DNA from: Candidatus Woesearchaeota archaeon
Lineage (GTDB): Archaea > Nanobdellota > Nanobdellia > Woesearchaeales > GW2011-AR9
DNA length: 64,000 bases
Direction: 5' to 3'
Assembly (NCBI GenBank): GCA_018696595.1
Contig: JABHQW010000008.1
Span: 288,001 to 352,000, forward strand
How positions within the stretch are numbered: the stretch's first letter is position 1; every line of letters starts with the position of its first letter. This document shows positions 1-64,000 of this stretch, one piece after another. The position numbers were made by a program, and so were the translations under genes. Below the pieces are notes generated by a model. That model had not been told where the DNA came from and did no database searches. It saw only the letters and a list, made by a program, of their open reading frames with translations.

Positions 1-1119
1 TGTTCCTAATAACAAAGAACTAAACATAAGTACTAAAATTAAGATTGAGGGGAATAAGTAACCTAAGAATGTGTTGTCTTCACTTACTTTTTCAATTTTA
101 GTTGTTAAGGGATTAGTAATTGTATTTGCGTCAGTAATCTTCTGTCCTTCAATTGTGTTAATGACCTCATTTAATCCCGCTTGTACGCTATCAATTGTTG
201 TTGCACTTTCACTTAATGCACTTGTAACAGAAGCTAAATTAGAGTTTGTACTGTCTACTGCAGAGGCAGCAGCAGTTAATTTTTCTTTTGCAGCAGTTAA
301 GTCTGCTTGCATAGCAGTAACCATAGCACCAATTCCTACACTATCACTTACATTTGATCCAGACAATTCGTCCAAAGCATCTTGTAATGGTTTCTTGATT
401 GCAGTTTTACTTGAAGTGATGTTAGCATTATCTACCGCAGTAATTGCTTTTTCAATTTTAGTGACTGCTGTACTAAGACTGGTACTAATTCCTGCAATTG
501 CAGTTGTATCATACACTCCTACCGGGGCATTTAAATCTAAACCAGACAAACTAGATTTTGCAGCTGCTGCTGTTGAAGATGCAGAAGATGTTTTTTCTTT
601 CAAAGCATCAACTTCAGTTTTCTTAGCAGCAATTGTGTTTTTAGTACTTGTAATTCTTGTAAGAACATCTTGAGTAAGTTCTTGAGAGATTTCTTGTGCT
701 TTAATGTTAAATTTACTTTTTACTGTTTCCTGAATCATCCACACTAAATTAACTTTACTTGGATCAATATGGAACGTAACTTCTTTTTGTTCATTTCCAG
801 TTGGCTGTAAGCTTTCAGGAAGAGAAATACATGTATGGAGTGTACCTTTTTTAACATCATCAATACAATTTTCTAATGAAGACTCATACTTACTAATGCT
901 AAACTCTTCTTCTTGTAACACTGCGATAAATGAATTTACATCTTCAGTATAAGAGGGGGCATAAATTCCAATGTTTAATCCATATTGTTCAGAAGTGTTG
1001 TAAGATAATCCTAATAATAAAATAATAATCAGTGGAGCAAAAATAATAATCAGGGCTGACGCTTTAGATCGGACTAATAGTTTAATATTCTTTTTAGTCA
1101 ATAACCATAACGATCTCAT
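1..1119 (-). CDS. ABC-2 type transporter permease with large extracellular helical domain (3' end runs off the window)
   Basis: Not in ORF track. Read manually from ATG at 1119: MRSLWLLTKKNIKLLVRSKASALIIIFAPLIIILLLG..., a long Ala/Ser/Thr-rich helical region, then TFLGYLFPSILILVLMFSSLLLGT at the window edge. Lies directly downstream of an ABC ATPase. Confidence 0.8.
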   Translation of the reverse strand, partial: MRSLWLLTKKNIKLLVRSKASALIIIFAPLIIILLLGLSYNTSEQYGLNIGIYAPSYTEDVNSFIAVLQEEEFSISKYESSLENCIDDVKKGTLHTCISLPESLQPTGNEQKEVTFHIDPSKVNLVWMIQETVKSKFNIKAQEISQELTQDVLTRITSTKNTIAAKKTEVDALKEKTSSASSTAAAAKSSLSGLDLNAPVGVYDTTAIAGISTSLSTAVTKIEKAITAVDNANITSSKTAIKKPLQDALDELSGSNVSDSVGIGAMVTAMQADLTAAKEKLTAAASAVDSTNSNLASVTSALSESATTIDSVQAGLNEVINTIEGQKITDANTITNPLTTKIEKVSEDNTFLGYLFPSILILVLMFSSLLLGT

Positions 1120-1159
1120 AGTGCCTACCTCTTTTTTTAAATGAAATTAATTGGGAATT

Positions 1160-2119
1160 TTATTCTCCAATTACATCTTCTTCTTGAGCAATTTTTTCAA
1201 ATACTTCATGCAAAGATGGTTTACGTAAATCTAAATCATGTAAATTTAAATTGTCTTCTTTAATCACGCTCATTAAACTATCCATAGTTTTTCCTAAAGT
1301 TTCTGGATAAATTACTAAACTATGTCCCTTATCAACAATTTTCTTGAAGTGAAGGTCTTTAATTTTTTCTAAAAGTTGTTCTTTTTCTTTTCCAGACTGA
1401 ACGTTAATAGTAAGGTGATCTTTTAGATAAGGTTTTTTAACATCTTCAATCAGGCCGTGACTATGAACTTTTCCTTTGTGGACAATCGCGACTTTGTTAC
1501 AAATTTTCTCAATGTTTCCTAAATTATGAGATGCAATAACAATTGTAACTCCTTGTCGGCTAACTTCATCAAGAAGACGAAGAATTTCTTTTTGTAAGAT
1601 CGGATCTAAATCTGCAGTTGGCTCATCTAAAACTAACAATTTTGGTTTATGAACTAAACTACAAGAAATATCTAGTCGTTTTTGCATTCCTCCGGAAAGA
1701 TGTTCTGCTAATTTCTTCTTGTGATGACTTAACTTAGTGAACTCTAATAAATTATTAATGTTATGTTCCAATGTTTTTTTATCAATTTTGTAAAGTTTCC
1801 CGAAATGGATTAAGTTTTCTTTAACTGTTAATTTTGGATAAAAAGAATTGTGTTGCGGTGTAAAACCAAAATGCCTTTTAATTCTATGCAAATTGTCATT
1901 CAGATCTTTTTCTTTTCCTTCCACTTTAGAAAAATAAACCACTTCACCTTTACTGGGTTCAATGAAACCAATAATAAGATTTAATAATGTTGTTTTTCCA
2001 CTTCCGGATTGGCCAATAACTCCTAGAACATCTCCCGCTTCTAAAGTTAGATTTACATCTCTGAGAATATTTTTCTTCTTGTACTGCTTGGTCACCCCTT
2101 TTAATCTTATTAATTCCAC
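1160..2119 (-). CDS. ABC transporter ATP-binding protein (exporter type)
   Basis: Walker A GQSGSGKT, signature LSGGM, Walker B LLVLDEP, H-loop SHN. Confidence 0.95.
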   Translation of the reverse strand: MELIRLKGVTKQYKKKNILRDVNLTLEAGDVLGVIGQSGSGKTTLLNLIIGFIEPSKGEVVYFSKVEGKEKDLNDNLHRIKRHFGFTPQHNSFYPKLTVKENLIHFGKLYKIDKKTLEHNINNLLEFTKLSHHKKKLAEHLSGGMQKRLDISCSLVHKPKLLVLDEPTADLDPILQKEILRLLDEVSRQGVTIVIASHNLGNIEKICNKVAIVHKGKVHSHGLIEDVKKPYLKDHLTINVQSGKEKEQLLEKIKDLHFKKIVDKGHSLVIYPETLGKTMDSLMSVIKEDNLNLHDLDLRKPSLHEVFEKIAQEEDVIGE

Positions 2120-2184
2120 AGCATAAAAGAATAATTATTAGTATATAAATGTTTTCTTCAATTAAACTTACTTAATCGTATCCA

Positions 2185-2463
2185 CTAAACTTTATGTTCT
2201 TTTCTTAGTGCATGGATATAAGCAATCTGGTGCGCTTTTAATTTTATTAGAACTTTGTTATGTTTTTTCATTAAACTATGGATGTCTTCTGTGGTTTTAG
2301 TATGTTTCTTCTTATGTTTGGAACGAGCACCTTCTGTTTCTGCTTTAGTATGTTTATCAACATGTTTTTTTGCTTTCTTACTTAAACGTTTAATTCTTTT
2401 ATTTAAAACAAGCAATTCTTTAGAATGAACATACAAATAACCCGCTTCATTAACTAAACCCAT
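2185..2463 (-). CDS. Hypothetical basic, His/Lys-rich helical protein
   Basis: 92-aa ORF with a TATA-like element upstream; no recognised motif. Confidence 0.55.
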   Translation of the reverse strand: MGLVNEAGYLYVHSKELLVLNKRIKRLSKKAKKHVDKHTKAETEGARSKHKKKHTKTTEDIHSLMKKHNKVLIKLKAHQIAYIHALRKEHKV

Positions 2464-2524
2464 ACAGAAAGAATTCTTTTAATGTTTATAAATTTAATTA
2501 TAGTTACAATATTTTACCATTTAC

Positions 2525-3199
2525 TTACTTTTTAATAATGATCATACAGTGATCTTTCTCCAGCGGGTCAAGAGTTTTGTAATCAATAACCGTAAATATT
2601 TTGTCAAGCGCTGTTCGAATCTTAACAAAAATGTCTTCTGGTCTTCTTTTAACGTCAATACTTCTGGCTTTTACTGCTAACAAACCATAACCGCCTTTTT
2701 TCAAATACATGTTACAATTTCTTACAAAAATGTCCATTTGATTCTTCTGAGCAATATCTTGGTAAACAATATCTGCTTGACAAACTCTTTCAATATATTC
2801 TTCTGGGTGGTTTGCGTCTGCTAAAACTGGAATTAAGTTTTTTCTTTGTTCTGCCAAGAAAACAAAATCTCTCATTACTCTCGGAGCAGGATCAACTCCA
2901 AAGATTAATCCTTCTTCTCCAACAATATCAGAAACAAAACTAGGTGTGTAACCATGGGAACTTCCTAAATATAAAACCACATCATTCTTTCTGATTCCAA
3001 TGTTAGTGCAACCTTTCATAATCATTGCTGCTAACTTACTTCTTTGTGGATCAAACTCTCTGTACTCATCTTTTCCATCTCTTGAAGTTCTTTCTTCGAA
3101 ATGTGTTTTTCTAGGAAGAATAGATTTAGTGAAGATTCTTTTACCTCGAGCTTCCTGATAAATTTCAAATAGTTTATGTTCTTTTATTCTTCTACTCAT
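2525..3199 (-). CDS. flpA: Fibrillarin-like rRNA/tRNA 2'-O-methyltransferase
   Basis: YREFDPQRSKLAA, VLYLGSSHGYTPSFVSD, DIVYQDIAQ motifs. Start moved to ATG 3199 (MSRRIKEH), overlapping the upstream stop. Confidence 0.95.
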   Translation of the reverse strand: MSRRIKEHKLFEIYQEARGKRIFTKSILPRKTHFEERTSRDGKDEYREFDPQRSKLAAMIMKGCTNIGIRKNDVVLYLGSSHGYTPSFVSDIVGEEGLIFGVDPAPRVMRDFVFLAEQRKNLIPVLADANHPEEYIERVCQADIVYQDIAQKNQMDIFVRNCNMYLKKGGYGLLAVKARSIDVKRRPEDIFVKIRTALDKIFTVIDYKTLDPLEKDHCMIIIKK

Positions 3200-3707
3200 T
3201 TTTATTATAATGCTCCTCAACTTCTAAATAGCCCCAACCAATTGTTTGTTCCATTGTAAACCCAAGCTTTTCAACATATTCTTTAACTTCTTCTGCGGTT
3301 GGTGCTTCAATTTCTAAAAAGTGTGGGATCTTTTTCCAATTATCAATTTCAAACCGAACTTTTCCAATCGTATAAGATTCTCTGTGTTTTTTACCTTCAT
3401 GAATTTTTTTCAATCCGCTTCTTTCTAATATTTCAATAGTATCTGCAAAATTGCTTGTATTAACTTCTATCTCTTCTCTCGACTTGAATACTGAACCTCT
3501 ATTTGGGCCTTTAAAACAAAGTTCAACAGTTTCTCCTACCTTTCTTACTCGGATAAAACTGTCTTTCTGATATAATCTCATGTCTGGATGATCGAAAGCA
3601 AGTGCATGTATTTCTCCATCAAAAACTTTCTCTGCCCCTAAATCTAATAGTTTCTTTCTGATCTCTTCAAGATCAATGTCCAAGATTTTCACTTCAATTT
3701 CTTTCAT
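3192..3707 (-). CDS. cyaB: CYTH / class IV adenylate cyclase-like triphosphate tunnel metalloenzyme
   Basis: N-terminal EIEVK (ExExK), RVRK, REEIE, FLEIEA motifs. Confidence 0.88.
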   Translation of the reverse strand: MKEIEVKILDIDLEEIRKKLLDLGAEKVFDGEIHALAFDHPDMRLYQKDSFIRVRKVGETVELCFKGPNRGSVFKSREEIEVNTSNFADTIEILERSGLKKIHEGKKHRESYTIGKVRFEIDNWKKIPHFLEIEAPTAEEVKEYVEKLGFTMEQTIGWGYLEVEEHYNKNE

Positions 3708-3709
3708 TT

Positions 3710-4594
3710 TTACAACTTAACATCTAACTTTTTTTCTAATTCTTTACGATATTCTTTAGCTTTAAACTCACCTTTAAAGAAGTCTAAGCGAGTACATAAC
3801 GATAATTTGTCAGCAAGCATTCTAGCAGCTCTACCTTTTTTTCTTCGTTCAGATCTTTGAATTAATGGGTGGTTTATGATTACTCCATATTTGGGACTTC
3901 GAGAACCTGTTTTAATATGTCTGAATAAAGCTTTCTCTGCTCCCAATAATTGAATTGTGGATGAGGGTAAAAGAGCTAAACGTTTTAAACTTCGGCCAAG
4001 TTCAATCAATTTAGCGCCAATAGTTGCGCCCGCTAATTCTAATAAGTTTGGACAAAACTTTTTCATTACTCCTTCCAAATAAGTTTCATGTTTCTTACGT
4101 AATCCTTGTAATTCACGAATCTGTTTAGCTAATATTAACATTTCATTAACATCTTCTTTTTTTAGGTCTGCACCCATAGTTTCTTTCAACTTTAATTCTT
4201 TCATCAAATCTTCCTTACTCTCACTAATAACCATCTCAACAAACTTTTCTTGGTTGTTCATAACATTTTCAAACTCTGGTAAATATAAAGAGAACCACTC
4301 ACGAAGCCTTTTAATTAGTATATTATTTACTTTATCTAATTCGTTAACGTTAGCAATTGCTTGGATAATTAACATATCTTCTGATACAGAAGCTTTGATT
4401 CCTTTCTTAGTCAATGCTAAATTTTTCTCATAAAACTGAGTATAGTTTTCTCTATCTTTGAATTTTGACAGGACTTCATTTACTTTATTTTTAGGCAATT
4501 GTTCAAGTTTCTCACTAGATTTAGCTTTTTCAATGCTCTTACTTTTAACATCGTAAACAAACTTCCCTAATATATTAGTAAAGGAATATCTCAT
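3710..4594 (-). CDS. nop5: Box C/D sRNP core protein Nop5 (Nop56/58)
   Basis: CPNLLELAGATIGAKLI, PSSTIQLLGAEKALF, PKYGVI, GRAARMLADK Nop-domain motifs; in an operon with flpA. Confidence 0.92.
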   Translation of the reverse strand: MRYSFTNILGKFVYDVKSKSIEKAKSSEKLEQLPKNKVNEVLSKFKDRENYTQFYEKNLALTKKGIKASVSEDMLIIQAIANVNELDKVNNILIKRLREWFSLYLPEFENVMNNQEKFVEMVISESKEDLMKELKLKETMGADLKKEDVNEMLILAKQIRELQGLRKKHETYLEGVMKKFCPNLLELAGATIGAKLIELGRSLKRLALLPSSTIQLLGAEKALFRHIKTGSRSPKYGVIINHPLIQRSERRKKGRAARMLADKLSLCTRLDFFKGEFKAKEYRKELEKKLDVKL

Positions 4595-4645
4595 GGAAAC
4601 TCTACAGAAACGTAAGCTATATAAACTTTCGCTTAAAAAGTATGA

Positions 4646-4726
4646 GTTTAGTTAGCTTTGCCAATGGAGGCACATTTTTTTCCATTGTTTGAAAAAAATA
4701 ATCGTGCCGTGCAAGCTTAACTAAAC
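4646..4726 (+). repeat. Dispersed structured hairpin element, copy 1 (candidate ncRNA or ssDNA hairpin)
   Basis: Outer stem GTTTAGTTAGCTT:AAGCTTAACTAAAC; core TGC-CAATGGA-GGCAC-ATTTTTTTC...GAAAAAAAT-AATC-GTGCC-GTG. Confidence 0.8.
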
Positions 4727-4753
4727 ACATTCCTTAAAATCGAGGGTTTTATA

Positions 4754-5035
4754 ATGCATTTAGATAAAGTTGTTGATGGTCTGAAGAGAGGAGGCAAATT
4801 AGTTTGCCATCGTTGTAACGTTGAGTTAGATCAAGAAAAGTGGACTTCTGAATGGGATTCTAGTAATCCTAACCACCATTACAAATCTGCAATATGTGAA
4901 TGTGGTAAAAAGAATTGGGTCCAAGTAGATTTTCATGGTTCTGGACATGATCGGCATTTACAAGACCCAGATAAAGTAATTGAATCTGCAATTAAGAAAG
5001 TCGCAGATGATCTGCCTAAGACACTTGGGAAATGA
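4754..5035 (+). CDS. Small putative Zn-binding protein
   Basis: CHRC and CEC motifs plus HHY and HGSGHD. Confidence 0.65.
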   Translation: MHLDKVVDGLKRGGKLVCHRCNVELDQEKWTSEWDSSNPNHHYKSAICECGKKNWVQVDFHGSGHDRHLQDPDKVIESAIKKVADDLPKTLGK

Positions 5036-5048
5036 AGCTTCTAATGCC

Positions 5049-5063
5049 GAAACCTTTATAAAC
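5049..5063 (+). promoter_or_regulatory. BRE/TATA promoter of the ribosomal superoperon
   Basis: GAAACCTTTATAAAC; the same pattern recurs upstream of many genes in the window. Confidence 0.6.
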
Positions 5064-5089
5064 AAACTCGTTCCCAAGAGAGAAACACG

Positions 5090-5181
5090 ATTATAATCAA
5101 ACTACTTTCCTGAGAAAGTAAGTGATTATAGTTATGATTAGCCTGAAAAGGTGACCAACACCGAATACCGTTCTTTGTTGG
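5090..5181 (+). promoter_or_regulatory. Structured 5' leader of rpl3 operon
   Basis: ATTATAATCA:TGATTATAGT enclosing TACTTTC-CTGA-GAAAGTA; second stem CCAACA:TGTTGG. Confidence 0.45.
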
Positions 5182-5217
5182 AAACCAGTTAAAGGCAATT
5201 TAGGAAGTATAAACAAT

Positions 5218-6183
5218 ATGGGAAAACCACATAATCCAAGACGAGGAAGTATGCAATTTTGGCCTAGAAAAAGGTCTAGACACTCTTTAGCTAGAATTAG
5301 ATCTTGGGCTGAAGAAGGCAAAACTAAACCTCTGGGTTTTATTGGTTATAAAGCAGGAATGACTCATTTGTTGGTTAATGACAACCGGCCGAAATCGTCC
5401 ACAAAAGGAGAAAAGATTTCTATGCCTGTAACTGTTATTGAATGCCCACCAATGATTATGATTGGAGTTTCTTTCTACAAAAAATCTTTATTTGGAGTTC
5501 AAAAATCAACTTCTGTTTTGGCTACAAAAATACCTAAAGAAGTTTCCAGAAAAATTCAATTACCTAAAAAAATCACTAAAAAATTCGACGAAATCAAAGA
5601 ATTTGACGATTTACGATTATTATTTGTATCCACTCCAAATTTAACTGGAACCGGAACGAAGAAACCCAAATTATTAGAAATTGCTTTAGGCGGTTCTAAT
5701 GAAGACAAATTAGCTTTTGCTAAAGAGAATCTTGGTAAGGAAGTTAAAGTTGCAGATGTTTTTGACAGCGGTAAACAAGTAGATGTTCATGGAATTACTA
5801 AGGGAAAAGGTTTCCAAGGAACTGTTAAAAGATTTGGTGTTCCTATTAGACAACACAAATCCGAGAAAACTAAACGAGGAATTGGTAACTTGGGAGCTTG
5901 GACACCTAAAAGAGTTGACTTTAGAGTGCCTCAACCAGGTAAAATGGGATTCCACCTAAGAACCGAATATAATAAACAAATCATTAAAGTTGATAATAAT
6001 GCAGCGGAAGTTAATCCTACTGGTGGATTTCAACAATATGGCTTAATCAAAAATGACTATCTATTATTAAAGGGATCTGTATCAGGTCCTAGGAAAGGTG
6101 CAATTGTATTAACAGCATCAATCCGTGCAAACAAAAAAATAACTAAAGAAGCACCAGGAGTTGCTTACATCCATAAAAAATGA
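5218..6183 (+). CDS. rpl3: 50S ribosomal protein L3 (uL3)
   Basis: PRRGSMQFWPRKR, GYKAGMTH, GKGFQGTVKRFG. Confidence 0.98.
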   Translation: MGKPHNPRRGSMQFWPRKRSRHSLARIRSWAEEGKTKPLGFIGYKAGMTHLLVNDNRPKSSTKGEKISMPVTVIECPPMIMIGVSFYKKSLFGVQKSTSVLATKIPKEVSRKIQLPKKITKKFDEIKEFDDLRLLFVSTPNLTGTGTKKPKLLEIALGGSNEDKLAFAKENLGKEVKVADVFDSGKQVDVHGITKGKGFQGTVKRFGVPIRQHKSEKTKRGIGNLGAWTPKRVDFRVPQPGKMGFHLRTEYNKQIIKVDNNAAEVNPTGGFQQYGLIKNDYLLLKGSVSGPRKGAIVLTASIRANKKITKEAPGVAYIHKK

Positions 6184-6986
6184 AAATACCAATCTTAAGT
6201 CTGGATCAGAAAAAAACAAGTGAGAAAGAATTACCTAATCAGTTCTCCGAATCTTATCGTCCAGATCTAATTAAAAGAGCAGTTCACGCTTTACAATCAG
6301 CGGCTAGACAAGCTTACGGAGCTAAACCTGACGCAGGTATGAGACATTCTTCTGATTTAAGTAAAAGAAGAAGAAAATATCGGGGCTGTTACGGATTTGG
6401 AATCAGTAGAGTTAATCGAAAGATCTTAAGCCGAAGAGGAACTCGAATGCATTGGGTTGGAACATTTTCCCCACAAACTGTTGGTGGAAGAAGATCTCAC
6501 CCTCCTAAAGCTGATAAGATTTTTGAAAAAGATATTAATAAAAAAGAAAACAGAAAAGCAATTCGATCAGCAATCGCTGCTACAATTGATAAAGAGCTTG
6601 TTCAAGGACGAGGTCATAAAGTACCTGAAAGTTATCCATTCATTATTGATTCATCTCTAGAAAAAACAGACAAAACCAAAGATGTTCAAACAATCTTGTT
6701 AAATCTTGGTTTTAAAGATGAATTATCTCGATCATTAATTAAAAAAGTAAGAGCAGGACTTGGAAAAGTTCGAGGAAGAAAATATCAAAGAAAGAAAGGA
6801 ATCTTGATTGTTGTAGGGGAAGATTGTTCTTTACTAAAGGCTGCTAATAATATATCTGGAATAGATGTAGTTAAGGTTAATGCTTTGAATGCAGAATTAT
6901 TAGCTCCTGGGGCAATGCCTGGAAGAGTAACTTTATGGACTGAAAACGCAATCAATATCTTAGAAAAAGATAAACTATTCAACTAA
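6180..6986 (+). CDS. rpl4: 50S ribosomal protein L4 (uL4)
   Basis: RPDLIKRAV, PQTVGGRRSHPPK, LLAPGAMPGRVTLWT. Confidence 0.97.
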   Translation: MKIPILSLDQKKTSEKELPNQFSESYRPDLIKRAVHALQSAARQAYGAKPDAGMRHSSDLSKRRRKYRGCYGFGISRVNRKILSRRGTRMHWVGTFSPQTVGGRRSHPPKADKIFEKDINKKENRKAIRSAIAATIDKELVQGRGHKVPESYPFIIDSSLEKTDKTKDVQTILLNLGFKDELSRSLIKKVRAGLGKVRGRKYQRKKGILIVVGEDCSLLKAANNISGIDVVKVNALNAELLAPGAMPGRVTLWTENAINILEKDKLFN

Positions 6987-7006
6987 TCAAATAAATTCAA
7001 ACAAAA

Positions 7007-7339
7007 ATGGCAAAAAAAACCGAAATCAAAGGAACTGAAACTCAAGAAGTGAAGGAGAATGTTAAGGCAGTTAAAGACTTTAACCCTCATGAGATTATCA
7101 AATATCCTTTATCTACTGAAAGAAGTATTCGTCAAATTGAGTTTGAAAATAGATTATCTTTTGTTGTTCATTCAAGAGCAACTAAAGGAGATATTAAAAG
7201 AGCGGTTGAAGAATTGTTCAAAGTAAGAGTTGTTAAAATTAATGTTCAAAATTCATTCACTGGGGAAAAGAAAGCTTACGTTAAACTAGGGCCAGAAAGT
7301 GTGGCTGCTGATGTAAGTGCAGACTTAGGATTAATTTAG
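7007..7339 (+). CDS. rpl23: 50S ribosomal protein L23 (uL23)
   Basis: IIKYPLSTE, VEELFKVRVVKIN, KKAYVKL. Confidence 0.96.
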   Translation: MAKKTEIKGTETQEVKENVKAVKDFNPHEIIKYPLSTERSIRQIEFENRLSFVVHSRATKGDIKRAVEELFKVRVVKINVQNSFTGEKKAYVKLGPESVAADVSADLGLI

Positions 7340-7347
7340 GTATAAAA

Positions 7348-8049
7348 ATGGGTAAACGAATCATACAACAAAGGCGAGGAAGAGGAACTGGCGCATATCG
7401 TGCACCTAGTTTTAATTACCAAGGTAAAGTTGTCCATAATAATTTAGACACTTCCGGTACTGTTGTAGATATTATTCATTGTGCTGGTCATAGTGCTCCA
7501 TTAATAGAAGTACAATATTTGACTGGAAATAAAAGTTTAGCCTTTGCTCCTGAAAAAATTAAAGTTGGAGATTCAATTATTGTTGGTGGCGAAGAAATTA
7601 AGTCTGGAAACGTATTACGATTAAAAAATGTTCCCGAAGGAACTTTAGTTCATAATTTAGAATTAAGACCTGGAGACGGTGGAAAATTAGTTCGAGCAAG
7701 TGGAAGTTTTGCTAAAGTTGTAGCAAAGACTGAAAAAGCTATCAGAGTTAAATTACCTTCAAATAAAGAAAAATTATTTTTACCTGAATGTCGAGCATCT
7801 ATTGGAATTATTGCTGGTGGTGGAAGATTAGAAAAACCTTTAATGAAAGCAGGAAACAGATTCCATAAAATGAAGGCAAGAAACAAATTATATCCGAAAG
7901 TATGCGGAATCTCTATGAATGCGGTGGACCATCCATTTGGTGGATGTCACAGTACTCATAAAGGAAGACCTACTTTATCTCCAAGAAGCGCACCACCTGG
8001 AAGAAAGGTTGGTAAGATTGCTCCTAGAAGAACAGGTAGGAGAAAATAA
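7348..8049 (+). CDS. rpl2: 50S ribosomal protein L2 (uL2)
   Basis: MGKRIIQQRRGRG, PGDGGKLVRASG, MNAVDHPFGG. Confidence 0.98.
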   Translation: MGKRIIQQRRGRGTGAYRAPSFNYQGKVVHNNLDTSGTVVDIIHCAGHSAPLIEVQYLTGNKSLAFAPEKIKVGDSIIVGGEEIKSGNVLRLKNVPEGTLVHNLELRPGDGGKLVRASGSFAKVVAKTEKAIRVKLPSNKEKLFLPECRASIGIIAGGGRLEKPLMKAGNRFHKMKARNKLYPKVCGISMNAVDHPFGGCHSTHKGRPTLSPRSAPPGRKVGKIAPRRTGRRK

Positions 8050-8094
8050 AATAAAAATAAAATAATATTAAAATATAAACTAAAAAAATAAAAA

Positions 8095-8475
8095 ATGGCA
8101 AAAGAATTAACTTGGCACGGAAAAAGTGAACAGGAAGTAAAGGAAATGGACATTAAGGAGTTCATGAAAGTAATTCCTACTAGACAAAGAAGATCTTTGA
8201 AAAGAGGATTTACTGACGCACAAAAAGCTTTAATGAAACTTATTGAAGCTGATAGTCAGAATATTAAAACCCATTGCCGAGATTTGGTAATTATGCCAAT
8301 CATGTTAGGAAAAATGATTAAAGTGTATAATGGAAAAGACTTTTTCCCGGTTACAGTTACATTAGAAATGTTAGGACATTATTTGGGGGAATTTTCACAA
8401 ACCCGAAAGAGTGTAACTCATAGTTCGGCTGGAGTTGGAGCAACAAGATCAAGTAAAGCTGTTTCAGCAAGATAA
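8095..8475 (+). CDS. rps19: 30S ribosomal protein S19 (uS19)
   Basis: IKTHCRD, VYNGKDF, MLGHYLGEF. Confidence 0.97.
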   Translation: MAKELTWHGKSEQEVKEMDIKEFMKVIPTRQRRSLKRGFTDAQKALMKLIEADSQNIKTHCRDLVIMPIMLGKMIKVYNGKDFFPVTVTLEMLGHYLGEFSQTRKSVTHSSAGVGATRSSKAVSAR

Positions 8476-8498
8476 ATATAAAAAATAAAGATACAAAA

Positions 8499-9161
8499 AT
8501 GACACAAAAAACAAAAGTAGAAAAAAGTGAACACGTTGCTCGGGCTAAAGTAATTAGTGCGTCAATCTCTACTAAGCATTGTGTTGAAATTTGTAAATTT
8601 TTACGATACAAAAATACTGATTTTGCTAAAGATTACTTAGAAAGTGTAATTGATTTGAAAAAACCAATTCCTTTCAAGAAGTTCAATAAAGATACTGGAC
8701 ATAAAGCAGGAATGGCTGCGGGAAGATTCCCTCAGAAAGCTGCTAAAGAGTTTTTGAAATTAATTAAGTCTGCTGAAGCTAATGCTCAGTTTAAAGGATT
8801 AAATACATCTGGATTAAAAATCACTAAAATTTTAGCTAATAAGGCATCAATTCCGGCTACTGGCGGTCGACATAGAAGAGGAACAAAAAGATCTCATGTA
8901 GAAATGGAAGTTGAAGAAGTTGCTGTTAAAAAGAAGGAAGTTAAAAAGAAATCTTCAAAACCTGTTGCGAAGGAAGTAAAAGAAGAGAAGCAACCAGAAA
9001 CTAAAGTAGAAGAGAAAGTTGCGGAAGTTAAAACTGAAGAAGTAGCAAAAGTTGAAGAAAAAGTTGAACTACCTAAAGAAGAAATTAAAGAAACTAATAA
9101 TCAAGAAAATCAAGAAGCAACTAAAGAAGCTGAAAAAGAAGTTGAGGAACAAAAAAAATGA
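8499..9161 (+). CDS. rpl22: 50S ribosomal protein L22 (uL22) with long E/K-rich C-terminal tail
   Basis: ISTKHCVEIC, GRFPQKAA, AEANAQFKGL. Confidence 0.96.
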   Translation: MTQKTKVEKSEHVARAKVISASISTKHCVEICKFLRYKNTDFAKDYLESVIDLKKPIPFKKFNKDTGHKAGMAAGRFPQKAAKEFLKLIKSAEANAQFKGLNTSGLKITKILANKASIPATGGRHRRGTKRSHVEMEVEEVAVKKKEVKKKSSKPVAKEVKEEKQPETKVEEKVAEVKTEEVAKVEEKVELPKEEIKETNNQENQEATKEAEKEVEEQKK

Positions 9162-10096
9162 TTGAGAGAGAATTCATCGCCCAAAAGACGAAAGAGTACT
9201 ACATCAAGAAGCATATTGAGTCTAAGTTAGACAAAGTTGGAATTTCCTCAATCAAATTAAAAAAGATTCCTTTGGGAGAAAAGATTATTATTGAAACTAG
9301 TAGGCCTAGTTTAATTGTTGGATCTAAAGGTTCTAACATCAGAGAACTTACTAAAACATTAAAGAAACAATTCAAATTAGAAAATCCACAAATTGAAATT
9401 AATGAAGTAAAAGACATTTTCCTTGACCCTCATATTGTTGCAGAAAGAATCTCTTCATCTTTAGAAAGATTTGGAGCAGCAAGATTCAAAGGTGTTGGTC
9501 ATAAAACTATGGAGAATGTAATGAACGCTGGCGCATTAGGTGTTGAAATAATTATTTCCGGAAAAATTCCAAGTTCTAGGGCAAAGAATTGGAGATTTTA
9601 TTTAGGTTACTTAAAAAAGTGCGGAGACATTGCTATTCACGGAGTAAAGAGGGCACAAACTGTTGCTTTATTGAAAAGTGGAATTATTGGAATTAAGGTT
9701 GCAATTATGCCTTCCGATTTAGTATTACCTGATCATATTGAAATCTTAGACGAACCTCAACAAATTGTTGAAGAAACAGAAGTTGAGAAAAAACCAGCTA
9801 AGAAGAAAGCTACAAAGAAAAAAACTGCTACTAAAAAGAAACCAGCTAAGAAAAAAGAAGCTAAGGTTGAAGAAGTTGCAAAAGTAGAAGAGAAAGTTGA
9901 AGAAAAAACTGAAGCGGTTGCAACTAAAGAAGTTAAAGAACCTGTTGTTGAAGAAACAGAAACAAAAACAAAAGAAGAAGTTACTGAAAAAACTCCTAAT
10001 CAAGAAACCGTTCCTGAAGAATCTGAGAAGAAAGAAACAGAACAAAAAGAAGAAACTAAAGAAGAAACTAAAGAAGAGGAACCTAAGCAAGAATGA
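9158..10096 (+). CDS. rps3: 30S ribosomal protein S3 (uS3) with long charged C-terminal tail
   Basis: RPSLIVGSKG, GVEIIISGKI, GIIGIKVAIM. Confidence 0.97.
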   Translation: MIEREFIAQKTKEYYIKKHIESKLDKVGISSIKLKKIPLGEKIIIETSRPSLIVGSKGSNIRELTKTLKKQFKLENPQIEINEVKDIFLDPHIVAERISSSLERFGAARFKGVGHKTMENVMNAGALGVEIIISGKIPSSRAKNWRFYLGYLKKCGDIAIHGVKRAQTVALLKSGIIGIKVAIMPSDLVLPDHIEILDEPQQIVEETEVEKKPAKKKATKKKTATKKKPAKKKEAKVEEVAKVEEKVEEKTEAVATKEVKEPVVEETETKTKEEVTEKTPNQETVPEESEKKETEQKEETKEETKEEEPKQE

Positions 10097-10296
10097 AAAT
10101 CACTAAAGAATTAAGGGAATTATCTCCTGAAGAACTGAACACAAGAATGGCTGAGTTTAGAACAGAATTACTTAAGTTAAGTGTTGAAGTTGCTAGTGGA
10201 GCAAACCCTTCCAGTCCTGGAAAGATCAAGCAAGTGAAAAAGAATGTTGCAAGAATATTAACCTTACTCAAAGAGAAAGAGAAGGGGGTTAACTAA
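10093..10296 (+). CDS. rpl29: 50S ribosomal protein L29 (uL29)
   Basis: ELRELSPEEL, KIKQVKKNVARILT; conserved position. Confidence 0.95.
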   Translation: MKITKELRELSPEELNTRMAEFRTELLKLSVEVASGANPSSPGKIKQVKKNVARILTLLKEKEKGVN

Positions 10297-10302
10297 AAAA
10301 AT

Positions 10303-10608
10303 ATGGTAGGTGTATGTAATCAATGTGGGCTACCACAAGACCTTTGCGTTTGTGAAACAATCGCACGGGAACAACAAAAAATCAAAGTGTTTATCGAGAA
10401 AAGAAAATTTGGCAAGAAGTATACCATCATCACTGGGGTTGGCAAGGAAGCTAACATTGATGAAATACTTAAAACCTTAAAAACCAAGTTTGCTTGTGGC
10501 GGGACTGCTAAAAACGGTCAAATGGAACTACAAGGCAACCACAAGTTGAGAATCAAACAAACTTTAGTGGATCTGGGTTTTGCTGAAGAAACAATCGAGA
10601 TTGCTTAA
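10303..10608 (+). CDS. sui1: Translation initiation factor SUI1 (aIF-1)
   Basis: CNQCGLPQDLCVC, KFACGGT, ELQGNH. Confidence 0.95.
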   Translation: MVGVCNQCGLPQDLCVCETIAREQQKIKVFIEKRKFGKKYTIITGVGKEANIDEILKTLKTKFACGGTAKNGQMELQGNHKLRIKQTLVDLGFAEETIEIA

Positions 10609-10612
10609 TCAG

Positions 10613-10864
10613 ATGAAAAAAACAATTTATCCTAACGAACTGGTTGGGGAAGAAATTGAAATCATTGAAGCAAAAAACACTTACAACTTATCAATCAAAG
10701 GCAAGGTTGTTGACGAAACAAAAACAACTTTGAAAGTTGAACAAAACGGTAAGTTTAAAACGTTATTGAAAAATAACATCACAATCAAGTTGATCAAGTC
10801 TGGAAAAATCATCTCCGGGCAAGAGATTGCTAAGCGACCAGAAGAACGGTTGAAAGGCAGATAA
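10613..10864 (+). CDS. rnp1: RNase P protein subunit Rpp29/Pop4
   Basis: ELVG, GKVVDETKTTL, RPEERLK; conserved position between SUI1 and S17. Start moved to ATG 10613. Confidence 0.9.
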   Translation: MKKTIYPNELVGEEIEIIEAKNTYNLSIKGKVVDETKTTLKVEQNGKFKTLLKNNITIKLIKSGKIISGQEIAKRPEERLKGR

Positions 10865-10890
10865 AAACAATCAAAAAACTGAAACGAAAA

Positions 10891-11238
10891 ATGAAAAAAG
10901 AAATACTTGGTGCAAAAGCACCTGGAAAGGAATGTACTGACCAAAAATGTCCATTTCATGGGCAGATTAATGTAAAGAATGAACTATTCAAAGGAACAGT
11001 TGTTAAGAAAGACATTAATCACTCTGCTACAATTGAATGGAGTAGACAACATTATGTTCCTAAATTTGAAAGATATGAAGTTAGGCGTAGTAGAATGAGA
11101 GTTCATAACCCTGCTTGTATCGATGCAAATATTGGTCAAACCGTTTTAGTTGCCAAAACTCGACCAATCAGTAAGACAAAAAATCATGTTATTATCAAAA
11201 TCATTGAAGCTGAAGAATCTAAGGGGACTAAGAAATAA
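10891..11238 (+). CDS. rps17: 30S ribosomal protein S17 (uS17)
   Basis: CTDQKCPFHG, PKFERYE, TRPISKTK. Confidence 0.97.
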   Translation: MKKEILGAKAPGKECTDQKCPFHGQINVKNELFKGTVVKKDINHSATIEWSRQHYVPKFERYEVRRSRMRVHNPACIDANIGQTVLVAKTRPISKTKNHVIIKIIEAEESKGTKK

Positions 11239-11240
11239 AA

Positions 11241-11642
11241 ATGAAAGCACTAAGCAGTAAAATAACAAAAGCACTACCTTCACAATGTCAATTAGGTACT
11301 TGTGATAACTCTGGTGCTAAGTTAATAAAAATAATTGCAGTAAAAGGACATAAGACTGTTAAAGGTAGAATTCCTGCTGCTGGTGTTGGCGATTTAGTTT
11401 TTGCTTCAGTTAAGAAAGGAAAATTAGAAATGAGAAAAACTGTTGTTCCTGCGGTAATTGTTAGACAAAAGAAAGAATACCGAAGAGCTGACGGAACTCG
11501 AATTAAATTTGAAGATAATGCAGCAGTTGTGTTAAAAGATCTTAAAGGAAACCCAAAGGGAACAATCTTTAAAGGTCCAATTGCTAAAGAAGCGGCAGAA
11601 AGATGGCCAGCAGTAGCTAAAGTGGCTAAAATAATTGTTTAA
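11241..11642 (+). CDS. rpl14: 50S ribosomal protein L14 (uL14)
   Basis: CDNSGAK, AVIVRQKKEYRRADG, FEDNAAV. Confidence 0.98.
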   Translation: MKALSSKITKALPSQCQLGTCDNSGAKLIKIIAVKGHKTVKGRIPAAGVGDLVFASVKKGKLEMRKTVVPAVIVRQKKEYRRADGTRIKFEDNAAVVLKDLKGNPKGTIFKGPIAKEAAERWPAVAKVAKIIV

Positions 11643-11651
11643 GGTTAAAAA

Positions 11652-12107
11652 ATGGTAAAAACAAGTTTTGCAAAAACATGGAATAAAAGTACTCAACCTA
11701 GAAAGCAACGTAAGTATAGGTATAATGCTCCATTACATGTTAAACAAAAAATGGTACATGTTCATTTATCTACAGAATTAAGAAAGAAGTACAGTTTCAG
11801 AAATGTACAACTTAAAGCTGGAGATAAAATTAAAGTTTTACGTGGTAAGTTTGCTAAGAAAGAAGGTAAAGTGGACAAAATCAGTTTAAAAAATGAAAAA
11901 GTTTACGTGGCTGGTATTGAAACTATCAAGAAGGAAGGAACAAAATTACCTATTGCATTAAATGCAACCAACTTAATGATTATTGAATTAGACTTGAGTG
12001 ATAAAAAAAGAAAACAGAAATTAGAAAGCAAAGGTAAGACTGAACCTAAAGCTGAAGTTAAATCTGAATCAAAAAAAGTAGAATCAAAAGTAGAGGAAAA
12101 GAAATAA
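11652..12107 (+). CDS. rpl24: 50S ribosomal protein L24 (uL24)
   Basis: QPRKQRK, NAPLHVK, GDKIKVLRG. Confidence 0.97.
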   Translation: MVKTSFAKTWNKSTQPRKQRKYRYNAPLHVKQKMVHVHLSTELRKKYSFRNVQLKAGDKIKVLRGKFAKKEGKVDKISLKNEKVYVAGIETIKKEGTKLPIALNATNLMIIELDLSDKKRKQKLESKGKTEPKAEVKSESKKVESKVEEKK

Positions 12108-12108
12108 A

Positions 12109-12795
12109 ATGAAAAATCACTTGAAAAGAATCGCATCCCCTCATACCTGGGTTATTGATCGGAAAAGTTCCGTTTTTATTACTAGGCCTAAACCTGGAGC
12201 TCATAAAATGGGTAGTGGTTTACCACTTGGTGTTATTTTAAGAGACTTTTTAGGATTATCTACTACTATGAATGAATCAAAGAAAGTGCTTAACAATAAT
12301 GATATCTTAGTTGATGGAAAAAGAAGAAAAGATTATCGTTACATTGTTGGTTTATTTGATGTGATTACTATTCCAATTCAAAAGAAATCTTTCAGATTAA
12401 TGTTTAATAAGAAAAAACAAATTGTTATCAACGAAATTAGTGATACAGAAAGTTTAATTAAACCTTGTAAAGTTGTAGGTAAGACCATCTTAACAAAAGG
12501 AAAGATACAATTAAACTTACATGATGGTAAGAATATCATTAGTGATACTAAAGTTAAAGTTGGGGATACCTTATTATTATCATTACCAAAATTAGAAGTT
12601 AAAGAAGTGTTACCTCTTGAAAAAGAAAGTACAGTTTACTTAATTGATGGAAAACATTGCGGTGATGTTGGATTATTCAAAGAAATTAGAAAAGAAGAAG
12701 CAATTTATACTAAAGATAAAAAAGATATCGAAACTGCAAAAGAATATTTATTTGTAGTGGGCAAAAAAAAATCAATGATTGAAATTAAAAATTAA
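12109..12795 (+). CDS. rps4e: 30S ribosomal protein S4e (eS4)
   Basis: HLKRIASP, PKPGAH, GLFDVI. Confidence 0.96.
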   Translation: MKNHLKRIASPHTWVIDRKSSVFITRPKPGAHKMGSGLPLGVILRDFLGLSTTMNESKKVLNNNDILVDGKRRKDYRYIVGLFDVITIPIQKKSFRLMFNKKKQIVINEISDTESLIKPCKVVGKTILTKGKIQLNLHDGKNIISDTKVKVGDTLLLSLPKLEVKEVLPLEKESTVYLIDGKHCGDVGLFKEIRKEEAIYTKDKKDIETAKEYLFVVGKKKSMIEIKN

Positions 12796-12803
12796 CTGAA
12801 AAA

Positions 12804-13319
12804 ATGGAAAAAAACAATAACCCAATGATGGAAATTAGAATTAGCAAAGTTACCTTAAATATTGGTGCAGGTAAGAACGAAGATTTGCTAAAGAAAGGTA
12901 TTGTTTTACTGAAAAAGTTATCACCTTTAACTCCTGTTAAAACTTTTACTCAGAAAAGAATTCCTGGTTGGGGATTAAGACCTGGCTTAGCAATTGGTTG
13001 TAAAGTAACTGTTCGTAAAAACACTGAAGAATTACTTAAAAGATTGTTAGTGGCTAAAGAAAATATATTAAAAGAAAAATGTTTTGATAATAATGGAAAC
13101 TTTTCTTTTGGAGTTCCCGAATATATTGATATTGAAGGATTAGAATACGACCCAGATTTAAAGATTCTGGGCTTAGAAGCAGCAGTAACTTTGGAAAGAC
13201 CAGGATTTAGAATTAAGAAAAGAAAAATTTCCAATAAAGCAGTTGGTAAAGATCATTTAATCACTAAAGAAGAAGCAATCGAGTTTGTGAAGAGCAAACT
13301 TGGTGTGGAGGTTGAGTAA
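12804..13319 (+). CDS. rpl5: 50S ribosomal protein L5 (uL5)
   Basis: [29 protein letters not shown]. Confidence 0.97.
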
Positions 13320-13324
13320 ACAAA

Positions 13325-13555
13325 ATGACTACTAGTGACTATAAAAAAGCATTCAAACAACTGAACGCTAAACCAATTAAAAAATTAAAGTATATCAAGT
13401 TTAATCAACCTAAAGAGCGATCTTGTGGAAGAGCTTTGAGAAAATGTCGGAACTGTGGCCGGAATGGTGGCCATATTAACAAATATGGTTTACATTTGTG
13501 TCGACAATGTTTCCGAGAAATGGCTTTAGGATTAGGTTTCAAAAAATACAGTTAA
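13325..13555 (+). CDS. rps14: 30S ribosomal protein S14 (uS14, Zn-binding) with N-terminal extension
   Basis: CRNC...LCRQCFRE...GFKKYS. Confidence 0.96.
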
Positions 13556-13578
13556 GAATAAGAGGATAAATTAAGAAA

Positions 13579-13968
13579 ATGTTAAACGACCCATTGGCAG
13601 CAACGTTAGCGAAAATAATGAACGCAGAGAAAGTAGGAAAGAAGAATGTAGTTGTTAAACCGGCCTCTAAGATAATTAAAAAGATCTTGGCAATGATGAA
13701 CGAGAATAATTACACTGGCGAAGCTACAGAAATTACTTCAGAGCGAGGTGGAGAACTGAATGTTAACCTATTAGGCAACCTTAATGGTTGTGGTGTAATC
13801 AAACCAAGATTTTCAACTAAACAAAATGGATTTGAGAAATGGGAGAAACGTTACTTACCAGCTAATAACTTTGGATTACTTTTTGTTTCAACCCCAAAAG
13901 GAATCATGACTCAAGATCAAGCTAAAGAGAAAAAGATGGGCGGAAAACTATTAGCCTATTGTTATTAA
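13579..13968 (+). CDS. rps8: 30S ribosomal protein S8 (uS8)
   Basis: MLNDPLA, GVIKPRF, VSTPKGIMT, GGKLLAYCY. Confidence 0.97.
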   Translation: MLNDPLAATLAKIMNAEKVGKKNVVVKPASKIIKKILAMMNENNYTGEATEITSERGGELNVNLLGNLNGCGVIKPRFSTKQNGFEKWEKRYLPANNFGLLFVSTPKGIMTQDQAKEKKMGGKLLAYCY

Positions 13969-13990
13969 TCATACTAAACAGAAAACAAAA

Positions 13991-14536
13991 ATGAAAGCAG
14001 ACTTAAAAAAAGAAATTGAACTTCCTGACGGAGTGACTGTACAGTTGAATGGGGCAGTTTTAACTATAAAAGGAGCTAAAGGAGAAGTTAATAGGGATTT
14101 TATTCATCCTAAAGCAAATATTTTAGTTGAACAAAATAAAATTGTTTTGTCTGCTTTGAAAGCAACTAAAAGAGAAAAAACATTATTAGGAACAATGGTC
14201 TCTCATATTAAGAATATGATTACTGGTGTACAAGAACCTTTTACTTACAAAGTTAAAATTTGTTCTGGTCACTTTCCAATGAATGTAAGTGTTTCAGGTA
14301 AAGATTTAGTTGTTAAAAACTTTTTGGGAGAAAGTGTCCCTAGAAAAGTTGAATTAATTGAAGGAACAAATGTTAAAGTTAACGGTGATGAGATTGTTAT
14401 TGTTGGCGTAGATAAAGAAAAAGCTGGACAAATGGCAGCAAGAATTGAAAACCTATGTCGAATTACTAATCGTGATACTAGAATATTCCAAGATGGATGT
14501 TATATCACCCATAAAGCTGGAAAAGATTTAAACTAA
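13991..14536 (+). CDS. rpl6: 50S ribosomal protein L6 (uL6)
   Basis: GHFPMNV, NFLGE, RDTRIFQDGCYI. Confidence 0.97.
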   Translation: MKADLKKEIELPDGVTVQLNGAVLTIKGAKGEVNRDFIHPKANILVEQNKIVLSALKATKREKTLLGTMVSHIKNMITGVQEPFTYKVKICSGHFPMNVSVSGKDLVVKNFLGESVPRKVELIEGTNVKVNGDEIVIVGVDKEKAGQMAARIENLCRITNRDTRIFQDGCYITHKAGKDLN

Positions 14537-14566
14537 ACATAATAAAGATATAATAAAGGCAATAAG

Positions 14567-15187
14567 ATGGAAACTAAAAAAATGTTAGAAGTACGGGAAA
14601 AAATTCGGAAAACTAGACCTAAATTCGTAGTTAAGGAATCTAAGTTTTCAGCGCGAGTAAAGAGTAGATGGCGTTTCCCTAGGGGTAAACATTCAAAAGT
14701 TAGACAAATGCATAAAGGAAGACCATTATTAGTTAATGTTGGAAGTAGATCTCCTCGACTTGTAAGAGGATTAAACAAAGTGGGATTAGAAATTGTTGCT
14801 GTTAGTAATAAAAATGAATTGTTAAGTTTGAATAAAGAAAAACAATCTGCTTTGTTAACAAACATTGGTAATAAAAAAAGATTAGAATTATTAGAATTAG
14901 CTAAAGAAAACAAGATCCATTTATCTAATGTTAAAGATATTGAAAAAACTGTTGAGAAAATCAAATCTAGCTTCGATGCAAGAAAAAAGTTGAAATCAGA
15001 CAAATCTCAGGCGAAGAATAAAAAAGAAACAGAAAAGAAGAAGAACGCTGAAGAGAAAAAGAAAAAGGAAGAAGAAGAGAAAATAAAAGCTGAAAAGAAA
15101 TCTATCGAAGAAACTGTTGAAGATAAAAAGGAAAAGATTAAAGAAGAGAAGAAAGAGTCGGAAAAGACCATCATTAAAAAACAATAA
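14567..15187 (+). CDS. rpl32e: 50S ribosomal protein L32e with K/E-rich C-terminal tail
   Basis: RPKF, WRFPRGKHSKVR, VRGL; conserved position. Confidence 0.93.
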   Translation: METKKMLEVREKIRKTRPKFVVKESKFSARVKSRWRFPRGKHSKVRQMHKGRPLLVNVGSRSPRLVRGLNKVGLEIVAVSNKNELLSLNKEKQSALLTNIGNKKRLELLELAKENKIHLSNVKDIEKTVEKIKSSFDARKKLKSDKSQAKNKKETEKKKNAEEKKKKEEEEKIKAEKKSIEETVEDKKEKIKEEKKESEKTIIKKQ

Positions 15188-15220
15188 TCAAAAATATAAT
15201 AACTAAACATAACGATAAAA

Positions 15221-15670
15221 ATGAAAAGCAAAAAAAGACTGGCTGGAGAAATCCTGAAAGTATCACCAAAGAAGATTAGTTTTGTAGCTGATGCTTTAGA
15301 AGATATTAAGAAAGCAATTACTCGGTCAGATTTAAGAGGATTAATTGCTATTAAGAAGATTGTTAAAAGTAGAAAAAATCAACAATCTCGTGCAAGAGCA
15401 AGAAAAATAGCAACTCAGAAAAGAAAAGGTCGACAAAAGGGTCAAGGTAGCAAAAAAGGAGCTAAACATGCAACCGTAACCAAGAAAGAAAAATGGATGG
15501 CTAAAGTAAGAATTCAAAGAAGACTGTTAAAAGAATTAAGAGATAAGAAATTAATTTCAACCGGTAATTACCGATTACTTTATCGTAAAGTTAAAGGTGG
15601 TTTTTTTAGAAATAAGAGACACATTAAACTTTATTTAACTGAATATCATTTGATTGAGGAAAAAAAATAA
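15221..15670 (+). CDS. rpl19e: 50S ribosomal protein L19e
   Basis: KKRLAGEILK, AITRSDLRGLI, GSKKG, YRKVKGGFF. Confidence 0.97.
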   Translation: MKSKKRLAGEILKVSPKKISFVADALEDIKKAITRSDLRGLIAIKKIVKSRKNQQSRARARKIATQKRKGRQKGQGSKKGAKHATVTKKEKWMAKVRIQRRLLKELRDKKLISTGNYRLLYRKVKGGFFRNKRHIKLYLTEYHLIEEKK

Positions 15671-15677
15671 TTAAACA

Positions 15678-16184
15678 ATGGCAACTAAAAAACCAAAAAC
15701 AATTCCTTATAGAAGGAAAAGAGAAGGAAAAACTAACTATACCAAAAGGTTAAAGTTATTACTTTCAAAGAAACCAAGATTGGTTGTAAGATTAACAAAT
15801 ACTCAGGTTATTGCTCAGTTAATAGAATTCTCTAGTGAAGGAGACAAAGTTTTAGTTAGTGTTGATTCTTCTACATTAAAGAACATGGGTTGGAATCATT
15901 CTTTTAAGAATCGATCTGCTGCTTATTTGGCTGGTCTTTTATTAGGAAAGAAAGCTGTAGAAAAGAAATTGGAAGGAGCAGTTTTAGACACAGGATTCAA
16001 ATTATTAATGAAGAAAGGCAAGTTAACTGCTTTCCTTAAGGGAGTAATTGATTCAGGATTTACTGTTCCTTACGGAAGTGAAGAAATCTTCCCTGATGAA
16101 GAAACTATTGCAGGTAAACATATTATTAATCAAGAAAAGATTACTGAAGAATTTAATCAAGTTAAAGCAAAGATAATGGGATAA
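15678..16184 (+). CDS. rpl18: 50S ribosomal protein L18 (uL18)
   Basis: RRKREGKTNY, PRLVVR, AAYLAG. Confidence 0.96.
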   Translation: MATKKPKTIPYRRKREGKTNYTKRLKLLLSKKPRLVVRLTNTQVIAQLIEFSSEGDKVLVSVDSSTLKNMGWNHSFKNRSAAYLAGLLLGKKAVEKKLEGAVLDTGFKLLMKKGKLTAFLKGVIDSGFTVPYGSEEIFPDEETIAGKHIINQEKITEEFNQVKAKIMG

Positions 16185-16192
16185 TACTAAAA

Positions 16193-17239
16193 ATGGCTGA
16201 AGAAAAAACAAAATCTGCTGGAAATGCAAGAAATACAGGGAATGCAAGAAATGCTGGAAATGCAAGAAACGCAAGAAATCCTAGGAATTCAAGAAATACA
16301 AAGAATGCACGGTATTCTAGACCCAGAGAAGAACCTCGGCCACTTTCAGAAACTTGGACACCTAAGACTCAATTAGGAATCGAAGTAAAGAAGGGCGAAG
16401 TTACAGATATTGAACAGATTTTTGCTCAAGGAAAAATGATTCTGGAAGCAGAGATTGTTGATATGCTTTTACCAAACCTGGAAGACGAGTTATTATTAGT
16501 TGGACAAGCTAAAGGTAAATTTGGCGGTGGTCAAAGAAGAATTTTTAGACAAACCCAAAAGAAAACTAAAGAAGGAAATAAAATTCACTTTTTAACTTAT
16601 GCAGCTGTTGGAAACAAAAATGGCTATGTTGGCGTTGGAACAGGAAAAAGTAAAGAAACAGTTCCCGCAAGAGACAAATCAAAACGTAAAGCTAAATTAA
16701 ATTTAATGAGAGTTAGAAGAGGATGTGGAAGTTGGGAATGTAATTGTAAACAACCGCATTCAGTTCCATTTGCTAGCAGTGGTAAGTGTGGTTCCGTTGA
16801 AGTTACTTTAATGCCCGCTCCGAAAGGAAAAGGACTTTGTGTAGAAAAAGAATGTGCAAAGATTTTAGAGTTAGCTGGGATCAAAGATGTTTGGAGTAGA
16901 ACATCTGGACAAACTAAAGTTAAAGTTAATCTAATTGCGGCATTAATGGATGCTATTAAGAATTTATCTCAAGTTAAACTTAAACCAGGTGATATTGAAA
17001 AGTTAGGAATTGTTGAAGGTAAAATGAAATCTGACGACGAAGAACTCCCTACTGTTGCTGTTGAAGCGGACTCAGAAACCGAAGTGGCTGAAGAGAAAAC
17101 TGAAGAAGTTGCTGTTGAAGAAGCAAAAGAAGAAGAGAAGGTAGAAGTTAAAGAAGAAAAGACTCCTGATCAAGCTGAACTAACTGAAGCGGAAGCAGAT
17201 TCAGAAGCAAGTGAAGAAGAGAAAGAGGAATCAAGTTAA
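16193..17239 (+). CDS. rps5: 30S ribosomal protein S5 (uS5) with N-terminal repeat and acidic C-terminal extension
   Basis: WTPKTQLG, VGNKNGYVGVG, RRGCGSWEC, PAPKG, IKDVWS. Confidence 0.97.
   Translation: MAEEKTKSAGNARNTGNARNAGNARNARNPRNSRNTKNARYSRPREEPRPLSETWTPKTQLGIEVKKGEVTDIEQIFAQGKMILEAEIVDMLLPNLEDELLLVGQAKGKFGGGQRRIFRQTQKKTKEGNKIHFLTYAAVGNKNGYVGVGTGKSKETVPARDKSKRKAKLNLMRVRRGCGSWECNCKQPHSVPFASSGKCGSVEVTLMPAPKGKGLCVEKECAKILELAGIKDVWSRTSGQTKVKVNLIAALMDAIKNLSQVKLKPGDIEKLGIVEGKMKSDDEELPTVAVEADSETEVAEEKTEEVAVEEAKEEEKVEVKEEKTPDQAELTEAEADSEASEEEKEESS
16217..16312 (+). repeat. In-frame 9/18-nt tandem repeat in rps5 encoding (xGN-ARN)n / (xRN)n
   Basis: gctggaaatgcaagaaat / acagggaatgcaagaaat / gctggaaatgcaagaaac, followed by 9-nt xxxagaaat-type units. 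Confidence 0.85.
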
Positions 17240-17240
17240 A

Positions 17241-17765
17241 ATGACTCAAGAAGAAAAAGTTCAAACAACTGAACCTAAGACTGAAGTTAAAACTGAAGTT
17301 AAGAAAGAAGCTAGTGTTAAGGAGACTCCTAAAAATACTAGTGGAAAGATAGCAATAGTTTTAGTTCGTGGAATTGTTGGATTACCTCAACCAGTTAAAG
17401 ACACATTATTTTTACTTAATATAAACAGAAAAAATCATTGCGTTGTTGTTAAAAACAGTCCCGTTAATTTGGGTATGATCAAGAAAGTAAAAGATTATGT
17501 TACTTGGGGAGAAATCTCTGATGATGTATATAATCAGTTAGTTGAGAAACGTGGAGAAGAATACGAAGGAAGATTATCTGATAGCAAAAAGAAGTATAAT
17601 TATAAAACGTTAGACATCAATGGTAAAAAATATAAAAGATATTTCAGATTAAATCCGCCAAGAAAAGGTTTCGGCCGAAAAGGTATAAAGATTGCTTTCA
17701 AAGTTGGTGGAGGATTAGGAGATAGAAAGGAAAAGATGAATGATCTGATCCTAAGAATGTTATAA
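17241..17765 (+). CDS. rpl30: 50S ribosomal protein L30 (uL30, long archaeal form)
   Basis: IAIVLVRG, GMIKKVKDYVTWGE, FRLNPPRKG. Start moved to ATG 17241. Confidence 0.96.
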   Translation: MTQEEKVQTTEPKTEVKTEVKKEASVKETPKNTSGKIAIVLVRGIVGLPQPVKDTLFLLNINRKNHCVVVKNSPVNLGMIKKVKDYVTWGEISDDVYNQLVEKRGEEYEGRLSDSKKKYNYKTLDINGKKYKRYFRLNPPRKGFGRKGIKIAFKVGGGLGDRKEKMNDLILRML

Positions 17766-17785
17766 TTATTTAAGGAAATAAAAAA

Positions 17786-18271
17786 ATGGTAACTAATAAA
17801 GCAAAAAAAGTAACTAAGTACAGAAGTCATACTACTCATGGCGGCGGTCATCGTAAGAAAAGACGTGGCGCTGGTTCCCGAGGAGGAAGAGGAAATGCAG
17901 GTACTGGTAAAAGAGCAGGACAGAAGAAAGCAGGTATCTCTCGAAAGTTAGGGAAACATGGATTTACTAGTAAAAGTAGAACTAGAGTAAGATCTATTAA
18001 TGTTAACTATTTTACTGAAAAAGTTATGGAAAAGTTGGTTGCTAATAACAAAGTTAAAAAAGAGGGAGAACTTTACATTATTAATCTGGCCGATTTAGGT
18101 TATCAGAAACTACTTGGAACGGGTCAAACTAAATTTAAACTTAAGTTATCTGTTGCTAAGTTCACCGCAAAGGCAGAAGAAAAAATCAAATCTGCAGGTG
18201 GAGAAATAGTTTTTGGTACCGTTGAAGAAACTAAAAAAGCAATTAAAGAAGAAAACAAAACTCAATCTTAA
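17786..18271 (+). CDS. rpl15: 50S ribosomal protein L15 (uL15)
   Basis: RGAGSRGGRGNAG, KLLGTG, KIKSAGG. Confidence 0.96.
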   Translation: MVTNKAKKVTKYRSHTTHGGGHRKKRRGAGSRGGRGNAGTGKRAGQKKAGISRKLGKHGFTSKSRTRVRSINVNYFTEKVMEKLVANNKVKKEGELYIINLADLGYQKLLGTGQTKFKLKLSVAKFTAKAEEKIKSAGGEIVFGTVEETKKAIKEENKTQS

Positions 18272-18273
18272 AA

Positions 18274-19698
18274 ATGTCTATCTTAGATACAATTAGTAGG
18301 TACTTACCAGAGGTAAGAGGACCGAAACAAAAAAGATTACCATTTAAAGAGAAACTAAAATGGACTTTGGTTGTTCTGGTTATTTTTTATGTGATGGGAA
18401 TGATTCCATTATTTGGGTTAGGTAAAAACGCTTTATCTCAATTTGAATTTTTATCAATTATTTTAGGTGCATCTTTTGGAAGTATTATTTCTTTAGGAAT
18501 TGGTCCGATTGTTACTGCATCTATTGTATTACAATTATTGTCGGGAACGGGAATATTAAACATGGACATGACTACTACTGAAGGTAGGCAAAGGTTCCAA
18601 GGGTTACAAAAGATTTTGGCAATCTTCTTTATTGTTTTTGAAGCAATAATTTATGTCGCTATGGGTGGTTTAGCTCCTAGTGATGCTTTCATGGGGACAC
18701 CAATATTTTTTCAGTTAGAAATGTTGTTAATGTTCCAGTTAATTCTAGGTGGAATTGTAATTATGTTTTTGGACGAAGTTATTAGTAAATGGGGTTTTGG
18801 TTCTGGTATTTCGTTATTTATTGCGGGTGGAGTAGCTCAGCAAATTTTAATTAGGTTACTTAGTCCTTTCACTGCTAGTGGAATTCAAGGAGGAGCAGTT
18901 GGATTGGGATACCCTTTTGGGATAGAACCAGCTTCTGGAAAGATCTGGGAAATATTTTATGCTTTAAGTCAGAATGATTTACAATTGTTTGGATTGGCAT
19001 TCGCTTCTATATTAGCTACGGTGATTGTATTCTTAATTTGCGTTTATGGGCAAGCAATGAAAGTTGAGATCCCGTTATCTTTTGGAAAAGTACGTGGTTA
19101 CGGAATGAGATGGCCATTAAATTTCTTTTATACATCTAACATTCCGGTTATTTTAGTTGCTGCACTGATGGCAAACATACAATTAGTAGCTAGTTTACTG
19201 GAGAAGTGGGGTCATCCTTGGTTTGGAACTTTTTCTGGAAACACGCCAGTTAGTGGTTTAGTTTATTGGGTACATTCTCCTGACATTTTACAGAATGTTA
19301 TTAAAGGAAGTTTTGTTTGGAGTATGTTGGGACAAGCAGCAATTTATATTATCATTTTTATTTTAGGTTCAGTGTTGTTTTCTGTATTTTGGATGCAGAC
19401 TGCTAACATGGATGCTAAGAGTCAAGCTAAACAGATATTATCTTCTGGTTTACAGATCCCTGGTTTTAGAAGGGATGAACGGGTTTTGGAAAGGATTCTG
19501 AAAAGGTACATTTGGCCATTAACTATTGTCGGTGGAGCAGCTATTGGATTATTAGCAGCACTTGCTGATTTGACTGGTGCATTATCGCGAGGAACTGGTA
19601 TTTTATTAGCTGTTATGATTGTCTATAAGTTGTATGAAGAAATTGCTAAGCAACATATGATGGACATGCATCCTGCTATGAGAAAGTTCATGGAGTGA
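18274..19698 (+). CDS. secY: Preprotein translocase subunit SecY (Sec61alpha)
   Basis: KLKWT, LGIGPIVTASI, GSGISLFI, YTSNIPVIL, GTGILLAV. Confidence 0.98.
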   Translation: MSILDTISRYLPEVRGPKQKRLPFKEKLKWTLVVLVIFYVMGMIPLFGLGKNALSQFEFLSIILGASFGSIISLGIGPIVTASIVLQLLSGTGILNMDMTTTEGRQRFQGLQKILAIFFIVFEAIIYVAMGGLAPSDAFMGTPIFFQLEMLLMFQLILGGIVIMFLDEVISKWGFGSGISLFIAGGVAQQILIRLLSPFTASGIQGGAVGLGYPFGIEPASGKIWEIFYALSQNDLQLFGLAFASILATVIVFLICVYGQAMKVEIPLSFGKVRGYGMRWPLNFFYTSNIPVILVAALMANIQLVASLLEKWGHPWFGTFSGNTPVSGLVYWVHSPDILQNVIKGSFVWSMLGQAAIYIIIFILGSVLFSVFWMQTANMDAKSQAKQILSSGLQIPGFRRDERVLERILKRYIWPLTIVGGAAIGLLAALADLTGALSRGTGILLAVMIVYKLYEEIAKQHMMDMHPAMRKFME

Positions 19699-19767
19699 GG
19701 TTTAATTCTATTAGAAACGCAGCAAATCCATAACCTTTATATATAATCCTTTAATAAAAACTATAAA

Positions 19768-20568
19768 ATGGCTTTTGAAAATGTATTAGATCCGGTGTTT
19801 AATCCGATACTACAACCTTTACTAAATAAGAGTCCGTTCTTGGCAATCTTAATCTTGGCTGTAGTAATTTCTGTAGTAATTGTTATTGTTTACAAATTAA
19901 TGACCGATCAAGTCAAAATGAAAGAAATGAAAGATCAGCAGAAAGAATCTCAAAAGAAGATGAAAGAACTTAAAGATAATCCTGCTGAGATGATGAAAGT
20001 TCAGAAAGAAGCAATGAAAATGAACATGGAATATATGAAAAAGTCTTTCAAACCAACATTAGTTACTATGATCCCTATCTTATTAATCTTTGGCTGGATG
20101 GCTGGTCACTTTAGTTATGATCCTATTCTTCCTGGTGAAACTTTTAATATTACCGCAGATTTCTTGGAAGGTATCAAGGGAGAAGCCGAACTTATCCCGG
20201 ATGCTGGGATGGAACTGATTAGTGAAGCCAAACAAGAAGTATCTGGGGCTAAAGTGAATTGGAAACTGAAAAGCACGGCCGGAGAGCATGCCATTAAAGT
20301 TAAAGTCGGTGATTCGATCGAAGAAAAAGAAATTTTAATTACAACAGAAGTTAAGGTTGCTCCCATATCTAAAGCGTATGAACATTCAGACATTAAATCT
20401 ATTACAATTAATTACGATCAGTTAAAACCATTAAATCATTTATTTAGTGATGGTGAAAAACAAGCTAGTTTGTCTATCTTTGGCTGGCAACCTGGTTGGT
20501 TAGCTCTTTACATCATATTTTCATTGATCTTTAGTATGGGATTAAGAAAATTATTAAAGATTTACTGA
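19768..20568 (+). CDS. DUF106 / EMC3-TMCO1 (Oxa1 superfamily) membrane protein
   Basis: TM-coiled coil (MKEMKDQQKE)-KPTLVTMIP...GWLALYIIFSLIFSMGLRKLL; conserved position after secY. Confidence 0.85.
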   Translation: MAFENVLDPVFNPILQPLLNKSPFLAILILAVVISVVIVIVYKLMTDQVKMKEMKDQQKESQKKMKELKDNPAEMMKVQKEAMKMNMEYMKKSFKPTLVTMIPILLIFGWMAGHFSYDPILPGETFNITADFLEGIKGEAELIPDAGMELISEAKQEVSGAKVNWKLKSTAGEHAIKVKVGDSIEEKEILITTEVKVAPISKAYEHSDIKSITINYDQLKPLNHLFSDGEKQASLSIFGWQPGWLALYIIFSLIFSMGLRKLLKIY

Positions 20569-20618
20569 TTTATTTTTTTAAATATTTAATTTAATATTTA
20601 ACTTAAGGGAGGGGAAAA

Positions 20619-21755
20619 ATGACACATTTTGAGAAGAAAGAAGAAAGTGATTCAACAAGTCACGAAAATAAAAATCATCATGAACACAGTAAACACCATG
20701 AACATCATGAACCTAAAACGGAAGTTTATCACGATCATAAACACAAATCCGAGGTTCATAAACCACATGGCGAGAAAAAGAAAAAAAGTATGAAAGTTAA
20801 TTTATGGAAAGTTTTTACGGGAGTATTAGCAATATTATTATTAGTTTCGTTATACTTTAATTTTAGTGGAACTGCTTTTTCTTCAGAAGAAACAGTTGCA
20901 ACTGAAACTCTTGGATTTGTTAATAGTGTACTATTACAAGGACAATCAGCAGCAAAGTTGCTAACTATTGAAGAAAAGTCCGGTTTGTATAACATGAAAT
21001 TAAGCCTTTCTGGACAAGAGATTGACAGTTACGTTACTAAAGATGGAGAAATATTCTTCCCACAAGGTTTAATGACTAATGAGGAAGTTGAAACTTCTGA
21101 TGCTTCTGCTCAGGCAGCCGCAACTGTTGATGTTCCTAAAACTGATAAGCCAGTAGTCGATTTATTTGTAATGTCACATTGTCCTTACGGAACTCAAGCA
21201 GAGAAAGGAATCTTACCAATCGTAAATTTATTGGGAGATAAAGTTGACTTTGAGTTGAAGTTTGTTAATTATGCAATGCATGGTAAGAAAGAACTTGACG
21301 AACAGCTTAACCAATATTGTATCCAGAAAGAACAAAATGATAAGTTTAATGCTTATTTGGAATGTTTCTTAGGTGCTGGAGATGGTGAAAGTTGTTTAAC
21401 TTCTACTGAAGTTGATGTGGCTAAAATGAAATCTTGCGTTGATAAGGCTGATAAAGAATTTAAGATCTCTGAACTTTTTGCTGATCAAACATCTTGGCAA
21501 GGGGGAAAGTTTCCTCAGTTTAACACCCACGATCAAGAAAATGAGTTGTATGGCGTTCAAGGAAGTCCAACTTTGATTATTAATGGTGTTAAGGTTTCTT
21601 CCGCTAGGAGTCCAGCTGCTTATTTAGACACCGTTTGTGGTGCTTTCTCAGAGCAGCCTGTTGAGTGTACTGAATCAACTGGGGTAAGCACAGAAACTTA
21701 CCAACCTGGATTTGGTTACGAAGCAGGAACAGCTACAGCAGCAAGTTGTGGTTAG
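20619..21755 (+). CDS. Membrane-anchored DsbA/thioredoxin-fold protein with His-rich N-terminus
   Basis: His-rich segment, TM helix, YVTKDG (DsbC/G-like N-domain), FVMSHCPYG, cis-Pro loop GVQGSPTLIING. Confidence 0.7.
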   Translation: MTHFEKKEESDSTSHENKNHHEHSKHHEHHEPKTEVYHDHKHKSEVHKPHGEKKKKSMKVNLWKVFTGVLAILLLVSLYFNFSGTAFSSEETVATETLGFVNSVLLQGQSAAKLLTIEEKSGLYNMKLSLSGQEIDSYVTKDGEIFFPQGLMTNEEVETSDASAQAAATVDVPKTDKPVVDLFVMSHCPYGTQAEKGILPIVNLLGDKVDFELKFVNYAMHGKKELDEQLNQYCIQKEQNDKFNAYLECFLGAGDGESCLTSTEVDVAKMKSCVDKADKEFKISELFADQTSWQGGKFPQFNTHDQENELYGVQGSPTLIINGVKVSSARSPAAYLDTVCGAFSEQPVECTESTGVSTETYQPGFGYEAGTATAASCG

Positions 21756-21782
21756 TTTTTTATTTTTTCTTTCTTTTTTCTT
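21756..21782 (+). terminator. T-rich archaeal terminator-like tract
   Basis: Near-pure T tract immediately after the stop codon. Confidence 0.45.
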
Positions 21783-21785
21783 AGT

Positions 21786-21798
21786 AAACTTTATAAAC
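21786..21798 (+). promoter_or_regulatory. BRE/TATA promoter for rpl34e-rpl14e
   Basis: AAACTTTATAAAC. Confidence 0.55.
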
Positions 21799-21905
21799 CA
21801 CATTCTTTCTGGGTATAATAAGTCCCAAGTGGACGATTCGGAGGCGACTCGAGTCATATATTGATTCTAATTAGCTTCTTAAAATAACATAAAGGTGAAA
21901 TAAAC

Positions 21906-22181
21906 ATGCCAAGAGGAATGCATAAATCGAGAACATTAAGACAAGTATTCGTTAAAACTCCCGGTGGAAAGACTGTAAAACATTTCAGAAGAAGAAAACC
22001 ATCTAAGACAATTTGCGGATCTTGTAAAAAAGAATTAAAGGGAGTACCTAAAGATATCCCTTCAAAAGTGAGAGCAATACCAAAATCTGCAAGACGACCA
22101 GAGCGACCTTATGGTGGCGTATTTTGTTCAGCTTGTACTAGAAAGTTATTACAACAAAAGGCTAGGGAGGGAGAAAAATGA
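21906..22181 (+). CDS. rpl34e: 50S ribosomal protein L34e
   Basis: KTPGG, CGSC...LKGV, RPERPYGGVFCSAC. Confidence 0.96.
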   Translation: MPRGMHKSRTLRQVFVKTPGGKTVKHFRRRKPSKTICGSCKKELKGVPKDIPSKVRAIPKSARRPERPYGGVFCSACTRKLLQQKAREGEK

Positions 22182-22609
22182 GTTTATTCCAAGTAGGACG
22201 ATTAGCAGTGAAAATCGCAGGCCGTGACGCAGGAAGAAAGTGCGTAATTGTTGAACTAATTGATCAGAATTTTGCAGTTATTGATGGTGATGTAAGAAGG
22301 AAAAAAGTTAACCTTAGACATTTAGAACCGTTAACACAAACTGTTGATCTTAAAGACAAAGCTTCTCATGATGAAGTTAAGAAAGCTTTTGAAAAGTTGG
22401 AATTACCGGTTTGGGAAAAGAAAAGTAAAACTCCAGCCCCAAGAGTAAAGAAGACTAAAAAAGTTAAGGCAAAACCCGCTACAGAGAAAAAGGTTAAGAA
22501 AGAAACTAAGAAAGAAGAGAAAACTGTAGAAAAGAAGGAAGTGCCTAAGACCGAAGAGAAGCCTGTTGAGAAGCCAGTAGAAGAAAAAGCTGCAGAGAAG
22601 AAAGAGTAA
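22178..22609 (+). CDS. rpl14e: 50S ribosomal protein L14e with K/E-rich tail
   Basis: VGRLAVKIAGRDAGRKCVIV, RRKKVNLRHLEP. Confidence 0.96.
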   Translation: MSLFQVGRLAVKIAGRDAGRKCVIVELIDQNFAVIDGDVRRKKVNLRHLEPLTQTVDLKDKASHDEVKKAFEKLELPVWEKKSKTPAPRVKKTKKVKAKPATEKKVKKETKKEEKTVEKKEVPKTEEKPVEKPVEEKAAEKKE

Positions 22610-22627
22610 TTTCTTTTATTTATTTTT

Positions 22628-24283
22628 TTATTTTTTATTTTCTTTTAAAACTTCAAACAATTTCTCAAGATCCAATTCCATTCCAACAACTGGAACAACT
22701 AATTCCCAATTGTTAAGAACTTTTGGAGACAATTCTCCGATAAAGCCAACAATAATATCTTTAATAATAATTTCACCAACCCTACCCAATATAAAACTAG
22801 GATGCGAAGTTTCTTTTACAGAAAATTCTAATCCTAAAGAACCCATTAAAGCAGCTAAGATTTGCCTAACCTCAGTAAAGTCAGTTTTCTCATGACAAAT
22901 AGTAATCCCTAAGTGCTCAGTTTCAACAACTTTCGTTTCAGTATCTCCTGAAACAAAAGTTCTTCCAATCTCAAAAATGTTTTGTGGATATTCGTGATGC
23001 TGATTATCTTTTAAATTTAATAATAAGCTTGGTAAAATCCAATTTCTGAGATGGTTATGTTCACCTAATGCATTCTTTAAAGGAATAATCTCATTTTCTA
23101 AAAGCATTTTCTCATTAAGGTTTTCTTTAGTAATCAAATGATAATTCTTAACTTCTAATAATTTTAATCCTACTAAGATCTCTCTAATTTTTTTAGAAAA
23201 CTTTTCCAAAGGATCTTCTTCTGCTACAGTTGCAACGTTGGGAATTGTTTCTTCAAAGTTTTCATAACCATAAGCAATAGCAATATCTTCAGCTAGGTCT
23301 ACTTGGTGTAAAATGTCTGAACGATAAGCTGGAATCATCACAATTCCATTTTCATAACCGTAACCCATTTTTTCAAGTTGGGTTTTAGCTTCTTCCTCAG
23401 AAAGATTCAACCCTAACCACTTGTTGATATATCTTAAATCTAATTTCATCTTTTCTGGAGTTAAATCTGGACTTGTTTTTTTACTGTCTGGGTAATCTAA
23501 TTCTAATGAATAAATTTCACCACCCATCTCTGCAAAAGCAGTAACGACCATATTCAAACATTTACTTAACACTTCATAATCAAATCCAGAACATTCAATA
23601 AAAACTTCTTTAGTTTCTTCAGTAATCTTTCCTAGATTATCTGAATTAATAATTGGGGGCATACTTAGAACCTGATTATTATTATCTACAAAAATTGGGA
23701 ACTTATCTTGTCCTTCTAACAAATGGCCAAATTCTCTTCCAGTTTTATGTTGAGATAATATTTGCAAACCAGTCATTTCTTTATTTGCTTCTAAAGGTTG
23801 AAACTTAATCTTATTTGGGTCTTCTGCTTTGTAGGTTATTGGGAAACCAATCTTTTCCATTGGATACACACCAAGGGCCATCTTCTTTCTATTTCTGCCA
23901 TAAGTGATATGTAACTTTTCTTGGATCTGAATTATTTCTTTTATTTTCTCATCATCAAAATTAATATTCTTTATAATTGCACAAGCAGTATAGGGACGAA
24001 CTACTTTGACAGATTCCTCAACAATTACTTTTTGTCCTGAGCTTTTAATGTCATAATATTTTAATCCGACTTTTTCTCCAATGAAACTAGAGAATGCTCT
24101 AGCGAACCCTTGAACTGATAATAGGTCCGGCCGGTTAGGAAATATTTCTACAGTAATTTCATTACCTTCAATAGATTCTAAATCCGTTCCTAACATACTA
24201 ATTCTATCTTTAAGTTCTTCTAGTGGGAGTTCTTTTCCTACTAGTTGTTCAAATACTTTCTTGTTTAGTGTTATAGTTGGCAT
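22628..24283 (-). CDS. pheT: Phenylalanine-tRNA ligase beta subunit (archaeal type)
   Basis: MPTITL, PNRPDLLS, SMPPIINS, PAYRSDILHQVDLAEDIAIAYGY. Confidence 0.97.
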   Translation of the reverse strand: MPTITLNKKVFEQLVGKELPLEELKDRISMLGTDLESIEGNEITVEIFPNRPDLLSVQGFARAFSSFIGEKVGLKYYDIKSSGQKVIVEESVKVVRPYTACAIIKNINFDDEKIKEIIQIQEKLHITYGRNRKKMALGVYPMEKIGFPITYKAEDPNKIKFQPLEANKEMTGLQILSQHKTGREFGHLLEGQDKFPIFVDNNNQVLSMPPIINSDNLGKITEETKEVFIECSGFDYEVLSKCLNMVVTAFAEMGGEIYSLELDYPDSKKTSPDLTPEKMKLDLRYINKWLGLNLSEEEAKTQLEKMGYGYENGIVMIPAYRSDILHQVDLAEDIAIAYGYENFEETIPNVATVAEEDPLEKFSKKIREILVGLKLLEVKNYHLITKENLNEKMLLENEIIPLKNALGEHNHLRNWILPSLLLNLKDNQHHEYPQNIFEIGRTFVSGDTETKVVETEHLGITICHEKTDFTEVRQILAALMGSLGLEFSVKETSHPSFILGRVGEIIIKDIIVGFIGELSPKVLNNWELVVPVVGMELDLEKLFEVLKENKK

Positions 24284-24312
24284 TTTGTTTTTCTCTGTTC
24301 TTGGTGATTATT

Positions 24313-25059
24313 TTAAACTAATGTTGGTACATCGATAAATTCTACTTCAACATTAAACTTTTCTTTTAACAAAGGCATTAAAGCTTTAACTCCAAACACT
24401 TCTGTTTCATAATGTCCACCAAAGATTACATTAATTTTATTTTCTTTAGCTAAGTGATGTAAATATTGTGAAGATTCTCCAGTAATATAAAGATCTACAC
24501 CTTTTTGAATTGCTTCAAATGTATTTTCTGCTGCTCCTCCAGAAATGATGGCAACAGTTTTTATTTCTTTTTTTCCAAAATCTAGACTTCTTGTTTTCAT
24601 TCCATTTTCTTCTAATGCTTTTTTAACATCTTCTAATGTTCCAGAAAATTCTCCTTGATATCCAATTGTTTGGTTGTGATGTTCTCCAAATGGTTTAATT
24701 TTTTTTAACTTTAGAATATTTACAATTTGAATGTTGTTGCCATGGATTGGATGTGCATCTAATGGTAAATGTGCACAATAAACAGCAATATTATTTTCAA
24801 TTAAGAACTTAACTCTTTCATAATGGTGTCCATTAATATGTGTTAATCCTTTATACATCATTCCGTGATGTGTGATTAACATTTGACAGCCAGCTTCTTT
24901 AGCTTTTTCAAATGTTTCTAGGCTTGCATCTACTGAAAAACCAATCTTTTTGATTTCTTCTGTATTTTCTACTTGTAAACCATTATTGGCATAATCCTCA
25001 AAGTCTTTGGTCTTCAATTCTTCGTTTAAAAATCCGCTTATTTCTTTTGCATTTACCAT
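24313..25059 (-). CDS. Nif3/YbgI family dinuclear metal-centre protein
   Basis: NGLQV, THHG, HLPLDAH, GHYETE. Confidence 0.92.
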   Translation of the reverse strand: MVNAKEISGFLNEELKTKDFEDYANNGLQVENTEEIKKIGFSVDASLETFEKAKEAGCQMLITHHGMMYKGLTHINGHHYERVKFLIENNIAVYCAHLPLDAHPIHGNNIQIVNILKLKKIKPFGEHHNQTIGYQGEFSGTLEDVKKALEENGMKTRSLDFGKKEIKTVAIISGGAAENTFEAIQKGVDLYITGESSQYLHHLAKENKINVIFGGHYETEVFGVKALMPLLKEKFNVEVEFIDVPTLV

Positions 25060-25061
25060 TT

Positions 25062-25451
25062 TTATTCTATTACCAACTCCTTAAAATTTGTTTCTTCATC
25101 AAGTTTACGACAGAATCTTAATGATTCCTCTTCGCCAATGATTAATTCTGCAGTTGTGTAAATTACGCATCCTTCTTTAAGATGTCCCCCAATAACATTT
25201 CCTTCTTTATCAGATAAAGAAATATGTAGGTGTAAACCATCTTGTGATAAAGTCCCCACTAATGAAACAATTTCAAACTTTTCATTGTACTCTTTTATAA
25301 CTTCTTCATCTGCTAATCTTAACTTTGCTTTCTTTAAACTTCCAACACAGCTGACAATAAAACCCGCAGAAATGTTTTTTTCTTTAGTGAGTAGATTTAA
25401 TTCTTTCTTTAGATCCATTTCTGGTTTTAATCTTAATGCATAACTTTTCAT
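25062..25451 (-). CDS. PPC/DUF296 domain protein
   Basis: ALRLKP..DL, VGSL, FEIVSLVG, HLHISL, GGHL. ATGA overlap with the pheS stop. Confidence 0.9.
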   Translation of the reverse strand: MKSYALRLKPEMDLKKELNLLTKEKNISAGFIVSCVGSLKKAKLRLADEEVIKEYNEKFEIVSLVGTLSQDGLHLHISLSDKEGNVIGGHLKEGCVIYTTAELIIGEEESLRFCRKLDEETNFKELVIE

Positions 25452-26968
25452 TTTAACCATACCTTCATTTCTCTAATTTGTTTTAAATCGTTTTTATATA
25501 ATTCTCTAATATCCATTATTTTCCAATATTCTGAAATGATTCTGCCCATTCCCTGTCCCCAAGCTAAAACAGGGCATTCAAATCCTAATAATGGTTTAAC
25601 AACTTCTGGCCGGAAAATTCCTGCTCCACCTAATTCGACCCATTCTTTCTTTACAGGATGAAACACATCCACTTCTACACTTGGTTCTGTATAAGGAAAA
25701 TGTGCTGGTCTCATTCTTACTTTTGAGAACCCCATCTTTTGATAAAACTCTTTTAAGTATCCTTTCAGATGTTTCAAATTAGCATTTGGATCAATTACAA
25801 TCCCTTCAACTTGATAAAACTCAAATAAATGTTTCCAATCAAGAGCTTCGTTTCTAAAAACCTTATTCACAGAAAAGAATTTTGCAGGAAGGTCTTCTTT
25901 TTTAAGTCCAGCAATAGTTTGTGCAGATAAAACTGTGGTGTGTGTTCTCAACATAATTTTTTCTGCTTCTTCTTTTGAATATTTACTTTGCCATCCTTTA
26001 CTATTAGTTTCTCCACCGGTTTCATGGACTTCTTTAATTTTCTCCCAGAATTCTGGCAGCTTAGCTTTTCCATTTAGATAAAACGTATCTTGCATTTCTC
26101 TTGCTGGATGATCTTGTGGAACAAACAATGCGTCTAAATCCCAGAAAGCAGATTGAACATAATTTCCAGTCATTTCTTTAAAACCAAGGTCCATCCAAAT
26201 TTGTTTAATATAATCAACTGCATCATTAACAAAATGTTTTTTTCCCATTTGAACTTTAGGAACATTAATCTCAACATCATAGGCCCGGAATTGTTTATCT
26301 TTCCAACTACCTGTTTTTAACATTCCAGTTGTTAATCTGTTAACAAATTCTCCCGACAAATCCTCGTTTGCTAACTCTTTTCCTAATTCTGTTAGTTCAA
26401 TAGTTAATTTCTTTTCATCTTCAACTTTAAGAAAACTTTTCCTTTTCTTTAACTCATCAAAAGCTAGTTTTTCAACATCTTTGACAGAAGACAAATCAAG
26501 CGGAAATTCTTTTTCCAAAAACTTTTCTTCATAAGTTCCTTCTTTAAGAATTTTTTCTGCTTGTGATCCTAATTTAATCATTAATTCTTCTTCTTTTTTA
26601 ACTTCAATTGCTAGTTTTCTTTTTAATAAACCAATACAGGCATTAAGTTCTTCTCGTTCTAATTTGGTTTTTTCAGCAACAACTGTTAATGATTGAAATT
26701 CTTCAGATAATGATTCTAAGAACTTTCTTTCTGGGAATCCTTCCTCTTTATACTTTAAGCCATTTGAATCTAAAATCACAATCTTTTTCTCTTCCTTGTT
26801 AACTTTAACAACTTCTTTATTCTCTAACCATTGCAAAGCTCGCATGACTTCAATTTCTTGCAATTTAGAGGCTTTAACAATTGCAGATAATTCAGTATTC
26901 TCTTTTAAAACAGGTAATACTTTTCTCTCTAAATCGTGCAATTTTGAGATTATTGGTTTTAAGTCCAT
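25448..26968 (-). CDS. pheS: Phenylalanine-tRNA ligase alpha subunit (archaeal/eukaryotic type)
   Basis: FVPQDHPAREMQDTF, LRTHTT, VFRNE, FPYTEPS, ELGGAGIFRPE. Confidence 0.98.
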   Translation of the reverse strand: MDLKPIISKLHDLERKVLPVLKENTELSAIVKASKLQEIEVMRALQWLENKEVVKVNKEEKKIVILDSNGLKYKEEGFPERKFLESLSEEFQSLTVVAEKTKLEREELNACIGLLKRKLAIEVKKEEELMIKLGSQAEKILKEGTYEEKFLEKEFPLDLSSVKDVEKLAFDELKKRKSFLKVEDEKKLTIELTELGKELANEDLSGEFVNRLTTGMLKTGSWKDKQFRAYDVEINVPKVQMGKKHFVNDAVDYIKQIWMDLGFKEMTGNYVQSAFWDLDALFVPQDHPAREMQDTFYLNGKAKLPEFWEKIKEVHETGGETNSKGWQSKYSKEEAEKIMLRTHTTVLSAQTIAGLKKEDLPAKFFSVNKVFRNEALDWKHLFEFYQVEGIVIDPNANLKHLKGYLKEFYQKMGFSKVRMRPAHFPYTEPSVEVDVFHPVKKEWVELGGAGIFRPEVVKPLLGFECPVLAWGQGMGRIISEYWKIMDIRELYKNDLKQIREMKVWLK

Positions 26969-27060
26969 ATTAGAAAATGTGAAGGGCTATTTATTTATAA
27001 AATCTTCTTTAAAATAGACTAGATATTAAAATAAAAGAGAAAAAAGAAAAAGGTAAAAAT

Positions 27061-27855
27061 TTACTTCTTGTTCCAAGAGTCAGTAAACATTTGATCCATT
27101 GCAGTTGCGAAGTAAGGTGTTTTAACCCAAACGCCCAAATCATAAGAAGGATGTACTTCTTGATCATTTAGCATCATGAAAACTAAGTCTTTACTATCTA
27201 CTGTAACAAATCTGGATTTAACTTTGTCGTTATGTTTAACTTCTGCTAATCCTTTTAGACTATCTGCAAATACTTTATTTTCTTTGTTTAGTGGTGCAGC
27301 AATTCTAACCTTTACTCCTCTTTTCTTAGCAACTTCTAAATTTGCCCGCAATCCTTCAACCTTTCTAATAAATCCTTTGTCAGAAGTCATGATATTAACA
27401 CTTTTCTTAGCATCCTTAATTAACAAGTCTAGGTGGTTATAAATATTATTTCTGCCTCTTAAGCATCCACTTAATTCAGATGGGTCTACCAAACTAATAC
27501 CATTAGTGTGCAAACTTTCTAACTCTACTAATAATGGTGATGTCTTAATGCCATCTAATCTTTTAACTTTTTCTTGCGCTTCGTTGTGCATATTCTTTTT
27601 AACTCTGTCAACAACTTCGCTTGGTGGAATCGCAATATATTTAATTGGCTTACCCAATTTCATAACAACAAAACCTTTCTTTTCCAAACTTTCTAAAACA
27701 TCATAACTTCTAGATCTTGGAACATCAGCAATATCTGATAATTCTCCTGCTGTTGAAACGCCTCGACTTAACAAAGCAGCCCATAACTTAACTTCATACA
27801 AATTCAGATCAAAGTAGCGTCTTAGCTTACTCAATAATTCTTCTTTTACAATCAT
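27061..27855 (-). CDS. TrmB-family transcriptional regulator / chromatin protein
   Basis: LNLYEVK, AGELSDIADVPRSRSYDVLESLEKKG winged-HTH; PLD-like C-terminal domain. Confidence 0.9.
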   Translation of the reverse strand: MIVKEELLSKLRRYFDLNLYEVKLWAALLSRGVSTAGELSDIADVPRSRSYDVLESLEKKGFVVMKLGKPIKYIAIPPSEVVDRVKKNMHNEAQEKVKRLDGIKTSPLLVELESLHTNGISLVDPSELSGCLRGRNNIYNHLDLLIKDAKKSVNIMTSDKGFIRKVEGLRANLEVAKKRGVKVRIAAPLNKENKVFADSLKGLAEVKHNDKVKSRFVTVDSKDLVFMMLNDQEVHPSYDLGVWVKTPYFATAMDQMFTDSWNKK

Positions 27856-28054
27856 TTTTTCAAAACCCCTCCTTTTTCACGAAAATAAAAATCCCTCCAT
27901 TATGATTCCAGGAATTTTTAATCTTGCCTAACAAGCAAGAAATTAATTTTCATTACTTGGTTATCAGTAAAACAAACTACTATTAAAAGGTTGTGGTTTT
28001 CCAAAGTATAGCTTGACTTGTTTTAGTAGTAACAATATCTAGTTTGCGGTTTTA

Positions 28055-29110
28055 CTACCACTCTAATTTGTAACGTAGAATTGCGGCAATTCCCCCTAGG
28101 CCGTCTAACTTTTGCCCGGTTTCTTGTTTAGAAGAAAGAATGTTAATTTGTCCTTTTAGTACATCAATCTGTTTCATCAACTTGTCTAGTTCTATGTAAT
28201 GGCCTTCTTCTCTCTTTTGTTGAATGAAATCATCTGTTAACAATAATTTACTAACCGCTCCTGCATCAATTGCTTTTTTTACTTCTCCCCAAGCATATAC
28301 TGCCAGTCCATTTTTGTTGATTTCGCTTAACAGTTCATCCATTAATATTTTTTCTGTTCTTGCCCTAGAAGATTGTAATGTTTTTTCTAATTCTTTACTT
28401 CCTAACACTTCGTCAATAGATCTTTCACTAACATCAGAACAATTAACCAAAACTATTTTCTTTTTTACTTCTGGATCAGAAATTTTCTTTAACAAATTTT
28501 CTTTCCAAAAAGCAGGAGAGGCAAGAATTATTTTTTCTGGCAAATGCCTTTCATTGTAAGTATTAATTGTTTTAATAATTTCTTGTTGAAAATCTGTTTT
28601 GATTTCTACGGTCTTGGCTTTTTTAGGAACGTCACCTTTTATTTTTAGAATAACTTGGTAGCCAAACTTTTTAGTTAATGCAAACAATGATTCCTCCCGG
28701 TCAAAAATTATAATTAAGAAATTATGTTTCTTTTGAGCAGATTCTTCCAACTTTTGTTTTTGAAATTCCATCCAGCCAACTTTTTCTAAAACAAATTCGC
28801 TACCTTCCTCTAAAGGAATTGCTTGATAACTATCTTTTGGAACTTCCTCTGGCCCTTCCTTAATTTTACCGTTAACTCTTAAAATGTCTCCCGACTGATC
28901 AAAATCTATGGTTTCTGCTTCGATTTTTAAGAAATAAGTTTTTTTAACAGTTTTAGCATTATCTCCATCACCAATTTTAATTTTTCTAGTAGTTTTCCCT
29001 TTAACAAAATCTCCCGGATCAATCAAATGGCTTAGGTACCATAAGTCTTCAGGATCTGTTATTCTTAGTTTTACGTCTCCTTTCTTAAAATCTGCATGGA
29101 TTATGTTCAT
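28055..29110 (-). CDS. pelA: mRNA surveillance protein pelota (Dom34)
   Basis: DLWYLSHLI.PGD, LRVNGKI, ILASPAFWK, LDGLGGIAAILRY. Confidence 0.96.
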   Translation of the reverse strand: MNIIHADFKKGDVKLRITDPEDLWYLSHLIDPGDFVKGKTTRKIKIGDGDNAKTVKKTYFLKIEAETIDFDQSGDILRVNGKIKEGPEEVPKDSYQAIPLEEGSEFVLEKVGWMEFQKQKLEESAQKKHNFLIIIFDREESLFALTKKFGYQVILKIKGDVPKKAKTVEIKTDFQQEIIKTINTYNERHLPEKIILASPAFWKENLLKKISDPEVKKKIVLVNCSDVSERSIDEVLGSKELEKTLQSSRARTEKILMDELLSEINKNGLAVYAWGEVKKAIDAGAVSKLLLTDDFIQQKREEGHYIELDKLMKQIDVLKGQINILSSKQETGQKLDGLGGIAAILRYKLEW

Positions 29111-29217
29111 GTTGGTAAGAAAAAGGTTAAGATATAATAAGTTTTGTGTTTGTGCTTAATCAACCCCTTTACAAAACAGAATACTTTATATATAAAAAGT
29201 ATTTCTTTTATAGTAAA

Positions 29218-30429
29218 ATGGTTACACTAAATAAAAGAGGTCAAGCTGCTGGCGCAGCTGTTTTTCTGGCAGTAGTTGCCGGTTTACTAATTGGATTTAT
29301 TATTTTAATTCCTCCCGCTGAGAGGGCAGAACTTTTAGGAGAAGATATTGATGTTATTGATAATAGTGATTCTAGCAGTTCTGATGACGAAATAGAAGAA
29401 GCAGTTCCAGAAGCTAATCTGTTAACTGTTTCTCCAGGAAGAATTGATTATCTTTCGCAGAAAGAGATAGAACATCCCTTGCCCGTTGTCAATATTTATA
29501 CTAAAACTGAAAGTAAGATTCTAGCACAAAAAAATGTTGCTTATGCTAAAAATGGTGCATTTTCTAATGAACAAGGCGTGTTTAAGTTTAATGTTCCCGA
29601 TTTAGACAATACTCAAGATTTCTTGCTAAATTTTAAAGTAAATGAGATTAAAGGAGACTTAACTGTTGATTTAAATGGTGAAAGTGTTTACAAATCTGCA
29701 GTTACTAGTGGTGAATCCTTAACAGTAAGTTTTCCTGAAAACTTAATTCAAGAAGAAAATGAACTTATTTTTAGTGCTTCTTCAATCGGGGTTGCATTTT
29801 GGGCAACTAACGAAGTTAATTTAGAAGGACTTAAAGTTGTAGCTGATGTGACTAGTGTTGAAGCACAATCTTCAAAAAATATTTTCTTAGTTTCTGAAGT
29901 TGAGAAAAAGAATCTTGAAAAAGTTGTATTAAGATTTCAACCTGAATGTCAGTACACTGAAGTTGGTAAGTTAGAAATTCTGATTAACGGCAAAGAAATT
30001 TACTCTGCGGTTCCCGATTGTGAATTAGCAATGATTCCGATTGAGTTTTCTTCAGATATGGTTTTCCAAGGAGAGAACGAGATTATCTTTAGAACAAACA
30101 GCGGAACTTATATCTTATCGCATGTAACAATTGAATCTGAATTGAAAGAATTAGAATATCCAACATATTATTTCGATGTTTCTTACGAACAGTATGAAGA
30201 TGTAATGTCTGAAAAGAGAAGAATTCGATTAGAAATGGAATTTGTTGATGTTGTTGTAAGTAAATATGGTGAAGTTGTTTTCAATGGTCACACTAAACAT
30301 TTTGATACTAAAGAAGTTGATTATGTGATTGATCTGAGTGATGATTTAGTACAAGGAACAAATGCATTGAAAGTCAAACCAAAGAAGACGTTAGACATGA
30401 GAGAAATTAAGATTGATTTGGTAAAGTAA
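29218..30429 (+). CDS. Surface protein with class III (pilin-like) signal KRGQ and repeated beta-sandwich units
   Basis: MVTLNKRGQ followed by a hydrophobic helix; three G/E-x-N-x-(L/I)-x-(F/V) repeats (EENELIF, GENEIIF, GTNALKV). Start moved to 29218. Confidence 0.6.
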   Translation: MVTLNKRGQAAGAAVFLAVVAGLLIGFIILIPPAERAELLGEDIDVIDNSDSSSSDDEIEEAVPEANLLTVSPGRIDYLSQKEIEHPLPVVNIYTKTESKILAQKNVAYAKNGAFSNEQGVFKFNVPDLDNTQDFLLNFKVNEIKGDLTVDLNGESVYKSAVTSGESLTVSFPENLIQEENELIFSASSIGVAFWATNEVNLEGLKVVADVTSVEAQSSKNIFLVSEVEKKNLEKVVLRFQPECQYTEVGKLEILINGKEIYSAVPDCELAMIPIEFSSDMVFQGENEIIFRTNSGTYILSHVTIESELKELEYPTYYFDVSYEQYEDVMSEKRRIRLEMEFVDVVVSKYGEVVFNGHTKHFDTKEVDYVIDLSDDLVQGTNALKVKPKKTLDMREIKIDLVK

Positions 30430-30477
30430 AATTTTTTATTTTATTTTTTTATTTATAATTTAACAAAAAAGAGGTTA

Positions 30478-32442
30478 ATGATGGGAAAAGCAGCGGCGAT
30501 AGGTGGAGCATTAAAGAGCGCAGGGTCTAAAGTTACTCCTGGATTAACAGGTGCTGGTGCCGGTGCAACAGCTGTAGCAACACAAAGTGCAGCTAAGTCT
30601 TTCAGAAACAAAGGTTTCCCATTGTTTTTAGCAGCAGTAATTATTTTTATCATTTCACAGGTTCTTGGTCTTTCCGACTTTTATGGTTATGCTTCAGTAT
30701 TGTTTATGGTCTATTGTGCATATGCTGTTTTTGAAGGACGGGGCGCGTACATCGTAACTATTTTTTGTGTTTGGTATTTCTTATTAGGGAGAGCTAGCTT
30801 AGAAAGTGTTTTATACTATGTTGTGCCAATTGCTTTAATTGGTTCAATAATTCACGGGTTATTGGGAAAATTTAAAAGCAAAGATACTTTTGCTCATGGT
30901 TTTACTGAAGAGATTCTTTACGGTCTTGGCGCAATATTAATTTTCTTTCTGGATATTGGTCTGGTTGAAATGGTCTCTCAAGGAGTCGTAAATTTACCTT
31001 ACATTCTTACTGAAATCTTAAGGTTAATTCCTTTGTGGGGGTATGTGGGTTTGTTTGTGATGATTCAAGACGAAGAGAAAGGAGAAAAAAGTTTCTTTAT
31101 TACAGTCGCAAAGTGGCTTGGGATTGCATACCTCGTTTCTATTATTATCTTCGCTTCTAGTATTGCTTCAGGGGCTGAAGGGGAAGAATTACTTCCAGGT
31201 ATAGAACAATTTATTGAGGCAAAGGAAACTGCTCAAGGTAAATTTGCGAAGACAGAGAACCCTGCTTATTCTAACCTTAAATGTGTGGTCCAAGGAAGAT
31301 TTAACGATCTGCCGGTTTGTATAAAAGATCGTCAAGATGATTCTAAAAGAAAAGTGGCTTGTGAAGCAGAAGGTTTCCCAGAAGGAACTACTAGTTTTAA
31401 TGAATGTACTGCCGAGTTAAAAGAACTTGATAATAAGAATATCAATGTTGTTGGTTTTAACGATAAAACAATTAAAGAACCAATTACTGCAGAATTAATT
31501 CCTAAAGAGGCAAAGAAGTACGATTTACTTCACGAGAAAGGACAAGCAATTAAAATTCCAATAGATTTGGAAATAAAGAATCCTCGTTTAGATCCATTTG
31601 AAGTTTATGTTTCATGTAACATTACCACCCAGAGAAGGAAAACTTCTATTGGCGAAGCAGAAATTGTGGGCTTTGAAAATAAGGGGGAAAATAATGAGAA
31701 AGGAAGCAAATGGAAACATTTTACCATTTATAAAACAGAATCATCTATTCCTTTAATTTGTCAACCTACTAAGTTAGATTACGAATTAAATGAAGAAACG
31801 AGAATATTTAATGGTTCTTATAATGTTGTTTTTTATGTTGAATTTAAAGGAGTAAACACAACTTCTAGATTAGAAAGAAGTTTTTTCAATGACTTAAAGA
31901 TTTACGATGAAATTAATAAAATTAAAGACTTAACATCTGAACAAGAACAAGAATTAAGGGGAAAAGCCAGAAAAGATTTTGAAGAAGAGATGAAAGAATT
32001 CCTTAACCTTAAATATTCTTCAATAGAAAGTCGTCATTCTACTGGTCCTGAAGATTTCGCTAGAATCGATTTTTCTTTTGGTCCTTCAGAAGGAGAACCG
32101 ATTATTGAAACTTCAGATTCCATTTCTTTTGAAGCAGATGTGGATAATTTAGGTAATGGAAAAATAACAAACATCAATAGTTATAATTTTATTGGTTTTA
32201 ATGGGGTGACTTTTTCTGGTTCTGGTTGTAGTCTAAGTGGATCTTTAAATGTCCCTCAGAAATTTATGAAATCTTCAGGAATCCCCATACATCTCTGTTG
32301 GGTTGACAATCTTCCTGAAGAAATGGCTAACCCTGCTTTGGGAGACGAAACAGTTGAATTCCGAGCAGAATTGGAGTACGATTACTTAATTGAAAGAGAA
32401 GTGGGAATAACTGCGGGAGTGATTGATGATAAAAGCAAATAA
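30478..32442 (+). CDS. Polytopic membrane protein with large Cys-containing extracellular C-terminal region
   Basis: Several TM helices then a soluble region ending VDNLGNGKI...AELEYDY, resembling the adjacent lipoprotein family. Confidence 0.65.
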   Translation: MMGKAAAIGGALKSAGSKVTPGLTGAGAGATAVATQSAAKSFRNKGFPLFLAAVIIFIISQVLGLSDFYGYASVLFMVYCAYAVFEGRGAYIVTIFCVWYFLLGRASLESVLYYVVPIALIGSIIHGLLGKFKSKDTFAHGFTEEILYGLGAILIFFLDIGLVEMVSQGVVNLPYILTEILRLIPLWGYVGLFVMIQDEEKGEKSFFITVAKWLGIAYLVSIIIFASSIASGAEGEELLPGIEQFIEAKETAQGKFAKTENPAYSNLKCVVQGRFNDLPVCIKDRQDDSKRKVACEAEGFPEGTTSFNECTAELKELDNKNINVVGFNDKTIKEPITAELIPKEAKKYDLLHEKGQAIKIPIDLEIKNPRLDPFEVYVSCNITTQRRKTSIGEAEIVGFENKGENNEKGSKWKHFTIYKTESSIPLICQPTKLDYELNEETRIFNGSYNVVFYVEFKGVNTTSRLERSFFNDLKIYDEINKIKDLTSEQEQELRGKARKDFEEEMKEFLNLKYSSIESRHSTGPEDFARIDFSFGPSEGEPIIETSDSISFEADVDNLGNGKITNINSYNFIGFNGVTFSGSGCSLSGSLNVPQKFMKSSGIPIHLCWVDNLPEEMANPALGDETVEFRAELEYDYLIEREVGITAGVIDDKSK

Positions 32443-33295
32443 AATTATTGGGATTGTACTTCTTTCCTTATTTCTATTAGGTTGTGGTTCTGGTGGTGGA
32501 ACAAAACAAATAGATTATAATTTTAAGCAAGGCACTTCTGGATTACAAGTAAGTTTTATGGATAATGCTCCTCCAAAAAAGATTTACGAAAACTCTAATT
32601 TTAATGTTATTCTTAAAATGGAGAATAAAGCTGCTTATGATTTGGTTAATGGCCAAATAACTTTATCTGGGATTAATCCTCAATATTTTGTTTTTGAAAA
32701 AAAGACTGAAACCTTTTCTATTTTAGAAGGACGGAACTTATATCTTCCAGATGGAGGGGTCTCTTATATTGAATTTCCTGCAAAATCCGAGAAATTATTT
32801 TTAAATGCAGAAAGTTATCAAGGAAAGTATTTTCTAAACATTGATTTTGATTCAACAATGGAATTTGTTGATACTATTTGCATTAATCCCAACTTATATT
32901 CAGTATACGATGCAGGGTGTCAAATTGAAGATCGAAAATCTTATTCTGGTCAAGGTGCTCCTCTTGCAGTTGTTGAAGTTGAAGAAATAATTCATCCTGA
33001 AACTGTTGGTGGGCAAGTCGAGTTTAGATTTTTGTTAAGAAATAGAGGCCAAGGAGAAGTTGAATATATTGAACTAACTAAGGCTATGCTCGGTAGCAGT
33101 GAATTTGATGAATGTAAGTTTAAAGAAGGATACTTTGATAGTAAAAAAGTATTACTGACAAAACAGAACCAAGAAGCATTATTAGTTTGTAAAACACATT
33201 TAAAAGAACAGGGTTCTTATACTACAACTGTATTGCTTGATTTTAATTATCATTATGAAATGCAAGAAGTTCATAATCTAATGCTTTATGAATAA
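32423..33295 (+). CDS. Putative lipoprotein (lipobox LLGC), uncharacterised surface family
   Basis: Signal peptide ending LLGC; GTSGLQVSF..NAPP, ICINP, GAPLAV, LRNRGQG, LDFNYHY. Confidence 0.7.
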   Translation: MMIKANKIIGIVLLSLFLLGCGSGGGTKQIDYNFKQGTSGLQVSFMDNAPPKKIYENSNFNVILKMENKAAYDLVNGQITLSGINPQYFVFEKKTETFSILEGRNLYLPDGGVSYIEFPAKSEKLFLNAESYQGKYFLNIDFDSTMEFVDTICINPNLYSVYDAGCQIEDRKSYSGQGAPLAVVEVEEIIHPETVGGQVEFRFLLRNRGQGEVEYIELTKAMLGSSEFDECKFKEGYFDSKKVLLTKQNQEALLVCKTHLKEQGSYTTTVLLDFNYHYEMQEVHNLMLYE

Positions 33296-33350
33296 TTTTT
33301 AGTTCTCTAGAATCAGAAAGAATTTAAATGATTACTTTTTCTGAGATGGG

Positions 33351-33857
33351 ATGGTGATGGGGAAAACAACATTCTTAGTAGTTTTATTGTTATCATTCAG
33401 TTTTGTGCAAGCTGGATTTTATGATGGTTTCTTTGATCGGTTTGATGATCCTACATTAAATGTTAAATTGGAACAGCAACTATTATTTTCTTCTCCATTT
33501 GATTCTCTTGATGTTCCTGTTGTTGCTGAGAAAGTCGTAGTTCCGGTTACTAAGAAAATTATTGTTCCAGTTACTAAAGTGAAAAAGGTAGAAATAACAC
33601 TTCCCCCTATCATTAAAATAACTGATTCTGGGTTTGAACCAAAAGAAGTTAAGATTCAGAAAGGTCAGACTGTTGTCTGGAAAAATGAAAGGAAGAGGGT
33701 TAATTCTTTGGTTTACGGTTTAAGAGAGATTGTTGACATGAAAAGCGAATTTATTCAACCAGGGGATGATTTCAGTTGGACTTTTGAAGAGAAAGGAGAG
33801 TTCACTTATATTGATGCAGTAGTTATCGGTAGGGTTGGCAAGGTTATTGTTGAATAG
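33351..33857 (+). CDS. Secreted cupredoxin-fold protein lacking copper ligands
   Basis: IKITDSGFEPKEVKIQKGQTVVWKN...IQPGDDFSWTFEEKGEFTY; contains no Cys or His. Confidence 0.7.
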   Translation: MVMGKTTFLVVLLLSFSFVQAGFYDGFFDRFDDPTLNVKLEQQLLFSSPFDSLDVPVVAEKVVVPVTKKIIVPVTKVKKVEITLPPIIKITDSGFEPKEVKIQKGQTVVWKNERKRVNSLVYGLREIVDMKSEFIQPGDDFSWTFEEKGEFTYIDAVVIGRVGKVIVE

Positions 33858-33897
33858 AATCACAATTATTTTAAACTCTAACTAATTCTTAACAAAC

Positions 33898-34842
33898 ATG
33901 AAAATCGCAATCTTAGGTGGGGGAAGTTGGGGTACAGCTTTAGCAGTACACTTAGCTAAAAATGATAATGGTATTAAAGTCTGGGAATTCTTTGAAGAAC
34001 AGGCTAAAGAAATGCAAGAAGGAAGAGTTTGCAAATTACTCCCAGAAGCAAAGTTGCCAGAGAACATCTTTGTTTCTCATAAAATTGAAGAAGTGTTATC
34101 TGATTTTGAATTATTGTTATTAGTGGTTCCTTCAAATCATGTTGAGAAAACAATTGAACAAGCTAAAGAGTTTATTCAAGAACAAGCAGTAATTATTTGT
34201 TCAAAAGGATTTGGTTCAGATTTAAAATTCTTAAGTGATGTTGTCAAAGAAAAAATTTCTGGAGAAGTTTATTGTTTATATGGTCCAACTCATGCGGAAG
34301 AAGTTTGTAAAGACATGTATTCTGGAATTGTGTTGGCTGGTGGAAAAGGTAAAGAAGGACTTCAGAAAGTTATTGCATCTGACAGTTTGAAAGTAGATTT
34401 AACTGATGATCTAATTGGCGTGCAAGTTGCTGCTGCTTTGAAAAATATTTTAGCAGTATTTGTTGGCGTACTTGACGGCATGGGTTTAGGAGATAACGCT
34501 AAGGCTTACATCATGACTCGTGGCTTGCAAGAGATTAAGGATGTTGGTGTTGCTCTAGGAGCGAAAGAAGAAACGTTCTACGGTCTTGCAGGCATTGGTG
34601 ACATGATTGTAACATCTACAAGTCCACATTCTAGAAATAGGTCTGTGGGGGTAGAAGTTGGTAAAGGTCGTAAATTACAAGAAGTAATCGATGAAATGGC
34701 AATGGTTGCAGAAGGAGTAACAACGTTGAAAGAAGCCATTGGTCTGAAAGAGAAGACGGGATTGGAATTACCTTTGATTTCTGGTTTGTATGAAATTTTG
34801 TTTGAAGGAAAAGATCCGCAGGAAATACTGAAAGGAATTTGA
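33898..34842 (+). CDS. gpsA: NAD(P)H-dependent glycerol-3-phosphate dehydrogenase
   Basis: GGGSWGTALA, CSKG, GPTHAEEV, AALKNI, LAGIGDMIVT..S.HSRN, AEG. Confidence 0.95.
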   Translation: MKIAILGGGSWGTALAVHLAKNDNGIKVWEFFEEQAKEMQEGRVCKLLPEAKLPENIFVSHKIEEVLSDFELLLLVVPSNHVEKTIEQAKEFIQEQAVIICSKGFGSDLKFLSDVVKEKISGEVYCLYGPTHAEEVCKDMYSGIVLAGGKGKEGLQKVIASDSLKVDLTDDLIGVQVAAALKNILAVFVGVLDGMGLGDNAKAYIMTRGLQEIKDVGVALGAKEETFYGLAGIGDMIVTSTSPHSRNRSVGVEVGKGRKLQEVIDEMAMVAEGVTTLKEAIGLKEKTGLELPLISGLYEILFEGKDPQEILKGI

Positions 34843-34844
34843 GT

Positions 34845-35129
34845 TTATTCCTCTTTCAAAGCTGCTTCTAATTTCTTTTCTTCAAAGCCAACAACTACAT
34901 TTTCTTTAACCAATGTTTTTATGATTTCTCCATCTTCTTCTTTCTCTTCAAAGAATTTGACAATAGTTACAGGTGTAGCCATTTGATGAGATTTTTCAAT
35001 CATTTCATCTCTAGCAGAATCACTTTCAGTAAGATCATGTTCGATAAAAGAAATCTTTTTCTTTTTCATCCATGTTTTTAATTTTTCGCACCAAGCGCAC
35101 GTTGGTATTGAATAAACATTAACTTCCAT
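34845..35129 (-). CDS. Glutaredoxin / NrdH-like redoxin
   Basis: VYSIPTCAWC, TP, VVGFE. Likely start MEVNVY at 35129. Confidence 0.85.
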   Translation of the reverse strand: MEVNVYSIPTCAWCEKLKTWMKKKKISFIEHDLTESDSARDEMIEKSHQMATPVTIVKFFEEKEEDGEIIKTLVKENVVVGFEEKKLEAALKEE

Positions 35130-35204
35130 TTTTATAAACCTCAAATCGTTTTCTAACACTAAATAAAGATAACTTTTATATATAGTTTTTCTTTTATTTA
35201 GTTT

Positions 35205-35555
35205 ATGAATGATAAAATCTGGGCTACGATGAATGTTTCTCTAGTTTTGGTAGCATTGATTTTAACTTTAACTTTGTTTGAAGTAGAACTGCCTACGTTA
35301 GGGCAAGCGAAATATGCTTTAGACAAATCAGAACCTTTATGCATAGTTAATTGGCAAGATTCTTACAATGAATGGAATGATCTAGATTCTTGTTGTGTTG
35401 AAGCAAGGAAACAGTTAGATTGTTCTGAAGGAGAATGGTATTATCAAGACAAAACCGTAGAGTGGCAATGTAAAACCGGTTCTGGAAATGTATTAAAGTA
35501 CTGGTTGAATGATAAAGCTTACAATTATTGCAGACAATTGAATATTTGGAGATAA
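35205..35555 (+). CDS. Membrane-anchored Cys-rich hypothetical protein
   Basis: N-terminal TM helix; six Cys; abuts the GH3 gene. Confidence 0.6.
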   Translation: MNDKIWATMNVSLVLVALILTLTLFEVELPTLGQAKYALDKSEPLCIVNWQDSYNEWNDLDSCCVEARKQLDCSEGEWYYQDKTVEWQCKTGSGNVLKYWLNDKAYNYCRQLNIWR

Positions 35556-36656
35556 ATGGCTAAGAAAAAACAAAAAAAGAGTAGGTGGAGTTTACAGCAG
35601 AAAGTTTTCCTAGTTCTAATTATCATTGTTTTAACTTTAGGGAGTTTAAATGTTGCTAAAGCTAAAGGTTGGCTAATTCCTGAACAACCAGAAATCATAA
35701 TTGTCGATAATACTATTTTATTAGATTCATTAACTTTAGAACAAAAAATTGGTCAGATGGTTATTGTTCACGGAGGGTTATGGAATTTAAAACCATGGCA
35801 AGATATGCAACTTGGTGGCATACATCACTTCGCGATGCAAACTCCTGAATTATTTCAAGATATAACTGCAAAGTTTCAAGAAGATATGCAAATCCCATTC
35901 TTTGTTACTGCAGACTTAGAAGGTTGTTGGAGTCCTTTTTCTAATTTCAAACAGTTTGTTCCTGTTAATGAAATCAACACAACTGGTGAAGCTTTTGAGA
36001 AAGGTTCGATTGAAGGAAAATATTTGAAAGAACTTGGATTTAATTTTAATTTTGCTCCTGTTGTTGATTTAGATGACCAAATTTGGAACTGCCGTGCTTT
36101 CCTTGGCAATGAAACTCAAATAACTCAATTAGCAGAAGCTTATGCTATTGGATTACAAAACGAAGGTATTATTGCTACTGCAAAACATTATCCTGGAAAC
36201 ACTTTAGTGGCGAATGATCCACATAAAGGATTAGTTATAGCGGAGATTAGTTCAGAAGATCAATATCCTTACAATTACTTTTCGGAGAAAGGAAATATTC
36301 AAGCAGTTATGGTGACCCACATAATCGCTTTTGGTGAAGTAGATTCTAAGGGGGTCCCTTCTGTGGTTTCTGAAGAAGCTGTTGGACAACTTAAGGATGA
36401 ATATTCTGGGTTAATCGTTACTGATGATACAATGATGTTGGGGTTAAGAAATTTTTTCCCTTCCACCGAGGATATGTATGTTGCTGTGTTTAAGGCTGGG
36501 AATGATTTAATTATTAACTTTGATGAAGATCCCAATGAAATTAAACACATGATTGAAGTTGTTCAGGGGGCGGTTCTTGCTGGAGAAATTCCTCAAGAAC
36601 AAATTGATGATTCTGTAAAAAGAATTTTGGAAGCGAAAGGCTTTATTGTTGGGTAA
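35556..36656 (+). CDS. Membrane-anchored glycoside hydrolase family 3 (NagZ-like beta-N-acetylhexosaminidase)
   Basis: LEQKIGQM, ADLEG, NFNFAPVVD, AKHYPG....DPH, VMVTH, IVTDD..M. Confidence 0.85.
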   Translation: MAKKKQKKSRWSLQQKVFLVLIIIVLTLGSLNVAKAKGWLIPEQPEIIIVDNTILLDSLTLEQKIGQMVIVHGGLWNLKPWQDMQLGGIHHFAMQTPELFQDITAKFQEDMQIPFFVTADLEGCWSPFSNFKQFVPVNEINTTGEAFEKGSIEGKYLKELGFNFNFAPVVDLDDQIWNCRAFLGNETQITQLAEAYAIGLQNEGIIATAKHYPGNTLVANDPHKGLVIAEISSEDQYPYNYFSEKGNIQAVMVTHIIAFGEVDSKGVPSVVSEEAVGQLKDEYSGLIVTDDTMMLGLRNFFPSTEDMYVAVFKAGNDLIINFDEDPNEIKHMIEVVQGAVLAGEIPQEQIDDSVKRILEAKGFIVG

Positions 36657-36711
36657 AAATAGATGGTGTTTTTATATTATTTAGATTTGGTCTCTTTGGG
36701 TACCCTCATAT

Positions 36712-37434
36712 TCATTTCTTATTAGTTTTTAAGTGTAATGTTTTATTATCTATCTCTATTATTTCTTCTTGTTTTATTTTCTGCCATTCTATGTTTGGTA
36801 ATTGCGGCAATTCTTCTGAACTCACAATCAAAAAATCTTTTTTCTTTCCCATTTTCATTTGGTAATACTTTGGTTGGTTATTCTTTTTAATGAACACATA
36901 AGATTTATTTCTATTAGCTAGGATAAAATTTATTCCAGTGTAATTTTGATATTTGTTAAGATTATTTCTAATGGCTTCTATTATATTTTTTTCTTTTTTA
37001 TTCTCTGTTAGAATCGAACCAAACAAATGTTCGGAATCTGTGTCTCCTTTAACCGTAAATTTAGAATCATAATAAATTTTATCTCTAACAGTGCCATTAT
37101 GGCAGAAAATAAATTCATTAAGTTGGAATGGGTGTGTATTTTCCATCGAAATTTTCCCAATTGTCACTTTTCTAGCATGTAATATCACTAAATTTGTTTT
37201 TACGTTTCTGAATTTATTAACTTTGGGATCTTTGAAAATAGGTTTTGTTGATTTTTCTACTATCCACCTATTATTCTCTAAATAAGCAATCCCCCAACCT
37301 CCGTCATGTTTCCAGTTGCCATTCTTGTTTTGATTTCTTTCGTGTTTTTCATTTTCGTCATTGGCCATAGTGACCAAACCATCTAGAAGTAGATTAACAT
37401 TTACATTTCCAACCGCAATTAACATCCGACACAT
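36712..37434 (-). CDS. Class II glutamine amidotransferase (Ntn hydrolase; YafJ/EgtC-like)
   Basis: N-terminal MCRM, HDGGWG, HARK, NTHPF, HNG, TDSE. Confidence 0.92.
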   Translation of the reverse strand: MCRMLIAVGNVNVNLLLDGLVTMANDENEKHERNQNKNGNWKHDGGWGIAYLENNRWIVEKSTKPIFKDPKVNKFRNVKTNLVILHARKVTIGKISMENTHPFQLNEFIFCHNGTVRDKIYYDSKFTVKGDTDSEHLFGSILTENKKEKNIIEAIRNNLNKYQNYTGINFILANRNKSYVFIKKNNQPKYYQMKMGKKKDFLIVSSEELPQLPNIEWQKIKQEEIIEIDNKTLHLKTNKK

Positions 37435-38645
37435 TGTTCAAGGTAACTTTGTTGTTTGTGGGGTTGGTAATCTAAACTTTTTAAATATTCCTGTCTCATA
37501 AACAATTGGCCCTGGGCTGCGGCTTTCTCTGGGTTGGGGTACGGTCCTTTTTCTTTTAAATGTTCCATGATTTTATTTGATGGGTTCATTCTTGTTTGGA
37601 TCATACCAAAAATTGGTGTTAAGTACGGAAGATCTTCTTCTGGCAAACCTTCGGATGAGAATTTTAATGTGTCTGATAAATATTGAGCAACATTATTTGA
37701 CATTAACCCATATTTGATAGCTTCTGTTTCAAGGGCTTTAAGCGTTGTATAATTTGGTAACACTACTTCTTTATTATCAAATGAATAAACCCCATCTGTT
37801 CCTGATATTCTAACTGGGATGTCTTCTTTTGTTATTCTGTCATTACATCCTTTATACAATGCAATCATGCCTAAAGAGATATCCAAAGGGGTTGTATCAA
37901 AACTTCTAATTTCCCACGTGCCGGTTTCTCCAATTGAATCTCTTTTTCTAATTGGGTGATATCCTGTGCTTTCTGGTTTGAAAAGTTCTTTGAATGCCTC
38001 CCTGTCTGTACCTGGTGCGTTCAACCATTGGTTGAATCTAATGTTATCTCTTATATTAATTTCTTCAATTGATTGAACATAAGGCTGAAGTTGAGCATGT
38101 AATGGATAATCCATAAACATTTGATTTCGTGTCGCATTGATCCTGTGGCAATTAACTCCTTCATTAATTCCATTTAACATTGGTGAGGTTGATGTAGTAG
38201 CATAAGATAATGGGTCTAATGCTGTGAATAACCACATTTGTTCTAAAAGATGATTTGGTGATTGTGAGAAATGGCCATGTATTCCTGATATTCTTCTTTT
38301 TAAATCGTTGGCTTCCTGGCCAATTATTGGGATATAAAGACTCCACTTTTCTTTGTCGTGTCTTTGTTGACTTTCCCCTCCTCCTAATTCACTAACTGTA
38401 CTAACAGAAATATCATGTTTATCACAAATCTCTTCTAATAAATTGAGTTTTGGAAGAATTCCCCTATGTAATTCTTTAACTGTGTTTGCTGGATCTGAGT
38501 TCACTTCTACTCTGGCATGGTTGGATTCATCTACAATTGATCCATCATTTAAAGGATCTTCAATTATTTCTTTTGCCCTATTGGCTAAATAACCTTGCTC
38601 ATCAATTAAAGCAAATTCATATTCTATCCCTGTTGTTGAACTCAT
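37419..38645 (-). CDS. Glutamate-cysteine ligase family 2 (GCS2/YbdK-like carboxylate-amine ligase)
   Basis: TGIEYEFALID, E....VEVNS, GIHGHF, STSPM..G, TWEIRSFD. Confidence 0.8.
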   Translation of the reverse strand: MSSTTGIEYEFALIDEQGYLANRAKEIIEDPLNDGSIVDESNHARVEVNSDPANTVKELHRGILPKLNLLEEICDKHDISVSTVSELGGGESQQRHDKEKWSLYIPIIGQEANDLKRRISGIHGHFSQSPNHLLEQMWLFTALDPLSYATTSTSPMLNGINEGVNCHRINATRNQMFMDYPLHAQLQPYVQSIEEINIRDNIRFNQWLNAPGTDREAFKELFKPESTGYHPIRKRDSIGETGTWEIRSFDTTPLDISLGMIALYKGCNDRITKEDIPVRISGTDGVYSFDNKEVVLPNYTTLKALETEAIKYGLMSNNVAQYLSDTLKFSSEGLPEEDLPYLTPIFGMIQTRMNPSNKIMEHLKEKGPYPNPEKAAAQGQLFMRQEYLKSLDYQPHKQQSYLEQCVGC

Positions 38646-38867
38646 CTTATCATAATTTTTTTATTTTATACTTTTGATTTTTCTTATCTTTTAGTATAGG
38701 TAATAGTACACTAATATATAAATATTTCTGCAATGGAGTGCTTAAATGGTCTCTTAATCTATTTATTGGTTAATAAAATGGCCAATCCTTAATTCTAAAG
38801 AATAATTATTATATGGATTGGATTTAAAAGCTAAAAATTGCCTTTATTTGTATTTTGGCAGTCATAA

Positions 38868-39467
38868 TTAAGAGAATTCAATCATTCGGTGATCACGAAA
38901 TTTTTTTGTTTCCAAAGTATAAAACGCTTCTTCCATCAATTTTTCGGGTACAGATATACCACCTAAAGCAGGGTCAAAAATATGATAATAATGATTGGAA
39001 TGTCCAAAAACAACAATAAAATTGGAGGTATTTCTTTTTTCATTTCTAATTGGTTTAGTATTTACTCTAAGAAGAAGAATCTTATTTTGATTTAATTTAC
39101 TTTTAATGTTTACAAGATTGATGGTTTTCTCCTCGATTTTAACACCTTGTCTTTCTGCTTCTTTAAGGTGTTGTTTGGAAGAAAACTTTGCTTCTTCAAT
39201 CTCTTCTTTTTTATATCTATAAAAACGATAATCTGGGAAGTTATACTCTTTTTTTTCTACAATTACTTTTAGGTTTAATCCTTGTTCTTTTGCATAAGTG
39301 GCTAAAGCAAAAATAGAAGAACCTCTTGTGGGTAAATTAACTGTTTTTCTCCAAATCTCAAACTCTTTTTCTTTAGTTGCTTTTATTCTTGAATCTAAAG
39401 TGGCAAGGATAGTAAGTAATGAAGAAGCTGCTGTTGTGAAGGGTGTTGTTTGATTGTGGGTTTGCAT
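38868..39467 (-). CDS. Peptidase C39-like (DUF3335-type) protein, catalytically degenerate
   Basis: QTTPFT(T)AASSL, EFEIWR, NFIVVFG, IFDP; no Cys anywhere in the protein. Confidence 0.65.
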   Translation of the reverse strand: MQTHNQTTPFTTAASSLLTILATLDSRIKATKEKEFEIWRKTVNLPTRGSSIFALATYAKEQGLNLKVIVEKKEYNFPDYRFYRYKKEEIEEAKFSSKQHLKEAERQGVKIEEKTINLVNIKSKLNQNKILLLRVNTKPIRNEKRNTSNFIVVFGHSNHYYHIFDPALGGISVPEKLMEEAFYTLETKKFRDHRMIEFS

Positions 39468-39568
39468 TTAATATGAGAAAACATTACTATTATAAGAATT
39501 TTTGTGAAAACCTTTTTAAATAACTGCAATAATAGATATAAAAATAGGGTATCTAAGGAGATTTAAAC

Positions 39569-40306
39569 ATGGCACAGAAAAGTAAAAAGAAAGTAAGTAA
39601 AATCAAAGTTAAAAAGAAAGTATGGTACAAAGTTATTGCTCCTAAAATATTTGGAAACAAAGAAATCGGAGAATCTTATTTACAAGCTCCTGAGAATTCT
39701 ATTGGTAGAAAGTTAACAGCTAACCTAAAAGATTTGACTGGAAATGTTAAAGATCAAAACGTTCATATTGGATTACAAATCAACAAAGTTGATGGAAGCA
39801 CTCTAAGGACTTCAATTGTTAGTTACAAATTATCTTCTCAATATGTTAAAAGATGTGTGAGAAAGAACTGTAACAAATTAGATCATTATTTTACTTCAAA
39901 AACTAAAGGCGGTAAGAATGTGATTGTTAAATGTTTAATGGTTACTGTGGGTAAAACTCAAAGTTCTACAAGAACTTCTTTAAGACATGAATTACAGAAG
40001 AACTTAGAAGAAAGTATTACTAAATCTGACTTCGCAACATTTATTTCTGGACTAGTTAGTAGAAGAACTCAAATGGACTTGAAAAAGAAACTGAAAAAGA
40101 TTTATCCAGTAAAAGAAGTTTCTGTAAGGATGCTTAAACTTAACGAGAAAGGAATTGCGACTGAAGAAACAACAGTGGAAGATAAAACTAAAAAACCTGA
40201 AGTTAAAGAAGCTCCAAAGGAAGTTCCAAAAGAAGTTACAAAAGAAGCTAAAGAAGAAGCTAAAGAGACTCTAAAGGAAACTCCTAAAGAAACAAAAGAA
40301 GAATAA
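39569..40306 (+). CDS. rps3ae: 30S ribosomal protein S3Ae (eS1)
   Basis: KKVWYKVIAP, IGR...LKDLTG, KKIYPV. Confidence 0.95.
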   Translation: MAQKSKKKVSKIKVKKKVWYKVIAPKIFGNKEIGESYLQAPENSIGRKLTANLKDLTGNVKDQNVHIGLQINKVDGSTLRTSIVSYKLSSQYVKRCVRKNCNKLDHYFTSKTKGGKNVIVKCLMVTVGKTQSSTRTSLRHELQKNLEESITKSDFATFISGLVSRRTQMDLKKKLKKIYPVKEVSVRMLKLNEKGIATEETTVEDKTKKPEVKEAPKEVPKEVTKEAKEEAKETLKETPKETKEE

Positions 40307-40338
40307 ACTCTTCTTTCTTTTTTTAATCTATACTAAAA

Positions 40339-40935
40339 ATGAAATTTTTAACATTCGTAGATTTACATGAAGATAAAAAATATCTGAAAGAACTAATTAA
40401 ACGAGCTTCGCAAGATGATATAGACTTTGTCGTTTGTGCTGGTGATATAACTCTATTTGGTAGGGGCTTACGTTATATTCTCAAACAATTAAATAATCTT
40501 AATAAGAAAATATATATTATTCCCGGAAATCATGAAAGTGATCGAATGTTTAAAGAAGTAATTTCTGATTATCCAAATTGTATCAACTTTAATCGTAAAG
40601 TCATTAAGAAAGATGGCTATGTTTTCTTAGGTTACGGGGGTGGCGGATTTTCTGCTCAAGACCCAGAATTCAGAAAAATATCTCGTGATTGGTACAGCAA
40701 GTATCAAGATGATAAAGTTGTTTTGGTAACTCACGGTCCGCCAGCAAACACAACACTAGATCTCTTAGAAAAAAGGCATGTTGGCAATATGGACTATCGT
40801 AAATTTGTGGAGAGAATGAAACCTAAATTAATGATTTGTGGTCATTTACATGAGAATGTTGGTATGCAAGACAAGATTGGTAAAACCATTGTTATTCACC
40901 CTGGTTGGGAAGGAATGGTAATAGAATTAAGTTAA
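40339..40935 (+). CDS. Metallophosphoesterase (calcineurin-like, Icc-related)
   Basis: DLH, GDIT, GNHE, HGPP, CGHLHE. Confidence 0.92.
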   Translation: MKFLTFVDLHEDKKYLKELIKRASQDDIDFVVCAGDITLFGRGLRYILKQLNNLNKKIYIIPGNHESDRMFKEVISDYPNCINFNRKVIKKDGYVFLGYGGGGFSAQDPEFRKISRDWYSKYQDDKVVLVTHGPPANTTLDLLEKRHVGNMDYRKFVERMKPKLMICGHLHENVGMQDKIGKTIVIHPGWEGMVIELS

Positions 40936-42659
40936 GCTGCTTTTTGATAAGCAGTAGTTTTCATTGCTTCTTTATATGCTGCTCCCGCTTGGGCATTAGC
41001 TTTTTGTAACTGTTCTCCAAACTTACTTGCTTCGCCCATATATTTTTTATCCATGCCTAACTTCTTGTGCATCATTGTTCCCATAGAATCGGCTAGATGT
41101 TTTGATTGTAATTTATGTAATGTTTCGTTTTCATCAATCTTATCTTCTTCTTTTTCAATTAATTCATTCAGTCTTTTAAATGTAAACATTGTTTCTTGTT
41201 CAGTTCTTTGGTTTAATGCTGCAAGATATTTATCCATTCTTTTTTCATCTTCCAATACTCCAGAACTTGCTTGTATTGCTTCTGCTTGGTCTTTCAAAGT
41301 TCCTGCAACATCTTGAGTGTACATTATAGCAACTAATTTCAGAACAGCAGCAACACCTGCATTTAATGCTTCTTCAGACTGATCTAATGCAGGTAATAAC
41401 TTAACAAAAGCTTCCATTTTTCTTTGAGTCATTAAGTTTTGTTCAAGAATTTCTTTTAATTTTTCTTCAAAAGCAAGATCTCCTTTCAATGCTTTAATGT
41501 AGTAAGTAAAATATTCATTGATACTAGAAGAAGCAGATAAAACCATTCCATGCAATTTTTCACTTCCAGAATTGTCTTCAATACTTTTTTCTAAGGCTCT
41601 CTGTTTTTTCTCAACTTTATCTAATCTATTACTTAATATTTTTTCTCTACTTTTTAATCCTTTACCATATTTACGCTGACTTTTTCCAATCTTAATTACA
41701 TTTTGTAAGATAGCTCTTAATTGTTTAATCTCTAATTCAATGATTTCATTTGCTTTAACAACCTGTTTATGAATTACTTCTAATTCTGCAGAATTTCTTT
41801 TTAACATAGAAATTTCCTTCTTTAATTGAGCAATTAATGCAGGGTCAGCATTATCTCCTTTAGCTTCTTCAGCAATTAACTTATTTCTTTTTTTCCTGAT
41901 TGCTTTTTTTAATTTTGAAAATTCTTTCTTAAAATCTTTTCTTTCTTTCCTTTCTTTTTTCTTAATTCCTTTTAATTCTTTTTTAGCGCGTCTAGCAATT
42001 GGAATAAAATCAGCAATTGCTTTCCTCAACTTTTTAACAAGTTCTTTTTGATGTTCAGAATTTTGTTCTTCATAACTTACTTGATCTTTTAAGTTCTTAG
42101 CCAACGCTTCTAATGATTCTTTAACAAATTCAGCAGTTTTACTATCAATTTGATCAAAATTTCTTAATCCGCGAATCTTATTTTCCAATACTTCTAACTT
42201 AGCAACTTCTATTTCTTGTATTTTTTCCATCTTAGATTTTTGTTCAACTTCATCTAAGATTGCTCTTGTAGAGTTTTCTAAGTCTGCGGCCATTGCAGCA
42301 GTGGTTTGTTCTAACTCTGTGGTCTTTTCTTCTAACGCTTCAGTATCTCCAGCAACTTTAGCTGCACCTTTGCCTGCTTTCTCTGTTGCACTAGAAACAT
42401 CATCACCTTTTGGTTTTTTTGTTACTAACTTTTGGTAAGCTTTTTGTTTTTTCTTATATCCAGCAAAACGCTTATACACTCTCCAAAATGTCGAACCTGC
42501 GGATTTTGCTTCTCTTCTTTCTTTACCGCCTTCTGTTTTACTACGAACAAAAAAAATTAAAATGATCATAACAATAATTACTCCACCTATGGGTAAAGCT
42601 TTTGTTCCAAGGTTTGAGAATATATCTCCCAAGTTTGAAAAAACATCTAATATTGCCAT
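40932..42659 (-). CDS. Membrane-anchored long coiled-coil protein
   Basis: TM helix near the N-terminus followed by about 500 aa of K/E/L/A-rich heptad-like sequence. Confidence 0.75.
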   Translation of the reverse strand: MAILDVFSNLGDIFSNLGTKALPIGGVIIVMIILIFFVRSKTEGGKERREAKSAGSTFWRVYKRFAGYKKKQKAYQKLVTKKPKGDDVSSATEKAGKGAAKVAGDTEALEEKTTELEQTTAAMAADLENSTRAILDEVEQKSKMEKIQEIEVAKLEVLENKIRGLRNFDQIDSKTAEFVKESLEALAKNLKDQVSYEEQNSEHQKELVKKLRKAIADFIPIARRAKKELKGIKKKERKERKDFKKEFSKLKKAIRKKRNKLIAEEAKGDNADPALIAQLKKEISMLKRNSAELEVIHKQVVKANEIIELEIKQLRAILQNVIKIGKSQRKYGKGLKSREKILSNRLDKVEKKQRALEKSIEDNSGSEKLHGMVLSASSSINEYFTYYIKALKGDLAFEEKLKEILEQNLMTQRKMEAFVKLLPALDQSEEALNAGVAAVLKLVAIMYTQDVAGTLKDQAEAIQASSGVLEDEKRMDKYLAALNQRTEQETMFTFKRLNELIEKEEDKIDENETLHKLQSKHLADSMGTMMHKKLGMDKKYMGEASKFGEQLQKANAQAGAAYKEAMKTTAYQKAA

Positions 42660-42693
42660 ATCTCAATTAGAATTATTTGTGCTTATATAAAGT

Positions 42694-43632
42694 TTATTCA
42701 AAAGCTTCCATAAACACTTTCTTAACATCAACAGCTAAACCTTTATCTTTCATGTTTACTTCTACTGCTGACATTAAAGCTTCACCAATCGCAACAAGCT
42801 CACCTTTCAAAGTTACAATGGCAACAAATTCACCTTTCTTAAAATTTTCTAACTTACTAATCCCTGGAATCCCTAAATCTCTACCATGGGTTAAACTTTT
42901 AATTGTGGTGTCAAAGATCCAACATTTAGCTAAATGCCTTAACGCATTCTCAATCGGTTGAATACAATGGCGTAAGAATTTGTCATTCTTTTCTTCTTTA
43001 TAATAATGAATTGCGTCATTTAAATCGTTTAATGTTACTAAGTTATCTTCTTCTCCAAATGGTCCTGCTTGGGTTCTTCTTAGTTCAACCATATGTGCTC
43101 CAGTGTTTAATTCTTGTCCAATATCGTGGCAAAGTTTTCTAATATAAGTTCCTGCTTGACATTTAACTCTGAAAAGAACATCCCTATCTTTAATTTCTAG
43201 AATTTCAAAATCATAAATTTCTCTGGTACGAACTTGCCTTTTTACTGCTGACTTAATTGGAGGGAGTTGTTGAATCTTCCCCACAAATTTTGTAATAGTT
43301 TCCCGAAATACTTTTTCTTCCACATTCTTATGTAAATACATCAAACAAATGTACTCTTTTGGTGCTGTAAGAAAGAAATGCGTGATTCTTGTGGCTCTAC
43401 CTATAGCAATCGGTTGTACTCCTGTAACGGCCGGATCAAGGGTTCCTGAATGACCTGCTTTCTTAACAGGAATAATTTTTTTCACATAATCTGCTGTTTG
43501 GTGTGAAGTTGGACCTTTTAGTTTATCAATATTAATAATTCCGTACTTCAGCAAAGTTTCTGTTGTTTTCTCTTCTGGACTGATTCCAAATTCTCCTTCT
43601 ACTTTTTTCTTCACAAAGATCTGTTTTGTCAT
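42694..43632 (-). CDS. cbf5: H/ACA RNA-guided pseudouridine synthase Cbf5 (TruB family)
   Basis: GPTSHQ, AGHSGTLDP, KEYICLM, GTYIRKLCHDIG, C-terminal PUA domain. Confidence 0.96.
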   Translation of the reverse strand: MTKQIFVKKKVEGEFGISPEEKTTETLLKYGIINIDKLKGPTSHQTADYVKKIIPVKKAGHSGTLDPAVTGVQPIAIGRATRITHFFLTAPKEYICLMYLHKNVEEKVFRETITKFVGKIQQLPPIKSAVKRQVRTREIYDFEILEIKDRDVLFRVKCQAGTYIRKLCHDIGQELNTGAHMVELRRTQAGPFGEEDNLVTLNDLNDAIHYYKEEKNDKFLRHCIQPIENALRHLAKCWIFDTTIKSLTHGRDLGIPGISKLENFKKGEFVAIVTLKGELVAIGEALMSAVEVNMKDKGLAVDVKKVFMEAFE

Positions 43633-43752
43633 TATTATTGTTTTTCAACTTTGTTGAAATGCTTAAAAACTATTGTTTTTATTGTTTTTACTTGCTGTTT
43701 TTAAATAGTTTACTACAAAACTTTATAAATGACTCCACGAATTAACATTTAA

Positions 43753-44070
43753 ATGGCATATACCCCACCCGAACAACCAATGATTAGAGTGCGTTTACCG
43801 CAAGGCAAAGAAGTTCTAGGAATTGTTCAACAAAGAGTGGGTGGTAGCAGAATGAAAGTTCTTTGTTTAGATGGGAAAGAAAGAATGTGCAGAATCCCAG
43901 GAAGATTAAGAAGAGGGTTATGGGTAAGAGAAAATGATGTTATTATTGTTGAACCTTGGGAACTTGGTGGAGACACTAAGGGTGATGTGATTTATAAATA
44001 TCGAAGTAAAGCAGAAGTATCATTCTTAAAGAAGAAAGGTTTATTGAAAAGTATTGAAGAAGAATTTTAA
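43753..44070 (+). CDS. eif1a: Translation initiation factor aIF-1A
   Basis: RVRLP, GGSRMKVLC.DG, CRIPGRL, D.IIVEPW. Confidence 0.96.
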   Translation: MAYTPPEQPMIRVRLPQGKEVLGIVQQRVGGSRMKVLCLDGKERMCRIPGRLRRGLWVRENDVIIVEPWELGGDTKGDVIYKYRSKAEVSFLKKKGLLKSIEEEF

Positions 44071-44138
44071 ACATTATTTCTAATCATATTCAATCCACTA
44101 TAGAAATACTTATAACTATTTTTACTCTAAATTAATGG

Positions 44139-44735
44139 ATGGTAGAAGAAAAAAGTAAAGGAAAACTATTTATTTACGCAATCATCACTGTTTTATTGTT
44201 TTTTGGTTTGATAAGATTGTTTATTAATTCTAATGGGAATTTTTTCATGTTAGAGTTAGTTGGGACATTATTTTTGTTGTTGTTAACACTTATTGGTTTT
44301 ATTGGTTACAACAAATGTTGGGGAGAGAGGGTATTATTTTTTGTTTACTTGACGTATTTAGTAAACTTAGTTATGATTTGGTTTTACGATGGAAGATTGT
44401 CATTGATTTTGTTGTTCCTAACTTTGTTAGCGTTCTTAATGGCAGTACCTAAGCGAGCATGTTGCGGTTCTAGTTGTCAAGCTACAGAAAAACCTTCTGA
44501 GGAACCACATAGTGAAGTGTTTGATCTTCCAAAGCCAGTTACAGAAAAAGAAGTTGTTGAAGAAAATAAAGTAACACATTCTCCGGGTAAGTTTGTAGCT
44601 AGTGCTAGAAGTAACATTTATCATGAACCTAAATGCGAATGGGCAAAGAAAATCAAGACTGAAAGGCAAGTTTGGTTTAAAGATAAAAGAGAAGCACAAC
44701 GTAAAGGTCATAGGAAACACACTTGTGTTAAGTAA
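44139..44735 (+). CDS. Membrane protein with C-terminal Ada-like metal-binding domain
   Basis: Four TM helices; C-terminal FVAS..S.IYH.P.C..AK.I....WF....A...G....C. Confidence 0.7.
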   Translation: MVEEKSKGKLFIYAIITVLLFFGLIRLFINSNGNFFMLELVGTLFLLLLTLIGFIGYNKCWGERVLFFVYLTYLVNLVMIWFYDGRLSLILLFLTLLAFLMAVPKRACCGSSCQATEKPSEEPHSEVFDLPKPVTEKEVVEENKVTHSPGKFVASARSNIYHEPKCEWAKKIKTERQVWFKDKREAQRKGHRKHTCVK

Positions 44736-44774
44736 TTTTACTTTTTATTTTTTTCTTTTATTAGAGGTGGAAAA

Positions 44775-45227
44775 ATGAATTTAATGAATTTGATTGAAAA
44801 TATAGCTCAACAGTATAACTTAGCACTTGAAAGTCATGATGAGGATGGGGACGTCGAGTATGGTGTGGATGGCACTCAACCAGTCATAGAAATGGCGAAA
44901 TCTAATGGGTTGGGCGGTGAAGGCGTAGAAGAAGTGCTGAATCTTGAATTGAAATTTGGTTTTATTAATAAAGGGAGTATGGAAAGCCAACCAGTTTCTT
45001 TGTCAAGAAAAGGGAATGAAGCATACGTTGTTTTTGGAAGTGATGATACTTGGGAAGTTAAAGGGGATTTCACTCTTCCAAGTGTGTTGTTCTCTCATCT
45101 TAATAATGGAGAAGTTCAAGCAAGAGATTATTTGCTAAGTGTAGGAAGTAAGAGTGGAGACTTGTATACTGTTGATTTGAATAAAGTTAAAGAAACAGGT
45201 GAGAAGTTAATAGATTATTTTATATGA
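44775..45227 (+). CDS. Hypothetical acidic protein
   Basis: 150-aa ORF with GAGGTG RBS upstream. Confidence 0.6.
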   Translation: MNLMNLIENIAQQYNLALESHDEDGDVEYGVDGTQPVIEMAKSNGLGGEGVEEVLNLELKFGFINKGSMESQPVSLSRKGNEAYVVFGSDDTWEVKGDFTLPSVLFSHLNNGEVQARDYLLSVGSKSGDLYTVDLNKVKETGEKLIDYFI

Positions 45228-45697
45228 TGTCTGTTTTTCTTTTTTTCTTTTAATTCTTCTTTAATACTATAAATGACCAACCCAACTACCGCAATTGATA
45301 AAGCAGAATCTGCAATGTTAAAAGCAGGCCAGAAACTAAGATTGATGAAATCAATTACATAACCTCTAAAAAATCGGTCTAACAAATTTCCAACTACTCC
45401 TCCTAAAAATACAGCAAATAGTATTTGAGGTATTTTTTCTGTTGGTATTTTCTTATAGTAAACAATAACCAATACCGCAACCATAAGAGAAACAATTCCT
45501 AGTAACAAAGCATTATCTTTCAGTATCCCAAATCCTGCTCCAGTGTTTTTGATAAAAGTTATTTTTAGATATCTAAACCCAAAATAAGGTTGAAACTTCA
45601 AAACTAAATATTTAGTTAATTGATCTAAAATTACTACCACAATAGCAATTAATGAGAATAAGAACTCTTTTTTTTGAAAAAATGTTTTCTTTACCAT
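45215..45697 (-). CDS. lspA: Signal peptidase II (lipoprotein signal peptidase)
   Basis: LDQLTK, NTGAGFG, GNLLDR, GYVIDFI and FNIAD (both catalytic Asp motifs). Confidence 0.93.
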   Translation of the reverse strand: MVKKTFFQKKEFLFSLIAIVVVILDQLTKYLVLKFQPYFGFRYLKITFIKNTGAGFGILKDNALLLGIVSLMVAVLVIVYYKKIPTEKIPQILFAVFLGGVVGNLLDRFFRGYVIDFINLSFWPAFNIADSALSIAVVGLVIYSIKEELKEKKKNRHHIK

Positions 45698-46086
45698 AAT
45701 TTATCTTCTTTTTTAGCGGTTCCAGTAGAACTCTCAATGTTAGCAATTCTTTGATCCATAGAATTTAAGATTGCTTTAATCGTATCTAACTTACTGCTAA
45801 GCAGTTCCAATTCTCTAGTTGATGATCCAGGAGTTTGCTGTTGTAATTGTTGAACCGCAGTTGGTTCTTGTTTTGGTTGTTCCCAAGGTTGTGATTTTGT
45901 TTCTTCTGTAGCTGGTTGATCAAACGGAGACTTTTCATCTAATCCTGCTGGTTTTTGATCTAGTCCCAAATCATCAGTTTTGAATAAGTCATCTCCTTTT
46001 TGCATTTCTTTATCTACACTTTTATCAAAATCAATATCAAAATCATCCTCTTTTTTCCAAAACATTAATTTGTCTAACACGCTCAT
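45691..46086 (-). CDS. Hypothetical protein with C-terminal coiled coil
   Basis: Acidic linker then ELELLSSKLDTIKAILNSMDQRIANIE. Confidence 0.7.
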   Translation of the reverse strand: MSVLDKLMFWKKEDDFDIDFDKSVDKEMQKGDDLFKTDDLGLDQKPAGLDEKSPFDQPATEETKSQPWEQPKQEPTAVQQLQQQTPGSSTRELELLSSKLDTIKAILNSMDQRIANIESSTGTAKKEDKLW

Positions 46087-46247
46087 AACAGGTAGAATTA
46101 TTTTTTAGGTTTTAAATGTTTCTAGAAAACACTCTTTAATGAGCGTTTTATTTTAAAAAACATAAGTTTGCGGTGGGGGACGTCCCTTACGGGGGGGACC
46201 GCACTAGAAAATAACATCAAAGAAGCGAACTGGCCTTGCTCATTAAA

Positions 46248-46754
46248 TTAAATACTTCTAGAAATATTCCTTTTATTATAATCGCTCAAAACATTTTCTG
46301 TGATATTTAGGAATTCTTTAGTTAATTGTAAATAATCTCTAATATCGTTTATTGAAAGAGTTTTAAGCATATAATCTTTATTACAAATAACAAACTTATT
46401 TCCTCGTTGAAATGCCATTGGACTTTTCTTATGCAATTCTATGATTTCTTTTAGTTCCATATACAAAACCATATACCTTGTGGGGATCTTATTTCTGGGA
46501 ACTGACTTTTGTCTGAACAAGTTAAATTTACTTCTTGGATCTTCATTGTAAATTGGAACTAATCTCAACAACCTTTCATATGTTAAAATTGCGTCCATTG
46601 AATACTTAAATGATTCAACTAAATTATCAATAACTCCAATTAAAAGTTTAGGGTCTTTTACTGTTGGGAATGTTACATTAAGCAAATGTCTAGCACCTTC
46701 ATATTTCTGAGTAGCATACTCTTTCGCTTTAAGAAAATCTGTTGAAGTTTCCAT
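46248..46754 (-). CDS. Conserved hypothetical all-alpha protein
   Basis: 168-aa ORF with TATA-like element upstream; no assignable motif. Confidence 0.65.
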   Translation of the reverse strand: METSTDFLKAKEYATQKYEGARHLLNVTFPTVKDPKLLIGVIDNLVESFKYSMDAILTYERLLRLVPIYNEDPRSKFNLFRQKSVPRNKIPTRYMVLYMELKEIIELHKKSPMAFQRGNKFVICNKDYMLKTLSINDIRDYLQLTKEFLNITENVLSDYNKRNISRSI

Positions 46755-46803
46755 TATTTACTTAGAAAGTTGTTGGGGTATAAAATATTTGTGGGAAAAT
46801 AGC

Positions 46804-47076
46804 TTAACAACCAAGAGAATTCAAATCATTTAACATTCCTAAATACTCAATAACTGCTCTGTCTACTTTTTGTTCTAATCCTTTTTCTGGATAATAACTT
46901 TTTATATTAAATTTTAATGGAGAAAATAAGGGTACTTCTGGGGAATAAACTTTTATTCTTTCATCATCTGCGCTCACAATAACATTTATTGGTCTTCCTG
47001 GGGGGGACTCTCTTTTGTAAGTTCTTGTAATGGATGTTTCTTCTACTAACTCCAAAAAAGGTTGACCAGAATTCAT
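46804..47076 (-). CDS. Hypothetical protein
   Basis: 90-aa ORF directly downstream of nac. Confidence 0.5.
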   Translation of the reverse strand: MNSGQPFLELVEETSITRTYKRESPPGRPINVIVSADDERIKVYSPEVPLFSPLKFNIKSYYPEKGLEQKVDRAVIEYLGMLNDLNSLGC

Positions 47077-47077
47077 T

Positions 47078-47422
47078 TTACTCTTCTTTGTTAAAACTCA
47101 TAATTGCTTCTGCTAAATCTCCTTCAGCCCCTTCAATTGCTGCCTTGGCTTGTTCTTCAGAAACGTTAGCTTGTTCCATTACAGTTTTAACATCATCTTC
47201 AGAAATGTCGGGAGCTGTTGACAATTCTCTCTCTTCAACATTTCCAGAAATCTGAAAGTTTTCTTGGCCCATCATGTTAACTTTCGCCACACTTGGGTTT
47301 GTAATAATAATTTCTTTATCTGCAGTTTTAATAATAACTTCAGTTGCAGGAATATCAACTTGTTGGATTCCCATCTGCTTCATCATCTGTTGCATTTTCC
47401 GGGGATTCATTCCTGGCATCAT
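47078..47422 (-). CDS. nac: Nascent polypeptide-associated complex protein (aNAC)
   Basis: MNPRKMQQMMKQMGI, C-terminal UBA-like A...GDLAEAI. Start moved to 47422 (overlaps the secG stop). Confidence 0.95.
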   Translation of the reverse strand: MMPGMNPRKMQQMMKQMGIQQVDIPATEVIIKTADKEIIITNPSVAKVNMMGQENFQISGNVEERELSTAPDISEDDVKTVMEQANVSEEQAKAAIEGAEGDLAEAIMSFNKEE

Positions 47423-47592
47423 GAGAACCAATTTCCTCCAAAGTAATGTAACAGAATGATAATAATCATTATAACTATGCTAAGAACAATAACTGCTGCT
47501 GGAGAGAATTCAATCTTTGACTTAAATTCATCGAAGTATCTTGTTAGTCCACCTTGCCCAGAAGGCATTCTTATTTTATTGTCACGTGCCAT
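47419..47592 (-). CDS. secG: Preprotein translocase subunit Sec61beta (SecG)
   Basis: Below the ORF-track cutoff; manual translation MARDNKIRMPSGQGGLTRYFDEFKSKIEFSPAAVIVLSIVIMIIIILLHYFGGNWFS. Confidence 0.92.
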   Translation of the reverse strand: MARDNKIRMPSGQGGLTRYFDEFKSKIEFSPAAVIVLSIVIMIIIILLHYFGGNWFS

Positions 47593-47690
47593 GTTAATTG
47601 TCTAATTTTATAGGTTTTATAAGGTTTTTGGAAATAATCTTTAATTTAGTACTGGAAATTTTTATAAACCTAGTTGTTTTTATTCTTAAG

Positions 47691-48515
47691 ATGAAAAAAA
47701 GAGGTCAAGTAACAATATTTATGATTTTGGGAATATTTGTACTTATTACTGTTTTTTCTTTTGTCTTTCTGAACAATTATACAAAAACAAAACAGCTTGA
47801 ACAGGATGTAACAGATGGGTTAGAATTAAATCTTAATTCCGAGAGAGTTAATAACGCAGTTACTTGGTGCATTAATGATATTGGTGGTAAAGCCATACTA
47901 AATCTTGGTGCTTATGGTGGTAAACAAGAGCTAGTTGGCAATTTCTTTGATGAAGAATTATTTGATGCCAATTATCTCTATTATTTTGGAGAAAAACAAA
48001 CTTCTTCGATAGAAGAGATGGAAGATTCTTTAAGTATTATGATGGAAGAACATTTAGAAGACTGTGTGGATAAACTAACAAAAAAAGAATCCATTAATGT
48101 GGAAGAAAATATTGTCAACCACGATTTAATCTTTGAATCGTTTCAAGTAGATAAAGGCAAAATCAACACATCTACAGAAATAATTGACGAGGCAGTAATG
48201 TTCACAGTAAACTGGCCATTAAAATTAAAATTTAGGGACCAAGAGAAAGAAATTTCTAATTTCCCCACCAAAAAGATCGAGGTTGATTTAAACCGGACAG
48301 CTAATTTTGTTGAAGATTTTGTTGAACGGTTACAAGTCAACCCTTACTTTATCGATGTTGTTTATCTTTTAAAACAAAATTATACCATTGACTTAACAAT
48401 GTTAAATAACGACACTTACGTTTTTTTAATTACTGACAACAATTCAATAATTAATCATGAACCATTAAAATTCTTATGGGCAGCAAAATTAAACAATACT
48501 GGGGTGTTGATATGA
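47691..48515 (+). CDS. Surface protein with class III (pilin-like) signal KRGQ
   Basis: MKKRGQVTIFMILGIFVLITVF. Start moved to 47691; ATGA overlap with the next gene. Confidence 0.65.
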   Translation: MKKRGQVTIFMILGIFVLITVFSFVFLNNYTKTKQLEQDVTDGLELNLNSERVNNAVTWCINDIGGKAILNLGAYGGKQELVGNFFDEELFDANYLYYFGEKQTSSIEEMEDSLSIMMEEHLEDCVDKLTKKESINVEENIVNHDLIFESFQVDKGKINTSTEIIDEAVMFTVNWPLKLKFRDQEKEISNFPTKKIEVDLNRTANFVEDFVERLQVNPYFIDVVYLLKQNYTIDLTMLNNDTYVFLITDNNSIINHEPLKFLWAAKLNNTGVLI

Positions 48516-50461
48516 AAAGACTTATTGTTTGTTTTGGGTTGTTGGTTTTATTGTTCCCTTTAGTTTGTGCTGCTGAAGATAGTTATGAAGTCAATTATGC
48601 TAGTGCTGAATCAATAATCATGGCTCCTAAAGACTTTGAGATTGATGCTGCTGAAGCATTAAAAGAAGGCAATGGTCATGTTTTAAATGAAGACCAATGG
48701 GCTCAAGAAGGTAACCTTAATAAAATCCCCTCAGGAGACTTAAAAAAATATCCTAAGGCCTGGGACGCTGTTTCTACAAAACATGGTCTTGGAAAAGCAA
48801 CTTTGAATTTAGGAAATGTGGTTTACAAAGATGGGCTTCTTAGTAATGGTGATACTACTTTAGATTTAAACAATTTTAACGGAGCAATAATCTCCTCTTT
48901 AAATGGTGGCGGTTTTACAATTAAAAAAAAGTCTACCTCTTTAGGAGAATTTAATCTTGGTGATAGTAAAATTAATTTAGATGATTTCCAGGCTGGTGCA
49001 GAGGTTAAAGAAATTAATGGTGAACTTAATATTATTCTTTCTAAAGGAGCAAGAATGACTGATTCTAAAGGTACAGAAATTGTTGCTTTAGCAAAAGATA
49101 CAATTGTTACTTTAGGTGAAGATAAACTAAACGTTGAAGGGATTGCTTTAACTTTTGATGCGCTTGGCAATAAAGGTTTTATTGGCGATCCTACATCAAA
49201 ACTTAAGGGTGCGTTATCTTATGATTATACTGACTTAAAACAAGAACTAGAAAATGGAGTTGTTTTATTATCTGACGGTACTTTTTTGGGTGATCAGAAA
49301 TATTTAGATGGCTTAAAGGGAAACATTAAAGAAATTCTTGGTAGTGTTGATCCAAGTAAAATGACTCTCAAAAGAGTAAATGATGCTCTTGCAAAATCAA
49401 TGGATGAGAAATATGCTGAGCCCATTAAAGAATATCAAGATAATCTTGAAAAACTTTTTGCAAGTCAGGGGAAAGAATTGTCTAAAGTTCAAGATGAGAT
49501 GAAAAAAATGGAAGAACAGTTTGGGTCTGAGCTTTCTACTCAGCTGGCAAATTTTGACCAATATAAGAAAGATTTACTTGCCACTGGCGAAGAACTTAGT
49601 CAACCCCTTTTACAATACGCCCAACAAATTGAAGAATATAAAGATGAAATTGAAAATTTGCCTGATGCAGCACAACAACAATTGATTCAATATTTAGAAG
49701 GAAATAAAGCAATTGAGGAAACCATTGCAAAACTTAGTGGTGCAATTGAGCCTTTAACTGAACATATTGAAACTTTTAAAGAGTATCAAGAACAGGCCGA
49801 GAAAATTAATGATAACATTAAACAAGGAAAAAGACTGGCCAACAGATTTGATTTACCTTCTGAAATGGGCCAGGCTGTTGGGGCGGCTGCTTATTTCGCC
49901 AAAGATTATTTTCCAACTATTGATTATGCAACAGAGGACGGGGTGTTGCAAACAGGAGTTTTTTTAGCAGAACGAGGTTTTTTACCAACCGCTTATGTTC
50001 AAACACAAGGTACTGCTTGGACTCTTACTGGGGCAGCAACTGTTGAAGAAATTCAAGCTCAAGGAGCATTTGTTCTCAATCCAGAAGTACCTCTAAATAT
50101 ACTTGTTGAAGCAAGTACAAAAAGGGGGGCTCAAGCTAGTTTTAATTACTTATCTAATGTTGGTGCTTTTAGTGCAGTTGTTGGTCAGAAGGGTTTTGGC
50201 GGGGCTTATAATTCTGAGAATGCAAAAGCTGAAGTAACCGTTAGTCCAAATGGAGATTTTAATGTTAAGGGTGGTGCAGAAATTGCAGGCCAGGGTTCTT
50301 TAGTTGCTGAAGTTGAAATGAAAGATGAGAACTTAGTGGCGGGAGCTTCTTATCAAACAAAGATTGGTGATTCTGTTACTGCTGAAGTTAATGCCAATTA
50401 TGGCAGCGTAGAAGGTAAAGAAGATTATTCGGCGGGCTTTGCTGTTCAAGCGACCTGGTAA
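48512..50461 (+). CDS. Secreted protein: beta-rich N-region, coiled-coil stalk, C-terminal amphipathic beta-strand (barrel-like) domain
   Basis: Signal peptide MKRLIVCFGLLVLLFPLVCA; helical mid-region; C-terminal alternating strands ending YSAGFAVQATW. Confidence 0.7.
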   Translation: MKRLIVCFGLLVLLFPLVCAAEDSYEVNYASAESIIMAPKDFEIDAAEALKEGNGHVLNEDQWAQEGNLNKIPSGDLKKYPKAWDAVSTKHGLGKATLNLGNVVYKDGLLSNGDTTLDLNNFNGAIISSLNGGGFTIKKKSTSLGEFNLGDSKINLDDFQAGAEVKEINGELNIILSKGARMTDSKGTEIVALAKDTIVTLGEDKLNVEGIALTFDALGNKGFIGDPTSKLKGALSYDYTDLKQELENGVVLLSDGTFLGDQKYLDGLKGNIKEILGSVDPSKMTLKRVNDALAKSMDEKYAEPIKEYQDNLEKLFASQGKELSKVQDEMKKMEEQFGSELSTQLANFDQYKKDLLATGEELSQPLLQYAQQIEEYKDEIENLPDAAQQQLIQYLEGNKAIEETIAKLSGAIEPLTEHIETFKEYQEQAEKINDNIKQGKRLANRFDLPSEMGQAVGAAAYFAKDYFPTIDYATEDGVLQTGVFLAERGFLPTAYVQTQGTAWTLTGAATVEEIQAQGAFVLNPEVPLNILVEASTKRGAQASFNYLSNVGAFSAVVGQKGFGGAYNSENAKAEVTVSPNGDFNVKGGAEIAGQGSLVAEVEMKDENLVAGASYQTKIGDSVTAEVNANYGSVEGKEDYSAGFAVQATW

Positions 50462-50475
50462 TTTGATAATCCGTT

Positions 50476-50916
50476 TTAATCTACTTTATCTTCTAACGCT
50501 TCATCTAAAAGATGAAAACTAAATGGTTTTCCAACAATTTCTACGCTCTCGAGGTTATTTTCTCCAAAAAATGCTTCGTTGTATCTTGAAGCTAAGGTAG
50601 TTGTAACTACAACCTTACCAGAATATTCAGAACTGGAAATTGCATCTAAATATCTTTTAACAAATATTTCTGTTACATCCCCTTGACGAAAAGCTTCAGC
50701 ATTAAGAACGGCAGCATTATAATTCCCTGCAGTTAATATTCCTACTAAATCTGTTTCATTAGCAAATGTTAAGATCTCTTTATCTTTATTTATTGGATTA
50801 GAACCAAAAATACTTTCTTCTGGTAGGTATAAATTAACTTGATGCCCTATTTGGGATAGATGTCTTTCAGTTAACTCTCTATGTAATGGGTTTTCTTCAA
50901 CGTATAATATTTTCAT
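50476..50916 (-). CDS. Stand-alone atypical response-regulator receiver domain
   Basis: MKILYVEEN, YNAAVLN (Asn at the usual phospho-Asp site), VVVTT, GKPF. Confidence 0.75.
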   Translation of the reverse strand: MKILYVEENPLHRELTERHLSQIGHQVNLYLPEESIFGSNPINKDKEILTFANETDLVGILTAGNYNAAVLNAEAFRQGDVTEIFVKRYLDAISSSEYSGKVVVTTTLASRYNEAFFGENNLESVEIVGKPFSFHLLDEALEDKVD

Positions 50917-50952
50917 TTTAATTTCTCCAAGAACATCTATTCCATATTAAAA

Positions 50953-51280
50953 GATAGGTAGGGCGGAATAAGCCGCCTTTTGTCAAACCCAAACAATTAA
51001 CAATGTAATTGCGATGGTTTGTTTTAGCATTCTACTAAGCGTTGAACCAACTTGCACTGGTTAGTATTCGCCGTTTCATCGCTCCCATACAACATAGTCA
51101 TGGGGTTAACTCATTGCTTTCTCAAGCAACTTCGCCACTATCATCCCGATGTATGGACGTGTCGTTTCTGAGCCATGGACAGCCATTTCTGACTCTCACT
51201 TCCGTGAGTAACCTTTCATAGTGGGCGGACTTTCCTAAGCGAATAAATTCACCTTCTGCTAAATACCGCTCCTACCTATT
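50953..51280 (-). ncRNA. rnpB: RNase P RNA
   Basis: Minus strand carries AGGAAAGTCCGCC (P4 5'), CAGAAAC, GATGAAACGG, GTGCAAG, CGCTTAG and ACAAAAGGCGGCTTA (P4 3'); terminal P1 ATAGGTAGG:CCTACCTAT; TATA about 20-27 nt upstream. Confidence 0.95.
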
Positions 51281-51297
51281 GGTTCATTTTGTCCGGG

Positions 51298-51314
51298 TTT
51301 TTATAAATGTTTTC
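51298..51314 (-). promoter_or_regulatory. BRE/TATA promoter of rnpB
   Basis: GAAAACATTTATAAAAA on the minus strand at canonical spacing from the RNA 5' end. Confidence 0.7.
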
Positions 51315-51392
51315 TTATATTTTAGATAATTAACTACTTTATAGTAATAAAATAAGAAACATTTATAAAGTCTTTCGTCATTATCTATTATT

Positions 51393-52160
51393 ATGATACT
51401 TATAGATCCTGAGACTAATTGTACTGCTTTAAATCTTGATCAATTAGTAGAAAATGTTAATGTAATTAGAAAAGAAGTAGACTCTCGTATAATCAAACCA
51501 CCTTCTTATTTTCTCATTGACTTAATGAGCAAAATGCTCATTGGTCCTGAAGAGAGAGGGGTTGAATTGTTCTTAATAGATCATATTATGAAATATAATG
51601 GAGAAGTACAAATTGATAGAAGTTATTCTCACCGTGGAAAAAAATTCGTTGATGTGAAATTTAAACCTGTTATTCCCGAAAGTGATATTTTAGTGCATCA
51701 AGCGTGGTTAAGAACTGGTGATTCACTTAAAAAAGGAGTAGATAGAATACTAAGAAACCAGGTTATAGGAAATCCTGGAGTTGATAGGGCAACATATTTG
51801 AAAGAAGCTTCTTTACCAGGCGGAGATGATGATGATCTTGGTATCAATGGTTGGATGTTTTCTTTAGATTATCAAACCATTTACTCCGTTGCATTACAGT
51901 TTGAAATTGATGTTGAAGAATTACAAAAAACAAGGAACATTTTTTATGATCCAGAAGGTCTTGCTGGTGCACAATTTGGTAACAACATTGAATATTTGTC
52001 AACATACTTTGTTTTTGGTGGAATCCCTTGTCAAGCAATTAGAAATATTCAATATTGTGTTATGGATCCACAACCAATCACTGAAGATGATAAAGATCAA
52101 TTTATTATTCATCCGGATGGTAGAACTTTAAGACAGTTTTTAGAACCTTCAAAGATCTAA
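51393..52160 (+). CDS. Hypothetical protein; C-terminal half possibly ADP-ribosyltransferase-like fold
   Basis: LVHQ...RIL, GWMFSLD, FEIDV, YFVFGGIPCQAI occur in ART strand order; weak match. Confidence 0.45.
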   Translation: MILIDPETNCTALNLDQLVENVNVIRKEVDSRIIKPPSYFLIDLMSKMLIGPEERGVELFLIDHIMKYNGEVQIDRSYSHRGKKFVDVKFKPVIPESDILVHQAWLRTGDSLKKGVDRILRNQVIGNPGVDRATYLKEASLPGGDDDDLGINGWMFSLDYQTIYSVALQFEIDVEELQKTRNIFYDPEGLAGAQFGNNIEYLSTYFVFGGIPCQAIRNIQYCVMDPQPITEDDKDQFIIHPDGRTLRQFLEPSKI

Positions 52161-52189
52161 ACAATTTCAACAACAATAATTATATTTCT

Positions 52190-52489
52190 TTAGGGTGTTA
52201 TTTGAGCCATTTCTGCTCTTAAATAGTATGATGGTGGACGTGGTTTATAACTGATTCTTTCTCTAAAAGAATTTTCACAAGCAGCAAACCTTTTGAAAAG
52301 TTTTCTAGATTCCCCTTGATACTCATTTAGAAGCGGTATGGTATTCCTCATATGATCATCATATTGCTTCCAGTCTTGTTCGTTTGGTTCTTCCTCAAGT
52401 TTTAAATTTTCTATTCTTGCTGCTAACTCTTCAAATCTAACAATTTCTATTAAAATTTCTGAATCAGTTACTTTTCTTTTGCCAAACAT
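52190..52489 (-). CDS. Hypothetical small helical protein
   Basis: 99-aa ORF convergent on 51393..52160. Confidence 0.55.
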   Translation of the reverse strand: MFGKRKVTDSEILIEIVRFEELAARIENLKLEEEPNEQDWKQYDDHMRNTIPLLNEYQGESRKLFKRFAACENSFRERISYKPRPPSYYLRAEMAQITP

Positions 52490-52549
52490 TTTATAATAAT
52501 TCTGAGAGGGGCATATTTTTTATAAATTTGTATGTACTCCAGCAGTCTA

Positions 52550-53248
52550 TCAAAAGACTTCAACCCTAAGCAACAACTTTTCCATCCCTTCTTGGTGACC
52601 AGCACCAACTATAACAAGAATCTTCTTACCTGGATTCTTACGTAATATCTTAACAATATTTTTAACCATATACTTATTTCGATCTGAAACTAAAGCACGA
52701 TAAACATTTGGATAAGTTTTCTTCATCATGTTCATCATTTTCTTAATAACTTCTTTTCCGGGAACTTTATTCAAATCAAATTGATCTAATCCCAATGCTT
52801 TAATTTGTTTCTTAGGAAACAATAAACCTTTTAACATGTCATAAACAAACCTAAACTTCTCTTTCCAAGTTAAGTATTTAGAAAACTTCTTCAAAGTAAT
52901 TTGAATTGGTTGATCAATAAAAGCAATTTCTAATTTCTCTTTACGAGCTAGTTCCATTGCGGCTTTCATCTCTGAACCAGGAGAAACTCCTACCATTTTA
53001 CCCAATTTCTGCTGAACAAACTGGCCGATCTTGGCAAACACGTAACCTTTTACACCTATCTTAAGAATCATAGCCAAGGAAACTTTACTTTTCTCTTCAG
53101 CCATTAAAGCAGATGCTCGTTGTAGATCTAATTCAATAGCAACAATATCTGGCTTCCAAGAGCTAACTGCGGCTTTAATCTCATCAACACTTCCTTGTGC
53201 GATATGAGAAGTACCTATGATTTTAACGTTGTCCATAGTTAGGTTCAA
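52550..53248 (-). CDS. TraB/PrgY/GumN family protein
   Basis: IIGTSH, DIVAIELD..R, GSEM..A, L..DRN, VGAGH. Confidence 0.92.
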   Translation of the reverse strand: MNLTMDNVKIIGTSHIAQGSVDEIKAAVSSWKPDIVAIELDLQRASALMAEEKSKVSLAMILKIGVKGYVFAKIGQFVQQKLGKMVGVSPGSEMKAAMELARKEKLEIAFIDQPIQITLKKFSKYLTWKEKFRFVYDMLKGLLFPKKQIKALGLDQFDLNKVPGKEVIKKMMNMMKKTYPNVYRALVSDRNKYMVKNIVKILRKNPGKKILVIVGAGHQEGMEKLLLRVEVF

Positions 53249-53312
53249 ATACAGAAAAGTATTTAAACTTAAGTAAATTTAATTAAATTTACATAGTGAG
53301 GTGGTTTATACA

Positions 53313-53591
53313 ATGTTAAAAATGAAAAAAGTATCTGAAACTTACGATTTAAGAGTGTTTACCGATACAGGAGATTATTTTGGGGATGTTGAAGATAGTA
53401 TCATCAACTCAAACAAAGTTTCTGGTTGGAAAATTAAAGCTACAAAAAATTCTTTCTTAAGCAGAGTTTTGGGAAGTGCTAAAGGAGTTATTGTTCCGCA
53501 CCAGTTAGTTAAAGCTGTTGGCGACATTTTAATAATTTCTAAGAATGCTGTTCCTAGTGGCGCGATGGATGATAGTGAAGACGCAGAATGA
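53313..53591 (+). CDS. PRC-barrel domain protein (CdpB-like)
   Basis: RVFTDTGDYFGDVED...IVPHQLVKAVGDILII; GAGGTG RBS suits ATG 53313. Confidence 0.88.
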   Translation: MLKMKKVSETYDLRVFTDTGDYFGDVEDSIINSNKVSGWKIKATKNSFLSRVLGSAKGVIVPHQLVKAVGDILIISKNAVPSGAMDDSEDAE

Positions 53592-53633
53592 AGGTAGAAA
53601 AGTTTTATTTTGATTTACTTAATTATCAATTTG

Positions 53634-53670
53634 TTCAAGGTAATCATGAGGACCTTGAATTCTTTACTTT
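53634..53670 (+). terminator. Hairpin plus T-rich tract after the PRC-barrel gene
   Basis: TTCAAGGT:ACCTTGAA inverted repeat followed by ttctttactttt. Confidence 0.35.
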
Positions 53671-53736
53671 TATTGCTGCTTAATTCTTCTTCATTTTTCC
53701 GTAATATATATAAAGCAATAATGACTTTCTAGGACT

Positions 53737-55068
53737 ATGGATGTGGTAACGTTAATTTTATTGGCAATTAGCCTAATTCTATTTTTTGGTTTCTTTGCAG
53801 AATGGTTTTTCCGTAAATTTAGTGTTCCAGACGTTTTATTCTTAATTATTCTTGGTTTTATCTTAGGTCCTTTTTCCTTAGGATATGTGACCCCTGCTAA
53901 TCTAGCAGACATTGCACCCGTATTTACAACGTTTACGTTAGTATTCTTATTGTTTGATGGTGCGTTTAACATAAACTTAACTTCTTTAATCAAAGAATTT
54001 TCTCACAGTTTTGTTTTAACAATTTTTAATTTCATAATCTCTTCAGTAATTGTGGCATTAATTTTATGGCTGTTTGGTTTCTGGGTTGGTGGGATTTCAA
54101 TTTTACTCTCACTTTTAGGTGGATTTCTTTTGGGAGGGGTCTCTTCTTCGTTTGTAATCCCCATTTTAAAACAAGTTAAAGTTGGAGAAAAGTTATATTC
54201 TTTATTAGCGTTAGAATCTGCATTAACAGATGTTTTTTGTATTGTTTTTTCATTAACTGTTATTGAAATATTTCAATTAGGTGGTTTTGGATTACAAGAA
54301 ACATTGGTACAATTAGTAAGTTTATTTGCAGTTGCTGGTTTAGTTGGATTAATAGGTGGAGTTATCTGGATTTTCTTAATTTTAAAAGTATTCAAAGAAC
54401 ACAATTATATGATCGCTATTGCCTACTTACTTTTAATTTATGTTATTACAGAATTCCTTAGTGGTAATGGTGCAATCGCAGCATTATTCTTTGGATTGAT
54501 TTTAAAGAATTCTAAACAGTTGTCTTCAATTATTCGGGGATTATTAAGTAGTAAAGCTAAAGATAAAAAGAAAGCTCTTGAAGGTGAACTGGGCGTGTCT
54601 GTAACAACTCCAAGCGAAGAATATTTTTATCATCAAATTTCTTTTTTCCTAAAAACATTTTTCTTTGTTTACATTGGAATTATGATTGATATTTCTGATT
54701 GGAAAGCGTTAGTTATTGGAATAGTATTATCCTTTGTTTTAATGGGTACCAGAATGGCTTCATTATTACTCACTAAAAGAATGGACGACACTCATAGGAC
54801 TTTAGTTAACGCAATTTTTGCTCGTGGTTTAGCAGCAGCAGCGATTGCTCAACTGGCAATAAATGCTGGAATCCCTCATGCGTTCTTCTTATCTAAGATT
54901 GCTTACGTGGCTATTACTGGAACAATTGTGTTGAGCTCAGTTCGAGTATTCTTAATTAAAAGAAAAATGCCTCCTGCAGAAGAAGAAGGGGAAACCCTTA
55001 TTGAAAGAAGAATTGAAAGAGCTGAAGGGAAAAAACACAAACATAAAAGAAAACATAGGCATAAATAA
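53737..55068 (+). CDS. Cation:proton antiporter (CPA1/NhaP-like)
   Basis: VPDVLFLIILG, LLFDG, LESALTD, ARGLAAA; about 12-13 TM helices. Confidence 0.9.
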   Translation: MDVVTLILLAISLILFFGFFAEWFFRKFSVPDVLFLIILGFILGPFSLGYVTPANLADIAPVFTTFTLVFLLFDGAFNINLTSLIKEFSHSFVLTIFNFIISSVIVALILWLFGFWVGGISILLSLLGGFLLGGVSSSFVIPILKQVKVGEKLYSLLALESALTDVFCIVFSLTVIEIFQLGGFGLQETLVQLVSLFAVAGLVGLIGGVIWIFLILKVFKEHNYMIAIAYLLLIYVITEFLSGNGAIAALFFGLILKNSKQLSSIIRGLLSSKAKDKKKALEGELGVSVTTPSEEYFYHQISFFLKTFFFVYIGIMIDISDWKALVIGIVLSFVLMGTRMASLLLTKRMDDTHRTLVNAIFARGLAAAAIAQLAINAGIPHAFFLSKIAYVAITGTIVLSSVRVFLIKRKMPPAEEEGETLIERRIERAEGKKHKHKRKHRHK

Positions 55069-55109
55069 TACGTAACTCTTAAAAATAGTAGTTCTTTTTT
55101 AACATTAAA

Positions 55110-56168
55110 ATGAAAGAAATAATTTTAAATTGGTTAGGGACAATTCCTTATGGTAATTATTTACAAAATAAATACCTTTTTGCTATTTTGATTTTGGTAA
55201 CGTTTACAATTGGTGCTAAACTATTGTTGTTTATTTTTGAGAAATATTTCCAAAGATGGGCCAAGAAAACTAAAACTGAAATTGATGATATTATTTTTGA
55301 CAGAACTAAAAAGCCAGCATTTTATTTCTTGTTAGCAATTGGGTTGAAGTTAGCAATATTACATTTAGAAGTTAATGGGATCGTAAATTCTTTAGTTAAT
55401 ACACTTATGGCAATCGTGTTTGTATTTATTATTGCTAAAGTTGTTGATACAGTTATTGATATCTGGGGAGAAACTTTTGCTAAGAAAACTAAAAGTAAGA
55501 TTGATGACGTTTTATTACCTTTATTTCATAAATTTACAAAAGTATTATTTGTGATCATTGCAATTCTATGGGTCTTAAAAATATGGGGCATTGATATTGG
55601 CCCATATTTGGCAGGGGCAGGAATTTTGGGAATAGTTATTGGGTTTGCTTTACAAGATTCTCTAAAAAACATTCTTGGTGGAATCACTTTACTTCTAGAC
55701 AAAACTTTTGAGATTGGGGATAAAGTTAAGATTGAATCTGGTAAAGTGGGAACAATTCATGATATTGGCTTAAGAAGTACTAAATTAATTACTTATGATA
55801 ATGAAGTGATTTACATCCCTAATGGATATTTAGCAAACTCTCAAGTACAGAATTATACCAGACCAAATCCAAAAGTTCGTGTAGGTATAGATTTTGGTGT
55901 TGAGTACGGCAGCGATGTTGCTAAAGTAACTGAATTAATTGTGGGGACTTTGAAAGGAACGGGTGGTCTTTTATCTGATCCTCTTCCAGCTGTACACTTT
56001 TTGTCTATGGGTGATTTTGCTTTAAACTTTAAAGCATATTTCTGGGTAGAGAAATGGGGCGATGCTTACAGTAAGAAGTTGGAAGTTACTGAAGCGATTT
56101 ATAATGCTTTGAACAAAGCTAAAATTGGAATACCTTTCCCAACACAAACTATTGAGCTAAAGAAGTAA
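55110..56168 (+). CDS. mscS: Small-conductance mechanosensitive channel
   Basis: IGFALQDSLKNILGG, FEIGD.V, IGLRST, IPNG, GIPFP. Confidence 0.95.
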   Translation: MKEIILNWLGTIPYGNYLQNKYLFAILILVTFTIGAKLLLFIFEKYFQRWAKKTKTEIDDIIFDRTKKPAFYFLLAIGLKLAILHLEVNGIVNSLVNTLMAIVFVFIIAKVVDTVIDIWGETFAKKTKSKIDDVLLPLFHKFTKVLFVIIAILWVLKIWGIDIGPYLAGAGILGIVIGFALQDSLKNILGGITLLLDKTFEIGDKVKIESGKVGTIHDIGLRSTKLITYDNEVIYIPNGYLANSQVQNYTRPNPKVRVGIDFGVEYGSDVAKVTELIVGTLKGTGGLLSDPLPAVHFLSMGDFALNFKAYFWVEKWGDAYSKKLEVTEAIYNALNKAKIGIPFPTQTIELKK

Positions 56169-56177
56169 GTTCCTTAG

Positions 56178-56254
56178 TAAAAGCACTACCACCAATGGAG
56201 GCGCATTTTGGAGTGTAACGACAAAATCTCGGGCGCCGTGCCGTAGTGCTTTTA
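56178..56254 (+). repeat. Dispersed structured hairpin element, copy 2
   Basis: TAAAAGCACTAC:GTAGTGCTTTTA; core CAC-CAATGGA-GGCGC-ATTTTG...CAAAAT-CTCGG-GCGCC-GTG (compensatory change relative to the other copies). Confidence 0.85.
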
Positions 56255-56306
56255 GTTGCTTTAAATAAGCAAATATTTTTATATTCTCTTTCTTTTTATT
56301 CTTATT

Positions 56307-56498
56307 ATGGACATATTATCACCAATCGGAATTATTGTAATCGCTTTGTTAGTAGTTGTTTCTGCTAGCTTCCTTTCTAAAATTCTCAAGGTGGTATTCT
56401 ATTTATTATTGATAGCTTTCGTATTGGTTGTGTTGTTTGGTATCTCTTACAACGATTTGTTGGGTTGGGCTTATGGGATTGTGCTGTGGGCGTTTTAA
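56307..56498 (+). CDS. Small two-TM membrane protein
   Basis: 63 aa, almost entirely hydrophobic, fills the gap before rfcS. Confidence 0.6.
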   Translation: MDILSPIGIIVIALLVVVSASFLSKILKVVFYLLLIAFVLVVLFGISYNDLLGWAYGIVLWAF

Positions 56499-56549
56499 AT
56501 ATTCTCTAAACAAGTAAAACTTATAAAGAATTAAGTTCCTAGTATTTTT

Positions 56550-57506
56550 ATGACTTCATCTATTTGGACAGAAAAGTACAGACCGCAAACTTTTGAAGAA
56601 GTTAAGGGTCAGAATGAGATTGTAAATAAAATTAAAGCATTTGTTTCTACAGGAAGTATGCCTCATTTATTATTTTCCGGGCCAGCAGGTGTAGGAAAAA
56701 CAACTCTCTCTTTAGTAATTGCTAAACAACTGTTCGGAGAATCTTGGAGACAAAACACTTTAGAATTAAATGCTTCTGATGAAAGAGGAATTGATGTTAT
56801 CAGAGTTAAAGTTAAAGATTTTGCTCGAACAAAAGCAATCGGCGATGTACCTTTCAAATTGATTTATTTAGATGAGTCAGATGCTTTAACAAAAGAAGCA
56901 CAGCAAGCTCTAAGAAGAACCATGGAGAACTATACTAGAACTTGCAGATTTATTTTGTCATGTAATTATTCTTCAAAGATTATTGATCCAATTCAATCAA
57001 GGTGTGCAGTGTTTAGATTTAGACCTCTTGCAGAAGAAGACATTTATCAGATGATTGATAAGTTATCTACAGATGAAGGCTTAACTGTTTCTGAAGAGGC
57101 TAAGAAGGCTTTATTTGAGGTATCTAATGGCGATTGTCGAAGACTTGAGAATGTAATGCAATCTTGTGCTGTAATCAAAAAAGATTTGGATGGAGAATTA
57201 GTTTATTCTATGGCTTCTGTCGCTAAACCAAAAGAGGTTAAAGAATTGTTAGAAGTTGCTGCTAAAGGGGATTTCATTTCTTCACGTAAGAAACTTCTTG
57301 ACTTAATGTTAAATTATGGTTTGTCTGGCTTAGATGTGATTAAACAGATTCAAAGAGAAATTTGGAACTTAGAATTGTTTGATGAGAAGAAAGTTGAGTT
57401 GATTGACAAATGTGGAGAAGTAGAGTTTCGAATGTCTGAAGGATCAGATGAGTATGTGCAATTAGAAGCTTTTCTGGCGTTCGTTGTTATGGTTGGTAGT
57501 AAGTAG
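56550..57506 (+). CDS. rfcS: Replication factor C small subunit (no intein)
   Basis: WTEKYRP, GPAGVGKTT, ELNASDERGI, LDESD, SRC. Confidence 0.98.
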   Translation: MTSSIWTEKYRPQTFEEVKGQNEIVNKIKAFVSTGSMPHLLFSGPAGVGKTTLSLVIAKQLFGESWRQNTLELNASDERGIDVIRVKVKDFARTKAIGDVPFKLIYLDESDALTKEAQQALRRTMENYTRTCRFILSCNYSSKIIDPIQSRCAVFRFRPLAEEDIYQMIDKLSTDEGLTVSEEAKKALFEVSNGDCRRLENVMQSCAVIKKDLDGELVYSMASVAKPKEVKELLEVAAKGDFISSRKKLLDLMLNYGLSGLDVIKQIQREIWNLELFDEKKVELIDKCGEVEFRMSEGSDEYVQLEAFLAFVVMVGSK

Positions 57507-57536
57507 TTTTATATATTATTTTAATTTCTTTATCAT

Positions 57537-58724
57537 ATGAAGTTTGATAACCTTACTAAAATAAAACTAGTGTATTTCTTCAAATCATTATTCTTCTTTT
57601 CGCCAATTATCACTCTCTTTTATTTCTCTCGTGGCTTAGATACGTTTCAAGTAGTTTCTTTAGAAGCCATCTTAATAATTTCTGTGCTACTAATGGAAGT
57701 TCCAACTGGAATTATTGCAGATAAGATTGGCAGAAAGTATTCTTTATCAATCCTAACTTTCTTTTATGTAATAGGAAACATTTGGACCATTTATGCTCAC
57801 TCTTATCGAGAATTTATTTTTATTGAGATCCTGTTTGGAATTGGAATCGCTTTTGGTTCTGGAGCAATAGAAGCGTTAGTTTATGATTCTCTTAAGTATC
57901 AAAAGAAAGAACGAACCATGGGCAAGGTCTGGGGCTCAATTAATTCTTATGCTTTAGTTGCGGGCGTTTTTGCGGTTACGTTAGGCGGATATTTGGCTAG
58001 GTCGCATGATTCAGATTCCTTTGTTCTATTACTTTGGCTTTATACGATCGGAGCAGTAATTGCTTTTATAATTTCATTATTTGTTACAGAAAGGAAACAC
58101 GAGAAAGATATTGTTAGAAAAAGTCCGCTATTATTGTTTAAAGAATCAACAGTTCATATTCTTGAAAATAAATCTTTGAGAAGAATAATTCTTCTTTCTG
58201 TGTTTACGCTTCCATTTACACATGTAATCTTATTTTTGTTTCAACCATATTTTTTAATGGCCAATGTCAATAATGCTTTATTTGGGGTGGCTATGGCTAT
58301 TGGGTCTGTTTTAGGTTTTTTCTTAATGAAATATGCTTACAAAATTGAAAGAAGGTTTGGAGTTAGCAAAACAATGTTTGTTGCTACTATCTTGCCCGGA
58401 TTATTATATTTAGTGATGGCTTTCTTTATTGGTCCTTGGTTATCTTTTACTTGGTACGTCTTACAAAAAGGTTTTATGAAGATTAGATGGCCTTTATTTT
58501 CACAGTATCAAAATACACATATTAAGAGTTACAATCGAGCCACCGTTTTGTCAGTAATTTCAATGATTGTTTCTTTATACTTAGGAATCATGCGTTTAGT
58601 TCTTGGAAAGATTGCTAATTACGATTTGATTACTTCATTTGTTGTTATGGGCGTAATTATTGTTGTTGGTGCAATCGCTTTCAGAATTAATGAAGGGCAC
58701 GTTAATGGTTCTGAGAGTGGATAA
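57537..58724 (+). CDS. MFS transporter
   Basis: EVPTGIIADKIGRK (motif A-like), SGAIEALVYDSL; 12 TM helices. Confidence 0.92.
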   Translation: MKFDNLTKIKLVYFFKSLFFFSPIITLFYFSRGLDTFQVVSLEAILIISVLLMEVPTGIIADKIGRKYSLSILTFFYVIGNIWTIYAHSYREFIFIEILFGIGIAFGSGAIEALVYDSLKYQKKERTMGKVWGSINSYALVAGVFAVTLGGYLARSHDSDSFVLLLWLYTIGAVIAFIISLFVTERKHEKDIVRKSPLLLFKESTVHILENKSLRRIILLSVFTLPFTHVILFLFQPYFLMANVNNALFGVAMAIGSVLGFFLMKYAYKIERRFGVSKTMFVATILPGLLYLVMAFFIGPWLSFTWYVLQKGFMKIRWPLFSQYQNTHIKSYNRATVLSVISMIVSLYLGIMRLVLGKIANYDLITSFVVMGVIIVVGAIAFRINEGHVNGSESG

Positions 58725-58756
58725 AATATATAAATGGAAAAGATAGGGATTATAAA

Positions 58757-59545
58757 ATGACAGAAAAAATATACTTCCACAATTCAAAGAAGCAAAAGTT
58801 ATGTGGGGTCCTAGAAGAACCTAAGCAAAGTAAAGAAGAAATTGTTATTCTTGTTCATGGATATAGTTCTAATAAAGAAGGTAAAACAACATCAGACATG
58901 GCTAAAGAATTGACGACAAGAGGGATGAATAGTTTTAGAATTGATTTGGATGGTTGTGGCGAATCAGAAGGATACTTCGCTGAACAGACAGTAACAAGCA
59001 TGGCAGACGATATTGTTTCTGCGATTAAGTTTGTTGAAAGTTTAGGTTACGAGAATATTGATTTAATGGGGGCTAGTGGCGGTGCAATCTCAAGTATGGT
59101 TGCGGTTTTACAATGTCCCCAAATTAGAAAACTAGCATTAAAATCTCCAACATTTGATTATGTTGAACAAAGAAGAAAAAGTTATGGTGAAGAAAAAATA
59201 AAAAAATGGAAAGAGAAAGGCCATTTAATGATTGAAAAAAGTAGAGGCACTTTAAGGGTTGATTACTCCTTCTTTGAAGATGCACACAATCATATTATGT
59301 ATGATAAAGTTAAAAATATTAGTTGTCCTGTTTTGATGATTCATGGTGATGCTGATGAAGTAGTTGATATTAAACAGAGTAAAAAGGCAGTAAATAATTT
59401 TCCTAATGTTAAATTAATTATTTTTCATGGGGCTAATCATAATTTGGGTTTAGATGGAGATCGGTCTCTATCAAATAAACTATTTGCAGATTGGTTGGAA
59501 GGAAAAGAATTAATTGTTTCTGAACCACATTACTTTTACAATTAA
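58757..59545 (+). CDS. Alpha/beta hydrolase
   Basis: HG, GCGESEG, GASGG nucleophile elbow, IHGDADEVV, GANH. Confidence 0.92.
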   Translation: MTEKIYFHNSKKQKLCGVLEEPKQSKEEIVILVHGYSSNKEGKTTSDMAKELTTRGMNSFRIDLDGCGESEGYFAEQTVTSMADDIVSAIKFVESLGYENIDLMGASGGAISSMVAVLQCPQIRKLALKSPTFDYVEQRRKSYGEEKIKKWKEKGHLMIEKSRGTLRVDYSFFEDAHNHIMYDKVKNISCPVLMIHGDADEVVDIKQSKKAVNNFPNVKLIIFHGANHNLGLDGDRSLSNKLFADWLEGKELIVSEPHYFYN

Positions 59546-59591
59546 AACCTGGATAGAAAAAATAAATTAAAAAGAAAAAAATAAAAAAACT

Positions 59592-60488
59592 TTATTCAAC
59601 ACTCTCTTTGATTCTTAGAGTTTCCTGAATAATGTCTCTGTATTTGTAAGAAATTGTTAACCCTAACTGCTTAGTTGCTAAAGTTCCTTCTGGTAACGCT
59701 TCTTTTAACTTACAGATTATTTCTGCTTCGCCGTTAATTAAACGAGCTTCTCCCAACTTGCCACCTTGTTTACATTCCCAATTAATATCATCAATAGCGT
59801 AAGCCACTCTTTCCTGAACTCCAAAGTCGTCTCCTGGCTTAGTTACTTTACCACTGCCAACATTACTTACTTTAATCTTCAAAGCCATAATACCTTTACC
59901 AGCAGTACTTTCTTCCACACTAGTAATTGTAATTGGTGCACCAGAAACAAAATAAGTTTTTGCTCCATCTATTGTACAAACACGGTCGTCAGTTAAATCT
60001 TCTTTTAAACAAACTTCCGGAACGATCAAATAAGTTTCATAATTGTAATCAAAGTTTGCAAACCATTCTCTGTCAATAGCTCCATTAACTGGTTGACTAT
60101 ATTTTGCATCTGAAGAAAATGTTAAAGTTTCTTCTCCACCGATAGTTAAAAGTTCAGAAACAGTTTCAATTGTTCCAGCATTTTTTAATGCTAGTGAAGG
60201 AATTCCTGTGAAGTCCATAGAAGGTCCTTTTAATTCCACAGTAATGTCTCCTGGTTGAATCTCATATTCTCCTTTGTTGTTCAGAGTAACTTCAATAGGA
60301 ATTGTTTCTGCATCAAAAATACTATAAACTCCGTCTTCTACAACTCCGAATGGTTCGAAGGTAGCCATTATTCCTTGTGTTCCGCCAATGAATGCTCCAC
60401 TACCTGCTGTTGTAGTTGTGTCTTCACCATCACATCCTACTAATAGAATTGCACTAATCAATAAAATTGCTAAAATTATTCGTTTCAT
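59592..60488 (-). CDS. Putative lipoprotein (lipobox LVGC), paralog of 32423..33295
   Basis: GTQGIMATF, NNKG, VCL..C, GAPITI, VSNVGSG, ISYKY. Confidence 0.72.
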   Translation of the reverse strand: MKRIILAILLISAILLVGCDGEDTTTTAGSGAFIGGTQGIMATFEPFGVVEDGVYSIFDAETIPIEVTLNNKGEYEIQPGDITVELKGPSMDFTGIPSLALKNAGTIETVSELLTIGGEETLTFSSDAKYSQPVNGAIDREWFANFDYNYETYLIVPEVCLKEDLTDDRVCTIDGAKTYFVSGAPITITSVEESTAGKGIMALKIKVSNVGSGKVTKPGDDFGVQERVAYAIDDINWECKQGGKLGEARLINGEAEIICKLKEALPEGTLATKQLGLTISYKYRDIIQETLRIKESVE

Positions 60489-60582
60489 CTTATCTTACCT
60501 CTTTTAATTATAATTATATTGGAAAAGAATATTGACATATATAAAGTTTACTCATTGTCTGTGTAGTCAAGTCTTCTGTGTT

Positions 60583-60708
60583 AGCAAAAGCATTACCGCC
60601 AATGGAGGCACATTTTGTTCATTTTTTATTTAATGAAAAGCACGAAACAACGTGAAGTGGCTAAAATTAATGGACAAAATCTTAGGTGCCGTGCGTAATG
60701 CTTTTGCT
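60583..60708 (+). repeat. Dispersed structured hairpin element, copy 3 (expanded apical loop)
   Basis: AGCAAAAGCATTAC:GTAATGCTTTTGCT; core CGC-CAATGGA-GGCAC-ATTTTGTTCATT...AATGGACAAAAT-CTTAG-GTGCC-GTG. Confidence 0.85.
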
Positions 60709-60769
60709 CAATTAATTAATATTTAATAGAATTTTAACTTAATGATGCAAACAGCAATTCCATAGAAAT

Positions 60770-61738
60770 TCATTGTCCTAGTGGTGAAGCAACAATTTTA
60801 AGCGGTTGAGTATAAGAGTCAATGTAAGAATAATCAAATTTTACTTGTAAAATTGTTTCATAAGCGTTACTATTGCCAATGTTGTTAGAAGTACAAACAA
60901 TCTTGCCCTGGTTATTTGTTAAACGAACTTTATGATTTAATGGTTTACAGTTTAATGGTGATCCATCATTTAGTGAAACTTCAAACTCAACCACATCTAA
61001 ATCTTTATATTCTAAAGATGCGCCACCACAATTTTGAATGTTTGCCCCATAATCTAAAACTCGGCCACCGCCGTTATTAACAACATTAATTTCAAAGATG
61101 GCTTTATCTCCAATCATATCTACGCCGACATAACTTACTCCTACTGGTGCTCCTTGGCCGCCGCCCATTCCTACATCGTGTGGGATACAAGCTTTCTGTT
61201 CAGAAGTGATTTGATAAAATAAAGGATCAATACAAACTTGCGGATTCGCAGTTGTAGTGTAACGATAACAAGTTAAAAAGTTTAATACTGGATTATATTC
61301 AAAAACATCTGTTGGTAAGTTTACGTTTGGTGAGGTGAACTGAATCACATTAGTTGCTCCTAATGTATTATATACATTTTTTCCTTCCAAAACACCCATG
61401 TTTGCAGCACAAGGGATACTATTTGTAAAACTTCCACTGATTATACTTTTATCAAATCCCGTAACTTGAATATAACAATCAGGAATTTCAATATCATCAT
61501 TTCCTTTATTGTGAACTTCAACCATTGCAATTAATTCATTATCATCATAAATTAAAGCAGGGGGTTGATTTTGAATAATTTGAATTTCTACTCCTTGTGT
61601 TCCAGTTTGAACTGCTGTTAATGCTGCAGCAGTATCTTGTGGTTTTTCTCCTGCTGGAATCGCGCCACCACAAGAACTAAGAAATAAAGCTAGAATCACT
61701 AGTACTGAACATAACGTTAAACTCACACTCTTTTTCAT
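60770..61738 (-). CDS. Putative lipoprotein (lipobox LSSC), paralog of 32423..33295
   Basis: Start moved to ATG 61738 (MKKSVSL...LFLSSC); GTQGVEI..NQPP, HNKG, VCIDP, GAPVGV, VNNGGG, FDYSY. Confidence 0.75.
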   Translation of the reverse strand: MKKSVSLTLCSVLVILALFLSSCGGAIPAGEKPQDTAAALTAVQTGTQGVEIQIIQNQPPALIYDDNELIAMVEVHNKGNDDIEIPDCYIQVTGFDKSIISGSFTNSIPCAANMGVLEGKNVYNTLGATNVIQFTSPNVNLPTDVFEYNPVLNFLTCYRYTTTANPQVCIDPLFYQITSEQKACIPHDVGMGGGQGAPVGVSYVGVDMIGDKAIFEINVVNNGGGRVLDYGANIQNCGGASLEYKDLDVVEFEVSLNDGSPLNCKPLNHKVRLTNNQGKIVCTSNNIGNSNAYETILQVKFDYSYIDSYTQPLKIVASPLGQ

Positions 61739-61802
61739 AATTCTAAATAAAAGAAATTGATTATATAAGCTTTTCGCTGTCTTGAACTGAAATTTTAATG
61801 GA

Positions 61803-61976
61803 CTACGTTCGGAATAGAAGACATTTGTATACTGCGTGCCGGCGCGTGGATTTTGTGAGTAGCGCCAAATGAGGCACATTTTTTGACTAAAAGTCAAAAA
61901 ATCTCGGGTGCCGTGTCCTACTCGCAAAATGCGCCTATTGCAGGCAGTATACAAAATAGTGTTATTCCGAACGTAG
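61803..61976 (+). repeat. Dispersed structured hairpin element, copy 4 (rod-like, nested)
   Basis: CTACGTTCGGAATA:TATTCCGAACGTAG, TTTGTATACTGC:GCAGTATACAAA, ATTTTGTGAGTAG:CTACTCGCAAAAT; core CGC-CAAATGA-GGCAC-ATTTTTTGACT-AAA-AGTCAAAAAAT-CTCGG-GTGCC-GTG. Confidence 0.88.
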
Positions 61977-62046
61977 CCCTCTGCAATGAAAACAATTATA
62001 AAGAGAAGTCTGTTTTTCCTGCTCAGTCAAATGGGAGGATAGCAAA

Positions 62047-62283
62047 ATGGCAAAATTCAAAATATTACACTTTAAAGAAGAATGTATCAGTTGTGGTGCT
62101 TGTGCAGCGATTTGTCCAGAATTCTGGGAAATGGATGGCGAAGGAATGGCACAATTAAAAGAATCTAAACAAGTTGGGGATCATTGGGAGAGAATCATTG
62201 ATACAGAAGATGCACGGTCAAGAAATCAAGAAGCGGTTGATGCTTGTCCAGTTACAGTAATAAAGTTAGAAGAATTAGAATAA
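62047..62283 (+). CDS. Single-cluster ferredoxin
   Basis: CISCGACAAICP...ACP; GGAGG RBS. Confidence 0.93.
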   Translation: MAKFKILHFKEECISCGACAAICPEFWEMDGEGMAQLKESKQVGDHWERIIDTEDARSRNQEAVDACPVTVIKLEELE

Positions 62284-62317
62284 TTTTTAAACTCTTTCTT
62301 ATTTATTATATTTAATT

Positions 62318-62794
62318 ATGCAAAAGCTAATAATCTTAAATACCAGAAAAGTTAAGAAAATCAAAGAAATTCTTATCAAACAGTTTGGTTTCTTTCCTAA
62401 ACATGATTATGCTTTCTTACAGAATGAGAAAAATCGTATTTTTATGGTTAACAAGGATTTTGGAAGAATCGATCTAGATAAGCTTAGAATTGATCGATTT
62501 GGGCTTTATTTCGCCGAACATAAAGATAATCATGTCCGCTTAAGTAAAGAAGGGGCACAATTCTTGGCCAGAATGGCTAAAGAAGAGAAGAAGGAACTTG
62601 AGAATGTTTTTGAGCTAGACGAACCTGAAATGAGAACATATTTTAAAGGCCAAGATCTAATTAAAGACCTGGGTTCAGAGGCAAGGTTAATTTTGCTAAA
62701 ATACAAAAAAGACATCTTTGGGTGTGCTAAATATAAAGAAGGAAAGATTCTCAATTTTCTTCCAAAAATCCATCGGGGAGAAGTAATTCTTTAA
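62318..62794 (+). CDS. Stand-alone PUA-like protein (NIP7 / RsmF-Nop2-associated domain)
   Basis: GLYFAE...RLSKEGAQ, Y.KGQDL, G.AKY..GKILNFLPK..R. Confidence 0.7.
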   Translation: MQKLIILNTRKVKKIKEILIKQFGFFPKHDYAFLQNEKNRIFMVNKDFGRIDLDKLRIDRFGLYFAEHKDNHVRLSKEGAQFLARMAKEEKKELENVFELDEPEMRTYFKGQDLIKDLGSEARLILLKYKKDIFGCAKYKEGKILNFLPKIHRGEVIL

Positions 62795-62902
62795 ATTTTA
62801 AGCTTATTCTAAATTTATTAATCACTTATTAGTAGAAATTATCGAAAGGTTTATAAGTGTGTTGTCATCTAACAGTAGAAAATCGCGATAAATAAAATAA
62901 AA

Positions 62903-64000
62903 ATGGAGAAAAATAAAATGATGGCCAAAAATATATTAACAAGTTTGTTGTTAGGTGTATTGTTTTTAGGTTTGTTTAGTTTTACTGGTTTAGCTAATCC
63001 TCAGGAAAGTTTGTCTGCTGATTTAGCTAATCTGGAAAACAGTTTTGAACAAGCAGAAAGCGAATATCAACAGCTAACAAATGAGTATGCTCAGTTAGAA
63101 GTTAGTAATAAAGAAGAAATTAAAAGTTTACTAAATTCTTTAGTTCTTATTAGAAAATCTACTGAAGATGTTAAAAAAACATCAGTAGCAAAAGAATTTG
63201 ATGCTATTGGTATAGACCAAACATTAAAACTAAAATTTAATGATTTAGTTGTTAAGTCTGACGCATTAATTGTAAAGATTATTTCTTTTGAAGAACAATT
63301 AGTTAAAGATATGAATGCTTTTTTGTTACAAGAATTAACAAGTCAATATGATTCTTTCGTAGAAAAGAAAGAAGAAATTCATAAAAAAATAGTTCTTGAC
63401 GTTTTCTTTTACCTTAAAGAAGCAGAAAAAGGAGAATTAAGCTTTGAAAAAGGAATAGAAACCGTGGATAATGCTGAAATGATTATGGAAATGATTGTTT
63501 CATTACATAAAGAGATTAGTTCTAGTTTAGAAGATGTTTCTGAAGATTTAGCAGAACAAGAAGTTGTAGAGAAAACAGAAGCCTTGGTAACTTTAATGGA
63601 AGGGTATGGTTCTGCAGTTATGGAGTACAAATCACAACTTAATAGCTATGTTTCGCAGATAGTTAATGAAGATGATTTAAACCATGTTCTGGATGACTTC
63701 ACAGTTCTCGCTGAAAACTTAGCAGAAGAATCTTTAAGTTTAAAAGAAGAAGTTGAAACAGCAATAGGAGAAACTGTTGTTGATGAAGAAGTTTTAAATG
63801 GACTTGTTGAAAAAGTTGAGTCTTATCAAGATAATGTGGACGACTTAAGTACAGACTTTGGTTCTTACTTTAACTTAGTTAAGTCTTTTGATGATAAAAC
63901 AGTCTATGGCCATTTTTACTCTTTTTATTACGGAGAAATTAAGGATTTATACGTGCAAGGACAAATGTTGGAGAAATCCTTAGATGAATACATGAATCCA
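62903..64000 (+). CDS. Secreted acidic helical/coiled-coil protein (3' end runs off the window)
   Basis: Not in ORF track; open frame from ATG 62903 (MEKNKMMAKNILTSLLLGVLFLGLFSFTGLA-NPQ) with no stop before the window end. Confidence 0.8.
   Translation, partial: MEKNKMMAKNILTSLLLGVLFLGLFSFTGLANPQESLSADLANLENSFEQAESEYQQLTNEYAQLEVSNKEEIKSLLNSLVLIRKSTEDVKKTSVAKEFDAIGIDQTLKLKFNDLVVKSDALIVKIISFEEQLVKDMNAFLLQELTSQYDSFVEKKEEIHKKIVLDVFFYLKEAEKGELSFEKGIETVDNAEMIMEMIVSLHKEISSSLEDVSEDLAEQEVVEKTEALVTLMEGYGSAVMEYKSQLNSYVSQIVNEDDLNHVLDDFTVLAENLAEESLSLKEEVETAIGETVVDEEVLNGLVEKVESYQDNVDDLSTDFGSYFNLVKSFDDKTVYGHFYSFYYGEIKDLYVQGQMLEKSLDEYMNP

Follow-up and report, generated by a model that had tools for sequence, protein, structure and literature searches.

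A secreted protein with an amphipathic beta-sheet tail encoded behind a pilin-like gene in a Woesearchaeota-type archaeon: a tentative cell-surface display pair

Non-pilin adhesins of the PilY1 type are carried by the minor-pilin complexes of bacterial type IV pili. DPANN archaea spend their lives attached to other cells; to our knowledge, the ways in which they hold on to and tap their hosts are largely unknown. The locus presented here, found in a window of 64,000 nucleotides (the whole stretch of DNA analysed), is like PilY1-type systems in that a Sec-exported non-pilin protein shares its locus with a protein carrying a prepilin-type signal, by which it is plausibly displayed, in a genome with a prepilin peptidase. 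It differs from them in that the secreted protein has no sequence or fold relation to PilY1, the presumed association involves a single adaptor instead of a minor-pilin set, and no pilus genes lie nearby. Archaeal surface proteins with class III signals (Szabo et al. 2007, cited in PMC6098224) are grouped with the PilY1-type adhesins as nearest known systems. The organism is a tiny, marine, symbiont-type archaeon of the Woesearchaeota type (DPANN).

The open reading frame 48512-50461 (+ strand), proposed in a first-pass annotation made from the nucleotide letters alone, does translate into 649 amino acids, and its ATG shares bases with the TGA stop codon of the gene at 47691-48515, so that the ATGA overlap described there holds. 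The same is true of the KRGQ pilin-like partner: the upstream protein begins with MKKRGQ, followed by a hydrophobic helix, and the pattern MKKRGQ-VTIFMILGIFVLITVFSFVF is that of a class III signal, with a short basic leader, a Gly preceding the cleavage site, and a hydrophobic helix of ~20 residues. A TATA-like box, read from the sequence ca. 25 nt 5' of the first gene, is the predicted promoter of the pair (Table 1).

Table 1. Features of the two-gene locus; positions are those of the window
Feature	Position	Strand	Evidence
Candidate archaeal promoter of the two-gene operon, TATA-like box tttataaa	47660..47668	+	Sequence reading, predicted
Partner gene, 274 aa: class III (prepilin-type) signal, globular domain with two invariant Cys	47691..48515	+	Translation, alignment A4
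Start codon in ATGA overlap with the stop of the partner gene; Sec-type signal peptide, residues 1-21	48512..48574	+	Sequence, relatives
Conserved N-terminal domain, residues 22-255	48575..49276	+	phmmer, AF2
Q/E/K-rich helical region, residues 256-455	49277..49876	+	Alignment A1, AF2
Gly/Ala-rich helix, conserved turn motif, and about five possible strands, residues 456-530	49877..50101	+	Identity, alignment
Amphipathic beta-meander, residues 531-649, ending in ...AVQATW	50102..50458	+	AF2, structural neighbours

The coupling of the secreted protein to a pilin-like gene is stronger than the annotation could tell, since the pairing is kept in 15 of 15 related loci: wherever the N-terminal module of the 649-aa protein occurs in this set, a gene with a class III signal lies directly upstream on the same strand, coding for a protein of 230-400 aa with K[KR]GQ and a hydrophobic helix. 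One of these loci (L013) belongs to an unpublished genome, G321, and in another (L012) the locus ends within the upstream ORF, whose N-terminus is outside the view; the counts refer to the 15 loci from the genome search and leave aside the homologues known from metagenomes only (P0003-P0010 and others). A stop/start overlap of 4 nt or 1 nt, present in nine of 14 loci, fits co-production of the two proteins. This constant genomic context is new. Neither pilus genes nor T2SSE-type ATPases were seen adjoining the pair.

Residues G5, Q6, F10, and G14 of the partner are invariant or nearly so among 13 orthologues, and the alignment of these (A4) has Q6, F10, C60, G77, Y95, and C125 as invariant positions. 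The partner found no match in Pfam, pilin families included, or among PDB sequences, and the adaptor profile likewise gave nothing meaningful against PDB sequences. The adaptor family is general, with five paralogues in this genome, each followed by a different Sec-signal protein, and with one to eight copies in each of 372 out of 401 sampled genomes of the phylum. The N-terminal module was not found in the proteins downstream of the four other paralogues; these proteins are unrelated and share no detectable docking module, so any docking would have to be paralogue-specific. A prepilin peptidase (PF01478, Peptidase_A24; G000:C6:275304-275645, 59.4 bits, above the cut-off) is encoded in the genome, as are T2SSE-type ATPases, the latter away from the pair.

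The Sec-type signal attributed to the 649-aa protein is borne out by the order of MKR, a hydrophobic core, and CAA/ED, which looks cleavable, and the N-termini of relatives are alike. No helical membrane segment is present in the mature protein (hydropathy over 19 residues peaks at 0.96), and neither a lipobox nor a known C-terminal sorting signal was found in it. A lipoprotein was considered and rejected, Cys19 in PLVC making a poor lipobox and a 78%-identical homologue being devoid of that Cys.

Behind the signal lies the family-defining domain, a candidate docking module, composed of a small helical part (residues ~30-95) and a run of short beta hairpins (103-252); its modelling at pLDDT >90 over residues 30-250 (AF2) agrees with the beta-like N-region reported before. 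No match to it came from Pfam, PDB, or Foldseek searches, and the family profile gave nothing meaningful against PDB sequences, while phmmer matched the N-terminal part to about 24 proteins; the VIA-align lists were taken up by the C-terminal domain. With 14 of 401 genomes, one copy in each, the family is rare, and the C-terminal payloads behind the module vary: a beta tail, a Cys-rich tail (L007, L016), or giant ORFs of 3,055-13,972 aa, headed by the first ~100 positions of the domain. The giant proteins have neither a membrane anchor at their C-termini nor a beta tail. The constancy of the N-terminal module, taken with the anchor-free C-termini of the giants, makes the N-end the plausible end of attachment.

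The Q/E/K-rich region is, by alignment A1, a lineage-specific insert, present in P0001 and P0003 only and absent from other family members. It had been described as a helical stalk of ~200 aa; residues ~262-466 are indeed helical, but a continuous stalk is not borne out, the region being interrupted by Pro/Gly breaks into helices of mostly ~12-36 residues (H262-445) with pLDDT 40-67 (AF2), and database matches to it amounted to coiled-coil-type noise. Single-sequence AF2 was uninformative (pLDDT 40).

Between the two full-length homologues, conservation is highest in residues 456-530 (identity to P0003 is 85% here and 73-83% elsewhere in the mature protein). This stretch aligns with a family-wide motif, yet it has pLDDT of only 23-49, and residues 442-540 as a whole lie below 50 (AF2). 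The meander that follows consists of nine long strands (531-647) joined by turns of 2-5 residues and one 11-residue loop, with pLDDT 44-54 over residues 531-569 and 68-87 from about residue 570. Of the ~14 short strands counted earlier, the strand and tight-turn character of the last ~120-175 residues stands and nine strands are modelled; the other five (about 475-530, pLDDT 23-32) are not. The terminal aromatic residue is likewise present here (Trp, in ...GFAVQATW) but not conserved in the wider family, where F or W is the last residue in four of 22 aligned members and F lies within the last three residues in about five more. The sheet has one apolar face (A14 V9 F4 Y4) and one polar (E6 K5 N5 S6), of mean hydropathy +1.86 and -1.27, respectively, with F and Y near the strand ends. 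Compared with the 78%-identical homologue, the apolar face has six substitutions, mostly conservative, with one M603K, and the polar face 14, charge reversals included. By beta-type (dyad) hydrophobic moment, the C-terminal 170 aa stand eighth among 715 ORFs of the genome, and an alternating-hydrophobic motif with an F/W ending occurs in only five of the 911 ORFs that are 150 aa or longer; the two features are more than chance. A tandem hairpin repeat was tried as an explanation and rejected, the periodicity being weak (lag 25, z 3.0).

We tentatively regard the two genes as a cell-surface display pair, in which a docked secreted protein would expose a distal contact tail, and not as a source of a barrel for the outer membrane of the archaeon itself. 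The upstream protein would be a type-IV-pilin-like adaptor, with a class III signal for the prepilin peptidase to cleave and a hydrophobic N-terminal helix that would either stay in the cytoplasmic membrane or enter a pilus-like fibre. The 649-aa protein, exported by Sec, itself lacks a membrane-spanning helix; docking of its N-terminal module on the adaptor would keep it at the surface, with the N-end proximal, the C-end distal, and the helical insert as a spacer. The amphipathic sheet would form the working end, its apolar face directed toward a hydrophobic partner. That partner would most probably be a host or neighbour cell, touched at its envelope or membrane surface, or else a lipid-like ligand. 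Of these elements, the gene pairing, the domain architecture, the variable payloads, and the amphipathic sheet are observed, whereas docking, orientation, and target are inferred. Along with the conserved pairing, the constancy of the N-terminal module, the lack of a helical membrane segment, and the two-faced sheet with its uneven substitutions, the generality of the adaptor family and the presence of the peptidase and T2SSE-type ATPases count in favour of display. On the other side, the adjacency of the genes could reflect co-regulation only, with docking a presumption, the model of the C-terminal domain is only moderately confident and may still conceal a closed barrel, and a protein-language-model look-up, a lead only, places the tail near porin-type clusters (scores 0.88-0.90).

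The model predicts a tail that resembles a piece of the wall of a bacterial or mitochondrial membrane barrel. Its best structural neighbours are membrane beta-barrel segments, aligned over only 100-135 residues of larger barrels, and it matches about half of the barrel wall of VDAC/Tom40, the Omp85 family (TamA, FhaC, BamA), TonB-dependent receptors, and porins. Unlike these large barrels it has no predicted closure, no sequence family match, and an unusually Ala-rich apolar face, and it comes from a genome without an insertase, of an archaeon without a demonstrated outer membrane. The closed transmembrane barrel first proposed is not confirmed, AF2 giving an open nine-strand sheet that matches part of each barrel. 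The annotation had held that an open sheet lacking a hydrophobic belt would speak against a barrel; half of this applies, the sheet being open but apolar on one face, which leaves a barrel neither proven nor refuted. Foldseek returned nothing at E <= 0.001 against PDB and BFVD, the ESM Atlas model of homologue P0004 (pLDDT 0.33) was too poor for use, and hhalign found no profile relation with the three other barrel-like ORFs of the genome (probability <1%). No Pfam or NCBIfam match to outer-membrane protein families was obtained with the protein, its C-terminal domain alone, or 29 family members. The literature searched yielded no description of the family or of beta-barrel membrane proteins in Woesearchaeota.

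A pore or membrane-inserting device directed against another cell is somewhat unlikely. In it the tail would close to a VDAC-sized barrel, either singly or as a dimer or trimer gathered by the helical region, and would insert into the host membrane without an insertase, as beta-pore-forming toxins do. Besides the lack of a predicted closure, this is opposed by the share of Ala in the apolar face (14 of 42 residues, one third), weakly hydrophobic for a lipid-facing belt, by the absence of the helical region from most family members, and by the scarcity of F or W endings noted above. The more specific proposal that the tail is half of a VDAC-sized barrel, closed by oligomerisation and inserting into the host membrane without Omp85, is unlikely.

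Also against the pore, about half of the family has a hydrophobic Gly/Ala-rich helix ahead of the sheet, for which packing on the apolar face of a soluble fold would be the more natural arrangement. A soluble half-barrel with its Ala/Val face wrapped around this helix or around a hydrophobic ligand, akin to LolA/LolB-type or JlpA open barrels, would suit a lipid-dependent symbiont capturing hydrophobic molecules. Soluble open or single-layer sheets (JlpA, OspA, CPAP G-box, MORN repeats) score lower than membrane barrels as matches to the tail, and the sheets of OspA and the G-box are polar on both sides, in contrast to the one clearly apolar face found here. A soluble lipid- or ligand-binding half-barrel is rather unlikely.

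It is improbable that the tail is an integral barrel of the outer-membrane type belonging to the archaeon's envelope, comparable to autotransporters or OmpM/SlpA, which would anchor the protein in a second membrane with the N-domain as an exposed or wall-binding head. The search for BamA/Omp85 that the annotation had suggested was negative, PF01103 having no match in the 97%-complete genome and a match in every diderm-bacteria control genome. The Autotransporter and OMP_b-brl families (PF03797 and PF13505) gave nothing at E <= 1 in the whole genome, which sets the protein apart from type Va autotransporters. OmpM/SlpA-type proteins combine an SLH domain or head, a continuous trimeric coiled coil, and a C-terminal barrel, whereas no SLH or other wall-binding domain was found in the 649-aa protein and its helical region is broken and of low confidence. 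In contrast to both types, most relatives are devoid of the helical region and the N-terminal module also heads tail-less proteins. As the giants share the module but not the beta tail, the latter cannot serve the family in general as an anchor, and, moreover, its model is not closed.

A fibre or sheath subunit that polymerises on a filament primed by the pilin, through strand exchange or pairing of sheet edges, would draw on the coupling to a pilin-like gene, the free edge strands of the open sheet, the faint ~25-residue hairpin periodicity, and a weak Pfam match to DUF4402 (residues 562-627, E 0.044), but with that match below the cut-off, a rare family in one copy per genome, no paralogue of either domain found in the genome, and no chaperone- or usher-like neighbours seen at the locus, it is highly improbable.

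Transmembrane beta-barrels count as a hallmark of organelles and of the bacterial outer membrane; in an archaeon without Omp85, a barrel-like domain that inserts by itself would, if real, be a marked exception. Should half-barrels of this kind insert, DPANN archaea would possess a pilin-anchored perforating or bridging device, and a transmembrane beta-barrel would have been invented, or captured, by archaea. As a display pair, the locus defines a simple and testable unit of one pilin-like adaptor gene and one secreted protein, drawn from an adaptor family that occurs in multiple copies and almost universally across the sampled phylum and whose partners range from 400 aa to 14,000 aa. Docking on the adaptor, if true, would explain how very different surface proteins are displayed without membrane anchors.

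The most solid new result is a conserved pairing of an adaptor with a secreted protein. P0001, the 649-aa secreted protein with a barrel-like tail, is encoded directly downstream of P0002, a pilin-like adaptor with a class III signal, and the first-pass annotation of a Sec-signal ORF coupled to a KRGQ gene is confirmed: the adaptor begins with MKKRGQ, and in the sequence read its TGA stop and the P0001 ATG overlap as ATGA. An alternative, longer call of P0001 begins at 48476, which is less likely, since the ATG at 48512 yields a standard signal peptide and relatives start likewise. P0001 or its longer call is present on about 25 public contigs, without a name on any. A TATA-like tttataaa lies ~25 nt 5' of the P0002 start. 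The window also carries a signal peptidase II (LspA)-like ORF; a lipobox in P0001 was considered and rejected.

A query-free profile of the P0001 family, run against 401 genomes of the phylum, matched 14, all of one order, and in several of them only the first ~100 profile positions match, heading open frames of 3,055-13,972 aa. The upstream gene is adjacent and on the same strand in 15/15 loci, and its product, 230-400 aa long, bears K[KR]GQ or a close variant as well as a hydrophobic helix; at L012 the gene runs off the locus end with its N-terminus out of view. The count includes L013, from the unpublished genome G321, and the pairing holds without it. Stop and start overlap in nine of 14 loci. 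Two Cys are invariant among the adaptors (alignment of 13 orthologues, A4), which make up a true family and gave no match in Pfam and PDB searches; those adjoining the giants have an additional Ig-like domain at the C-terminus. Neither a membrane anchor nor a beta tail was found at the giants' C-termini, and P0001 has no helical membrane segment past its signal peptide.

The pairing of an adaptor with a Sec-signal protein is a genome-wide cassette type in G000, the genome of this window (1.19 Mb, 97%-complete), where four further adaptor paralogues each directly precede a Sec-signal protein, different in every case and 408-2,307 aa long, often with stop and start overlapping. These four proteins have no N-terminal module in common with P0001, nor does the genome hold a paralogue of either P0001 domain. 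Genes for a prepilin peptidase and for T2SSE-type ATPases lie at other places in this genome. Across the phylum the adaptor family occurs in 372/401 sampled genomes (1-8 copies each), a tally including five unpublished ones (G321, G242, G243, G332, G395).

Location of the gene pair and related features (window positions unless a G000 contig, C3 or C6, or a locus is named)
Feature	Location	Strand	Remarks
P0002 gene	47691-48515	+	274 aa; MKKRGQ, then hydrophobic helix; upstream of P0001 gene
P0001 gene	48512-50461	+	ORF, 649 aa
P0001 residues 456-530	49877-50101	+	turn-motif stretch
Archaeal RNase P RNA	50957-51276	-	RF00373, 138.7 bits; just 3' of the pair, opposite strand
LspA-like ORF	45215-45697	-	
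Further adaptor paralogues	G000:C3:161971-165812; C3:17987-26919; C6:170331-176109; C3:185912-196987		outside window
Barrel-like candidate ORF	G000:C3:28860-29600	-	246 aa; ends ...GGFFKKEF; divergent from TrmB-like gene
Giant ORFs	L008 (G297:C1); L011 (G058:C13); L014 (G298:C3); L009 (G205:C25)		headed by the N-domain's first ~100 residues

Pfam, NCBIfam, and PDB sequence searches with P0001 returned nothing except coiled-coil noise at residues ~260-450. Exhaustive phmmer over 1.8 billion representatives gave 26 hits, comprising a sole full-length homologue, P0003 (78% identity), the fragment P0006, about 23 proteins of 200-570 aa aligning to the N-terminal ~60-290 residues, and P0028, a weak match to the helical region only. 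The common plan (family alignment A1) opens with a signal peptide and a conserved N-domain; a variable linker then leads to a Gly/Ala-rich helix bearing a turn motif, and the plan ends in an S/T/G/A-rich beta region of ~130-170 aa. The ~200-aa Q/E/K helical region is confined to P0001 and P0003. Homology of the tail across the family is likely, short of firm, because a profile built without the query gives no more than a weak match to the C-region of P0001 (10.9 bits, i-E 1e-3). In the metagenomic P0006 (158 aa), nothing beyond the final 85 residues of the tail matches P0001 (81% identity), and the N-terminus is unrelated; P0006 may represent a stand-alone tail, or else a fragment that is chimeric or wrongly called. 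Residues 456-530 are the stretch best conserved between P0001 and P0003 (85% identity) and hold the sole family-wide motif of the C-terminal half; judged by this conservation they are therefore probably structured and functionally central, and AlphaFold left them unmodelled.

The AF2 model of P0001 (29-sequence alignment, mean pLDDT 67.9) gives residues 30-250 as a small helical part and, after it, numerous short hairpins (pLDDT >90). The stalk proposed in the first-pass annotation is indeed helical, but residues 262-466 are modelled as helices mostly ~12-36 residues long at pLDDT 40-67; for 442-540 the value is <50. Nine long strands follow (531-647), joined by turns of 2-5 residues and a single 11-residue loop, with pLDDT 44-54 at 531-569 and 68-87 onwards of residue ~570. 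Where it is confidently predicted, the tail is a gently curved meander sheet, open in the model. Foldseek against PDB and BFVD found no significant match to the model; VIA-align over 48,161 chains and a second pass over the top 1,000 Foldseek hits both listed mostly transmembrane beta-barrels.

Structural neighbours of the P0001 model, with the values for each
mVDAC	11.6	119	3.7 A
BtuB	10.6	110	2.9 A
TamA	10.4	108	3.4 A
FhaC	10.4	111	2.6 A
KdgM	9.9	108	5.3 A
SAM complex	9.7	110	4.1 A
BamA	9.6	123	4.5 A
BrkA	9.0	91	5.1 A
Tom40 (fly, human)	8.7	100, 99	2.1-2.2 A

The adaptor and the N-terminal module are constant and everything beyond the module is variable, so a display system is the simplest reading. 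The adaptor would be held in the membrane or a fibre by its N-terminal helix, the secreted protein would dock on it through its N-terminal module, and the C-terminal part would be the distal payload, in P0001 an amphipathic beta sheet carried by a helical spacer. As a whole this reading is favoured tentatively, with the sheet most likely touching another cell's hydrophobic surface or a hydrophobic ligand. Among the rivals, an oligomeric pore inserting itself into a host membrane comes first but is unlikely; a soluble half-barrel binding lipid or a ligand, ranked second, is rather less probable still.

The apolar face of the sheet (A14, V9, F4, Y4, I2, L2) has a mean hydropathy of +1.86 and the polar face (E6, S6, K5, N5) of -1.27; by dyad hydrophobic moment, the last 170 residues come 8th among 715 ORFs. 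Relative to P0003 the apolar face bears six substitutions, mostly conservative, one being M603K, and the polar face 14, charge reversals among them, a pattern as compatible with a lipid-facing belt as with a buried core. Tight turns at both sides of the sheet, as in VDAC, and the ending ...GFAVQATW, of a type found in 5/911 ORFs, speak for a membrane belt. Against a belt, Ala makes up one third of the apolar face, and a hydrophobic Gly/Ala-rich helix, present in about half of the family directly N-terminal to the sheet, could cover that face. The terminal aromatic taken as a beta-signal is present, but only 4/22 relatives end in F or W.

The tail resembles a section of a barrel of the outer-membrane or VDAC type, and a language-model look-up places it near porin-type clusters (0.88-0.90, a lead only by the tool's own rating). 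It differs from outer-membrane barrels in lacking a sequence-family match and an insertase: the G000 genome has no Omp85/BamA, with controls positive, and no match to the Autotransporter and OMP_b-brl families. A barrel in the archaeon's own outer membrane, ranked third, is thus improbable; ARMAN, one DPANN lineage, is depicted with two membranes (PMC6098224). The two or three other barrel-like candidates of G000, including the 246-aa ORF (hhalign probability 0.1%), showed no sequence relation to the P0001 tail. That P0001 is a fibre subunit is very improbable. The barrel-like tail of the first-pass annotation is a real observation, namely an amphipathic nine-strand sheet with barrel neighbours, but the barrel itself is unproven.

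Bacterial PilY1 is a non-pilin adhesin carried with minor pilins. The proposed display pair is most like such adhesins borne by pilin-like proteins in its working, and it is no member of that family. It also resembles the archaeal class-III-signal surface proteins, described as diverse by Szabo et al. 2007 (as cited in PMC6098224), and belongs to none of those families. The conserved adaptor and secreted-protein module are more interesting than could be seen at first reading. The kind of system proposed, pilin-associated surface display, is already known, and what is new is the families, undescribed so far.

Follow-up and report, generated by a model that had tools for sequence, protein, structure and literature searches.

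The dispersed hairpins of marine Woesearchaeota described here are not RNA genes; they are very probably MITEs with IS6-type ends. The kind of element is ordinary, but the family is new, its centre is unusually constrained and its insertions prefer the edges of promoters. The hairpin under study lies in a 64,000-nt stretch of DNA, hereafter the window (contig 3: 288001-352000 of the 1.19-Mb genome G000), together with three further copies. An earlier note on this DNA had left the choice between a structured RNA and a mobile hairpin. The mobile part of that proposal stands. The RNA-gene part does not, given the random orientation of copies relative to genes, their presence and absence between relatives, the lack of any Rfam match and adjoining TATA boxes that belong to other genes. 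The simple explanation as a MITE, which the note had set against its own proposal, is the one that the copies bear out.

All four window elements are present at the positions that the note had given and fold as it had described (z = -3.1 to -4.0 for the three short hairpins and -11 for the 174-nt one). They are not a family of four, however. Searching by pattern and with a covariance model derived from a 14-copy alignment recovered about 24 copies in G000, all intergenic and on both strands; the shared strand noted earlier is true of the four window hairpins and false for the family. The elements proper (93, 92, 210 and about 180 bp for copies 1 to 4, Table 1) are also longer than the hairpins that had been flagged. 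Within the same GTDB family, 18 of 41 genomes carry between 1 and 38 copies each, one congener having none and another 38, and 16 genomes representing the order's 16 remaining families are free of it. When one genome for each of 185,579 species was scanned for the exact pattern, 104 stretches came up, nearly all of them from Woesearchaeota/Nanoarchaeota MAGs or mislabelled Methanosarcinales and most of them marine; the three or four bacterial matches equal the chance expectation. Within the collections searched, the element occurs almost only in Woesearchaeota (GTDB Nanoarchaeota). On viral contigs, ten matches to a 19-mer of the core were attributed to chance, none being confirmed by the model, and matches to a 14-mer of the ends were likewise chance only.

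Table 1. Hairpin elements of the window and the promoter elements beside them (window positions).
Feature	Position	Strand	Description
TATA box of leftward gene near copy 1	4619..4626	-	CGAAAG then TTTATATA; 6 nt past left duplication
Copy 1	4640..4732	+	Complete element, 93 bp; core halves 4660-4674 and 4704-4712
Copy 2 (flagged element)	56171..56262	+	92-bp insertion around hairpin 56178-56254, from sequence and fold
Copy 2 core halves	56191-56205 (5' half); 56233-56241 (3' half)	+	
TATA-like box TTTATATT of downstream gene	56278..56285	+	7 nt past copy 2 right duplication
TATA box of leftward gene near copy 3	60538..60545	-	6 nt past left duplication
Copy 3	60560..60769	+	210-bp element; hairpin 60583-60708 with apical insert of about 55 nt
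Copy 4	61800..61979	+	Composite element, about 180 bp; right duplication decayed
Inner hairpin unit nested in apical loop of copy 4 shell	61855..61925	+	Core halves 61864-61878 and 61908-61916
TATA-like box AATTATAAAG of downstream gene	61994..62003	+	Preceded by GAAAAC; just past copy 4 right duplication

The window copies differ in how well the marks of insertion are preserved: copies 1 and 4 have both inverted ends, copy 3 has one and copy 2 none. Copy 1 is bounded by GTATGAGTTTAGTT on the left and GAATGTGTTTAGTT (reverse complement) on the right, between target duplications CTTAAAA at 4632-4638 and 4733-4739; its left neighbour is a minus-strand gene with its start at 4594. Copy 2, without recognisable terminal inverted repeats, has the decayed remains of an 8-bp duplication on its flanks, AAGTAAGT at 56163-56170 against AAATAAGC at 56263-56270. 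The orthologous spacer is empty in two congeners (G001 contig 23 and G002 contig 161), where TAAGTAAAT is directly followed by CTTTTATATTA, and the TATA-like box TTTATATT stands directly after the empty site there. A copy at contig 5:36693 is identical to copy 2 in core and loop. Copy 3 lies between perfect 8-bp direct repeats, TCATTGTC, at 60552-60559 and 60770-60777; its left end, TGTGTAGTCAAG, is IS6-like and its right end is decayed. The orthologous spacer is about 220 nt shorter in G001, and in G002 it is occupied by another member of the family, oppositely oriented. The ORFs flanking copy 3, of 394 aa (60770-61954, minus strand) and 298 aa (59592-60488, minus strand), belong to no Pfam family; nor does a 418-aa ORF beside a copy in the genome G021, to which the 394-aa ORF is unrelated. 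Copy 4 has the ends GGACTACGTTCGGAAT and, as reverse complement, GGCTACGTTCGGAAT. Its site is empty in G001 and G002, and the box AATTATAAAG beside it is conserved in G002. Metagenome contigs over 55110-62800 yielded no clean strain-level empty-site joint for copy 2 or copy 3. The outer shell of copy 4 (window 61792-62048) reaches a summed contig depth of 5 to 571 in four marine metagenomes, and 271 to 571 in three of them, while most flanking bins lie at about 2-30, which indicates that this shell repeat is very abundant across marine populations.

Transposition is recorded at many further sites. In an alignment of 86 copies, all found via their core so that members with decayed cores are invisible by design, 27 have ends with at least 9 of 10 positions paired, together with a direct repeat of 7-11 bp, compared with 1 of 86 in a control with reversed flanks. 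The duplications are of 8 bp in 13 of these copies, of 9 bp in 11, and of 7, 10 and 11 bp in one each. Recognisable inverted ends occur on both sides of 34 copies and on one side of 20 (control, 1 and 11), which makes at least one end in 54 of 86 copies against 12 of 86 in the control; the remaining 32 copies, including copy 2, have none. Complete elements measure 93-241 bp. Comparison of G002 copies with G000 also yielded clear insertions: G002 carries an element of about 140 bp with its direct repeat where G000 has a single copy of the repeat, i.e., an empty site. A single site was seen to be shared by the two genomes, occupied by a different subfamily in each.

Some arrangements suggest that the core might move by itself, as a separate cassette that spreads or recombines alone, entering palindromes at their apical loops as well as plain intergenic DNA, with IS6-type MITEs as only one of its carriers. 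Copy 4 and at least three more copies in the genome each have a core unit set, in reverse orientation, into the apical loop of another member of the family. The shell of copy 4 is itself a diverged member on the minus strand (model hit 61824-61961; core helix GGCGCATTTT at 61926-61935, minus strand), and metagenome contigs carry the same shell with plain loops of 12-27 nt in place of the nested unit. Units with the inner stem GAGCAGCG...CCCTGCTC are found both nested and standing alone, and the 32 copies without inverted ends, as well as elements in the genome G018 with extra hairpins or 150-nt cargo between the core halves, would also be in line with a cassette. We nevertheless consider it rather unlikely: no enzyme, footprint or target duplication specific to the bare unit was found, and the copies without inverted ends are concentrated in G000, which is free of transposases and where decay of ends is expected. 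Furthermore, every short inverted-end pair examined in G018 encloses a core, and the parts therefore travel together; solo inverted ends in that genome are truncated elements with no adjoining transposase gene. Still, the nesting and the copies that have no inverted ends hint that the elements may also spread in a second manner.

The assignment as MITEs with IS6-type ends draws on the element termini. These form one loose family (GGCACTGTCAAG, GGTGCTGTCCAG, TGGTCTGTCCAG, TGGTCTGTCCAGAAT, GTACGTATTTAGTT and GGCTTCATCCGGAAT) with GG tips and a CTGT/GTC motif, fitting the description of the ends of IS6, a family characterised by inverted repeats of 15-20 bp that start with GG and contain a cTGTt motif, and by target repeats of 8 bp (PMC7986276), and for which ISfinder lists two MITEs, MITEBth2 and MITEHarch3 (PMC7986276, PMC6807381). 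Similar ends bound a 933-bp insertion sequence in G052, a genome from another genus (locus L369 1013-1945): its left end is identical to a MITE end of G021 at 25 of 30 positions, and its right end to a MITE end of G002 at 19 of 26. It is flanked by a 9-bp duplication, CTATTCTTT (8 bp if the boundary is moved by one), and contains a single ORF of 264 aa that matches PF13610 with 65.5 bits (cut-off 27) and the NCBIfam model transpos_IS6 with 123.2 bits (E = 1e-35), just under the cut-off of 125. G052 also holds 14 MITE copies, but those fetched did not show the ends of its insertion sequence, so that the link to IS6 rests on end similarity across genomes. We infer that the copies were moved in trans by an IS6-type transposase such as that of G052.

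The PF13610 search of the archaeal family found IS6-type genes in 8-9 of 41 genomes, and across these 41 the presence of the IS6 Pfam domain did not correlate with that of the hairpin element; another IS6-type element, found in G021, carries a duplication of 8 bp but different ends. G000 contains no match to IS6, IS1, Y1 or TnpB models and no multicopy ORF, and TnpB (PF07282), absent there, is rare in the family. A transposase with matching ends was found neither in G000 nor in most of the genomes that carry the element, and the 739 kb surrounding 104 copies in other genomes contained neither two family ends at a distance of 600-3500 bp nor an IS1/IS6 gene. As G000 encodes no transposase, its copies are orphans, several of them with decayed ends. 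No transposase-bearing element contained the core; the G052 insertion sequence is without it, and its transposase thus needs no core to move its own element. Between the left end of that insertion sequence and the start codon of its transposase lies a GC-rich nested hairpin with a 7-nt 3' bulge (L369 1053-1135), the layout of which loosely recalls the MITE core although it has no match to the model. IS1 was also considered as a source, on account of the 8-9 bp duplications and of a MITE end that matches positions 4-19 of the E. coli IS1 end at 14 of 16 positions. It was rejected since the IS1 ends of the family differ (GGGGGTG...GACTGATAG) and no core lies nearby. The IS1-family elements seen at L127 1146-1909 (G017) and L126 (G046), in genomes without the hairpin element, have two ORFs that overlap and the ends GGGGGTG...TTTGACTGATAG.

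The centre of the element is a hairpin of about 90 nt whose architecture, proposed earlier from the four window copies, was confirmed by the alignment of 14 copies from this genome. From the 5' side, a variable outer stem leads to a GC closing pair, an unpaired CAAWNGA and a 5-bp helix GGCRC:GYGCC; a variable inner hairpin follows, and then a 3' bulge of 4-6 nt, GT, GC and the outer stem. About 24 positions, around which all three helices covary, are near-invariant (78-86 of 86 copies, most of them 83-86): on the 5' side GCC, AA, GAGG, C, C and A, and on the 3' side G, G, CC and GTGC. The compensatory swap between GGCGC:GCGCC and GGCAC:GTGCC is real (41 versus 45 among 86 copies), with GGGGC:GCCCC, GGTAC:GTACC, GGGAC:GTCCC and AGCAC:GTGCT as further variants of the central helix, and in other genera the inner helix ATTTT:AAAAT is replaced by ACGAG:CTCGT or by ACGGCG-type stems. 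In the 86-copy alignment, which was fitted to the model and contains related copies, so that its pairing and G:T counts lean towards structure, 96.4% of pairing cells are paired, compared with 38-57% in slid-partner controls, and 23 of 26 pairs show two-sided changes.

The fold also carries a strand. The claim that G:T pairs favour one strand holds in the inner hairpin, with 50 G:T/T:G against 16 A:C/C:A combinations; with duplicate stems removed, the outer stem retains 26 versus 9 and the inner stem 11 versus 1. In the outer arms, aligned independently, G:T and A:C are present at 42 to 35 and Watson-Crick pairing reaches only 73%. Selection on a fold with fixed unpaired nucleotides, acting on one strand, survived every test that was run. 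Two details of the original description did not: the suggested tertiary contact between GAG and CTC is not conserved, since the 3' bulge varies (CTCGG, CTAAG, TAATC and others), and the apical loop, put at 3 to about 45 nt, accepts inserts of up to about 150 nt. In G018, elements with extra hairpins or 150-nt cargo between intact core halves have perfect duplications. The grown members L124 (G018 contig 9: 5819-6115) and L125 (G018 contig 15: 3380-3622), with intact core halves, are flanked by perfect 8-bp target duplications (TGAGGGGA and GTTGTGAT), and enlarged elements hence still transposed. Cargo and extra hairpins between intact halves indicate that these halves clamp a variable site at the centre of the palindrome. 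A second conserved module was observed in the apical cargo of longer copies: a small hairpin with the loop GAAACAA and varying closing stems, followed by GAAGTG or TAGTG, at window positions 60617-60682, contig 2:52970, contig 3:230599 and contig 4:31516 as well as in many copies of G002 and G016. Coding capacity was not apparent: the short ORF that begins at the ATG within CCAATGG is not conserved, many copies having no ATG, and none of the 86 copies is spanned by a stop-free frame of 120 codons or more.

Strong covariation around invariant unpaired bases, with a one-strand excess of G:T pairs, is what would be expected of new structured non-coding RNA genes with a function for the host, such as a protein-binding RNA, a ribozyme or a riboswitch, that had been multiplied by duplication. 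The earlier statement that the hairpins belong to no known class agrees with this, as none of the four reaches the gathering threshold of any Rfam family, and at E values up to 10 the elements gave only noise of 15-19 bits. Some copies are moreover placed such that they could be transcribed, e.g., copy 2 just past a stop codon. This reading is nonetheless very unlikely. The inverted ends and the duplications of 8-9 bp are signatures of transposition, copies are distributed patchily (congeners range from 0 to 38) and orthologous sites are empty, and the single site shared by G000 and G002 holds different subfamilies. Copies are oriented at random to genes (17 versus 14), many of them are located between divergent promoters, and the adjoining TATA boxes fire away from the element. 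Three metatranscriptome runs of the source study contain almost none of the words of the region and so are silent on expression either way.

Particular RNA classes were considered individually and rejected. With ARAGORN and RF00005, the elements proved to be neither tRNAs nor insertions in tRNA genes. A k-turn does not fit, as the loop is CAAWNGA opposite GT and the alignment shows an invariant T at the position of the k-turn's obligatory A. H/ACA or C/D guide RNAs were excluded by the lack of ACA and C/D box motifs and by the variable parts, which are self-paired and therefore cannot act as guides. Substrates of the bulge-helix-bulge type have 3-nt bulges and a 4-bp helix, whereas here bulges of 7 and 4-6 nt border a 5-bp helix, and the canonical order appears only on the strand that the G:T bias disfavours.

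A different objection is that the core may be conserved without any function, the arms of a young palindrome family having been mutually corrected by template switching. Palindromic DNA can keep its pairing by intrastrand correction, and because copies are related, covariation counts overstate the number of independent events. Arm correction cannot, however, protect unpaired bases, and it is these that stay at 83-86 of 86 copies while the stems and the central helix changed often (six helix variants). The outer arms, with their lower pairing and without G:T bias, further show that no general correction process is at work, which leaves conservation without function highly improbable.

Scarcely credible is a reading as REP/REPIN-like or IS200/IS605-type single-stranded DNA elements whose mobility would depend on recognition of the bulged hairpin by a Y1 HUH transposase: conserved one-strand unpaired bases in an imperfect hairpin do resemble TnpA/RAYT targets and Y1_Tnp genes occur in 8 of 25 genomes of the family, once 1.4 kb from a G021 copy, yet the look-up for a HUH/RAYT nuclease that the earlier note suggested gave no Y1_Tnp candidate in G000, Y1_Tnp shows no association with the element (3 of 10 element-positive genomes, G000 counted, versus 4 of 12 element-negative ones), no core-like hairpin adjoins any TnpA gene, and the 8-9 bp duplications largely refute it. 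IS200/IS605 elements are not known to make target duplications. In place of hairpin ends for a HUH enzyme or tyrosine recombinase, as had been proposed, the elements have terminal inverted repeats and 8-9 bp duplications that are typical of DDE transposases of the IS6 type.

The MITEs do not insert at random. Among 26 copies with a clear duplication, 13 have a TATA-like 8-mer that starts 5-6 nt past the duplication on one side, a placement met at 4.4% of random intergenic positions in G000 (p ~1e-11). The four window copies have their TATA boxes at offsets between 5 and 7, and the G052 insertion sequence shows the same placement as the MITE copies. The 8-mers point away from the element; the boxes before copies 1 and 3 are thus promoters of the leftward genes and not the elements' own. 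Over gene contexts, divergent genes flank 25 copies and convergent genes 6, and in tandem contexts orientation is random, with 17 co-oriented and 14 anti-oriented. New copies hence preferentially land at the outer edge of the BRE/TATA core promoter, where the transposase probably recognises promoter DNA itself or DNA bound by TBP/TFB.

What the core contributes to such a MITE can be narrowed down in part. Insertions turn over between congeners, and core conservation thus does not come from host function at each locus. That about 24 bases are kept and the helices covary despite this turnover argues for constraint on the propagating element lineage and, by extension, for a core that is needed in cis. 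We regard a cis-acting role of the core in spread as about evenly balanced. The one-strand G:T excess is confined to the core module, which suggests that the core works single-stranded. DDE transposases act on duplex DNA and so leave a strand-specific fold unexplained. As a best guess, the core could be a structured ssDNA or RNA signal that acts during or after replicative transposition, possibly as a priming or assembly site; any specific mechanism is at best tentative. We likewise entertain only tentatively the combined model in which the bulged hairpin is a strand-specific cis signal for propagation, read by a host or transposon protein, and in which family and transposase are aimed at promoters, with targeting perhaps via BRE/TATA or bound TBP/TFB.

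Among known systems, IS6/IS26 and their MITE derivatives are alike in GG tips, the CTGT/GTC motif and elements without an ORF, and come close in their duplications, of 8 bp there and 8 or 9 bp here; a related genome offers an element of about 930 bp with near-identical ends and a single gene for an IS6-type DDE transposase. Unlike in IS6, duplications of 9 bp occur about as often as those of 8 bp, the element forms over its whole length an extended imperfect palindrome inserted at the upstream edge of promoters, and its centre is a conserved, covarying bulged hairpin that is missing from the parent element. REP/REPIN-RAYT systems and IS200/IS605 ends share the imperfect hairpin, the conserved unpaired bases and the strand-specific fold, but differ by the inverted ends and 8-9 bp duplications found here and by the lack of a Y1 transposase in G000. 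Palindromic repeats of bacteria, i.e., Correia/NEMIS elements in Neisseria, ERIC/IRU in enterobacteria and the Rickettsia palindromic elements, are short, non-coding, hairpin-forming and intergenic, with copy numbers that vary between relatives. Correia elements have a functional centre (an IHF site) and a TA duplication, and ERIC elements have larger versions formed by internal insertions. These repeats differ in their bacterial hosts and in their ends and duplications. None is known to keep an asymmetric bulged core across subfamilies in which all stems have changed, or to lie at a fixed distance from a TATA box.

For annotation, the hairpins should be recorded as copies of a mobile element and not as candidate ribozymes, riboswitches or guide RNAs; their covariation is so strong that the family will keep yielding false RNA calls in DPANN genomes. 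Marine Woesearchaeota, with their tiny, reduced genomes, harbour MITE copies by the dozen and in most cases no transposase that could be detected, and a centre more constrained than the transposase-binding ends is the reverse of the usual MITE pattern. The fixed TATA spacing of 5-6 nt would open to direct test how an archaeal transposase chooses its target, possibly by reading TBP/TFB bound at promoters.

Apart from the hairpins, the sole Rfam match at gathering level in the window is an archaeal RNase P RNA (RF00373, 138.7 bits) at 50957-51276 on the minus strand. The genome, rated 97% complete, has only 14 tRNA genes according to ARAGORN, 17 RF00005 matches and about 14 canonical T-arms, none of them in the window; either the majority of its tRNA genes are missing from the assembly, or they are split, permuted or heavily interrupted.
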